From: Oikopleura dioica
Taxonomy: Eukaryota; Animalia; Chordata
DNA: 64,000 bases
Reading direction: 5' to 3'
Assembly (NCBI GenBank): GCA_907165135.1
Contig: OU015567.1
Location: 2,046,001 to 2,110,000 of the forward strand
The notes under the pieces were generated by a model. It saw nothing but the letters and a program-made list of their open reading frames with translations. It had not been told where the DNA came from and made no database searches. Below, piece by piece: positions 1-64,000 of this stretch. The translations under genes were made by a program, and so were the position numbers. The first letter of the stretch is position 1; each line of letters starts with the position of its first letter.

Positions 1-3000
1 CGTCCACACAGCTCGGTCTGAAAGTACAGCCCAGGGCGACATTTTTCAAATTCTCCGCCCCGGTGAAGTACATCGCTTTATCGTTGACGCTGATTTTACC
101 AATGCAGCCGGAGAAGCTTCCTGATTCCTTTGTGATATGCCCTGCGGCGAGTGCTTTGGCGAAGAGGGTCGAAGAAAGACCACCAGTGAAGAGATCACCG
201 GAGTAAATAAGGTCGATGATCTGGGTCGGTTTCGCCTTGAGCGCTGAGGTGGTCAGATCGTTGAGTTTAACTTTGACAGCAGTTCTATTGATGAAAACTT
301 CAAGGCGATGCTCCACATCGATTTCAAGTGATTTCTCGAGGAAGAGCGCTACATCTGCGTGGCGAACTCTGATCATTCCGGAAATTAGTTCTACCGCGAT
401 GAAGTCATTTTTCTCCCCGTCGCCGAGATAAAGAATAATTCCGCTTTTCCTTTCAGGGCGAATGGTCAAAGTGATATTGATGGTTGATCTTGTGCGCATG
501 ATTGAGCTTGAAGAAAACGCAGGAGTCGGAAGAACGATCTTTGAGTAGCTTCTTTTTTCAGAGAGAGAAATGGTTTCGATATTCTCGCACTGTTGTCCAG
601 AAAAACCATTGGAGCATCTGCAGCTGTCGGTTTTCTTGTCGAATGAATGACCATTTCTGCATCTCTCATCACGCTGGATTTGTTGAGTGCCGTCATTCAT
701 GTAGACCTCGTATCGACGCTCGAGCTCACAATATTGCCCGGTAAAATTGCTCGGACAGTTGCAGGAGAAAAGAGGCGCAGAGTGAGTAACTTGGCAAACG
801 CCACCATTGAAGCAAGGACTGCCATCGGAAGATTGACATGGACTTTGGGGTCGATCACAGTCTTTGCCTGTCCAGCCTCGAGGGCACTCGCACTCGTAGC
901 CGCCAAGAGATGGAATGCATCGACCGTCGTTTCGGCAGGGTTTTCGAGAGATGCACATGTCCTCATGCTTGCATCCATCGAGGGAGAGAAGTTTACCTTC
1001 CGGACAGAGGCATTGTGGCGCGTTGATCGAATCTACACAACCGATAGAATCAGCTGGACAAGATTTTGTAGCACAAAGGTCGATCTTTTCCTCGCAGTGT
1101 TGCCCACCAAAGCCAGTTAAGCAATCGCACCAGTAGTTTTGCGGCTCGTCCTCGCTCAAACCAGAGCGGCAGATTCCATTAAAGCAAGGTGAGTCAGCGC
1201 AAGGATCAGCAATAGCTCTTTGTTCGCATGTATTGCCCTTGAAACCTTTTGGACAAATGCATTGGAAGGAAAAAGGAGAGGAGCTAGAGTTGAGGCATTT
1301 GCCATCGTTTTTGCAAGGATTGGAAGCGCAGACATTGCATTGGTCCTCGTTGTTGTCACTGTCGCAGAATTGCCTCATCGTTGGCGGAATTTGTCGATCG
1401 ATCAAAGTTGCGCCTTTGAGTCGTCCAGGACTAGCACAGGTTGCTTCACCCGTCTCCGTATGTGCCTGCTGTATCCACCTGGCAAGCCATTCCAGTTTGC
1501 AATCACAGTCGAGCTCATTGTCTGACAGGGAAATTCTAGTGATGGAGTTGAGCACAGAAGAAGGAAACGCGCTCTCTGGGATTCTCTTGATTCTGTTTTC
1601 GTTCAACGTCAGCATGTTCAAATTTGGCAGACCAGCGAACGAGTTTTCGATCAAACAACCGATCCGATTTCCAGCAAGCATGAGAAACTTCAATTTTGGC
1701 AGGGAGAAGGTGTTCGGAGAAATGCCTCGAATGCGGTTGGAACTGAGATCAAGGAGGACTAGTTCTTTGAAATTTTGCAGCTCGGGGAGGGACTCGATTT
1801 GGTTGTTTTTGAGGAGAAGTTCTTTGGTATCAGTGGGAATCATTTCGAGTTCGATTGAGGTGAGTTGGCGGTTGGAGCAGTCGACGAGTTTGGTTTTTTC
1901 GTTGCAGTGGCATTTTCGAGGGCACTAGAATTGACATTATAAGTCTTGTTCTTTCAAGAGGGTCGGATTATGCCTTGCTTCGATATTAGTTTATTAGTGA
2001 TTATTCCGAATAAGAGCTGCAAATTAAACACCATTTAAAAAAATATATATTTTGATTATGGTTTCTTATTCTTTTTTATATTTTTCTCACCTTCGATCCA
2101 GTCTGACATTTAACATGGTCCGTCTCGCCTTGCGCACATTTCAAGTCGCTAAGTGGAATATCCAAAATATAATATCCTTGCAAATACTGTGGCTCGTTAC
2201 ACTTCGGGAAGCCCAGCGCAATTTGATTCTTGACGCTTTGCATATATTTCGCGGTGCTTTGGAAGAGGCAATTGCAGTTGACTGGGTTTTTCATGATGTT
2301 GAAGTATTCCAAGTTTTTGAATTGCTGGAGCGTTCCGTCGCCGATTTCTTGAAGATTGTTTTGGAAGAGGTCGAGGCGGGAGAGCTTTTCGAGATCGAAA
2401 GGCATGAAGGTATCATTGGCGATGCAGGAGATCTGGTTCTCTCGGAGCGACAGTTCTTTGAGATTCGAGAGCCCGGAGAAAGCGAATTGAGGCAAAGCAT
2501 TGATGGCGTTTGAATCAAGCTTGAGGATTTCCAGCATTTTGAAGTCCTTGAACATATCGACGGTCAGTTCCAGCTGATTGTTTTTCAAGATCAGTTCTTT
2601 CAGAGAATATCTGGAAAGACTCTTTGGCAATTCTCTCAGACGGTTGTTTGAAAGATCCAAAGATGTCATGAAGCTGGGGAAAGGGAAATTGACACTGCTC
2701 CAGTTTTGACCAACGCATCGGACTTGGCCGGAGCGTGCGTCGCAGGAACAGCCCCGAGGGCACTTCACGTCGCATGTGGAAACTGTTCTTTCTTCGTAGC
2801 GAGAACATTTCAAGTCGGACTTATTGAGATTTTGCAGAAGAGTTCCGGCTTTATTTCCTGGTCCAGCGCATTTGGCCCGCTGAGCTCGGGTTCGAGAAGA
2901 ATCAAAGTAGTCAGCAAGCCATTTCAGCTGACAATCGCAGTTCCATGGGTTGTCAAACAGCATCCTGAAACAAATGTGTCAATTTTTAAATTCTGAACTC

Positions 3001-6000
3001 ACGGTAACTCAAACTAGTCTCATTATCCGCTAAACAATGGCGAAGTAACACATCTGCTATTATGCCCTGGCACAATGAAAGAAGCGAGATTGTTAAAAAA
3101 AATGTGTCTTTTCGTGAAAATCAGGCGCCTTTGAGAGTAGATCAGTTTTAAGTTCACTCAGCTGAATCTCGGCTCAAAAAGACGACGCAAATTATGAAGG
3201 GCTTACAGGGTTTGAATCTTCTTATTCGAGCTAAAGAAACCATTTGGCAGCGTTGTTAACTCGTTGTTGTGAAGAGCACTGAAAGAAAAAAGTATTGAAA
3301 TTGAAATCAAGGAAGAAAAAAAAATGAAAAGCAAAAATGCTAATTGTCAGTAATGAAGACTTACATTATTAATGAGCCGCGCTGATCGTTGAGCAAATCA
3401 GCTGGTAAGCACTTTAGCTTATTACTGTTCATCATGATCGTCTGTAGCCCTCTGAGCCCGTTGAGGGTGCCCGGGCCAATACTCGTTAATTGATTCTCGT
3501 ACAAATACAGTTTTTGCAGGTTCACCAGGCCATCGAACGCTTTCTCGTCGATTGTTTCGATTTTGTTCTTTGAAAGATCGAGTCCCTGGATTCGACGATA
3601 TTGGGTGAACTCGCGGGCGCGGAGTTCAGTTAGCTCGTTGTCTTCAAGAATCAGGTTGACGACGTTTTCAGGCCCGTGCTTTGGAACTTTTTGCAGTCGC
3701 TTGTCTCGGCAATTCATATGGATTGTATCCGAAGTTGCTTCTTTGCAAGTGCACTCTGCGGGGCAAGTTGGTTCTTCCGGGCATTTTCGCAAGTCCGGTA
3801 CATCGTACGAAGTCGGGCAGTAAAGTCGGCTCGGGTCCAAGTCCCGGATAAGCTCATGCATCGACAAGTCGCCATCTTTGAGGCGCCCGCCGGAGCAAGT
3901 CGTGTAAGGGGCGATTTCATCTGATCTCCTGAAAGTTGTGGTAAGAAACATGTTATGCTAAAAGCAATTTGAAGAGTGATTTTGACCCTGATCAAGGTAA
4001 TTTTCTGTTGTGGTCTTCAATTAAGCGCGACCGCGAGATGTTGATCGAGCATTGGTCGACTGACTCTGGGCTCACCTTTTACTGTCCAAGTAGCTGATGA
4101 AGTAGCTGATTTGGCAGTCGCAGTAAAGCGGTAATTTCTCCACGCTCAGCACTTTCAGCTTTTTCAGCTTGTCGAAGATCCCTGGCTGGAAGAAACTGAT
4201 CATGTTTTCTTTCAAATGGAGCTCTCGCAATCGTCGGCAGGAGTTGAACAAGTTTTCGTCGAGGCAAGAGAGCTTGTTGCCGGTCAAATGGATGGTCTTG
4301 AGCTTTTTGGAGCGACGAAATTGCCGTTTGTTTAAGGATAAAAGGCCGTTGTTGGAAATATCCAATTTTTGAAGACGCTTGAGTTGGTGCAACAGCTTCG
4401 ACGGAAGCCGGGTGAGATCATTGTCGTCCAGGTACCTAAACAGAACATGACATGGAACATGGTGCTGGCACACTGCCAAATCGTAAGAGATTGAATTGAT
4501 TCCGGAAGGGGGAATTCAGATTATTGTTTTTACTTACAGTCGAGTTAGTTTTTTAGTCTTTTCGAAGGATTGCTGGTCGATGTGGTCGATTTGATTCTGC
4601 CCGACATTCCTGAATTTAATTTCTAACACTTTTGGTTGGAAAAATGAGGACAAAAACGAATGATCTAGACCTGGTCATCTTTCCGTCCAGGAGGTCCTCC
4701 ATCTATCAAATGGCGCTGAATAGCCCAGCGTGAGCGCAAATAATGAAATAATTGAAACGTAAATTTGTCCCTTTTCCTCTGTCAAAGTGGCGGAAAGCCA
4801 ATAAGACGAACAGTACTTACAGAACTTTGAGATTGACGAAGTAGCGCAGAGCTTCTCGGTAGATGTTCGTCAGGTTGTTGCCTCGAAGATCCCTTAAAAA
4901 TGCATGTTTGATTATGAAATCTTTACTTTTTCATAATTTTGTTGGTAAATTGCCTTTTATCGATATTGCAAAGGTTATCTTAGGTCCTGGTTCAAATTGC
5001 TTTTCCAATTATTTTAGGGCGAATCCGAAATAATTTAATCCCGGGTCATTAAATCGCACCAATCGTCATTAGTTTCATTCAACTCGCGACTATCACGCAG
5101 CTGGAGAACTTTGAAAATCATGGCTCTCCTCCAAGTGCCGAGAAAAGAAAAGATAAAGAGAGAGCGAAAGTCAGATGAAATACTGTAATAAATCGCGGTC
5201 GGCGACTGGGGGTAAAGCAGTCTGGCGGCGCGAGGGGTTATTTACGATGGGACTGTGGCAACATTTTGGGCAGAATATTTTCAAGGCTGCTTCAACATTC
5301 GCAAATCTCGGGCCAAGGGTTAATTTTGATGAATAATGGGGTTGATTTTCGAGAAGTTTCAGCTCAAATCTGTCTGTTCAAAAAGCAAACTGTAAAATAA
5401 ATACAGTTATTAACAGTTATAATCGAGTTTCCTTTGAAGCGAGTCGGAAAGAAACGTTCAACTTCACACGAGCTATTGTCTCCCACTTGAAGAGTGCTTT
5501 TGGGAGGCGTTATCAGACGAGTATTTGACTCCGGACGGCGCTTTGTCCGCCCAACGGAAGAACTATGGATTCAGAATCGGCCCAATTTCGTATTCCAATG
5601 GACAAACTAAAACCACTGACAGAGCTTCTGAAACCAGTGGGATTTTGGTCGACGTCATAATTGGAAAAGGAAATTCAAAGATTGGAAAATAATCAGCTCG
5701 AACTCGGGGCGCAAATGAGAAATTGGAAAACCTGTCATGTTTCGCATGTATTTCGCGAATTAGGGAGCAAGGGCTTAATTGAGCCCGATCGCCCAGGTCA
5801 AGTGTGTCCAACTTGTTACCAGTCTTGTTTCTCCAGATTGATGGGCAAACCCTTGAGCCCAAAATTCCAAGCCGCGCTTCGAGGATTCGAAGAATTTTGG
5901 AAGATTCGAAATTCATAGTTCAAATTGAAAGATTCTCGATTCAAACAGATCGGCATCTTGAACGAAGCACTTCAGGTCGAGTTCGATTGTCTGATCGTAT

Positions 6001-9000
6001 GAAAAAGTGGGAAAGAGAGCAAATGAAGAAGGAAAATTCATTTGGCAAAAATTTTTGGCTCAGACTTTGACCGAGCGATCGAGTTGGATGTCTCCAGGTG
6101 GCATCGGAAGTAAAGGCGAATGAAACGTCACATGATTGATTTATCAGATCGCTCCATAAATCCGTTACAAAACCATCATCATCAAAAAACACACATTACG
6201 CTGCCATGATTCTTGCTGATTTACCCCCTTGCCATGTAAATTTTGGAAAACCACGAACGTCATGTTCACTAGAACGAAGATTCTCGCTTGAGCGATTTTC
6301 GAAGCTACATTTTGATAATTGACGGTGCCCGGTTCGGGAGTCGTCGCGTGAGCTGGTTATCGCCAAATTGCCGTTTTATATGACCTCGGTATTATTTTTT
6401 AGATAACCCTAATACAACTTCGTTGTTTCGAGAAAAAATATTTCGAGATTCAACTCAATAATTATAAATAAAAAGGTGAAAGAAGCGACATCTCGACAAT
6501 CTGCGTAGAAACCTGAGTCAGGGTACTGTAATCGCTAGAATTGAAAGCCGCGCAGCGGCTTTTATAAAAGAAGCCGCATTTTTTGAAAATAAAATCTTGT
6601 AAGCGGCTTTTCATTCAGGCTTTTTCAGGGCCCTGAGTCAGGTTTTTACACAGGAAAAACTGGTGATTTTCGACTTTATTTTCCCATTAGCATTTTGTTT
6701 TTGATTATGAATGGGAATTCAACACCTTGTAAAATTAACCACCCATTCCCAAACGTCAGTAATTACCGCCTATTACGGGCCGGGTGCCCTTTCAATTTAC
6801 TGTGACGAGTCCAGTGGGGAGCCCAGTGTCTGTCTTTCGGAGCGGCACCAAATCGAGAAGATCGGATGCATGGCTGATTCCAAATAAAGCCACGCGAGGG
6901 ACAATAAAAATATGCTGCTTTTCTCAATACGATTGCTCAAATTTGAGGGGAAAATTTACGGAGATTTGATTATCCTAAATGGTAATTACGCTCATTGTTT
7001 TCAGGACAGTGAAAGTATTTGCACGAAACCTAATGGAGTTGACATCATATCACCTAATTTTTGAGCCTGTTAGATTAATAAGAATGATTTTTTACAGTCC
7101 TTGAAGATTCTCAAAAGCCTTCCAATCTAGTCTGCTGTCCCAAGGACAGCAAATCAGCATAGAGAGTGGATATCTCTCGCCCTGAAATCCCCGCTGTCAA
7201 GCCATAATGAGTGGAAGTAATCCGCTGTCAGATAATTTTCCGCTGGAATGTTGCTCGGAATTCGTCCCAGCCAGTTTGAAGAGTGACTAGCCGGTACTCT
7301 TTTTTACATTTTTATTGGAAATTATTCATTATTGGAGCAATGAATTAAAAAAAATGACCAAAACAAGTACTAATGATTCATTAGCAGTTTTATGATAAAG
7401 GTGATGATTTCTTGGCGAGGAAAAAAGTACTGAATGGGTGCGAATATATTTTACAAGCATTTTTTATCAGATGAATTGCAAATTCTTTTCCGGCTTTATG
7501 TTTCCGCCGGATGGATAGTTATATGACCTGCGTCACAGTTAGATTTTTTTTCAATGCAGAATTTCTCCGAAAAATGGTCAGTTCATAATATGAGATGATG
7601 ACCTGTGGATTCCGCCTTGACCTTCGACCAACAATTTTGTTGGTGTTACCGCTAGTCTTGCGTTTTTCCTATTTCCCAGCGTAATTTGCGAATAAACACC
7701 CCTCGACGATAGGGATTTGTCCTTGTTTGCGCGGTTCCTTTGAAGGCATCCGTTTCCGCTCAGAAGTATCGAGCTCTGCAATCTCCCAAATGTCAAGCGA
7801 GACTCTCACTCAAAGTTTTCAAAATTTTCGATGATTTTTTTCAGCTGTCATGTCCCTTAATCCGCACTGTCAAAACGAAGTAAAAGTCGTTTCTCTTCCC
7901 AAAAAGAGAAACCGCGCGAAAACATGCGCAACCGCGGTCAAGACTACCCATGGAATTTGAAGAAATTAAAAACTTCTCAACTTCCCATGGATAAATCGTT
8001 TCTTCAAGTGAAAAAATGAGCAAGTGAAAAAATGAGCCACAAAATCATCGTTTTTTGATATTTCAAAAAGACCACCCCGCTGCTCAGAAGCAGCTGGATC
8101 CTTCTCTCACAGAACTCCACCTGGGTCGGCGCACCTGTTGAGTTAACATTTTCAAAATCAAAATATGAATTTTTCAAAGCGCGAATTTTGGTTCTTGTTC
8201 TTTGCTTTAAAAAGGTCATCGACTCGAATCATCTTCAACAGTTTCGAATCCGCAACTATTTTTCTTGTTTTCCGGCGTTGAATCTGATCAATCTGATTAG
8301 GAGCATCAAGATCTGTTGGTGGTTTACCGGTTCAATGAAAAACCGGAAGAAGATCGAGAAAAAAAGAAGGACCGACCGATCCGGGGCCGGATTGAAGGAT
8401 CGGAAAACCGGTAAGCCGGGATCAGAAGGAACCCGGCGTTCGAAACTGTGATGACTAAAGAAAAGTTGACTTTTCATGATTTTTAAATCAATTTATTCCG
8501 TATTGGTTTTTAAGGTCCATACCCTGGCGTTTTGCCAATGTTTGTGCCCGGAAAAGCAACAGCAGAACACGCCAAAACCACGGACCGGAAGCAAACCGCC
8601 AAATTATAAACTTGACGGGCACTACTTGATAGTTATCACAATAAACTGCGTATTTTTCCGATTCGAGAGTAATAATATGAAATGCAAGGAAAAAAGTGCT
8701 TGTTTAGAGCACTTTTTGACCTCTTTTTGACCTGTTTTTTCGTTGAATGAAAAATTTTTTGTATCAAAAAGAGGGCTTATAATTTCTAGCCCCATCTGCT
8801 TGGCATTAAAAGTCCATCTCAAAATGGGGGTCAATTATTTTCCGATTATCACGACTCGCGAATTTTTTTTAGTGGCGCAGTAAAATTCACACATCAATCA
8901 CAACTATGGGATCAATAAAAAAACGATCACATAGGTTTTCATCAAAGGCATCGTTCCTGAGGCTCCATCAAATTTTCAAAACGGCAAGGACTTTTTGCCA

Positions 9001-9760
9001 CGAAGATCGTTTCTTTTTTGGATAAGAGGGGGGAGAGGGGGAGTAACGGCTTTTTGAGGGACATGAAAGGGAGGATAAGACATGGATAGGTTAAAATGAG
9101 ATTGAAAAGGGTTCGATGATTTTTATTTTTAAGGGTATATACAATGAAAAACGAAATTTCTGAGGGTTTTCAGATCCATTTCCTTTCATTCTAAAAAAGC
9201 TTTTTTTCCCAAAAAGTATATTTTATGACATGATCCAGGTCGATAAAACAAGCATAAAATTGAAAAATGAAGTATCAAGTGCTGAATCTCGATCGAAAAT
9301 TACGACCTGAAATCTATCTCCCCCCATTGCCAAGATTTTTCTCAGATAGCCAGATAAGTTATCGTAATGTTTCGATTCTGATTTCATGCGTGTAAAATAC
9401 GAGACCACGTGATAGGGCGAACTCGGGAGAAATTTATGATTCTGTTCTTCCTTTCAAGATCAAAGCAAAGATGATTTCTCTGTCCCAAGGAGCTTAGCAC
9501 TTGTTGAAAGAGTGCTGACTCAGCACTGCTGAGACAGCCACCTTAGCTGAGTTATGCCAAGCCCTCTCAATAAGTACTCATTCAGACGAATACTTACAGT
9601 CGTTCAATGTTCTGGGCTTCGTTTCGGGAGATTTCGGGAAAGTCGGAGAATCCTCGACGGGAACAATCAAGCTCGATTTTGCCCGATTTGAGCGGTTTTT
9701 CTTCGCATCCGTGTTTTTCAGAAGCATTTTGAGGGATGAAAATGGCTTTGATTGTTTTAA
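1..9760 (-). CDS. slit: Slit axon-guidance protein (4 LRR domains + EGF repeats + laminin G); multi-exon, 3' end runs off the window, first (signal peptide) exon not located
   Basis: Exon ~9760-9598 (LDCSRRGFSDFPEISRNEAQNIERL, CT|GTAAGT) joins in phase to AG|G-DLRGNNLTNI at ~4895. LRR exons at 4610-4540, 4430-4076, 3930-3370, 3285-3210 and 2965-2080 carry LRRNT/LRRCT caps (CPAECTC, NPWNCDCQLKWL, NPVNCNC). Exon from 1924 (CPRKCHCNE) continues through EGF repeats into LamG (NITLTIRPERKSGIILYLGD). This is the Slit domain order. Confidence 0.93.
6509..6645. mobile_element. Short inverted-repeat element (MITE-like) bounded on both sides by the palindrome CCTGAGTCAGG, in the slit intron
   Basis: aaacctgagtcagggtactg ... 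cagggccctgagtcaggttt, with internal inverted aaagccgc/gcggcttt. A related shorter copy lies at ~28466-28512. Confidence 0.55.
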
Positions 9761-11159
9761 AACTTGACAAAATTAAACTCAAATGCGCATTTTTGATTCA
9801 AAACCAACATTTTTGTAGCTTTTCCGTCACTTTTTCGAGTCAGAAAAAAGTCAAATGTCAGGAATGACAGAAAAACGCCAGTGTTGAAAATTTTCTTGTT
9901 CAAAAACTTTCCTGAAAACAACCAAAACAGCTTCATTTTTTATTATCTTCTTACTTTTCTTTCTTCAAATCTCTGTTTTTCCAATCTCTTTTTCAAAAAA
10001 CCTTCATGTTCAAAAACAAGAAAAAAGATGAAACTTTCAAAAAATAACTTTGTTCTCAACAAGTTCTCAATAGATTTTCCTTTGCTATCGTATGCTGTAA
10101 TCCGCAGCTCGAGCCCGCCCAGGTTGCCGCGCAGGAGCGGACTCTCCGCTCGCTCCTGGCCGCCATCTATGCGCGCATCGAGCGCCGCCGCAAAATTTTT
10201 TTTTTCGCGTGATAATTTTTTTTAATTGAATGATAAATTTAATTATTTTCATTGAAAGTTTCATTATTATTTTATTAATTTTCCTAAAAAGTGCTAATAT
10301 TCGGAACTGATATCGATAAAAACGATCATTTACAGGCTGGGCTTATTTGTGACGAGATAGCGGGGCCTTTGATAGCGGCCCTACGCCATTATTATCGAAA
10401 ATTCCTATCATCCGACCCACAGGTTGAATCATTCTGGATGTCTCTTATTGGAGGTTATTGCGCGCGCTTCAAATCAACAATGCTGGCGGATTAAAGGAAT
10501 TATGATAGAGGCTGCTCAAGCATTGTATCAGCCTTTCCTTATCTCGTCACAAATAAGCCCAGCCTGTAGCTTGAATATATTGCTAAAAAACTAAATAAAA
10601 AATCACTTACTGTAGTAAAAAAGGTAATTTTCGAAAAGGTCGAAATATAAAAGCTCATTTCTTAAAAAAAACTAAGCTTTTTTCGAACACAACAGCATAT
10701 GCTGATTTTGCTGAAATTCTAGCGCTAGGGTAGTTCACGGTGGAGCGACTGACGTGTCAACTGAAGGAGATAATCGTTTGTTTCGGATATCACAAAAGGC
10801 ACAAGCTCCACTTTCTCACGTTCAAGGAATTTTCAGAAGGCTTTGTCTGAATTTCCCGATCAATAGAACTCGCGACGGGCCGCCTCTCAGAGTACATCTC
10901 TGGCTAATTGCTTAGTTTGTCATGCTCGAGTTGAACTTAGGGGCGAAAATGTCTTTTTAAAAAGTCTTATTTCAGAAAAAATTGAGGGAAAAATCTTCTT
11001 CCTTGAAAATTTTCCGATAAAAAAGGTCAATAAAATCGCCAACAAAGGCAAAATTAATGATGATCTGGTTATGTCTGAAATCATTCAAAAAAAGATCAAG
11101 GGATTTCTGTCTCAAGCGAGGCGAGACGCTTTTTGGCTTGGCTTTTTTGTTGATTCGAA

Positions 11160-13554
11160 TTAGCCCTGTAAATCTGCTTTATTTTTGTAAAATTTGTGTA
11201 AAACGTGTTGGCCCCTCGAGTGGAACGTAAGGGGACGATTTATACTGACAGGGTGGAGTGGTTGATTCCAGAGGAAAGTCGACAGGTGCCGCAAAACAAG
11301 ACTCCAGGCTCCATCGATTAGAGGCGATAAAATTTCCAGAGCTCTTACGACCGGAATGCCCCGACTCAGCAATTTCCCCCTCAGCACAGAAAAAGGTCAT
11401 TTTCATTAAATTTGCTGAGTTACAGGTTGTTGAAAACACTGTACATCTCCATCTGCAGCAAAATTATGAGGTGATAATGGCGATCTCACGATTGTTGTAA
11501 ATTTGTAAATTGAGATTCAATGACTCTGAAGCAGCAATTTAAACTCTGAACTTGAATCAAAATGCAACAAGTTGAGCAACAAGGGGAGGCCAAGGTTGCT
11601 GCTCTATCACAAGTGCTTGTTCAACAGCTGATAACATAGAAGACGTCACTTTTTATACCACCTCTTTCGTCTTTGGTGGTCGCTTTTTCTATCCACGCAA
11701 TTGTCGTCGAAAGAATTTAAAGAAGATCAAGTGCGAAGAAAAAAATATCCTAAACTAGAATTTTCCCTAAGGATTTAACATTGTGATGCCCTTATTTTAT
11801 CTTCCTAGGCAGATTCTTCTTCGCAATAAATATCAAAGTTGAAGGCTTCAACTTGAAGCTTAAATGGCTATCTTCAAACTACAAGTAGATTATCGGGATT
11901 TCCGTTTACGTAAAAAGTAAAAACTTTTCAGAGTCCTGTCTTGAAAGAAAAAAGATCAGAAGAGGGGCACGGGCTGATGACAGATGAATTTCCGCATGAA
12001 GGCAATCGCGCCCGCCACATGAAAGTGGCGATCCAAGTGACTGAGAGCCTCAAAGCCTTCAAGGCTTCAGCACTTGCTACGTTGTAAAAGTGACCGACGG
12101 CATCCGACCGGAGAAAGGAGTCTGCTCTCGAAGAATGTGCTCTTTCTGAAATTCCATGGATCATTTCGTTTGTCCTGATCAAATAAAAGAAAAAATGTCC
12201 ATTTCTCCTTCCTTTTGACCTTCAATTAAATTCACTTTAGATTTCCTCCCTTTGTTCTTTTCAAAGGTTTTCCAAAAAGGGCGGCTTTCAAACTCGCTTC
12301 CCAGGACATTTAGCGGTACGCAAACAGTTTATGAAATTATATTTATTACATAAAAATTAAGTTTATACAAGAAGATTGTTTGAAGGATGAGGAGAAAGTT
12401 TCAGGGTAGAATTCGTGTGCGATCTTAAATTTAATGCTGACTTGCGATTGACTTCCAGGGAAAGAGTTTTTCTGAGAAGGGTGAAATCAACAAGGAAAGC
12501 GAAAAAAATTAAAAAAAAGAAAACTTGTTGAAACCCTTTCCTTGAATCTTCTGCGTCGTCCCTGCTTTTTCCAATGTCGTCGAAGATGTCTTTGATTGAG
12601 ATTTTCTCTCGATGACTGTTCTCACTTTGAAGACTTTCCTCGCTCTTGACATTCAAAGAAGACATCCGAGAAAGCAAAGAAGTCTTGGATCGCATGCTCC
12701 CTAGGTAACTCATCGTTCTTTCCAAATTCGTGTATTTTAAGTAGCTGTCTTGAGTTGTTTCTCGCTCTCCATCAGAGACAGTGATTTGGATCTCAAATAT
12801 TTCCGGTTGTTTTTCTTTCAAAATGTTTAAATTTCGCTGCTGTCGATTGACGTCTCCATTTGAATGTAGCTCAATGCCTTTTTAGATTCAAGAATTCTGG
12901 ATTTCTTTGCGAAATAAAAATGATCGAACCTGTTCCTGTTGCTTCCGATGCCAATTCTAGCTCTTGATTCTCGTCGATTACAAAAACGCCTTTTTTCTTT
13001 ATGAGTGGCTTCTTGTGCCGAATAGAGCCAGTTGGTAATCTAAACATTAGAATATAAATTATATTATTTATCGCTCAAAAATAGATGATAATATGAAAAT
13101 CTAAGATTTACTTTTTTGGACCCGAGCCGAAAAGACACATATCTTCAATTAATAAATCCTTGATGCATAAATCGTATATTGATTGTTCCTTACTTGTCAA
13201 ACTACTCTTTCCCATTTGTAATAATAATAGGTCATTAAAGCATAACAGAGTTCTAGAGACTCTGAAAGTCTCCATCTAAGCATCTTTGAAACAAAAAGAA
13301 GAGCCAGAACTTCCAAACATCAGTCAACAAATGCTTCCTTTTCTCCCCCGGGTCAATCACCGCTTTTCCAATAGTTTGTGACCTAATCTCTCTACTCAAG
13401 ATAATAGCGGCCTCGAGACGATTTGGTTCACGCCGCGGGGCATCGCCGAAAATCCCTTCTTTCCAAATCAATACTGCGAAAAACACGAAAGCGTTCTCCT
13501 CTTTTTCTTTCGCGGAAGTCGTCAAAAAAGCCCTTTTTTGAGTTTGTTAGTCAT
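11160..13554 (-). CDS. Uncharacterised multi-exon protein
   Basis: Spliced exons with GT-AG boundaries at ~13265-13110, 13045-12930, 12880-12535 (EIFEIQITVSDGERETTQDSYLKY...) and 12175-11960; possible last exon 11390-11160; candidate ATG at 13554. No family recognised, ends uncertain. Confidence 0.5.
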
Positions 13555-13668
13555 TTTTTGCCGCTGTGAGAAAGTGGTTAAATTGTTATCAGTTTTGATA
13601 AGACTAAAAGACGCGAGCGAGGAGAAAGCCGTTTCAAAGCAGAGAAAAACAAAGTGAAAAAAGTGAGA

Positions 13669-15545
13669 ATGAATTTTACAGAAGAATATTTGGAGAATAC
13701 GACAAAACAAGTTCTGGTAGATTTTGGACACGAAAATGAAACGAATTTGGAAGAAACTCTTACGACAGCACAAGGAAATATCTCAGAAATGACGACTGGG
13801 TATTTTTCCGCAGATGGATCCGGTGATTTTGACGGTAACTGAGTTCGAGGAGACGCTTTTTCAACTCTTTATTTCAGTTATTCTCGATAAACATTCAACA
13901 AACCACTCAATCTGGGAGCGAGAATTCTGGCTCGACATCTACTTCTACTTTCGTGATAAAATTCTATCTAATGGAGCTCTCCCGATCATGCTATTGATCG
14001 GGGGGATTGTCTTGTTCTGTCTAGGAAAAAGCGGATCAAAGTGCATCTTCTTGAGAATCTTAAACTTAATGAACTAATACTATTGATCCTCGGAAAAAGT
14101 GTTGATTGTAACGGTTTGGATGCTCTGCAAGATCAAAAAGAAGAGAAAGGGACACGGCGAGTACAGGAAAGGTTCTAACTATACTGTTTTCTGAGAACTG
14201 AACAGTATGTTGAGCTGAAAAAGGCCTTCGGAAAAAGAAGCGATGGAGATGTACTTCAAATTCGGCGTCTTTTCGGAAAAAGGATCGGGTCAAGATTTCT
14301 TCCTCAAGTCGAATGAGACATTTCTTTCTTGAGCCAACTAAAAGCCCTGCCCTTCATTCCATATCCTGACATAGAGCGACTTATCTAGATTTCACGAACT
14401 TCTTCATTCCTGAATAAACCTGTTCTTTACATTGTAAATCAGCATTGTGATGAGAAAAAGACAATAAATCGATGCGAAAAAGCCCCCATTGTTTTCTTCC
14501 TTGATTTCAGGCGACCGTCTTGTCGGCTTTTGACGTAGTTTAAATTGGACTTTTATTCGATAATACACTTTTGGCTTCCTTGAAGCAAAACCCAAGAAGC
14601 GAAAATGTTCTTTGAAGAAGGAATAGACATGAGAGAGTATTTGAGGGAAAACGAAAATGATGAAGATGTTGAAATTCGGCCACAAGATTCTAGGCGGATT
14701 CCCAAGTACAGAGACTTTATTCTGAAAATCATGGAACATCCGTTCGTTGACCAAATTCAAACAAGAAGAGAGACATTCAATTATGACATTCCAATCAGAA
14801 GAATACCGCTACTCGAGAAGTTCTCAAAGTACTTTGTTAACGGATTGAAATCTAAAGAATTTCTAACATTGAAATTTTATAATTCAAATCCCCTAAAGTT
14901 TTTTTCTACAGTCTTCACATCTGGCTTGTTTACCCATCACTTTTCTTTCTAAATTTATTAATGAGGAAAGAGAAAAGCGATCTTCCAGGTTATTTGATTA
15001 TAAAAAATGTCTAATAAAATCATCTTTTTTACTTTAGACTTCATAAGATTGGTGCTCATACTTCTGCTGCTGGAACAAAGCCGAGTTCTTCACAATGGTA
15101 GGGATTCCTACATGTGGAAGTATGCCTTTTACCGACTCTTCTTTTCGATGTTTATCATTTGTTCCTCATCGATTCTTTTTTCGGTAACAAGTTTGAAAGC
15201 TCTTTAAATCCTGACTCAGGTCGTTTAATTTATCAAACAGCTTATCAAACTTGACAAAGATGATCAAAAATTCGTGGAACTGGGGCATGCAACATCTTCA
15301 TCTTGAAGAATACGACGAGACAGAAGACGATCTCCTTGTTTATTTCTCTTTTCCAGGTCATGATCTGGATAACTGTTAAATCCGAAAATGATAAAATTTT
15401 AAGACGTCAAAGAAATTTTCGTTTTCCTCTTCGTCGTCATTTTCAATGGTAGAATAAGGAGTCAACTTGACGAGAAAAAGAAGATATCAAAAGGCTTCAA
15501 GAAACATTTGAGAAATTACTGAAGAATTTCTGCAACGAATAAAAT
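13669..15545 (+). CDS. Uncharacterised predicted membrane protein (multi-exon)
   Basis: ATG 13669 (MNFTEEYLEN...); intron ~13835-13876; hydrophobic segments ALPIMLLIGGIVLFCL, IRLVLILLLLEQ, LFFSMFIICSSSILF and IFVFLFVVIF; charged tail near 15480-15545. Confidence 0.45.
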
Positions 15546-18313
15546 CTAAATTCTAGCAGCAGCCAATTAATTGTGTTGACTTAAACGATTGGGCATTACA
15601 AAATCGATCGACGATCGCTGAAAAAAAAGTTCTTCAAGTGAGCGAATCCTTGAGCCGCGTCCCCCTGCGCTTGCCCTCGCTTTTCTTCGCCATCCAGCTC
15701 CGTGTCATTTTCGCAAATTCAGCGGTACGAGTAGCCTCATTTACCAAACGCGCGATAGCGGCTTAACTCTACTAGGGCCCTTCGCTTTCCAAAAGCTTGT
15801 GCCTAATACAATGTCCCGTACTTATTCACATCAAAATCCAGCCTACCACTAAGAAGGGAAATCAGCTGTCCAAATTTCAGCTTCCACTTTTCAAACAGGT
15901 AAAACAGAGATAGCCTTAATTTTCCCGCTTAATTTCGCTCTATTTCCGCTCTGAAACCGCTCCAAGGACACAAATCCCTTCTCTAGTGAATGTATCTATA
16001 CATTTGGGATGAAAAGAAGGTCGATTTTGCCATATTTTCTGCACTTGGCGGACAGAAAATATGCAAAAAGACCATTTATTTTAAAATCCCAAGCCGGTGT
16101 GGTAGCCCGGCCGTGATGCGATTTTCACAAAGGCTACCTGTCACTGATAGCTCACAACTTAGGGTAGCGACGCTTAAAAAGAATCATGTTTTGAATTACA
16201 AATTTACAAGAATAGGCCTTCTTTACTCAATTGAATTCGATTTTCGATATTTATAAAGGTCTTTTCCTTCAAACAACAGGAAGTTTTTTTTTTAAATTAG
16301 GGTAGATTTGTCGCGGTCTCGCCTTTTTTTCTGGCGAAATTCAGCCAATAAGAGTTAATAAAACCAGGGTGATATTCAAAATTTGAATGTCAACCCTTAG
16401 TTTTGCATTGTGAAGCCCTTATTGATTGAATTTCGCCGCAAAAAAGCGAGTACCGCGTGTCTACCCTAATTCCATGACGCGGCGCACTCAACTCAATTCG
16501 CCCGGCGTGGTTGCTACTACACCGCCGTCTTGGGTATTTTCCGGGCGCGTGAGTCGCTGGAGGGCGGTCGAGTCGACACTGATCAAACACGCGAAAAGGC
16601 AGCAAAGCTCTACTGGCCGCTTGTTGGCGTCCGAGTGCCGTCGCTGCCGTTTTCGCCTTTTCGATTTTGCTCAGTTCGGCCGGGGCAAGGCTGCGAGCCA
16701 CTTCCACTCGCACCGAGCCCGTGCGTAGGCGCCCAGGCGAGCCCCTCTGATAGGCTGGGACTTCCCACTACCGACCCTTGCATTATTGGTAGTGGAGGAC
16801 CCCCTTGAAAGAGGAAGACCAGCTCAACTGGAAAACGCCTCGCATTTAATAAAAATAAATAAGCGAGAAATTCAGAGAAATATAATAAAAATATAAATGA
16901 AATTTTGAATTTAAAAGAAAAAGAAATTTATTTAATTCTGGAAATTTGTTTTTTTTTTATATAAATCGAGCCGGATATTTTCCAAAATTTTCAAGTTTCT
17001 CGATAAAAAAAATTTTTATGAAAAAAGAATATTAATAAATAATGACTTGAAAATATAAATGTATACTATTGAAGATTTTTCTTCACAAAAATGCTCTCAT
17101 TTAAAAATTACTCAAAATATCATTTTTCTCTTCTCCCATTCTTCTTCCAGCAAATTTCTCCTCTCTTCCAGCAGCGGAGGACCCTTCTCTCATCCAGTAA
17201 ATAGGCGCCCTCTCGCGGCTCTTCATTATTTTTTTTCTGTCTCGTTTCGTTTGAGTGGTTCGTTCCGCCCCTCGTTGATTAGGGATGGTAGCTTCGGCGG
17301 TTGGGAAATGTAAAGAAAAACGCTGCGTCGCGGCGGTGTGGTATACTACACTTGGCAGGTATTTTTTTACTCCCGTGTCGTGCCGTTCGATCACAAAATT
17401 AAAGCGACTTTTCAATTTTTAACCGTTTCGACTTTCCGAAGGGCCCTGCATTTTTACTGTATCAGTTTACAGTTGCAGTTTGCTCGTCTCTAGAAAAAGC
17501 AACCATGAAACAGTCATTGTGACATTCGTCGGAAAAAACGCCCATCCAGTGAGTTGAGCCCGAAAAAGATAATCGAGAAAAGAGCAGAAATCTGGAAATT
17601 GGAATTTCGTTCATATGGACTGGACAAAAAAATATCATGAAATCTTGTAGCTTAGATTTTGACACATTTTGGTGCTTATTTTTGCGTAGAAACGGCCGGT
17701 TTAGTGCCAAAATCGCCATTTTTGCAGCCCGAAATGCCGGTTTTTCGGGCTATCCATGATAATCCGGCTTTTCTTTGCTAGATACAATTGAAAAATACTG
17801 AATAATGTCCATTTCTATGTCTTTTCCTTTACTTAAATGCGATAGAAGGACGCGTTTCGGGAAGAAAATACGTTTTCGCTTCATATTTTTGAAAATAAAC
17901 TTGTTTTTTTAGCCCAAGTAGTTAGGAAAGCCCTTCGTCGTGCTATTTTTGCAGCAAACAGGAAGAAATTTTCGTCGAAAATCGACGAAAAACGTACTCG
18001 ATAAACGTGTTTTCGAGCTCATAAACAGCCTCTTTGGCGAGCTATTTTATCTTTTCTCGTGGCAATTTATTTGGTCCAGGACTTTGAGTGTTCTTTTGGT
18101 TGCTATAACTGTATTTTTCGCTTATTTTAATGAGCGAAAGTCCTTTATTTGTCAGAATTAAAAGGTTAATTCAGTAGTTGGACTTAAATAAATATAATTC
18201 TATCCCAAAATAGCGGCGTAATTATCAATTTTGTTGAAATTTTGGGCAATTTATATTCCAGTTTGAGAAAGAAACATTCTTTAACTAATCCTGTATTTCC
18301 AGGGTGAAGAAAA

Positions 18314-21300
18314 ATGGAGTCGTTCAACGAAGACGCAGACGGTCTCTTCGCTTGTCTGTTGGAAGAGCCAGGAGGCGACCAGTCCGTCAACTACGAGGTC
18401 GACCAATCGCAGAATCAAGGCGCTCTCGGCGGCCAGAATCAGTCCTTCGGCTACGACGATGGATACGGCGGCCAGGCCGATGATTCTGTTGGCGGCGGAG
18501 GAGGTGGCGATGATGGTGGAGGAATGTCGCTTGGAGCGCAGTTTCTTGATCTCGTCGCCAATACAATCGGTAATTAAAGATCTTCCTTACAAAATTGCTT
18601 ATTTAAATTTTAAGGCGACGACGCTGGCTTCGCTCCTGCAGCTCCGAAGCCCACGCCACCAAAGCAGCCTTCTTATAGCAACAAGCAAAGCTATGATAAC
18701 TCCGATCAGGGAATAGGGATCTCCAATCCTCCCATGCGTCAGCGTCCTCGGCAGCAGTTTCAACAAGGTCAAATCGTCCGGCCGAGGCAAGGAGACATCG
18801 TCGGAGGACCCAAGATTCAACCGATGAATCGAATGGCTAAACCGCTGAATACGAAGGTAAATAAAACTATCCCCATTCTCATGTCATCTGATTTTAGGTA
18901 CAGAAAGCGAGCCCGAACTTATTTATAAAAACACAAAATGGAACTGGTCCAAAGCGAATTATTGGCACTCCGATCGGCGCCGGAATAAAAATCCGTCGAC
19001 CAGGAGGTGGTGTTCCCATTGCCGGCCCTGGTGGAGCCAAGCCGAAGCCAAGCTACCAATCTAACCAGTCTGGTCCTTCCATTCGTCCGACGGAGAAGGC
19101 GCCTTCTATCCCGTCGATGAGAAACAAGCAGAGTCAGATGAACAGGATGAACCGTGGGCCCGTCCAAACTGCGAGCCAGAACGATATGGATGGCTCTTTT
19201 TCAAATGCTGGCTCTAATCAGAACTTTCAACGAGGACACGCGCTTCCGCGAAATCAACAGAATAGCCAATATTGTGGGCAGAATCGAGGACCGCCGCAGA
19301 ATCAAGATGATGGCTACGGAGGAATGAGCGTTCCTGTCAAAGACAACAACTCCTCGTTTAGTCAAAACCAGCAATCCAACGCTCCTCTTCACGGTCGACA
19401 GAATCAATTCGATAACACGCGCTCTGGACCTAACCAGAGCTTCAACAAGGGACCTGTAAGAAATAACCAAGGCCAATTTCAATCCGGGCAGTCCTTCAAC
19501 CCTTCCCAGAATCGACAGAAGGCACCCGGCCAAGTCGGGCGGCATCCTGTTGGCCAACCAAGGCCAGTTTCGCAAAATATCGGCTTAAAACCTACCGGAC
19601 CAAGTGGCGATCATGGCAATGTACGTTCGCACACGCCGCAGGGCCAGTCATTCGACGATTGGTCAAGCCCAAGTCCTGAAGGAACGCATCAACAGCAGCA
19701 TCAGCCGAGGCAGCGTAATCCAACGCCGAATAACTCCAGGCCGCAAATGGGTCACGGTCACTCGCCAGGGAACAATCGTAATAGTCAGCAGCAAGGAGCG
19801 AATATGAGGATGAATCCTGCCATGCAACCTCAGCAAAAGCAACAGCTAACGGCAGAGCAGAGCTGGGATCGCGCGATGGGAAACAATTCTAGCTCCGGAC
19901 CGCCGAATTCGCAGAAACGAGCAAGCTTACCTGGCCAGCAGAATCAACAAAATTCTCAGCAGCCAGGCCGCTACACGAACTCGCCGATGAATCAGCACTC
20001 AAATACGAATCTTGGCCCTTACGAATCGGAACCGATCAGCCCACTGACATCTTCAAAAAGTCCTTATCAAAGCCAGTCGCATTCGCAAGGCCAAAATGCG
20101 ATGCAAGGTCAAAATCAAATGCAAAGAAACGCTCCTCAAAATCGTATGCGCCCTGACCCTGGACAAATGCAAGGTCAAAAATCACAATTCCGCGGATCTA
20201 TGGATTCAAACTTTCCTATGAGTCCACCTGGAACGCAGCCTCAAAACTCTCGAATGCACAATCAAAATCAGCCGAGCACTAATCAAAGTCCGAGTATGCA
20301 TCAACGAGTGCCAAGTTTAGGGAATTCTAGCATGAGTCAACAGCCTCAAAATCAAAGTGGTCAGAATAAATTCCCGGTCGGCCATCCTCAGCATCCTGGA
20401 ATGAATCAGCAAACTGGAAATCAGAATCGGGGCATGCCTCAAAATCAACCAAATAACCGCCGACAGAGCTCCGAAAATCGAAACCAAACGAACGATGACC
20501 TTGGTTTCCTCGACTTTGGTTCAACCTTCAACGATCCAAATCAAGCGTCAAAAACGTCTGTTCCATCTTCAGTTCATCAACAAGCGACCCAGCTTTCGAG
20601 TCAACCTCAACCCCAATCGAACATCAACCAGCCAGGTTACCCAACGAACTCGTCGGGGCCGATCCCGTCTTCGCTAGCTGGATCAATGAGCGCGCCCCTC
20701 TCGTCGTCCGCGACGCCGAATATTCGCACTAGCATGAGTAACATCCCGGGAAGCATGGCTCAACAATCTTTCAATTCCTCGAGCATTGGGCAGCCAGTGT
20801 CGACATTCTCCAGCTCGAAACAAGCTCAACCAATTCAGCAAACATCATCGATGCCATCGCATATGCCAACTCCGATGCAGAATGAAATGAATCGAAGTAT
20901 CCCTTCTCAGCAACAACAACAGCAGCAGCAGCGCCAGGCGATGCAAAACATGGGTCAAAAACAACCTTCCCAAGCTCAGCCAGGAAACGTGAACGACAAC
21001 AACTTGAACGATTGGCTAAGTAGCATCATGACCGACAATAACAAACAACCATCGAGTCAACCATCAGCTCCTGCCGCTCAACCAGCAGCTCCGCCAAAGC
21101 CGAGAAGCTCGCTTTTGAATGTGACCCCTAATATGTCAAAATCTCAGGCAAGCTCGCATCCTTCACAACCGCCAGCTCCACAAATGACGAATAGCCAACA
21201 AATGCTGCTGAACTTGAAGCAGGAGCCCATCGATACCTCGTACATGCGACAAGCTGCGGAGAAAACAGCAGCTGGTGCTGTTTCAAGCTCGGTTCTCAAA

Positions 21301-24300
21301 AAACCATCAGTACCTGCTCCAGCGCCTGTGGCACCAAAAGCACCTGGATTCACTGGCATGCCCGGTATGAGTTTGCCAAGTTCGATGCCGATGAGCATGA
21401 GTACGAGCATCCCACAGTCCTTTCCTGGTCATCCCGCTTCTGTGAGTAGCGCCTTAGGTGCCATCCCTAATGCCCAGACAAATCCCAGCGTCATGCACTC
21501 AATGCTTACCCAGCCTGCTCTTACCGTCACTACTGCTTCGTCCAAACCTTCTGTAATCACCAGCTTGAATCAAACTGAAAAGTCACCCATCGTTTTGACT
21601 CCTACGGGAGTTTCCTCACACAGCAGTCTCAGTCAACACTCAAGTACTGTTCAATCAGGTCTACCTGGAGCAATCAAAGCTCCAGCACAAGCACAGCAAG
21701 CCACAAAGCAGAGCTCAAAGTTTGGGATGAAAAATTTGCGGAAAAGTGGTTTGTTTAATTATTGGGTAAGAGTTAGAAAAATCGCTTAGCTTAAATCGCT
21801 TGTGGTGGGTTCAATTCTTAGCACAATTTCTAATGATGTCGGTGTCGGCTTCTTTAATTTCAGAATCAAGCATGATAGATGCACTTTTTTAAACTGGGAC
21901 TTTTTATGTAAAAGCTGGATATCAAATTATCATTCCATAACAGGGTCAGATTCCTGGGCTTCCAGCGGTTCCTTCGTCAGCTGTGAGTTCAATCCCATCC
22001 ACGATTACTGCTTCGCCTCTTGACCCGGCTTCAAAAGCAAAGCAAGGTAAAATTGAGTTTATCGGAAACTGTCAATTCTAAATGATCCCTTTCCAGGCGC
22101 TCTTCAATCTGGACTTCAATCAGCGATGGCTGCGGCTGGGCATCCAACCATGACGCCACCGAATATCGCCGACTTGATTCGAATGGGTGTCCCAATGGAA
22201 AGCATCACTCCTCAAATGATGAATGCGCTAATGGGCGTCCATCGCGATCCATACGGTCGTCCCTTGGACAACTATCTCGGCTCAATGATCCAAGCACAGG
22301 CTGAAATGACCAAATCTGCACATGGAATGATCCCTGGCATGCCTGGCGCGATTCCTGGCCTCGCCGGTAAAATTCCTGAACAGCCTTCTGCTGCTGCTAC
22401 TGAAAAAGCAGCTCAGAAACCATCAGTATCTTCTGGTGGATTAATGAATGCTCTCTCGCAAACAATTTCAAAGCAAAACACGAAGGACTCTCAAGCAAAA
22501 AGTATCCTAGAAGAAGTGAAAAATCAGAAAGTCCAAGAGCTTGAGAACAGACGAAAGCTGCAAAAGGACACGATTGAACCGGGAAAAGCCTCGTTGAAAA
22601 CGAAAGATGGGCACTCGAATGATGACACTCCCATCGTCGATCTTCTACGATCTACGCCCGACCCATCAAAGAAACAAGCGGCCGCATCAACGACTCCAAT
22701 TAAACCGCCAAGCTCAGCAACTCCTGCTGCTCCAGTGACTCCATCAGCCTTCAACTGGAAGAAAAAAATGGCAAGCTCCGCGAGCACTGATCCGACAACT
22801 CCAACCTCGAAGCCGCCACTTTCGGGAAAATCGAGCACTTCTAGCGTCATTATGTCGAATCCAAATCTCGTTAGTCCGAAGGAAGATAGCGCGATCGCTA
22901 AAGCAACTCCTCTGTCGGACATCATCGCGGCCGAGCTGAAGGAGAAAAAGAAGAAGAGAAAGAAGAAAAAAGAAGAGCGGAGACGAAGAAAGACAAAAGA
23001 CTCCGACGACGAGGCTAAGGAATCGTCCGTTTTGCAAAAGCATCGACTTCCGCCTGATCCTGGTTACATCCCAAAAGTCAGAATTACAACGTATCGATCT
23101 TTAAATGGAAGCACCGTTCATTTGAGCCATCAATTCAAGCCTGGGGATGAGAAACCAGTGAAGACGCGCGGTAGAAGGGCAAAGAAGGACTTGGAGTCTG
23201 GAAGTGTCGATTTGAGCGAAATGTACGGCTGGGAAAGGAGCTATGAAGAGAAGCGTAGAAAGAGGCGGAGAGCGATGATCGGGTTGCCTGAGGAAGATGA
23301 GATCCCGGAGAAAGAACAGAGGGTAGAAGAACCGGTCAAGGAAGACAAGCCGATGGAGCCGATCCAGATCGAAGACGAAAAGCCCCAACCGGTAATATTC
23401 GAACGAAAAGTCCACTTTCTTATCTTTTTTTCAGGACAAAGAAAACCAGGAATTCTCATCATTAATTTACTCGTCGGCGCCTATTCCTCGACGAGTCCTT
23501 CCAAAACCTCCTGCTCGCCTGCATCTCGATGATTTGATGAAGAATACATTCAAATGCGAGGAATGCAATGACGAGTTCCTTTTTGAAAAGTCACTCAAGC
23601 ATCATTATGATCGAGAAAGCATCCTTATTCATGTAAGTCTTGATTCAGGCGGCTCTATCAAAGAATATTGAGAAGCCGCTTGCAGTACTAAAATTTATTT
23701 AAAGATTAGTACTAAAAACAAAATCACGACTTTTACGTCTATTTTTCTGCCGCGAATTTTCCTGACATTATCTTGTAGATCCACTGTATCGTTTGCAATT
23801 TACAACAAGTGTTCAAAAACAAATGCCAGCTGCTCCGCCACGCCAGGGAGCACAGTCTCAACGGGAAGCCAATGAAGTTCGTACGTCCGAAGATAATGCC
23901 GCTGACAATGTCCATGTGTCAAAATATAAAGACGACGGCGCCGGACAAAAACACCAAGTACGCAAAATCGTGCTCGGAATGCAGCAAACGCTTCGCAACC
24001 CGTATTGGATTACAGGAACACATGTCGGAGAAGATTGACGAGACCGAGTGTGACGTTTGTCACACTGTACTGCCTAACATGTGAGTAACTTAGAGGATTA
24101 TATGGTAGCCATGTCTGATGGCCATTTTCATTGGTAAGTCTTCAATCCAAGACAATTAACCTCATCCCAGTCTGATTGAATTAAATTCAGGTGCGCTTAT
24201 CAAGCTCATTGTCGCATCCACAACGACATGGGTGGCAACACCTTCGTCTGTCCGGAATGCGGCGAAAACTTTAAGTCCGACGAGCTCGAATTCCGCAAGC

Positions 24301-26048
24301 ACATCAAGCTCCACTGCGCTCACACTTCCAAAATTCGAGGCTTTCGCTGCCCGGTAAGTCGAGTATCCTTAAACCCTCCCTCACGATTTTCAGACGAGCC
24401 GGAAGGTCTTTTCCCGCGCCGAGCATCTCCGAGCTCATTGGCAAAATCACTGCCTGATTAAATTTCACAAATGTTCTGTCTGTCCCATCGCCTTTCGAGG
24501 CCAGAAGAGTATACGTAATCACCAACAAGAAAAACATCCCAAAACGAATATGCTTTACAAGTCGATCTTCCAGGTAAAACGACTTTGATGGTTTCTTTCT
24601 GGAAACACCTTTTTGTGTTTTCTGCTCAAAGCGGGCGGCTGTTCGATGTTATGTGATACTGCCTTGAAGCTCGAAGGCCACTGGCTTTCTAGAGTATTTT
24701 TGTTATCTACCCTCTTTCACTTTGTCGCCAGCTTTTAACAATCGAATTCTAGTGCCCATTATGCGACACACTATTCGAAGATCGCGAGTCGCCCAACGTT
24801 TCCAAGCACCTAATGGAACACACGAAAAATCACACTTACACAGTTTATCACTGCCTTGTTTGCCCAGAAGTTTTTGAACACTCGTCAGAACTCATGGAAC
24901 ACCTATTAGCCGGTAATGCATACCCTCCTCTTTTCTTATCAAATCTTTCGTTTAGATCACAATATATCTGAATATAAGACACCTGCCGCCGAGCTCGAGA
25001 GTGCCCTTGAATATGCAAGAACTAGTTTTTTAAGTTCCAAAAATGGACAAATAGACAATCACAACAAGCTTTTTACAGATGAAGAATTCTCGGACGACGG
25101 AGAGAGGTAAGATTCTTACTCTTTGCAAGATAGTAAATTGTCGATTCTAGCATATCAAAAGGACGTGGTCGAAATCGCAGAGATCGTTCCCGCGCCCGAA
25201 GCCCCGAGCCCAGCCCAGGCACGCCCCGTCGAACTTACATTTGCTCAATCTGCGATTTCTCAAGTTCACAATCAGAAAAGCTGCAGCGCCATTTCAAGAA
25301 GACCCACAAAGTCAACTACGTCACTGCTGACATGATCCGGACAAAGGTCTCTCAGACGTCCATTTCTTCGAGCTCCTTGAGTCTGTCAAACAGAAGCAAT
25401 GGCGTCTCGGCCACGCTTCCACCGACCGGTGGGAATGTTCTCATGACGCCACAGGGACCGATTCCGATGAGAAACATGCGAAAAGAACCGACGCAGGAAG
25501 AATTGGTAAGAAAGGCTTCCATGGATAAAACATTAAGTCATTCTTTTTAGGCTCAAGAAGATCCGCCCTTGCCAGAAGTCTATAAGTGCGCTAAATGCGA
25601 CTACCAGCACCGCTCGCGCGAGGACTTCCAGCGCCACATCCGAATCCACTCGAACTTCAACACAGAAGAAAAACAGTGCACTGAATGTGGGCAATCCTTT
25701 GCGTCGCTGCCTGCGCTCGAAAAACACCTCTTCATGTCTCATAAGGTTAGATTCATCAGTTAGTCGATGAAATAATTGTTTTGAATTTGTAGATCGTGTC
25801 AATTCATCAGCTAGACAGGATTGACAAGGGTTTCCGCGAACCAATGGCGCCAAAGAATTTGAAAAGTTCAACAACCTACAGTTGCAAGGTAGAGTCACAA
25901 ATTGAAAAGAACTCGAGTCTACTGACAATTTCAAAGAAAATATCATTCATTTTCAATTCAGGCCTGTCACAAATCGTTCAACAGCGAGGTCGTTCTCAAG
26001 CAACACGAGAAGCAACACGGTTTGCATTTCATCAAAAGCCTCAAATAG
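18314..26048 (+). CDS. ZNF532: ZNF532/ZNF592/ZNF687-family multi-C2H2 zinc-finger protein with very long Q/N/P/S-rich N-terminal region
   Basis: Spliced FKCEECNDEFLFEKSLKHHYDRESILIH|IHCIVCNLQQVFKNKCQLLRHAREH matches the family signature (C..C.D.F..EKSL..HY.R.S..I...C..C......NKC.LL.HAR.H). C-terminus CHKSFNSEVVLKQHEKQHGLHFIKSLK* ends at 26048. Exact paralog assignment is not possible. Confidence 0.85.
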
Positions 26049-26599
26049 TCCAAAATTTCGCACTACACTTTAAGACTTTAAAATCGTATCCAACTTGGTG
26101 CTCCTCCTTGTTTCTCACTCCTCACTTTATCTTCTTTTCCTAATTTATTTGACTGTATCAAGCCTTTTATACTAAAAATTACCATTGATCTTGATGCTAC
26201 TCTTTTTCTTTATTGTCTTCTTCCCTTATTCATTCATTTCTTTTGTACTTGTGCTAAACATAAAACTGCTTCTGTACAAAAATGCAACACAACTTTTTTG
26301 TTATTTATTTTCATCTTAAAAATGCGGCGTTACAATTTCAAACTGAAAATTTTATTTTTCAAAGTATTTTTTCGGGTATTTCAACTTTAAATTATTTAAA
26401 CAAAATACTGTCATTATGCAGCCTTACTTTAAAACTCTTTACTTTCAACCTTTTAAGTTTGCTTCTTTTTTGTTTTCCTTTTTTTATTTTAATTAATTAT
26501 TTCTATTTCTTCTTATGTTTGTGTGAAGCCAAAGCTGAGACCTGCCAAGATGACACTTTACTGTCACTTTAATACAGACACAATCGAACTTATTTTTCT

Positions 26600-28068
26600 C
26601 TTCCTTAGTCTTCTTGCAGATGTATACAAGAGAAGAAAGAGGTTGTCAAGTTTTCCGACAAAAAATAAGGCTCAACACAATTTTTGGTCCACCGAAAACG
26701 GGTTAAAGACAGTCTAAGGGTTGCTTGAGCTAGATGCAATTGAATGACCCTAGATTCATTATTGGAGTAGATTGGTCGGTCAAATCGGATTAATAGTAAA
26801 CCCGCATGCATGCATACGACTCTTATTTGGATTGAAAATCCCACTTTATCCACGCGGACTCCGAGAAAGACAATATGCAAGTGTCTAATCGACAACCAGG
26901 CCTGCGGACCTGACCGACATTTTCATGCCCTTTCGTTGCTAATTACTCACATCGCGTCGGCAAAAATACCTTTTTCAATATTGAATGTACCTCCACTTCT
27001 TTTTTCCTTCTTTTTGGCAAATGCGAATTGGTGCCTCTCGCAAATAATAAATATTTATTTATTTTAGAAAAGAATCTTTCTGTTTCAGGCAAGAAAAGAC
27101 TGCTTCGGAAAATGACAAAAAGAGAAATCGGCAATTTATCGAACGGAATTTGGATTACCAGCTTTTTCTCGCTCTTTTTCTCGGAAAAATAAGCCAAAAT
27201 TGTAAAACAGAAGAGCAACAGACGCACAGAGTCGCTAGAATCAGCCCGATGGTCGCGATTTCAGGAGTTCCTGGTTTGGGAGCATGAAAAATGACGCATG
27301 AAAAGAAGGTGAATTATTTTTTAAACGAAGCATATTTAAAAATATGCATCAATTTTTATTTACAAGTGATATTCATACTAGGCTCAGCATTCGAAAGAAC
27401 CATTGGTATGAGTCAATCGCTCATATTTTATTCAGAATAGTGCCACTATCGTAGCCAGAAAAGAGCCTGTTTGAACGACAGTATTCCAACGGTTCAGTCT
27501 TATTCTGTATTCTTTTTATAGTTTTTCTTCCAGGAGAAATCAAAATATCTTTGAATTCAATTTTTGATAAGAGAGTGGTCAGCGACTCCTCGAATTCTAT
27601 CTCAAGCAGCTGCCGGATTCCTTCGTTAACTTCGAGACGCCAAAAACGGCAGAGAATTTTGAAGAATGGAGTGCTCAATGGGTAAGTCTACGCATATTTA
27701 CCATAAAAACGAACAGTTGACGTTAAAAAGAGTAATTTGAACTCCTCTTTTATTATTCTTTTTTTCCATGTTATCTTTATCGATTCAGAAAGGCCGCTTA
27801 CCATAGTTCAGAAATAAACAGCCACTAAAAATTAATTAAGTTTTCCTCGGAAAAGGAGACAAAGCGACTGCGAGAAGCTGGCGTTCACGAATTCGTTGTC
27901 CATGACGCAATTGCGCAGGTCCTCTTTAATAATGTCCAGTGGAGAAGGCAGGAGAAAGTGCTTTTCATCAGAGACTGGCTGCTGGACAATCACCTGAAAT
28001 TTGAAGCGAAGAGGCAAATCTTTGACAATTTTGTTAGTCAGAATCAAAGTGAGTTTGGAATATACCAT
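26600..28068 (-). CDS. Uncharacterised protein (multi-exon)
   Basis: Exon-like ORFs 27832-28068 (ATG 28068) and 27421-27678, with AT-rich short introns between; 3' end poorly defined. Confidence 0.35.
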
Positions 28069-28146
28069 GTATGTTGCATTTTTATATTAATCGAACCAGC
28101 AAATATCCTATATCGTCATTAACGATTTATGTTCTCAGCAAAGCGA

Positions 28147-29065
28147 ATGACGACACCGCGAGAAACGGAGCTGCCATTCGGCGGACTAATCCACTTTCCC
28201 GAGTTGGCAAAGTCGCATTTTAAAATCAAGAAGACAGAAGCATTCAAAAAGAATACAACTAACACGGGCGCCTTGCGTCTTCTCTCATTAGACGAGAACA
28301 AAAAAGTCAGGACAGTGTCGGGGAGTACTCTTTACTGGATGGCTGAGAATTATTACCAGGTAAATTGCCAGACAAAACTGGACGTTATTGTCTAAAAAAG
28401 GGCCGCGATAACGCTTTGATCTTCCAAAAATGCCGCTTGCGGCTTTGACCGTACACTAGCCAACGCTGAGTCAGGGTTCTGAATGAGCAAGCTAGAATAC
28501 CAGACTCAGGTTTTGCGGAGAATAGACCCTCTTTTCCGGTTAAGTGCGAGCCAAGAGCTTTTCCTGAGCCCTCTTTATCTTTGGTCCTTAGAGTGTTATA
28601 ACGTCCATCGTTCAGAACTCAACAAAAAGTGCGTTTGACCTTTTCTCAAATCTTCGGTTTATCGTCCTTGTCCGGGATCCGCGCTCACTCGCGGCGTCGC
28701 GCCTTACCCATGCGACCTCCCGCACCGCTCGCAAAGCCAAATTCTTCGATTTTCTCCAGAGTTGGGTTTCAATAATGACTGCTATCACGAAGATGTGCGA
28801 CGAAAACAGGCAAAGATGCTTTTACCTGCGATACGAAGACTTGCTCGAGCGGCCAGGAGCTGTTTTAAAAGCAATTTTATCCACGAAAGCGAGAATAACG
28901 GCTTTGCGGCCCGCAAAGCTTTATGATAACTTGGTAATGAGAGAATTTCCTGAAGAACGAAACGCGACGAAATGGAAGGATTTTGTGCCAGAAGGAACGA
29001 TAGAGAAGCTAAGAGAGCACGAGGAATTGCTACGAAGATTCAGATATCCACTAGGAATGAGTTAG
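28147..29065 (+). CDS. Divergent TPST-like sulfotransferase-fold protein (degenerate 5'-PAPS loop)
   Basis: FSNLRFIVLVRDPRS (3'-PB motif; cf. [16 protein letters not shown] in the neighbouring TPST) and CFYLRYEDLLERP. N-terminal TNTGALRLLSLDENKKVR aligns to [19 protein letters not shown]. Middle exon structure unresolved. Confidence 0.65.
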
Positions 29066-29543
29066 GAATATTTTTTCTAAAATCTTTAGTCATTATTGAC
29101 TTCTAGGCTCGGCAATATGTGAACAAAACTTGGTCAGGGTTTCAAAGAAGCTTGAAAAAGCCTCTACGCAGCTTTCATCTGAAGTTTATTGAAAAGAATC
29201 TGACCATAGGTTGGCAAAACTACGTTGATATTTCCATTTCATTTTCTCAACTCAGAAATAAGACCATTTATCCGATCCAGCGGCAGAGAAAGCAGGAAAC
29301 CCGCTGGATAATATCGAGTCCGAATTTGACCTTTACCAGCTTGAGCCGGAGGCCGCCGTGAACTTTTGAATTCAACCATAGTTTTCTCACCGAATATTGC
29401 CTATTTTCTTTCACTTCTATATCTACCCTTGTCCGGTCTATCCGTAGGTGTTTGTTCTCAACCTGAGTCATTAAAAAAAGACGTGCGAGTCAACAAATGT
29501 CTGACTGAAGCTAAAGGAGCCTGATTTTCAGAGAAATCGTAGT

Positions 29544-31208
29544 ATGAGAATGACCGTACGTCAATTTCTTCCCCAGTTTATTTTCTGGCTCGTCTCCTTA
29601 TCAATTGTTCATCATTATACAAAGGTATTTTCGAAGTTTCAATTTTCATTTAAAAACTTTTTATTCAGGAAAAATGCTTGTCGAGTTCCCTTGCGAAAAA
29701 GAGTGAAAATGACATCATGTGGTATAAAAAGGAAAAGATGCATGCCGGAAAGGTGTATAATCGAGAGACGCCGATTTTGTTCATAGGAGGAATGCCACGA
29801 TCCGGGACGACTCTCATGCGTTCTATGATGGGTAAGACGTTCTTTCAGGAATAGAGTTCGCAAATCATCCTTTTCAGACGCTCATCCGAAAATGAGATGT
29901 GGAGAAGAAACCAGACTTGTTCCTAGATTGCTTGGAATGCGATCGAATTGGTAAGAATTCTAGCTTTTCGCTCGAACTTAAATTTCTCAGGTACAAGTCC
30001 GAAAAAGAAGCAAACAGATTGGAAGAAGCGGGAGTAACTAGAGACGTCGTCGATAGTGCTGTAGCTGAATTCCTGTATGATTTCCCTCGCTTGAACTCGT
30101 GCCGCTAACTCTTGTTTTAGTCTTGAAATCATCGTTAAACACGGAAAACCAGCCGAAAGATTGTGCAACAAAGATCCCTTCACGCTGAAATCGACGAAAT
30201 ACCTGACCGAGCTGTTTCCAAATAGTCGATTTATTCTCATGCTTCGTGATGGTCGAGCGTCTGCGCATTCGATCATTTCTAGAGAAGTCACCATCTCGGG
30301 CTTCGATATTACTTCTTACAGAGATGTCATCACAAAGGTGTGTAAGGAAAAGCTGGTATTTCTGACGGCGATAAAGCCGCTGCTGTTTTTGAATGAAAAA
30401 ACCCCGCTCTTTCTAGTCTTGAAATTTAATTTTTCTAGTGGAACAAAGCTGTTGAAGGAATGTACTATCAGTGCAAAGAAGTCGGCCCCAAGTACTGTCT
30501 CCCAGTTCACTACGAAGATCTTGTTCTGCATCCCCGACCAACGCTCAAGAAAATCCTCGAATTCGCAGATCTGGAATGGAATGAAAATGTCATGGAGCAT
30601 GAGAAACACATGGACGACATTTCGCTATCAGCTGTAGAGAAATCGACTGACCAGGTGAGTGTTTTACCGAGCCATTAGTGACCTGCAGTAGGGGATTTGA
30701 AAACGTGTTGGATTTCTGTAGAATTCATTAATGATATCTGCGGTTGCAGATTGGGAAACAAGATGAGCGGTGCTCGTAGGCCTCAGACAGGGATAACTTT
30801 GTGACTTCATGATGCTTTTTGGCATTCAAGAGGTGTCCTAAGTTGTGTGACATCTTCGACCTTATGATTTTGAAAAGTTACCCTCTCGCTATCATTTTTC
30901 GACCAACCCATAAGATATCGCACTCTCTTATGGTTCCTTTATTCATAATCTTGAATTTGTTATTCAGGTTGTGAAGCCGCTCTACACGGATTCGTTGAAG
31001 AGCTGGGTCGGGCATATTCCAGACGATGTGATGGCTGATCTTCCCAAAATCGCGCCGATGATGAAAACTCTTGGATACGATGTCCATTCAAAAGATCCGC
31101 ATTACGGAAAACCTGATCAAGAAGTTCAGGATAAATACGACGGTAAGTCTCTCTTCTAAAAAGTCTTTCTATTCTTTTTTTCTAGCTTGGCTGAAGACCC
31201 AGAAATAA
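29544..31208 (+). CDS. TPST: Tyrosylprotein sulfotransferase
   Basis: N-terminal TM segment; [19 protein letters not shown]|[58 protein letters not shown]|VVKPL; stop TAA at 31206-31208 after the last intron. Confidence 0.95.
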
Positions 31209-31646
31209 GTCCGATAAGTCCCTTAGAGCCTCTTCTTCAAATCCAAACCTCGGGTTCTTCTGTTATCCTGATTTCAATTTGACGATCGTTCCGAAACTGC
31301 CGACTCCCAGAAAATGTACACATCTATATATTTACCGGCCGTGCTGCAATTTGAAAATGCTCCGTTTGATCACCAATCATAGATTCCCAATATTATCTAC
31401 GTCTTCGAAGAAAAAAATCTGCATTTCAAGTGTTTTGTTATATACAGTGTATATAATACATTCTACATAAAATAGAAACATATTACGAATAAAGATAACT
31501 ATATTTTCAATAAAAGTTCGATTGAGATTCAAGAATCATCAAAAGCGGAGTTGTCTTTTTCAAATTGCTTTTGGCAGAAAATTATTATGACAACAGATGC
31601 ATGACAGGAATGATGGATGTTTTGATGTTTAGTGATGGGTTGATTC

Positions 31647-33736
31647 TCAGGAAGATTTTCTATGCAAGCAGATTGCAAATGCACTATGTTCAAAAAGGTG
31701 AAAAATTCATCAAAACTGAGAAGATGCTTACTTCATTCCGAATTTTCGACCAAGATGAAGCATGTTCAAGTAATAGTATACACCGAGAAGGCGGTTGGGA
31801 TTGTTTTGGCACCATGGAATACCAATTTCATCGTTGTACTCATCTTAGAGGTCGTAAGTTGTCACCTGGGAACCAGGTTCCAAGATTAGAAAATTTTGCC
31901 AATCTGGGAACCTGGTTCCAAGATTCGATTTTATTTCTAATCTGGGAACTAAAGTTCCAAGATTGGAAAAATTTTCGAATCTGGGACCCAAGTTCCCAGG
32001 TGACAACGACGGCCTGCCCTAAAGTCGGTTGCGAATCTTGGAACCTCATTATTTCACTGATTGTGCTGATTCTAGATGCACAATCTCTATTTATGTTATT
32101 ATTTGTTATGAATTTTTCACATCATTGGCTTATTCTGACCATAATTCAATAAAGAACCCTGTTACCTTTACCTTGGAAGACTCGCCCCTTGCGTTTAACT
32201 GTTTTGTATTTTTGTCGAGCGCCCCTTATTAGTGTAAAACACTCATTTCAAATAAAACAAATCTCCCAATAAATGAAACTTGAGACCAATATTAACGTTA
32301 CTAACTTTACAGTCAATGAGCGGGAGTGCGCTCCGCGCCTGTCTTACAGTAAATCTCAGGTTTGACATTGTCAAAACGGGAAAAATGTCATTTTTTTGAA
32401 AAGAAAAGGTTCCAAGATTCACTTCACTGGCCGTCGTTGTCACCTGGGAACTTGGGTCCCAGATTCGAAAATTTTTCCAATCTTGGAACTTAAGTTCCCA
32501 GATTAGAAATAAAATCGAATCTTGGAACCAGGTTCCCAGATTGGTAAATAATTCTAATCTGGGAACCTGGTTCCCAGGTGACAGCATACCACCATCTTAG
32601 AATAAGTAAAAACTTAGTTTCTTGCCGCTATAATTGTACCTGCAAGATAAGCAGTGAGAATTAGAGGACTGAAGGATGTTCTTTTTGCTGTTCGTTTCCA
32701 CTGAGAAGGCATCTCATTTATATGAAATTCAAAAGCTCCTACAGATAAGAATCGAGCGCCTTTCTTGGAACCTTCCATGATATCCGGAAGATTGTCTTCC
32801 GTAATTGATGATATTCCAGAAATGACGCATTCAACTAGATTTCTATCTTTAGATATTGTTGAGCTCACGCTTTAGAACCAAGAATACCTTTAACAAATCG
32901 CATTTCACTTTCTTTTCAATATGAATCACGACTTTACCGCCGTCGAAAACTTTATCAGCCCAGATATATTCAACTTCTCTTCCTTCCGGAGTACCACTAG
33001 CACTATTTTTCAAGCAATCAGTTGGCAATTTTTCATCAAAGAGCTCTTGATTGCACTCTCTGCAAAGGAAAATATGATCTTTTGTAAGTTTTGCTATATC
33101 GAGATCGGGTTGAATTGATTTCCGAATGTCTTCGTTGATTTCAATAAACTCAAACTCTGGTGTGTATTCTGCATAGATCCAATATTTGTAAGTTGCGATT
33201 CTAACAAATTCTGTGACAGGGCTTTGCAACCTGAGAAATACTGCTGAAATTTATTCAGGACATAGACTCAGGTTTCTTAACAGGTTGCCGAGCCCAGCTC
33301 TGGAATGGGCATGATATGACTTGTCTTTTTCTGGAGCAAGGTTGTATTTCGATCCTCACAGAAAGATTTCGCCCCGTCGTATGCTTTAGAAAAATGATAA
33401 TTTGAGACTAGATGAGTTTCTTTCTAAATTCTTGTAATAGTCGTCAAAAAGCTTTGCTTGACTGTCACTCAATGGCATTGGCCTGAAGTGGGGCTCCTCG
33501 TACCCTTCTTCTGCTTTATCTGATAAATCTTTACGGTCGTCTTTAGGGGCATCTTTAATAGATATAATCATGCCGACACGAAATTCTAGGACTTACTGAT
33601 TTTCCAAAAAAAACCAGGATAAGAGGCCAGCTAGCAATTCCAGCACTAGAAAGGCTCTTATTTTCTCTTAAAAAGCTATCAAATCAAACCAAAGCAAAAT
33701 GGCAACGAAAACATAAATTTTCTTCTTCTTGTCCAT
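31647..33736 (-). pseudogene. Copy 1 of a duplicated uncharacterised type II membrane/secreted protein gene, probably degenerate
   Basis: Highly similar to 56387-57807, but with a ~85-bp deletion near 33420 removing an exon end and donor, an apparent +2 frameshift in a T run at ~33610 (could be a sequencing error), and a MITE at the penultimate acceptor. Confidence 0.6.
31851..32592. mobile_element. Foldback/Mutator-like MITE with ~165-bp TIRs and 9-bp TSD
   Basis: TIRs gtcgtaagttgtcacctgggaaccaggttcc... and ...gggaacctggttcccaggtgacagcataccac with internal subrepeats; catcttaga at 31841-31849 and 32593-32601; the paralog at ~56581 shows the empty site. Confidence 0.9.
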
Positions 33737-33861
33737 TTTTTGGTGGAAAGAAAATAATTCGGATTGAAGAGCTACTTTTGAAAGAGTTGTGCTCACTCTT
33801 CCGATGAAAACATGTGTTTTTGAAGTCACTACATTGCTAAGTATAGAAAAATTGTGTCTAC

Positions 33862-33930
33862 GAATGTCCCAAATCACCCCAATGACCCCGAATGTCCCCA
33901 AATGTCCCCAATTATCCGAATGTCCCCATC
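33862..33930. repeat. Short tandem repeat (aatgtcccc-type unit)
   Basis: gaatgtcccaaatcaccccaatgaccccgaatgtccccaaatgtcccc...; lies at the edge of the duplicated block. Confidence 0.6.
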
Positions 33931-34002
33931 ATTTTTGCAAAAAAAAAAGATGAATTTTTTGACCGCGTTTTTTGTATTCGAAGTAACATTTCGCTTAAAA
34001 AA

Positions 34003-37000
34003 TTACAAAATAAGGAAAATGAAGAGAAATAAAGTTGACGCAGTTATTCCAGAGGAACTATTTTGCCGGATAGGCTCTTCGTCGATTGCGATGTTTTTCG
34101 GGTGATAATGATGACAGCGGGGCATGTTTTTTGGCAAGTACGAAAACGGCTTGTTTTCGTCCCTATCCTTGACGAAAAGGGCGACTGCCATTCCCTCGTA
34201 GTTGTGGAAGAGCTGGTGGCAGTGAAAAGGCCAGATTCCAGGATTGTCAGCGCGAATTCTATAACAATAAAATTAATTCTTAACCTGATTGAAAATCCTC
34301 TTACCGGAAGGTAACAAAACCCATTGCAGGAACCAAGACAGTGTTTTTGAGAATGTGGTCGTCGCGATTTGAGCGCTGCGAAGTGAAGATTTCCTCGTCG
34401 AATTCAGCGCGATTGCACTTTATTTGATCGTCCTTGCAAGAAATTGCCGGATGAAGACCTTCGATGAATCCAGTCGTCTGATTCGCCCGTCCGAAGCCGA
34501 TATCAGTGACGACAAATTCGTAACCATGAAGGTGAATCGCATGGTACGTCCACTGCCATCTGCGCACAATATTCAGCAGATTTTCTGCGGCGGTTACTCT
34601 TTAAGCAAAAAAGTAAATTAAATTTAATAAACATACATATAAGAAAGATTTAGCATTGTGACACTCTTATTCAACTACAGAAATAGAAAAAGAAATCTTT
34701 ATCTTTTTCTGCTCGTTTTTACCGAAGCTCCGAAGCAATGAAAAATAAATGGAAAAAAGGACTTGTCCTACCTAAATTCGATAAGCTCTCCCTTCTCCAC
34801 TTCCAAAATTTGAGTACAGTGTCCTCCAGTTTTGAGCGCCTTTTCCGAGCATATTGTGATTCCGGCGCTGTTCGGCCCGTCAAAAAACGGCATTTCTGGA
34901 TATTTGAATTCGATTCCGTTGATTGCCGCCCCGACTGCGAAATTCATGTTGAGATCAATCACCCGATCGGGCTCTTCATTTATAGAAGGAGGCGTTTTCT
35001 CGAGAAGAGACTCATACTCCGGGTCTCGTTTGAAGTCAACCACTGTCACGCAAGTTATCTTTCCGACCTTCTTCGCTGGGCAATTAAGGAGAATTTTGTC
35101 TTCAACTTCATTGTCGGCAGCGAAGATGGAAGGGTAACGAGCCTCAGACTCTGGAAATGCGGCGATCAGTCGATTTTCAATTTTAGAGCCATAGATCGCT
35201 GAATCTCGAACAAAAGTAATCTTTACAAAAGGATTTTCATAATGTCTCGCTTTTTTGCCGACCCCTTCAAAGATAATTTCAGCGAGCAACTCCAGTCTTT
35301 GTTCCTCAAGCGGAAAATCAACTTCTATGTTCAGAGTTTCGCCCACACCCATGAAAATTCCGTCGCCTTCTCGAGGCAGAATTCTTCTCCCATCTGCAGC
35401 ATTAATGATTAATTTTCGATCGTCCGTGGGCCGAATCAATATCGGGTGTTCGAATCCAGCATGAATTGTTTTGAGCTGAACCCTGTTGCTAGTTTGTGAG
35501 ACCAGATACTCCTCCAAGACGCTGAACTCGAACCCAGTTTCTTTTTCGGACGGAAGCCGTCGATATTGACCCCTTCCGTTCGCGAGTATCGAGTCGACAC
35601 AGAGCGAGCTCATCTTCACTCCTGTCAAGAAAGGCTTATCCTCGGTCCGGCAATGCTTCGTTCCCGCACCGGTCATCCGCTTTCCGTTTGTGTTTCCGTA
35701 TCTGTAGGGATCAGTTCCAGCAAGATAAGTCGAGTCAGAATTCCACCAATCGGTCAAAACGAGTGGCATCCAGCTCACTTTATCCTTTTTATCCTCCTCA
35801 TCTAGAACTCAGGGTTCATTACTATCATACGGTTACCATTAAGAGGTTGCACGAAGGCTAGCAAATTATAGCCTGATTGAGTGTCGCGTTTTTACTCACG
35901 AGAAAGAGTTCTCAAGCGTTCTACAACGATCATTTTTCAAAATTCCGACAAAAAATCCGTCTTTTATACCAAGAAAACAAGCAGGTTTTTCCTTTTTTGA
36001 CGAAAATTGTTCTAGATCAGTGTTTGAATAAATGGTGAGGGCGAGCTCACTCATAGAAAAATTCCGGAATTTCCGGTATCTGCGCTCGCGCTCGCTCGCT
36101 CACGAAAAAATCTAAAGGGTCTGCTCGCGCTCGCTCACTCATGTTACAAATCCAGGGCCCTCTGTTCGCGCTCACTTGCTCACGAGAGTTTTGACCATTA
36201 TCTCAAAGACTGTTCTAGATGGCCCGGGTACATTAAAAGTGTTTCCGCTCTTGTTATCGTATTATTTCAATCACGCGTTATTGGGTTAGGGTTAATATTT
36301 CTCTCCAGAGCGATTACAAAATTAATTATCACGATTTTTCGAATTTTTTCCGCTGCAACGGTTGAGTTTTTTTTGATAAATACGTTCTGTCGACCCCTAT
36401 CTACAAAATTGATGATGAAATTTTATCTTATTCCGAAAAAAAAAAACGATTTAAGAGACATTTCAATCAGGCCGACTCGGCGCGTCAAAGCTTTAAAAAT
36501 TGTGCGCTCAAGCCAAGGCAGTAGCTCTATCGTAGGGCTCGCCAGAAAAAAGGCGATGTCAATTCTCTCCTACGAAATGCACCTAAAAATGATTCCCGTT
36601 TTTTCCTGATTAGAATGATATGTTTCTGTCAGGCGTGAGTCTTGGGGAAAAATTCTAGAGCTAGGCCGAAAATCCTGTTTTTGGGACTTCGATCACGTGC
36701 CATGATGTCATTTTATCGGAAATATCAGAGTCTATATACAGTATTTTCCTCTTTTGTTGATCCCATTTTTATGGACATTTTCTTGATTTTAAGGGGTTTT
36801 CGTGGGACACTTTTGCAAGGATAATGTTCCACTTTTGTGGACATTTGTCCAGCTAAGAAAATTTATGAGGAATTAACAGGGTGTATTTTTCAAAAAATAA
36901 GGATGTCTTTTATAAAAAATTAATGGCCTTGACCGTGTTATTGACTAAAAATGGTAAAAAGGCAGAACAAAGTCGTTTTGATGATATAATTTTCCATTTT

Positions 37001-40000
37001 TCGAAGAAAAATTTATCGAAGAAAAATTTTAAGGCTCTACGGCTGGACATTTTTTGAAGACTCTTGCCCATTTTTGTGGACATTTTTATGAAACAATGGG
37101 ATAAAAAATGTCCACAAAAGAGGAAAATAACTGTATAAGAGAGTCTATCGTCTCCTCTTTTCGAGAGAGCGGGCGCGCTTGAGTTGCTTTTAGGCCCCAC
37201 GCGTTCTTTTCTTTTAAGAATTGATCATTTTATGAATCGAAAGGTCAAGTGGTGGCGACATTGACTTTAAGGGGGAATTCCATGTTTTCTGATAAAGTTC
37301 CCATAAATAAATTTTATCTCACAAAACAAAGAAAAGGTTATTTCATGACCATAACGGCAATCTAAGGAACCAAGACAGTGTTTTTGAGAATGTGGTCGTC
37401 GCGATTTGAGCGCTGCGAAGTGAAGATTTCCTCGTCGAATTCAGCGCGATTGCACTTTATTTGATCGTCCTTGCAAGAAATTGCCGGATGAAGACCTTCG
37501 ATGAATCCAGTCGTCTGATTCGCCCGTCCGAAGCCGATATCAGTGACGACAAATTCGTAACCATGAAGGTGAATCGCATGGTACGTCCACTGCCATCTGC
37601 GCACAATATTCAGCAGATTTTCTGCGGCGGTTACTCTTTAAGCAAAAAAGTAAATTAAATTTAATAAACATACATATAAGAAAGATTTAGCATTGTGACA
37701 CTCTTATTCAACTACAGAAATAGAAAAAGAAATCTTTATCTTTTTCTGCTCGTTTTTACCGAAGCTCCGAAGCAATGAAAAATAAATGGAAAAAAAGGAC
37801 TTGTCCTACCTAAATCATTACTATCATACGGTTACCATTAAGAGGTTGCACGAAGGCTAGCAAATTATAGCCTGATTGAGTGTCGCGTTTTTACTCACGA
37901 GAAAGAGTTCTCAAGCGTTCTACAACGATCATTTTTCAAAATTCCGACAAAAAATCCGTCTTTTATACCAAGAAAACAAGCAGGTTTTTCCTTTTTTGAC
38001 GAAAATTGTTCTAGATCAGTGTTTGAATAAATGGTGAGGGCGAGCTCACTCATAGAAAAATTCCGGAATTTCCGGTATCTGCGCTCGCGCTCGCTCGCTC
38101 ACGAAAAAATCTAAAGGGTCTGCTCGCGCTCGCTCACTCATGTTACAAATCCAGGGCCCTCTGTTCGCGCTCACTTGCTCACGAGAGTTTTGACCATTAT
38201 CTCAAAGACTGTTCTAGATGGCCCGGGTACATTAAAAGTGTTTCCGCTCTTGTTATCGTATTATTTCAATCACGCGTTATTGGGTTAGGGTTAATATTTC
38301 TCTCCAGAGCGATTACAAAATTAATTATCACGATTTTTCGAATTTTTCCGCTGCAACGGTTGAGTTTTTGATAAATACGTTCTGTCGACCCCTATCTACA
38401 AAATTGATGATGAAATTTTATCTTATTCCGAAAAAACGATTTAAGAGACATTTCAATCAGGCCGACTCGGCGCGTCAAAGCTTTAAAAATTGTGCGCTCA
38501 AGCCAAGGCAGTAGCTCTATCGTAGGGCTCGCCAGAAAAAGGCGATGTCAATTCTCTCCTACGAAATGCACCTAAAAATGATTCCCGTTTTTTCCTGATT
38601 AGAATGATATGTTTCTGTCAGGCGTGAGTCTTGGGGAAAAATTCTAGAGCTAGGCCGAAAATCCTGTTTTTGGGACTTCGATCACGTGCCATGATGTCAT
38701 TTTATCGGAAATATCAGAGTCTATATACAGTATTTTCCTCTTTTGTTGATCCCATTTTTATGGACATTTTCTTGATTTTAAGGGGTTTTCGTGGGACACT
38801 TTTGCAAGGATAATGTTCCACTTTTGTGGACATTTGTCCAGCTAAGAAAATTTATGAGGAATTAACAGGGTGTATTTTTCAAAAAATAAGGATGTCTTTT
38901 ATAAAAAATTAATGGCCTTGACCGTGTTATTGACTAAAAATGGTAAAAAAGGCAGAACAAAGTCGTTTTGATGATATAATTTTCCATTTTTCGAAGAAAA
39001 ATTTATCGAAGAAAAAATTTTAAGGCTCTACGGCTGGACATTTTTTGAAGACTCTTGCCCATTTTTGTGGACATTTTTATGAAACAATGGGATAAAAAAT
39101 GTCCACAAAAGAGGAAAATAACTGTATAAGAGAGTCTATCGTCTCCTCTTTTTCGAGAGAGCGGGCGCGCTTGAGTTGCTTTTAGGCCCCACGCGTTCTT
39201 TTCTTTTAAGAATTGATCATTTTATGAATCGAAAGGTCAAGTGGTGGCGACATTGACTTTAAGGGGGAATTCCATGTTTTCTGATAAAGTTCCCATAAAT
39301 AAATTTTATCTCACAAAACAAAGAAAAGGTTATTTCATGACCATAACGGCAATCTAAGCGATTGCTTATTTAGTAAAGAACCCTTATCTAAGATTATGAA
39401 AGCTCCATGAAGGCCATCCGCACGTTGAATGATGTAATGCGAGTGATACCAATGTGTTCCCGCATTTTCCGCTTTCATCACATATGTGAACGAGTTGAAA
39501 GCGTCGACAGGGCATTGTGAAAACATTGCGGCGCCATCGTTCCAATAGTTGTCGTATTGATGCAAACCGTGCCAGTGAAGAGAAACTGCGGGAAAAGTTA
39601 GATAGTGGAGACTGTCAAAAGACTTACATGACTCTTCATGCAAGGTGCTTTTCACAGTGATCTTGACAAGTGCCCCTTTGTTGACGACGATGTTCGGCCC
39701 GGGAACTTGCCCGTTGATGGTGATCACTTTGCGCATTTGCTGGCCGTCTAAGAGTAAGAGCTTTTCAAGCTCGTCAAGAGGGTTTTTGGCGCGTCCATTC
39801 TCGTCGATGACGTCGTTGATACCTACATTAATGCCTTCTTGGAAAATGTCGAAATTTTTTTTCGTCGAATTCCATGAAAGCGGAAAATCCCTCATCGCTC
39901 CTTTCGGGTAGCTCCTTTTTTCGCCGAAGTCGCTCGTCCGCCAAGTCTGACTATATCGGTGCTCGATGTTCCAAAAATACTCGCAAACGGAGTCAGTGCA

Positions 40001-40075
40001 AGCCCTGAGACATGGCTCATCGTATTCGCAAATAATTTCTGCCTGAAACAAGGGCAGCAAAAATATAAGAATCAT
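34003..40075 (-). CDS. Three-domain laccase-like multicopper oxidase, signal peptide and probable GPI anchor
   Basis: MILIFLLPLFQA leader (ATG 40075). All four Cu motifs: SLHWHG, THWYHSH, YHAIHLHG, WPFHCHQLFHNYEGM. Domain-2 exon ~35795-34773 (LVLTDWW, ILANGRGQ, AINGIEF). C-terminus SSSGITASTLFLFIFLIL*. Confidence 0.93.
36018..36212. mobile_element. hAT-type MITE
   Basis: Imperfect TIRs cagtgtttgaataaatggtga / tgaccattatctcaaagactg; 8-bp TSD ttctagat (NTCTAGAN pattern) at 36010-36017 and 36213-36220; internal gctcgc repeats. Confidence 0.85.
36739..37133. mobile_element. Tc1/mariner-type MITE
   Basis: TA|cagtattttcctcttttg ... caaaagaggaaaataactg|TA. Confidence 0.8.
38017..38211. mobile_element. 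hAT-type MITE (copy within duplicated block R')
   Basis: Same as 36018-36212, with ttctagat TSD. Confidence 0.85.
38728..39124. mobile_element. Tc1/mariner-type MITE (copy within R')
   Basis: Same as 36739-37133. Confidence 0.8.
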
Positions 40076-40528
40076 TGTGTTCGCGGAATTTGAAATCAAT
40101 TCACTTGCTTATAAAAGCTTATTTTCCGGTGGCGCAGACTTAAAAAGGAAGTCTACTTTTTTATGAAAGCACTTTTCTCTCAGAGTTTTTAATTAAAAAG
40201 AAGTCTATTCTTTATCATTCGAAATTATTTTGGGTTCCTTATTTTGTGTAGTATAAGTCCTAAAGAGGTATTTATCGGCTAGAGTTCTTAAATTATCAAA
40301 AAAAAATACTCTTGGGTTTGGCAAATATCCGGATTTCAAAGGTTTTTAAGATGTGCTTGGTCAAGAACAACAAGGTTCCTATGTTTTTTTTCATCGATAA
40401 AGATCGATAGTGAAAAAAATGATTAAAAATTGACGTTTGTGTGAATGCTTGCGAGATTTTTTCCAAGGGCGGAACCAGCGCATGCCACTGTTATTATTTC
40501 TTATGAAAAATTTTCAACTTTAATTTTA

Positions 40529-42594
40529 GGGGGTCCCTAACGATTTTTCCGAAAATGGCCATTTTCGACCGGCGTTCACGCCTACATAGATAGGTGTAAC
40601 GGTAGAAAAATGGGATTGATGACTAAGTTCGTGGGGACTAGGTTCGTGGGACTAGGTTCGTAGGTGGTTATGCCAAAGTATGCAAGATGGGGTATGGTTT
40701 CCTTTCTATAAGGAACAATGTGGTGCGACTAGGTTCGTGGGACTAGGTTCGTAGGGGTGCTAGGTTCGTGGGTTTTGAAATTAGAGATTTTTCTATAAGT
40801 ATTATAAGTATTATAAAAATTATAAATTTTTTATAAGGAACAATTGAGTGCGACTAGGTTCGTGGGACTAGGTTCGTGGGTTTTGAAATTTTTTTATAAG
40901 GAACAATTGAGTGCGACTAGGTTCGTGGGACTAGGTTCGTGAGTTTTGAAATTTTTTATAAGGAAAAGGAGGGTGCGACTAGGTTCGTGAGACTAGGTTC
41001 GTGGGTTTTGAAATTTTTTATAAGGAAAAGGGGGTGCGACTAGGTTCGTGGGACTAGGTTCGTGAAGACTAGGTTCGTGAAGACTAGGTTAGTGGGACTA
41101 GGTTCGTGGGACTAGGTTCGTGAAGACTAGGTTCGTGAAGACTAGGTTCGTGAGACTAGGTTCGTGGGACTAGGTTCGTGGGACTAGGTTCGTGGGTTGT
41201 AAAATTGGGTAAAGTTGAATGGTAAAAAATGACTTTCCCACCCCCACCCCCAAAATAAGCCGCTAGGCTCTTTAACTGAATTTCTATGTTAGCGCTGAAT
41301 AACAATGGTTGCCTTAGAATAGAAACCCACGAACCTAAACCCACGAACCTAGTCGTACCCCATTTTCCTTATAAAAATTTTTGAAAGCCACGAACCTAGT
41401 CCCACGAACCTAGTCGCACCTCCCTTTTCCTTATAAAAAATTTCAAAACCCACGAACCTAGTCTCACGAACCTAGTCGCACCCCACTTTTCCTTATAAAA
41501 ATTTCAAAACCCACGAACCTAGTCCCACGAACCTAGTCGCACATAATTTCTCCTTATAGAATAAAAATAATTACCCATTAAAAACTCACGAACCTAGTCC
41601 CACGAACCTAGTCGCACATATTTTTTCCTTATAGAATAAAAATTCTAACCAATCAAAAACCCCCGAACCAATATTTAGATAGCAATATTATATTATATGA
41701 TCATATAATTACAATACATATATATAAATATATATAAATAAATATATACATATAAATAACACTTAATCATTATAAATAAAAATATACATATAAAATCAAA
41801 AACTCACGAACCTAGTCCCACGAACCACGTTTTCCAGCCAGCCTCCCACGAACCTAGTCTCACGAACCTAGTCCCCACGAACTTAGTCATCCCACACAGA
41901 AAAATCGGCTCATCCTTATCTCTTTCTAAGCCTCTGTTTTTCTTTATTATGAATCGCCAGGTTCCAGCGATCATTTTGATTTTAGGACGGACCAATAGGA
42001 TGGAGTAATCACCCTCTTCCGAGCGCTAGATTTTACCATCAAAATGATCGCTTGAACCTGGCGATTCATAATAAAGAAAAAACCAGAGCCTTAGAAAGAG
42101 ATAAGGATGAGCTGATTTTTCTACCGTTACACCTATACATAGACTTATATTTTTCAGAAATTTTTTCACTAACAAGTTGATAAAACCTAGATCTAGTGAC
42201 TTCTTTAAAGTTCTAACACTAAACTAGTGACGCGTCTCTCAGTTTTCATTATTTTCAAAAAATGATTATGTACGATTAAATAAAAGAACGATTTTGGAAA
42301 TGTCAACGACGTTAATTGCCTAACCCATATTTTCGGGAATAAACAGAAAATTGAGCACATAGCCTTTCTAAAAATGTGCCATGTGCGACCCTTAGACAAC
42401 TGTAAAAGGGGTCGATCTTTTAATTTTGATGAAGATGCAGCAAAATTGGTCACTTTAAGATCGATTTCAGTCACTTTTTTGTACAAAAATAAAAAAAAAA
42501 GCTAGTGACCTTTTTTGCAGCTTTTTGCATGAGGAATTCAGATCTGAAGAGGAAAAAACCTAATTGGCAAAATCGAAAAATCGTTGGGGACCCC
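40529..42594. mobile_element. PIF/Harbinger (Tourist)-like MITE, interrupted by a nested hAT element
   Basis: TTA|gggggtccctaacgatttttcc ... gaaaaatcgttggggacccc|TTA. Confidence 0.7.
40591..42135. mobile_element. Non-autonomous hAT element with inverted arrays of a 14-15-bp subrepeat
   Basis: Perfect 20-bp TIR taggtgtaacggtagaaaaa / tttttctaccgttacaccta; 8-bp TSD tacataga at 40583-40590 and 42136-42143; gactaggttcgtgg arrays at 40620-41200, inverted at 41330-41890; no transposase ORF. Confidence 0.92.
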
Positions 42595-42705
42595 TTATGG
42601 TCCAATCTATAAGTAGAAGAGGAGTTTCTAAAAAATTCTTACTCTACTGAGCCTGAGGGCTGTTTGAAAAGGGTCAATTTTCCGAAAACTGCCCCACGTC
42701 TCCAT

Positions 42706-43620
42706 AAAACCCAAATTGGCTGTAGAAAAACAAAAATGATTATTGTTAGTTGTATAATTGCACTTATTGAAAGATAGATGCACAGATACAGAGTTAACAT
42801 CCACAGACCGAAATTTTATTGTTTTCGTAAAAATAGACACTGACGAAACATGGTAAGATTTGAACGGATTTTCTTCATAAAGGCGTTCGAGAAAATAGAC
42901 TTTTAGGATGTTCGACGCTTTTAAGTCAAAAACAGACTTCCTTGATGCCTTTTCTTTTCGAAAAGACTTCCTCTCAGTTCATTATTGTGGAATCTTTTAA
43001 AAATGAGTTCAGAGAGGAAGTCTTTTATCAAAGGAAAAAAATAGACACGCCTTGGTCAGTCGAATCTAGGTCAGTCTAAAACTTCCATTTCAAAATAGCA
43101 TATCCATTTGTCCCTGCTTCATTCAGCATCAAAGGAATGGTAGACGAAACTTTCTCCTGCAACACGCCTCCTAAAAACCAAAATTGGCTGAAGACAAATA
43201 CAAATTATTTTTTATAGTTGTTTAATTATACTTATTGAAAAATAAATGCACTGATACAGAGTTAACATGCACAGACCGAAATTTTTTTTTCGAAAAAAAT
43301 AGACATTTTCGAAATATGGTAAGATTTGAACGAATTTTCAGCATCAAGGCGTTCGAGAAAATAGACATTAAGGATGTTTGACGCTTTTAAGTCAAAAAAG
43401 CAGACTTCCTGGATGCCTTTTCTTTCCGAAAAGACTTCCTCTAAGTTCATTATTGTGAAATCTTTAAAAAATGAGTTCAGAGAGGAAGTCTTTTATCAAT
43501 GGAAAAAATAGACACGCCTTGGTCAGTCGAATCTAGGTCAGTCTAAAATTTCCATTTCAAAATAGCATTACAATTTGTCCCTGCTTCATTCAGCATCATA
43601 GCAACGGAAGACGAAAACTT
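42706..43620. repeat. Diverged tandem duplication, ~470-bp unit x2
   Basis: aaaac..aaattggctg...gatacagagttaacat..cacagaccgaaatt...gacacgccttggtcagtcgaatctagg...cttcattcagcatca occurs at ~42706-43150 and ~43175-43620. Confidence 0.85.
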
Positions 43621-44024
43621 CTGCCATAAAAGCGTTCTAAAAGGGTGCTCAAATTTTAACTTCCTTCCCTTATTCGCCGATTATTCTCCCTTCCTATCAC
43701 CAAATATGAGATTTATAAAAGCCTTGAAAGCTCCGTCATTTTCAGCATACTTCAGCAAAAAACCGAGATTTAAACAGCAGTCAAAAGTCGCGGTCCAAAG
43801 ATGATAGGAAATTACATTTCCCTTTTTTTAGCAGGGATCTAAGATCAAAAAGCATCGTCTCGATATTTCATACTGAGCAAAACAAGAAAATAATTTTCTT
43901 CCCATAATAAGTACATGCTCATAAGGGTGAAGCTTAGATAGGTGATCTTATTTTTTTGTCCACGCTTATCCAATTTTCGTAAGAATGCAAAATAAGGAAT
44001 TTTTGACGGCCTGTGTCGCCTTAA

Positions 44025-44403
44025 GGGGGTGGTGGTCGTAAATAAGGATTTCAGCCTAAAAACTCTATTCTTTTCAAAAAAAAAAAAATTTCTCATCTTA
44101 ATCTTTATAAATGAAAAAGGGTTGAAATTGTGTTGGCGGATTTGTTTGAGAAATAGATTTTAAGGGAATAATGACTAAATCGAGCGTCAAAGTCGACCTG
44201 AAATCGCGTTTTTACCTTTTTTTTTTGTAGATCTTTTCGGACTTTTGGTCATTCTTGGCCTCTGTCTGAAGCCAATGTGCTTGCAACGTGATTTTGACAC
44301 TACAAATGGATTTTTCAAGAGAAAAAATATCTTATTTTATCGAATCACTGTTAGTTTAAGCCGATAATAAAAAATCATTTTATAATTCTCGACCACCACC
44401 TCC
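44025..44403. mobile_element. PIF/Harbinger-like MITE
   Basis: TAA|gggggtggtggtcg ... cgaccaccacctcc|TAA; related ends at ~54170-54325. Confidence 0.75.
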
Positions 44404-44420
44404 TAAAATCACGTAAATCG

Positions 44421-46534
44421 ATGACCTTGGATACAGGTATGTCACAAAGATCGCCTTAATTTTTTCATGGTAAGCCTTGGAAAAAATTTTGGCGAAAAAC
44501 ATTAGTTCCAGTATTTTGTCATAGAGCTGCGCTGACTTTTTGAATTTTAAATCCCTGCTTCTTAGGAGTCATAGAAATGATGACGTTTGCGAATATTTTT
44601 TATGGGATTCCGTTCATCCAACGAATTTTTACGGGAGAAAAAGTGTTCATGAAAGAATACTGTTCTTTAGCTGAATTCGACGCTGGCGTTTACTGCTCAC
44701 AAGCGAGCGAAATGATTGGGACGATGTGGACGATCGGAACAATTTTCTCGTGCTCGGGACCGATTTTCTTTGGAAGCTTGCAGTCGCTCATTGGAAGTCA
44801 TTGGACAAGGTCAGTGGTTATTATTGCATTGCGAATCGCAAGTTAGGTATTGAAATCAGTCAAATTATCGGCCCCACGTGACCTCGACCAAAATTGATCA
44901 GCCAAATTTTAGAGTGATTGCAGGCTCCCTCACCTCCACAGGCCTTCTACTGATGTCGTTCTACCAATCAAGCGCTTATTTGCTTCTTATCGGGGTTACT
45001 TTCGTCGCCTTTCCCTCGATTTCATACATCATGCTCAACAGTTTCGTCGCTCCAGTTTACAAGTCCATCACTACGCCGTTGATCGTCATGATCCCAGGAT
45101 TAATTAACTCGTCTGCAACGTCGATGCTGGTGGCGAAAAAACTCCACGAAGTTGGATTGCCTCTCAACTCCTATTTTTTGATACTTTTTATCGCCTCGTC
45201 AGTGATTCATGTGAGAACCTATTTTTTTATCCCTTCTGTTCCGGAAAGGCTTTAAATCAAGATCATACCTCCTCAATATTTGCACTTATACGCCACATAA
45301 AGATTCCAAAAACACAAGACGATCTGGATAAGCCCGCAGGTATAAAAGAGCCGCCATTCGACATGATGAAAACTTCAATCGCGATGCAGCTTTTTTGTAA
45401 AAGAAAGGAGAGCGAAATCGAGGCGATTGAGGGAGCATCTACTGAAAAACGACCGCCCATAAAGGATCACTTGCCTCTTATGAAAAACCTAGTGTTTCCG
45501 ATCTATGGTGTTTACTATACTATCATTACTTTTAGAATAAATACAATCAAAGGCAAGCGTAATGCATTTTAGATTTTGAATGATGAGATGATTCAGGTTG
45601 GATGACTTCATGGATTCAACACGCATATAGATCACTTGACTGTGCTGATTTCAGTGACAGATTTACGGAAAACGAATGTCTTCAGGAAATCGAAAAATCA
45701 ATAACATTCCTTATCGACATCAATGGGTACACGTATTTCTTCCTCGCCGTAATTCCATTTTTCCCTGCATTTCTGATCAAATTTTTCGCCCGGCGATATC
45801 CAAGTGACTATCATTACGGAGAACTTCGAACCAAGGTTAAATAATGAAGAAAAACGAGACGCTAATTAACTTTCAGCTTCAAGCGCTGCTGATTCAAATG
45901 TCTTTTGTCATAATTGTCACAATTGCTTCCTCGATAATCATGACTCATCAGGCGACTGCACCAGACTCCTATGGCTAGGGATTTTCGAAAAATTTTGACT
46001 GATTGTCTTCGTTTTTCGGGATAATCCAGGATCCCGAAAACAGTCTTGCTTTGGTTCTAATTTTCTTTTCTCTTCTGATTGTGCCAATTCATTATTCGAC
46101 TCCATGGCTCGTTAGTTATTCAAATATTCGATAGTTTTGAACAAGTTAATTTAGCTCCTGTTTTCCTACTTTCCGACTCCGATGGTTCAATTTCTGTACG
46201 CTATATTGACGACTCCGATGATTTTTGTCAGTCTTGTCAACGACCCTCTTTACAAGCTGATACTAAGCGGACAGTCAAGCGCGGAACACTTTGATTTCGA
46301 AAAAAGTATTTTTCTCTTATTCTTAAAAAGCTCAAAAGTTCAGTTTCGTATGGAATGGCCGGCGCGTCAGGGATTTGCATCTTCGTCGTCATTTATCTTT
46401 TCTTTGACACAAAGAAATTCATTAAGAAGAAAGAAAAGGAAACTGACAACACGAAGACAATGATTATTGAGCCGAGAAACGATGCTCAAATTGGCGCAAA
46501 TAATCAAAATGAGCTTGAATTTATTCAAATATAA
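44421..46534 (+). CDS. SLC43A: SLC43-family (LAT3/LAT4/EEG1-like) MFS transporter
   Basis: (RKS)MTLDTG|VIEMMTFANIFYG resembles SLC43 TM1 (MACTAVLENLFFSAVLLGW). It is followed by CSQASEMIGTMWTIG, IVMIPGLINSSAT and multiple TM exons, with stop TAA at 46532-46534. The true start may be upstream (ATG 43985). Confidence 0.75.
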
Positions 46535-47747
46535 TTTTTGCGTAAATAATCAAATTAAGACATATTATTTTAGACCCTTTTTCCTTTTCATTGAATAAAT
46601 ATGCAAAAACACTCTTTTTTGTTTCGGACTTTTTAGTCAGAAGTATTTACAGGAAGCCAGCGAAAGCATGTGCAGTATCCCCAGCTGCAAAAATAGTGAG
46701 CACATTCTCGATTTGGTAACTCTTAAATATTGGTAAGGAGTCGTTAGAGTTTCAGACTACCTATTGATTACCTCTATTCTCTTCGGAGCGACGATCGTAG
46801 GACGGGCATCGTCTTCTTGTCAATTTTCCGCAGTCATGTATCGCGTGAGACTTCAATTTATCATTAGAAATCTTATTTTTTTTCTTCAAATCATTTTAAA
46901 ATTATCTATTTGGAGAGCGTTTTTTCCCAAAAATAACTCAAGATTTGAAGAAATGCAAATGAAACATAATTTGCTACACAAGGCATCAATCTCTCAATTC
47001 TTACCCTTTCGTACGGAGATGACATGGCCAGAGCAAAAAATAGAAAAATCTTCATTTCGCGAACTCAGCGTGATTTCAAATTAAGGCTTAACCGACTTGC
47101 CGAGAAGATCTTGAGCGACAGAATCGTTAACCGAAAATGTGGGTATTTTCTGTTGAACTTAATTTTTCGATTGTCTATTTTTCGAATGCGTTATTTAGGT
47201 TTATTTGGTCGCTTTTATCGTCATTTTTTCGCGTCTATTTTTTCGCGTCTATTTTATAAGGCATTCTAAACCTATCTTAGCTTCTGGTAATAAAACAAAA
47301 ACAATGAGTCTCGTTGATCGGAACCGGCCGCGGATTGCTCTGTTCGCTGGACAGAAAAAGACAAGAAAAATATAATCTTAATTTTAAACGAAAAAAAGCA
47401 TTAACTTTTCAAACATCGATTTTGGGCTGATACCCTTTGTCTTTTAGAAAATTTTAAATGTCTTATTAGCTTATACGACTATAGTTGGTTTGTGGTACCA
47501 AAAAAGTAACCCTGCTCGTCCGACTTTCAAAGATTTCAAACACGAATATCGAGCCAGATCGATGGTCCCTCTATTTTATAGTATACGGTACAATTATCCG
47601 AAGTCTATTTTTGAGAGCTTGAGAGATCAAATTTTATCAGTGGCGTCGTCTCTTTGGGCTGTAATAATTTAGCTTTATAAAAATGACACCGCAGCTTTTC
47701 GACTCATTTTTGTAATTGGCTTTCTCCGCCACATATTTTTATTCCAC

Positions 47748-48573
47748 ATGGGCAGCTGCAACTCGACGTTACCAAACACGGAGATAGAGAAACTCGAAGC
47801 AAAAACCCATTTTTCGAAAGCTGAGATTCTTCTCTGGCACAAGGGTTTTATGCAGGCACATCGATATAGGTCTTTTAATTGGGGTAGAGATATTTTTTAG
47901 GATTGCCCCGCCGGAGAATTAAGCAGAGAAGATTTTATCGACATCTACGCAAGCTTCTTCGAGAAGGGAGATGCTTGCGACTTTGCAAATATTATATTCA
48001 AGGAAAGACCCATTCGCCGCTTCTATCTTATAGCTTTTTTATTTTTTAGGTTTTTGATATAAACGGCGACGGAACGATCGATTTTGAAGAATTTCTCAGG
48101 TCTGGTTTCTTTTAGAAGTCTCCGTTTTTTCGAGAAGACTTGTCAAAAAGGACACGTAGACTCAGTTTCATAATTTCTAAAAAAATGAATTAGTGCTCTC
48201 TCGATCACTTCTAAAGGAACGATGGACGAGAAGCTCGAATGGGTAAGAGACGAGTTCGAGTTTTGGGGGTACTTTAGATGTTGTCTTAGGCGTTTCAAGT
48301 ATACGATGTTGACAACACGGGAACCATCAATCGTGAAAAAATGAAGCAAATTGTCAGGGCGATGATAACAATGGCAGGGGACAAAAATCCACAGGAGGAT
48401 GTTTACAAAAGGGTGGCGATGATTTACGACCTTATGGACAAGGCAAGACGAATTTACTTGTTCTCAGTTAAGAATATCCAATTAAGGACGGTAACGGCAT
48501 GCTTTCGAAAGAAGATTTCATTTCTGCTGCAAAACGTGGCGAAGGCATCATTCAGGCTCTTTCTTTCTTATAA
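47748..48573 (+). CDS. Neuronal calcium sensor family EF-hand protein (NCS-1/neurocalcin/hippocalcin-like)
   Basis: MGSCNS myristoylation-type start; THFSKAEILLWHKGFMQ|DCPAG; VFDINGDGTIDFEEF; GTMDEKLEW|AFQVYDVDNTG; MDK|DGNGMLSKEDF; includes GC-AG and GA-AG introns. Confidence 0.92.
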
Positions 48574-48707
48574 ATTGCATTTTTTTCTGTTGAACCTTTT
48601 CAATCATGATTTTCCGTTTATTTGATTCTTAAGTTTGAGTCAAATCTGCAAATATAAAATACCGAACAAATCTTTTTGAAAAATTTTTTGAGAAATTATT
48701 ATATTGT

Positions 48708-49856
48708 TCAGGAGCCCCTGTAAGTAGAGTAGGAAAAGGGAGTACAGAGAATTGGCACATGAAAATGCTCTTCAATTTGCTCTTTTTTGATTCGGAAGAC
48801 CATTTCTGGTCGACGGTAAAAAACTTCCCTTCCAGAGTAGTACTCGTCGGTGAAGAAAACGAGTTTGTAGAAGACATCCGCGTTGGCGTTGATTTTGCGG
48901 ATTTCTTCGTCGCCGAGGACTGCTGTGTCAGTTCGACCATCTGAATTGGTTCTCCTGAAAGCATAATTTTCAGCGTGAAAATAATTTTCCGGCAATCTTA
49001 CAGAGTACGGAGAGGAGTCCAGTTCGAAGCGACACCCTCTCCTTGATCAGTTTGGAAGAAAACATCGATTTTCATTCCAGAGCCGGGGCGGCCAGTGCTT
49101 AAGGGATCCCCTCCTAGATTTCGCAAACTTTGACGTCGAACTTATTTTTTCTGGGCTTAGCTTTTTAAATGGTATATGGCTCATTTTGAAGCCCGTTTCT
49201 CAGTGAACAAACTCTAGCACAGAAAAAAATTTTCATAAGGGGAAACACCTCGAAAAGCGGGCTGAATACATAGATAACACCATTTTGGCCTTTTTAAAAG
49301 TCGAACTAGTTTTTTTGCTCATTTAAAGAGCCCTAAATCAATTTTTATTTTCTTTGTTGATCCCTCATCTATAATCTCTTGTTCAGAGAAATCGTTTGGT
49401 CAAGTCAGAAAATTTTTTTCTTAAGAAAAATTTTGATGCTATTTTGGCCCTTTTCTGGCCTTCAGTTGCTCTCTGGCGCAGATATATGGTCAAAAATCCA
49501 AATGCGGTGATCAGATTCTTACTCAGTGCACTGTAAGCGTTCGAAAGACCTCTTGTACGGCTTTTTTCGATGACATCGAAAAGTCGATAAAAAATTGCGA
49601 TTTTAACGTTAAGTACAAATTTCATGCATTTTTTCGATTTTCGAGGGTCAATATTTTGGGTAAAGATGCTCGTTAGGGGGCCATATAATATATCAAAATG
49701 ATCCTCAGAGCACGGGGATTTTAAAAATGCCGCATAGACACCCGTCATAAAGACTCGGGAAATCGGGAAGGGATCCCTTAAATCGAGAACATGAGTAGTG
49801 ATCCCAGTCGCGTCTACTTTCCAAAAAATAGCGAAAAGCATCGCAAAAACCCTCAT
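48708..49856 (-). CDS. urah: 5-hydroxyisourate hydrolase (transthyretin-like protein), first exon interrupted by a MITE
   Basis: Reconstructed: MRVFAMLFAIFWKVDATGITTHVLDL|STGRPGSGMKIDVFF...WTPLRTL|RTNSDGR...YKLVFFTDEYY...HFHVPILCTPFSYSTYRGS*. Catalytic His (THV), Arg (DGR), His (HxH) and the YRGS terminus are all present. Confidence 0.92.
49103..49777. mobile_element. TTAA-flanked MITE (Kolobok-like termini; TA-TSD reading also possible) inside the HIU hydrolase coding exon
   Basis: TTAA (49099-49102)|gggatcccctcctagatttc ... gaaatcgggaagggatccc|TTAA (49778-49781). Confidence 0.9.
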
Positions 49857-50022
49857 TTTCGGATCTCTTTACGAGTGTTTTTGAATCACATCGTTCTTTC
49901 GGAAGCTTTAATTCTCACAAACACAAAAGCGTGCAAACATTCTTTAAGTTCCATTATAAAGAAGCGGAAGAGACATTTTTTATGGCAATACTCCGTTTTA
50001 CTTACGGGAATCTCCCACTTAA

Positions 50023-50404
50023 GGGGGAGATCGACGAGAATAAGAATTTTCAGAACAAATTGTCGGAAAAATCCGATTGTACAATTACATTTTGACTTCT
50101 CGGTTGGAATAAGAAGGGTATAAAGAATCTATCGGAAAAGAGTTTCGCGAGTCTTCGCAGAAAATTCGTGCACTTCTTCACCAAAAGGGTCCGAAAAAAA
50201 AGATAACTAAAAAATGGCCATTTGGGGTCCATTTTGAGACAAGTTTTCGACCATTTTTTCTGGTCAAAATATTTCCTTTTTTCGCCGATAGATTTTTTCA
50301 ACCCTATTTATTTCACCCGAAAAGTCCTAATTTTTCCAGAAAATCAGGTTTTCTCGGAATTTTGTTCCAAAAAATCCCGTTTCTCGTCGATTCCCCCTCC
50401 CTCC
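50023..50404. mobile_element. TTAA-flanked MITE, intergenic
   Basis: TTAA|gggggagatcgacgagaa ... ttctcgtcgattcccc..ctcc|TTAA. Confidence 0.75.
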
Positions 50405-50461
50405 TTAAGAGAGCAACAAATTTTTTAACCGAAAATATTAGCATTGGAATCACAAAAATTT

Positions 50462-52814
50462 TTAGACGCAGAAGTCAGGAAGAGCTTGAAAAATGACAGG
50501 TGTTTTGGCAAAAAAATCGTGTTCGCCGATTACTTGTACATCGATTATTTCGTCGCTGGTTGTTGTAATTCTTTCCACTGGGTACACGCCATTGGAAGCC
50601 GATTTATAACCGGAGATGATAAAGATGAAGCCGTCGATGTTCAATGCCGAGCCGAAGTAGCAGAACTGATATTAAGAAAAAAATAGACATGATTATTTTC
50701 ACCTCGTTAAGGGACCCAACCATTCTCCAAATTTCATTTTTCAGACGCCAGATCTCCCGGCTGTATTGTCTTTCTTCATTGTCGAAGCCACCAACCATCA
50801 TCAACACTCCATTTTTCACTCCGGTAAGAGTATGCCCGTCTATTTTTCTTTGAAACTTAAATTTAACGATGAAAAATTCGGTAACTGATCACCTCGGATG
50901 ATCAGGTAAGCTTTCCCATCCAGAAGAAGCGTAGGTTTCCACTTTTTGATATCCGTCGCGGAGATAACTCGAGACTGTAGTTGGCCGTCCTTTGTAGTGT
51001 CCAAGGCTGCCAAATTGATGCGGGAATTCGGTCGAGTGTGTGGATATTGAGGCGGTTCCATTGAACAACTCGCAATTTTTGTAGAAGAGATTGTAATTGA
51101 AGCAGATGAGCGCTTAAAATAAAGAAACGGACAAAGAAAAAATAAGCAAACCTTGATCTCCGTGATGAATAGCAATTGCAGAATGGCCAGTTCGGAACTC
51201 ATTGATCAGTCGAACAGGGTGCTCATTAAATCTACAATTTTCAAGTTTCGCGACCTGAAATAAATCGTCCTATTTAGAAATTTTCGCAACATTATTTTTG
51301 CCTTTTGAAAATCAGTTTGGCCGCCAAAAATGTACATTTCTCCCTTCACAAGAGAAAATGCGCTGTTTTTTGCATAGCTGTCGTGAGAGGCGTCAATAAA
51401 GGCCGAATTCTTCGTTGCTCCATCGCCGGAAAAGATGAAAGAGTCCGTCAAATCATCCCAGCCAAGAACGAGAATCCTCACATCATTCTGATCAGTAAAT
51501 CTCTGAGAGAAAAATTTTAATTTACCAATTCTGACAGAGCAGTAGTTGTAGGTGTTCTAGCAGTAGTTGTTGTTGAATGCTAAGTTTATTACTCATGGAA
51601 AGTTTAAAAAAATCAAAGATAGATTACCTCCACACAAGGACACTCATTTATTTCGTTTGAGAAGAGGATATTGCATTCTCCGAAGCAATAAGAGTCTGGT
51701 GGACAATTTCGAACACACTGTGCCTGAAAGAATAAAAATTCAAGGGACCCCAGTTGGCCTTTTTTCTTTGAAAAATCTCAATTTGGAGAATGCCATTCTT
51801 TGTTTTTGAGTAAAATTTACTTCTAAACAAATAAATTTTGAAAATTTTTATATTAAGATCTTGTTTGAAAAATCGAGGAGTAGCGTACACAATGCTGTTT
51901 GCTAGAAAAGCGTTCTCACTTGACTGATTTCGGTCGATTACGTCAAAATCAAATAGGACCATCATCTTGACACACTTTTCCAGAAATATTTCTTTCTCCC
52001 AAGACGCCCTTTCGCCGCAAACACCCAGCAAATGTCAACAATCCAGTAATGGGACATGTTTTCAAGTTTGACCCATTTAACAAAGCCTTATGCCCTTCGA
52101 TCGGGCAAAGTTAAAAGTGAACGTTTTTTTCTAAAGCTTAATAAATTATATACATACTTGATTTTCAAGGGCATTCTCTCGGCAACTCATGTATTCTTGA
52201 TTTTCACTTTCCGCTCTCCTGCATTCGCCGAGACAAATTTCATTTGCACATTCAGTGCATCCGCTTTGACAGTACTCACCGCAGGGGCAGAGAGCGGTGC
52301 ATTCTGAAATCTGTAAGAAAAAAAATTCATGATTTTTTACCTCCGAATTCTAAAACGCAGCCCGAATCACAAGAAGCCGTCTCGCAATCGGCCTTGCATT
52401 GCAAGTAGCTTACTCGACAGAGACCGTAGCATTCATCGTATAGCTCCTTGTCGCTTTAAAAAAGAGTTATCTCATCTCAGTCTTCTTTAAAAATGCGCTT
52501 CATTTACAGTGGTGTGTGAAGTGGCTGCACCCTTACCGAGTGCTTCGTTGCTGCACCCCTGACCCGCACTTTTTCTATTGTTTTTTTCTAGAAGTAGCAA
52601 AAGTGAGTGCTGCGTTTCTGCACCTTTTACCCGCTGTCTAGGGGTGCAGGCTGCACCGTGCAGCAACTCCACACACCACTGTAAGAAGAAAGCACACATC
52701 TTCAGTAAAGCCGTGAAACTCAACTTACATGCACTCCTCTAAACCTGTTCCATAATTGATTTGAGAGGCGAATCCGGAAATTTGAAAATCCAGCAAAAGA
52801 AGTGAAAAAATCAT
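50462..52814 (-). CDS. Secreted Cys-rich protein with kelch-like C-terminal repeats
   Basis: Signal-like MIFSLLLLDFQISGFA (ATG 52814); ECYGLCRVSYLQCKADCETASCDSGCVLEFG|ECTALCPC; kelch-like FSLVKGEMYIFGG and LMMVGGFD...IWRL; stop near 50462. Middle exons unresolved. Confidence 0.6.
52507..52681. mobile_element. Tc1/mariner-type MITE, intronic
   Basis: TA|cagtggtgtgtgaagtggctgcac ... gtgcagcaactccacacaccactg|TA. Confidence 0.85.
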
Positions 52815-53169
52815 TCTTTGAAAAAGTGTCAAAAAAATTCAGCGTCCGCAGTTATTTAAAATACCCTTTAATGAAAAACAAATATTAAGGCTGCCTGATT
52901 TTTTTCAGTCTATTTCTTGCTATTCTGGCGTTCTACGGCCTTGCGAAATAATCGAGAACTGGGTCATCTTTTAAATTTTGACCCAATTTTGGTTTTGAAA
53001 TTCCTAATTGTTTGGCTTCAATCAATAGCCGAATAAAATCTGGAAAAGCGGCTGTGTCTAGATTTTTTCTGCTTTTTGAAGGCAAATATTTACAGCAGAA
53101 TATAAAATGCTGATTCTGGAGATTTTTACCAATTAAAATAAATCAGTAAGCATCATTTTTTTTCTAAAA

Positions 53170-55360
53170 ATGTTTTCGAAAAGATTCATTGATGAGTACA
53201 ACAAAATTCGGTGGGAGGATGGCAATGAAAACTTCAATCGGCATTCAGGAATGTGATTTTTTGATTTATCGCTCAAAATGAGAATTTTTAAACTTTGAAA
53301 ACCATCGACCAGGCGAGCCGAACGTTACCAACCTGCCAAATTTATTCAATGCTGACTTCAAGAGCTCAATTACTTTCGCTCGAATTTTCCAGCGCTGGAT
53401 TAAGCCAATCGCAGCGGAATTCATCGCAACGTTTATGCTTGTCTTTTGGGCTTGCATGCTTCAGCCGGGAAACGCTCGTCTAAATTACCAATTGCTAATG
53501 CATAACCAATTTTGGTAATCCATTACAGTGGGTTGCGCAGTTGGTTGCCCCTTTGCGATTGCAGCTTTGGTTGCCTCTTTGCCCGCGCTTTTTCTATTGT
53601 TCCTTTCTAGACTCGCTCAAAGTGCTTGCAGGATTTGTTGATCCTTCACCCGCTCTTTAGGGGGCAACTACCTGCGCAACCCACTGTACCAATTTTTGAT
53701 AATACATCACCAAACTTCCCGAAAAAGGCCAATTTCGTTTAGTGAGAGAGTCTGTGTGCGCTCGTTGCCTGTTTGATAGGTTAAGTTTGGGAGTGATTTA
53801 CTCATTTTTCGACAAAAAAGTCGAAGTCAATAAAAAATTGGTAATGGATTATCAACTTTTGGTAATGCATTACCAAAATCTTTGGTTATTTAGACGAGCG
53901 TCCCCGCTTCAGCCGAGCTCGCCCGAAAACACTTCTGATCCGGCCTGGCCGTTGATTGCTGCTCTTGCAGCTGGAATCAATCTGATCATTATCATCACAA
54001 TGTTTTGGGAGATTTGCATTATTCAGTTCAATCCCTGCATAACTGTGGCTCTTTGCCTCGCTGGCTCAATCCCGTGGCGAGTTTGCCTGCCAAACATTAT
54101 CCTCCCGGCAAAGTGACATTTCCAGGAAACAACATGCTATCCCGCCTTTGTCACTCACTATCAAGGGAGTGGTGGTCGAGATTGAGACCCGGTTTTTCTA
54201 AAAATTTAAGTATTCCTTTTGTCGGGCAGTTTTTTTTCACGAATGAAAAAAAAATGGTTTGTATCTTTTTTCGTATTAAAGGTGGTTTTGGATCAAAATG
54301 AACCCTTATTCTCGACCACCCTTACCCCCGTCATTTTTTTCGACAAAAGCTTACGAATTATGGCTACTTAGTGTACCTTGTGGCTTAATTCGTCATTCGA
54401 ATTTGTAAAAAGCAAGTTTCGCCAAGAAAAATCTGATTTTCTTTCACAATAAGGCCATTTTCGTCATTTTTCGGCGTTAAGTCGAATTTTCATACGCGAT
54501 TGTAAGGGTTAAAGGCAGAGTTCCAAAAATCGCACGTACGCACGCGTGTTTTTGAACTCTGGTGTTAGGGTTGAGATAGACCCGCAAAAAATGAAGCGTC
54601 ACAATCTTTTTTTTTTTTGCCCGTAGAATCCATTTTCGGGCTCAAAATTTTGAAATTCCGAATATCGATTTTTCGAAGATTGATGACAGGGGATCCTTAA
54701 GAAAAAAAAAATCAACATTCGGAATTTTTTTTTCGTAATTTCGGCACTGATATAAGGGCAAGTAAGGTACTGTGATAGCGGGGTTCGTCTGAAAATGTCA
54801 CTCTTTCCAATTTTCCAATGCTTTGGGGCGTATCTCGCAGCCTTGTTGGCTTCCAATCTCCGTGGCTCGCCTGTTGGGATGATACCAATCACAGAAGAAT
54901 CAGATCTGCATGCAATTTTCTGGGCAGAATTTTGGTTTACCTTTATGATGGCGCTAACAGCGTTAATGGCGATTATGGACCCAGGCTATTTTCATTCGCT
55001 GACGCCAGTCGCCATCGGATTGACTGTTACACAAGGAGTATTCGGGGGATGGTTCCTTGGAGCTGGGTGTATGAACCCTGCGAGGTACTTTCTTTTAAGG
55101 TCTTGAGCGCGAGTTTTGATTTGCATTTCAGAATTTTCGGACCAGCTCTTGTTTCGTTGAACTTCGACTATCACTGGGTTTGGTGGCTGTCGGAGATTCT
55201 TGGAGCATCTTTTGCAGTTCTTGTGGAATCTCTTTTCTTTGCGCCGATTAAAATCAGCGAAGCGAGCGAAAAATCGAACCTTATTTGGTGGCGAGCGTTA
55301 ATGATGATTTTCAGAAAAAAATACGAGTCTTTTGGAGATAACGTTGAACTTGCGCTGTAA
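53170..55360 (+). CDS. AQP8: AQP8-like aquaporin with NPC/NPA motifs; TM3 exon interrupted by a TIR element
   Basis: IAAEFIATFMLVFWAC; QFNPCITVALCL; AEFWFTFMMALTALM; GCMNPAR|IFGPALV...HWVWW (AQP8-type GCMNPAR.FGPA); stop at 55360. Confidence 0.8.
53526..53686. mobile_element. Tc1/mariner-type MITE, intronic, related to 52507-52681
   Basis: TA|cagtgggttgcgcagttggttgcccc ... ggggcaactacctgcgcaacccactg|TA; shared core cccgc.ctttttctattg...ctaga...aaagtg. Confidence 0.85.
54106..54808. mobile_element. Old TIR element with nested MITE fragments, inside the aquaporin coding sequence
   Basis: TIR ggcaaagtgacatttccag versus reverse complement of ctgaaaatgtcactctttcc; degenerate 8-bp TSD tatcctcc / aattttcc; removing it restores PNII(L/F)QCFGAYL. 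Confidence 0.7.
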
Positions 55361-55739
55361 CCACCTGCTATCATTTTTTAAATATCAATGCTAGTCGAAT
55401 TTTATTTCGTTTTTTTATTGGCGAAATAAATTATTTTTGAAGGGTCTTAAGAATACTGAATAACTTTGGACGTGGAAAAGAATATTTTTTACTTTGAAAC
55501 TATTCGGATCGTAGTGGCCATGGCGCTTGATTTGGTTCAAAACGCGAATCAGCATGTCTTGCTCGTTTTTTACTCGTTTGGCTCGTTTTTCGCTTGGTCA
55601 GATGCTGTTGCAAAACAGCTAAAATCGAGAAAGTAAAATAATTCTTGGGCGACTTTTTGACTAACCACAAGTCATATTGTATGCCTGAGAAGACCGGTAT
55701 CCAGCAAGATTGTGCAGGATATGCAGGAAAAATAAAAAA

Positions 55740-56012
55740 AATAAATTCTTTGTCTTGTTCTCAACTTCTCATAAATCACTTCAAATCAAAGCCAGATTCT
55801 GAAATGGCTGCGATAGCTTATTTGAAAGAAATTCGGCGAAAGTTTATTTCGATGGCCGAGAAAATTTTAATTTTATTTGTATATAAAAAGATTTCAGTCT
55901 CCGCGAAAAACAAGAGGGTAACTGTAAATGATTGCGGAAACTCGTTATTTTGATGATTAAGACCTGAGTAAAAATTGTCAAAAATCCGAGAAGATACCAG
56001 ACAAAAAGCCGA
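55740..56012. repeat. ~270-bp partial duplicate of 58745-59025
   Basis: aattctttgtcttgttctca.cttctcataaatcacttcaaatcaaagccagattctgaaatggctgcg...gacctgagtaaaaattgtcaaaaatccgagaag is present at both positions. Confidence 0.85.
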
Positions 56013-56386
56013 CGTTGCGAAACTGCCGACTCCCAGAAAATGTACGCATCTATATATTTACCGGCCGTGCTGCAATTTAAATATGCTCCGTTTGATCACC
56101 AATCATAGATTCCCAATATTATCTACGTCTTCGAAGAAAAAAATCTGCATTTCAAGTGTTTTGTTATATTATATGACTTATATACAGTGTATATAATACA
56201 TTCTACATAAAATAGAAACATATTACGAATAAAGATAACTATATTTTCAATAAATGTTCGATTGAGGTTCAAGAATCATCAAAAGCGGAGTTGTCTTTTT
56301 CAAATTGCTTTTGGCAGAAAATTATTATGACAACAGATGCATGACAGGAATGATGGATGTTTTGATGTTTAATGATGGGTTGATTC

Positions 56387-57807
56387 TCAGGAAGATTTTC
56401 TATGCAAGCAGATTGCAAATGCACTATGTTCAAAAAGGTGAAAAATTCAACAAAACTGAGAAGATGCTTACTTCATTCCGAATTTTCGACCAAGATGAAG
56501 CTTGTTCAAGTAATAATATACACCGAGGAGGCGGTTGGGATTGTTTTCGCACCATGGAATGCCAATTTCTTCGCTGTACTCATCTAAGAATAAATAAAGA
56601 CAAGCTTGCCTGAATGAGCTAAATTTGTACCTGCAAGATAAGCAGTGAGAATCAGAGGACTAAAGGATGTTCTTTTTGCAGTTCGTTTCCACTAAGAAGG
56701 CATCTCATTTATATGAAATTCAAAAGCTTCTACAGATATGAATCGAGCGCCTTTCTTGGAACCTTCCATGATATCCGGAAGATTGTCTTCTTTCCATAAT
56801 TGATGATCCTCCAGAAACGACGCATTCAGCTAGTAGGATGTTTTTGAGCTGACGGCTTAAATGCAAGAAGGAATACCTTTAACAAATCGCATTTCACCTT
56901 CTTTTCAATATGAATTACGACTTTGCCGCCGTCGAAAACGTTATCAGCACAGATATATTCAACTTCTTTTCCTTCCGGAGTACCAATGGCACTATTTTTC
57001 AAGCAGTCTGTAACTGAGTCAGTTGGCAAGTTTTCATCATAGACCTCTTGATTGCACTCTCTACAGAGAAAAATATGATCTTTTGTTAGTTTTGCTTTGT
57101 CGAGATCGGGTTGAATTGATTTCCGAATGTCTTCGTTGATTTCAATAAACTCAAACTCTGATGTGTACTCTGCGTAGATCCAGTATTTGTAAGTTGCGAT
57201 ACGAACGAACTCTGTGACTGGGCTTTGCAACCTGTGAAAGAGTACTGAAATTTATTCAGTCTCAGGATTTTACACAGGCTTTCGAGCCCAGCTCTGGAAC
57301 TGGCATGATTTGACTGGTCTTTTTGTGGAGCAAGGTTGTATTTCGATCCCCGCAGAAAGATTTCGCCCCGTCGTATGCTTTAGAAAAATCATAATTTGAG
57401 GCAAGATGGATTGCTAGTTACATAATCGAGAGGTAGAAATCAATGCTGGCCAGGATTTTCCGTCGATAAAAGCCTCAATTTCCACCGATTCAGTCAAATT
57501 CTTGTAATAGTCATCAAAAAGCTTCGCTTGACTATCACTTAATGGCATTGGCCTGAAGTGGGGCTCCTCGTATCCTTCTTCTCCTTCATCTGGTGAATCT
57601 TTACAGTCGTCTTTAGGGGCATCTTTAATAGATATAATCATGCGGACGCAAAATTCTAGGACTTACTGATTTTCCGAAAAACAAGGATAAGAGGCCAAGT
57701 AGCAATTCCAGCACTAAAAAGGCTCTCATTTTCTCTGAAAAAAAAGCAATCAAATCAAACCAAAGCAAAATGGCGATGAAAACATAAATTTTCTTCTTCT
57801 TGTCCAT
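56387..57807 (-). CDS. Copy 2 (apparently intact) of the duplicated uncharacterised type II membrane/secreted protein
   Basis: MDKKKKIYVFIAILL|CAGIATWPLILVFRKI|NAPKDD...EPHFRPMPLSDSQAKLFDDYYKNLTESVEIEAF...|...|QSPVTEFVRIATYKYWIY...|...|DEYSEEIGIPWC...FGM|NAFAICLHRKSS*; splice phases are compatible. Confidence 0.7.
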
Positions 57808-58099
57808 ATTTTGTGAAGAGGAAAAGATTAAGTTTGAAGGTCTACTTTTGACAAAGTTGTGCTCACTCTTCCGATGAAAACATATGTTTTTAGAGTCCCT
57901 TCCTCGCTTTGTATATAAAATTGTTTTTTGGTAGATGAATCATCTAAGATGATTTTTAAAAGATTATCTTTTTATTTATAAGAATATACTTTAATTCAAG
58001 ATTTATAAATAAGTGCTTTTGAAAGGGGAGGAAATTGATATTTGATAGAAAAATTAGCGTCAAAGTGTGTGATTGACAAAATTTGACACAATCTAATTA

Positions 58100-59240
58100 T
58101 CACATTCCCAAAACTTCAGCAGCTCATAAAATTCAATTTTCATCGTGTTTTTTGAAAGGACGGCGGAGGATGAGACGAAAAATTTGTGTGTTGAGGAACC
58201 AGACAAGTTCAAGATTTGGCGAGCTGCCACGGAAAAGTCAACAGGTCCTTATAAACAATTAATCAAAACGCATTAAAATCTTTGATTCATTTGACCGAAA
58301 CTTTTTTTCGGAATCCGATCGGGGTAAATTATTGCTCTCGTGACACAATTTTTAATAGAAAGTTCACTGAAAAACCTGGCAAAAAAAAATGCAGAGGCAG
58401 GTCAAGTTTAATTTCGTTGATGTCAATTGTGAACTTATACAACATGATCCAATCAATTGATTAATCAAAAAGGGGCGATTTATGGGCACATGCACCGGCC
58501 ATGATTTCTTCCCAGCTTTTTGTTCGAAGCTCGTCCTTTTTTTTATAAAAAGAGAGATGACATCCTTCCGAAGATGCACCTTGAGTTCCTTTGAGATTCT
58601 TCAGGTGCGAAGCAAAATTAAATTTTAGCAAAAATGAGGGATTAGGGCTAGAGTAATCGCCAGTCATCGTAGAAGAAGACTTTTTCGATGATTCATGAAC
58701 CATGATATTTAGACGGTGACACCCTTATTTTTCCGGGAGAAAGTTCAATTCTTTGTCTTGTTCTCACCTTCTCATAAATCACTTCAAATCAAAGCCAGAT
58801 TCTGAAATGGCTGCGACGGCTTATTTGAAAGAAATTTGGCGAAAGTTCAGTCCGATGGCCGAGAAAATTTTCAATTTTATTTTGTATAGAAAAAGATATC
58901 TGTCTCCTGGTTCCTCGAATCGCGAAAAACAAGAGGGTTACTGTAAATGATTGCGGAAACTCGTTATTCTGATGATTAAGACCTGAGTAAAAATTGTCAA
59001 AAATCCGAGAAGGTACCAGACAAAAAGGAAGAGGGCAATTAAGGTGGTCCACATAATTAAAGGTTTTGTCATCGGCCGGCATGTACGTAGAGTGATTTCT
59101 CACACAAGTGTAAATAAAGAACTCGACGCGCTCCTCAAGATAGCTCGGACAGGACGGAATAGTTTCGCGAGGACGCTCAACCCAGAAACTCACTTTCGAA
59201 GAATCCGACAAATATTTTTCGAAATTATTTTTTTTTCTTC
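58100..59240 (-). CDS. Possible uncharacterised protein
   Basis: Exon-like ORFs 58789-59211 and 58461-58703; no family recognised. Confidence 0.3.
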
Positions 59241-59899
59241 ATTTTCAACTGAGAAAAAAACCGAGCGATCTTAGAATTTCAGAAATAGAGATACAACTCT
59301 TCCAATTTGATACTTCTTCGAAAGACAATACAGGTACTAAAATAGCCGATTAGCGAGGGGATTCTTAAGGGTATCCCTCTTTATATTTTCTAAATATTTT
59401 CGCACTCTATCGCGTTCAAGAGCGATTATTACTCATTTTATTTCGTCTAGTTCAGCCAAGGTTTTTTGAAGGCTCGAAAAAAAGGCTCGCTGGACGTGCA
59501 AAGCTTGGTGTTAAATTCACCCCCAAGGCGAGGCCACTTTTGCCTTTAGCGAGAGTTTTTTTCTCGCCCGTTTAGGACGAGAGAGGGGTTGTGTCCGAAA
59601 GTAACGTTTTTGCCGATTCAGATATTTTGATACACAGAAGAAATTTATGAGAGATTTCATCCGATGAAGGAAAAGGTCAAATTCATCTTCAATTAATTTT
59701 CAATAAGGTTTAGTTCCTGCATTTTTGAAAATAATATATTTTAATTTATTTGATTACCAAAAATTTTGGTACAGCAAAATTGTCAAATTAAGCTTTTTAA
59801 CCATCAAATAATCGAATTTACGTCTTGATAAGTGATTTTTCAAAGAGAGGAGAAAATCTTTTTTCTTCCTTGATTTCAATATTTGACCTTTGAAACCAG

Positions 59900-62800
59900 T
59901 TAGTTAAAATTTTCGGCCTTGTTGGGCTCAGTTCTGGGGAAGACTATCGGAGCGATGAGCGAAACAACCTTCCAGGTAATCTTTTATTGAAAAAAGAGCA
60001 TGAAAAAGATCGATTTGAAAGATAGAATTTCGATTCTAACAGTAATCGCCTGCATGCGTAAGTCTGCATGTTACTACGTAATCTGTTCTAGGTCCATTTG
60101 GGCGTCTAGCCCGGCGGAACGTGCCGTGCCAGTGGGCCGGTTGGTGCGATTGGTCGCCCTGTGGCGCCTCGTGCGGAAAGAACGCCGTGCAATCCCGCAC
60201 GCGCGAGTGCATCTGCGACGGGCTGATAGATCCAGCCTCGCGCGGGTGCATCGGCGAGGCCCACGAGGGAAAGCCCTGCGGCGATATCGAGTGCCCGGAG
60301 GAAAAAGACGGTTAGTCGCGGGGCACAAAAATCATAAAATCCACGAAAATTTCCATTTAAAATCTCATTTGAAAAATATTCAATAGTTCTTCGGTCCCAG
60401 TCAGTTTATTCGGAAAAAAATGAACAAAAAATCATCATTGTTTCATAGAAAAATCATGCTGGACTGATTGGAGCGCCTGGGGCGAGTGCTGCGGCGGCGA
60501 TTGTGGCGGGGGTGAACGCTCCCGTTCGCGCGCGTGCACTTGCGGCCCGCCAGGGTGCACGAATTGCCCCGGCGACGATACTGAGTACGAGCCATGTCCA
60601 GAGCTCAGTAAGCAAGAGTGGCTTTAGTGGTCTTTTTTTTTTGAGTTAATTGTTTTTTTTTTGAAAAGCCTTTTTTATGATTTGCTTACTTCGTAATACA
60701 GTATTACTAATACTAAGTCATCTGATTCAGATTCTGAATGTATCTTTATCATCTCATTAACAAACCTAACCCTAACCCCTTCCGATTAATCCTAACCAGA
60801 AAAATAATCGGTCGCTCAGAATGCCCGACAGGCGACTGGATGCCATGGTCGGAATGTTCAGCAACTTGCGGCGACGGGTCAAGATCGAGAAGTCGAGATT
60901 GCGTTTGCCCAGGTATTCAAGTCCCGTTTCAACCTTTTTCTATTATTCTAAGACGGCAAATCACCAGATGAATGCGGCGGCTGTGGCGACGAACTTTTGA
61001 GCGAGGACGAGCCATGCAACAATGGCGTTTGTCCATCAGGTAATTCAGCGTCTTACCAAGTTTTTTTCTCTGATTTGAAATTAACATCTTGCTTGAATGT
61101 TTGCTTTAATCTGTTGTGCATGCCGTGCTCTAACCAATTAACCGAATAGCTTGCGTTTGGGATGGATGGAGCACCTGGTCCGAGTGCACCGCTTCTTGCG
61201 GGCCGGGCAATCAAATCCGCAAAAGAGATTTTCCTCCAGGTAAATTTCGATGTCTTCGCAACTTCAGAACTTGCAATTCTCCTCTTAGGTTGCGATGATT
61301 ACGTAACTGGAGACAACATAGAAGCGAGATCCTGCGAAAAAATGCCCTGCGAAACACTGTATATTGGAAGCACTGGAAAAGGAATTCTAGAAGCAGGGAA
61401 AGGCTCAAGAATAAGAATTTTGCTTTGCTGAACTCAAAACTAGCTGATAAGCCATTTTGGCCACCCCTCACGGTCAACGCAATTTGACAAGTGTAACTCT
61501 TCAATTTTTAAATCTCGTTTATCGTTCTCTTAAAATTCTAGAGCTTCAAAACAGGACATGGTGACATGCCACCACCAGAACCAATTGGTACTGGATTTTA
61601 ACCCAGACTCACCACATCCAATTACAGTCTCTTCATTACCGAATATCGGGCCGAAAACCAGGATCGTTCAACAAAAGTCGTTAAACCATCCGAACTACTG
61701 TAACAGTACCTAACCGATAAGCTCAAATCAGCATAACTACCAGCATCTAACTCAGCATTTGCACTTTAGTCTCTTACATCGACTTTTCTGTCAACGATGA
61801 TAGTGATTATTGGCCGGCGGCAGAGTCATACGACGCTTCCGGTGACTTGCCCTGGACTGGTGGCGAGTTTGATTACTCCTCTGGAGATGGTCCTTCTTTG
61901 CGGCCTGATTACAATGTTTATCCGGATGGAAGTGAAGTTCCGATGCCGGACGAAAACTATCCTGACATTGATGAAACCTTCGACATTAATGTTTCTTCCG
62001 AAATCGAAGTCGTTACGACGAGTAGTCCACAATCAGAAGATGTCGATCCCATTATATTCGACAGCGGCAGTATATTTACGACAGCAAACTACTATTATGG
62101 TGGTGAATCTGAAACTGTTGCTCCTATTGTCGAAGAACCAGAGCCCAACGAAACGACCTCAACGACAAGTACAACTAGAACATCGACAGCAACAACCACA
62201 ACCACAGAAAAAACAACAACATCAACAACTTCTTCTGCTTCGACGACAACAACTCCAAAGAAAACAACCGCCTCAGTTATCGAAGAAATTGATGCGGACG
62301 AGACAGAAGCTGAAGATACATTCAGTAGCTCAAGCTCATCCTCGATCTCATCATCCTCGGAATCATCGACAAGCGAAAGCTCTCAACCTTGCGAATGTTC
62401 TGAAGAGTCTTCTTCTCCTTGTAGCTGCGTTTCTGAGTTCATTGAAGAACCAGACCCAGACCATTCGGCTCCGATTCTTGACTGTGATATCCTCAGTGGT
62501 GAGCGATGTGCCCCTGAGACGACAACGGAGATTCCAGAAATCGAGACAACACCAGAAGACCTTGAAGCGACCACTGAAAGCTCTCCAGATTATTACACAG
62601 CCACAGAAGTGATTTGTAACACAACTGAAATTGAGGAAATCGATGAAACCACAATGGAACTCGCTATCGAGACCACTCCCGAACCTCTGATCGAGACGAC
62701 GACGAAAGAATCAGGTCCTGATTTCATTACAGTTCTCGATTGCAACACCACGGAATCTCCTGAGAATCCAGTTACAACACCGATGACAATTGAGACCACA

Positions 62801-64000
62801 ATGGCAGAAATAATTGAAACCACCGTCGCGGAAATAGCCGAAACGACTCAACCAAAACTCGAAACTTCCTTCGTCACGGAGCTTGACTGCGACACAATTG
62901 AGCCTACAGAAGCTCCTGACTGTAATTGTGAAGATGACGAGTGTCCAAATGTTTGTCCACCAGAGTGTGATAGTCCGCAGTGCGCACCGAAGCCAAACTG
63001 TGATAATTCTCCAAATTGTAATCCCGAGGATATTGAATCTACAACCGAGCCTGACAATGGTTTAACATTCGAACTGACAACTGCTGAGCCAGCTGGACCA
63101 TATGTAACTTACTTCGACAACCAAGGACCGCTTGTTACGACTGAAGGTCCTCCAGGTCCACCAGAAGAGCCAGAACTCTGCGTCGAGCCATGGTCGGAAT
63201 GGTCTCCCTGTGATTGTATTGAAGAAAGATCGATGCGATCAAGAGAGAGAATTTGTTTTTGTGAACTTTGTTTGGAAGATCTTTTCGAAGAAGAAATTTG
63301 CACTGAGCCTTGTGAGGTAGGAAAAGCCTCCAAAAATAAAAAAAGAAATTCATCAGTTTCAGGAAGCCAAGCCAACAACAGCAAGTCCAAAGCCAAGTAC
63401 GAGTGAGCCCAATCCAACCACTTCAAAATTAGAACCAATTAGAACAACTATTAGCATGGGAACGAGTATAACTACAAATCGCATGGAATTGCCCGTCAAT
63501 TCAGACTTACCTACCCTAGCAAAGTTAACCACTTCTCACACAATTAGCACCAGTACTGAAGACGATTCCACCACTCGGCAAAGTACCAACGTAAGTGCAA
63601 ATCGTTTACCGCGCTGATGACAGGTTCGGTTAGAGCTTGACATTCAACTTCTTTTTTTAGCACGAAACATGGACAGCCAATTCGAATGATGATTTATACG
63701 ATGCTTCGACTTGGCCGTCGTCCAGTCCTGAGACTGACGCCTTGTCCACAGTGACGGAATATTGGACAGAAAGTGGATTAACAAGTTCGCCCGACACGAC
63801 CTTTGCGCCCTTGATGGAGACAACGATGACTCACCTCGATGAGTTGGAAGCAACGACAAAAATAGCCACAACTCCAAGTCCAAGTTTTTCGCTGGAAACA
63901 ACCCAAAAGACGATATTGGAAAAGACTGATCGATGGTCAACGGAGGCAATCACAGATGATGAAGAGGATGATTGTAATTGCGATGATTTCGAAGCATCCG
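59900..64000 (+). CDS. Extracellular thrombospondin type-1 repeat protein with acidic Thr/Glu/Pro-rich mucin/proteoglycan-like domains (runs off the window)
   Basis: TSP1 repeats WAGWCDWSPCGASCG..RTREC, WTDWSAWGECCGGDCGGGERSRSRAC, WMPWSECSATCGDGSRSRSRDC, WSTWSECTASCG and WSEWSPCDC..RSRERIC; long ETT/TTE-rich ORF 61847-63318; further S/T-rich exons to 64000. Start codon not located. Confidence 0.85.

Follow-up and report, generated by a model that had tools for sequence, protein, structure and literature searches.

The kinds of intron closest to the locus described here are already known: the MITE introns of Fritillaria, the introners of other organisms, and the GV-AG introns of Oikopleura. 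In the larvacean Fritillaria, the existence of non-canonical introns derived from MITEs is established, and pairing of their ends through inverted repeats has been proposed (reviewed in PMC11282704). The U2-type spliceosome of Fritillaria borealis tolerates non-GT ends, and the U12 spliceosome is absent. Its MITE introns, mostly AG-AC or AG-AT and with genome-wide RNA evidence, come from small inverted-repeat transposons at lineage-specific coding positions (Henriet et al. 2019, via PMC11282704 and PMC13326754). Our locus, in the same animal class, likewise has a small inverted-repeat transposon at a lineage-specific coding position, but the candidate ends would be GG-AG, the family is of the TTAA type, and the insertion is a single young copy.

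In the introners of Micromonas, Aureococcus and others (Huff et al. 2016; Gozashti et al. 2022, PMC9860276), one splice site comes from a non-autonomous transposon, and the second is completed by either the target-site duplication or the flank. Their removal is scar-free or nearly so, as it would be for the candidate here. Introners, however, are canonical GT/AG introns with hundreds of genic copies and RNA support, whereas our candidate has a non-canonical donor, and an acceptor that needs a chance G after the target.

Oikopleura itself has a GV/AG intron class (PMC13326754). In the OKI2018_I69 genome the median intron is 49 bp, and 11% of introns are non-GT/AG (PMC8008620). The non-GT donors have been described as 'upstream AG, downstream A', AG^GVA, where the caret marks the splice site (PMC7072748). 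The candidate shares with these GV-AG introns (~11-12% of introns; PMC8008620, PMC7072748) the AG^G-V-A donor, the AG acceptor and, presumably, a single U2-type spliceosome. They are typically ~45-50 nt in length. The candidate would be longer, at 679 nt, would enclose an intact transposon, and would have both of its splice sites within a 17-bp duplex. What is new here, as read from the sequences, is an uninterrupted exon 1 in wild contigs with TTGAG at the insertion site, and hence an age for the insertion.

A TTAA element in exon 1 of the HIUase gene

We have analyzed a 64-kb window of contig OU015567.1 (Oikopleura dioica OKI2018_I69 chr2; positions 2,046,001-2,110,000), this being the whole stretch of DNA studied; unless stated otherwise, coordinates are counted from its first nucleotide. 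The gene for 5-hydroxyisourate hydrolase (HIUase), an enzyme of the urate pathway, lies on the minus strand with its ATG at 49856. Its first exon contains a transposable element, corresponding to ~2,095,103-2,095,777 of the contig. The features of the locus are collected in Table 1.

Table 1. Features of the HIUase locus and the inserted element, in window coordinates
Feature	Position	Strand	Basis or content
Non-autonomous TTAA element (MITE), 675 bp	49103..49777		Ends and contig depth
TTAA target-site duplication, copy 1	49778..49781		Exact
TTAA target-site duplication, copy 2	49099..49102		Exact
Terminal inverted repeat, sense-strand upstream arm, GGGATCCCTTCC	49766..49777		Inverted-end match
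Terminal inverted repeat, other arm, GGGATCCCCTCC on + strand	49103..49114		Inverted-end match
HIUase exon 1a	49777..49856	-	ATG, leader peptide, GITTHVLDL motif; in frame, aligns to relatives' N-termini
Proposed 679-nt GG...AG intron	49098..49776	-	Donor AAG^GGATCC, acceptor CCCTTAAG^CACT; sequence compatibility only
HIUase exon 1b	49002..49097	-	STGRPGSGMKIDVFF...LRTL
Ordinary 47-nt GT-AG intron	48955..49001	-	GTAAGA...TTTCAG; found also in wild contigs L004 and L005
HIUase exon 2	48708..48954	-	DGRTD, HFHVP, C-terminal YRGS, then stop codon

Of the 12 bases in each inverted end of the element, 11 match, and the pairing continues to form a 17-bp duplex. The 12-mer TTAAGGGATCCC occurs in the window only at 49099-49110 (+) and 49770-49781 (-), i.e., at both ends of the element. 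There are 328 TTAA sites in the window, and apart from one A-rich chance pair this is the sole TTAA-flanked inverted-repeat element among them; no second copy of the family was found in the 64 kb. Contig word depth in two DNA runs of the same lineage is nevertheless ~450-9100 over 49104-49773, compared with ~60-105 in the flanks. This high depth, with a step that coincides with the element borders, indicates a multi-copy family. A protein search with the longest ORF of the element (130 aa) gave no homologues, and an Rfam search in and near the element returned nothing credible.

Because it combines a TTAA duplication with short inverted ends and no coding capacity, we class the element, on its sequence features, as a piggyBac-like MITE. 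It has these properties, as well as the multi-copy state, in common with MITEs of the piggyBac superfamily. Classical piggyBac termini are CCC...GGG, whereas those of the element are the palindrome GGGATCCC, and membership of the superfamily is putative. Two contigs of DNA run X4 (described below) match the element as far as 49767 and continue as GGAAAAGAATTCTTAAGAATT..., which suggests a related subfamily with the end GAATTC rather than GGATCC, again beside TTAAG.

On the minus strand the junctions read GTT CTC GAT TTAA^GGGATCCC...GGGATCCC^TTAA GC ACT GGC (carets here marking the element borders), precisely as set out in an earlier note on this DNA. Exon 1a ends in TTAAG, made up of the first TTAA copy and the initial G of the element. 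Removal of 679 nt (49776..49098) together with the 47-nt intron (49001..48955) generates a 140-aa ORF, the product of which matches the Pfam profile of the HIUase/transthyretin family, PF00576, over positions 1-109 of 109 (E 1e-27) and solved HIUases with E down to 1e-14. There is no gap at the junction in the alignment with zebrafish HIUase 2h1x (ITTHVLDLSTGRPGSGMKI vs LSTHVLNIAQGVPGANMTI). Related planktonic HIUases are also gapless across it, one of them with HVLDLS.

The signature residues of the enzyme are complete, comprising the His of THVLD, the Arg of DGR, HFHVP and YRGS, aligned to 2h1x and 2gpz. The catalytic His motif is encoded in exon 1a, upstream of the element. The earlier note had held that cutting 49776-49098 (GG...AG) restores L-S-T exactly and that the rest of the enzyme (H, R, HxH, YRGS) is intact, and both statements stand. 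In the unspliced sequence the reading frame stays open for 157 codons before a stop. The protein collection contained no exact match to this 157-aa read-through ORF, to the 59-aa exon-1 ORF or to the 140-aa product.

Non-GT introns of the neighbouring NCS gene

The neuronal-calcium-sensor (NCS) gene at 47748-48573 (+) encodes 182 aa in six exons, as assigned by homology. Three of its introns are non-GT (GC-AG 47856-47900, GA-AG 48003-48049 and GC-AG 48443-48486), alongside two GT-AG introns. The respective non-GT donors are CAG^GC, AAG^GA and AAG^GC. The intron at 48443-48486 has the acceptor TTAAG^G, and exons 5 and 6, on either side of it, meet between residues 158 and 159 of NCS-1 2l2e. An ORF-chaining survey of introns in the window yielded 21 junctions and no reliable non-GT set.

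The public NCS model has 134 aa over 47137-48573, vs the 182 aa given by homology, and has probably been mis-built around the non-GT introns. This bears on the public protein for the HIUase gene, Oidioi.mRNA.OKI2018_I69.chr2.g4442.t1. That protein (106 aa) matches the C-terminal 76% of the restored product at 100% identity, and the locus that encodes it is identical to the window. It begins at Met35 (49073-49075), within exon 1b and downstream of the element, so leaving out exon 1a. The model was built with RNA-seq hints and has no intron joining across the element. Since the annotation pipeline misses non-GT introns, as in the NCS gene, g4442.t1 counts only mildly against splicing of the element.

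The candidate GG-AG intron

There are six cut registers that restore the coding sequence, provided by the four TTAA bases and one shared G. The sole register among them that starts with G and ends with AG is GG(49776)...AG(49098), which owes its existence to the exonic G that follows the second TTAA. The predicted junction in the spliced mRNA is CTCGATTTAAG^CACTGGCCGC. The removal had been presented as base-perfect; while the restoration is indeed exact, G follows TTAA at 19% of the TTAA sites in the window, and so a perfect register of this kind is a coincidence of about 1 in 5. The likeness drawn earlier between its AG^G junction and the GA and GC donors of the NCS gene is borne out by the three homology-supported donors and the TTAAG^ acceptor described above.

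The sequence AAG^GGA...TTAAG^ has the AG^G-V-A donor and AG acceptor of the GV-AG class. At 679 nt it is ~14 times the species median (49 bp, PMC8008620), outside the short length of that class. The donor at 49776 lacks the +4A/+5G that 2 of the 3 NCS non-GT donors have, and the proposed acceptor has no pyrimidine tract.

The terminal duplex of 17 bp has a calculated stability of -31 kcal/mol. One strand runs from exon position -6 to intron position +11, and the other is formed by the final 17 nt of the intron; in the folded RNA both splice sites would thus be paired. The duplex could help splicing by joining the ends, or it could hinder it by hiding the splice sites. Terminal-stem folds of the three NCS non-GT introns are weak and inconsistent (-2.6 to -6.1 kcal/mol).

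Might the element instead be spliced at other sites? The earlier note had dismissed the GT dinucleotides just inside the element as being in the wrong phase. This is correct for those nearest the element end, which are out of phase with the acceptor at 49098, but in-frame GT-AG pairs do exist (49713 to 49098, and 49741 to 49114 or 49111). Their use would add ~17-22 residues beside the catalytic His. The element plus TTAA has five AGs within its final 50 nt. One of these forms TAG^G at 49114, lying 16 nt before the proposed acceptor; it looks the more conventional site, and joining 49776 to it would shift the frame. However, enumeration of site pairs revealed no good-looking GT donor (AG^GTAAG-like) inside the element, and the peptides added by the in-frame pairs would be inserted into the first strand, a region without gaps in the alignment of the relatives and the solved HIUases. 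We consider splicing at these sites improbable.

Age of the insertion

Searching with the 59-aa exon-1 product identified two 59-aa ORFs in marine-metagenome assemblies. The first (P0121) is 97% identical to the query, and lies on contig L004 (1030 nt), from a metagenome assembly with PRJEB4352 in its record name. The second (P0122; contig L005) is 73% identical. In both contigs exon 1 is uninterrupted and the same small GT-AG intron is present. The insertion site reads GAT TTG AGC in each, with no TTAA (TTGAG vs TTAAG).

Since neither wild contig has TTAA at the site, the alignments show the target to have arisen on the Okinawa branch, by a synonymous G-to-A change (TTG-to-TTA) that preceded the insertion. 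By the same comparison the insertion is shown to be recent on the Okinawa haplotype, because the closest wild haplotype lacks it and both its target-site duplication and its inverted ends are intact. Over the whole coding sequence, the Okinawa gene differs from that of L004 by 9 synonymous and 4 non-synonymous changes (dS 0.10, dN 0.012). The ratio of 0.12 indicates that purifying selection acts on the HIUase gene in this lineage. Given the youth of the insertion, however, the intact ORF says little about whether the insertion is tolerated.

The site is also uninterrupted in two more distant relatives, L002 and L003, in which a GT-AG intron lies eight codons further on; the Okinawa gene is without it. 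These planktonic HIUase genes (L003:1151-1608 and L002:4873-5333) are 44-47% identical, with their one GT-AG intron after ...GLPG(Q/V), and have no intron at the Okinawa position, LRTL^RTNSDG. HIUase intron positions have turned over between the Okinawa gene and these relatives. Among metatranscriptome-derived proteins, P0008 has exactly 16 residues fewer than the near-identical P0004. The missing segment, VTTHVLDTTIGLPGQG, contains the catalytic His motif, and in that species a GT donor further upstream (GGA^GTT) has possibly been used.

The insertion in other Okinawa-lineage DNA

Two further Okinawa-lineage data sets of whole-animal DNA carry the insertion: X4, a run deposited under a different species label (2025), and X5. 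In X4, each border is crossed by a contig free of mismatches (48828-49208 and 49726-50258, respectively) at a depth of 78-85 vs 84-99 in the flanks, so that the insertion looks homozygous. In X5 a contig bridges the low-coordinate border. The earlier note had suggested seeking an empty allele in other individuals and assemblies; no empty-site junction was seen in X4 or X5. In the Okinawa-lineage DNA sampled the insertion is common, and the nearest wild haplotype lacks it.

Depth in X5 falls to about half over 48828-49123 (58.6 vs 105.9 in the flank), a region containing exon 2, the small intron and exon 1b. No X5 contig covers 49774-49867, and there is no alternative haplotype contig there. 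A second allele could be concealed by this hole and the half depth.

Elements of the piggyBac type characteristically leave by precise excision, with a single TTAA restored. The reading frame might thus be repaired in the DNA, in somatic or germline cells, rather than by splicing of the RNA, and the TTAA duplication and intact ends of the element are in keeping with this. Yet there is no empty-site contig or junction in the whole-animal DNA of X4 and X5, and the piggyBac assignment is itself putative. We regard repair at the DNA level as very improbable.

HIUase is dispensable in some animals. The insertion might then be a young loss-of-function or hypomorphic allele that has become common by drift in the Okinawan culture or population, its transcript either read through to the stop after 157 codons or mis-spliced and degraded. 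The youth of the insertion, the public model without an intron over the element, and the 19% frequency of TTAAG are all compatible with such an allele. Against this, the insertion is at about flank depth at both borders in X4, with no empty-site junction in either run, and the sequence contains a scar-free site of a kind used by the species. We consider a null allele quite possible, while rather doubting it.

We also looked for the transcript. Two oligo-dT RNA runs with the same species label gave 0 reads over the whole 2 kb; even the NCS exons and the repeats were without reads, and hence these runs probably derive from another cryptic lineage. Among indexed RNA runs, words from the HIUase exons were found in only one marine metatranscriptome, at 0.19. 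Scans of JGI metagenomes for the spliced junction, the empty junction and the protein gave no match.

From the match of the junction to the non-GT sites of the species and the full-length enzyme that it restores, productive GG-AG splicing may be a main fate of the transcript, a reading that we hold tentatively, and at a little below an even chance.

Proposed route from insertion to intron

Taking GG-AG splicing as the working model, the intron would have arisen as follows. The synonymous change from TTG to TTA created the TTAA target, into which the 675-bp MITE then inserted within exon 1 of the HIUase gene. Because each end of the element is palindromic (GGGATCCC), insertion in either orientation would place TTAAG^GGA upstream, a non-canonical donor of the AG^GVA type. 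The chance G after the downstream TTAA would then provide the acceptor TTAAG^. A permissive U2-type spliceosome could then remove the element together with one TTAA (679 nt, GG-AG), giving ...HVLDL-STGRP..., with the 17-bp duplex of the inverted ends bringing the two splice sites together.

If the element is precisely spliced in its carriers, the locus would represent the dated birth of a chordate intron from a DNA transposon, with the pre-insertion state still present in wild DNA and the target made by a single synonymous change. It would tie the GV-AG introns of Oikopleura to transposon activity, as has been proposed for Fritillaria, and would provide a simple reporter for how a U2-type spliceosome picks non-GT sites. 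If it is not spliced, a dispensable enzyme gene has simply acquired a young null allele of the ordinary kind.

A broader proposal would be that the TTAA family is a ready-made generator of chordate introns. Through its palindromic ends every insertion, in either orientation, would bring an AG^GGA donor, and those at TTAAG would be removable without a scar and so be near-neutral. With the duplex joining the sites, such exonic insertions would feed the fast gain of non-GT introns in Oikopleura. On present evidence we think this rather unlikely.

Other inverted-repeat elements near the locus

A second inverted-repeat element (50022-50398) lies upstream of the HIUase gene, at a distance of 166 nt from the ATG. 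Its two arms, at 50022-50135 and at 50285-50398, are 71% alike, and a contig depth of ~600-4200 points to a multi-copy family. As it is present in L004, it is older than the exonic insertion. A further inverted-repeat element at ~54085-54800 (+), with ends ~AAAGTGACATTTCCAG / CTGAAAATGTCACTCTTT, splits an aquaporin-like exon between ...RVCLPNII and FQFSNALGAY...; its sequence is unrelated to that of the TTAA element.
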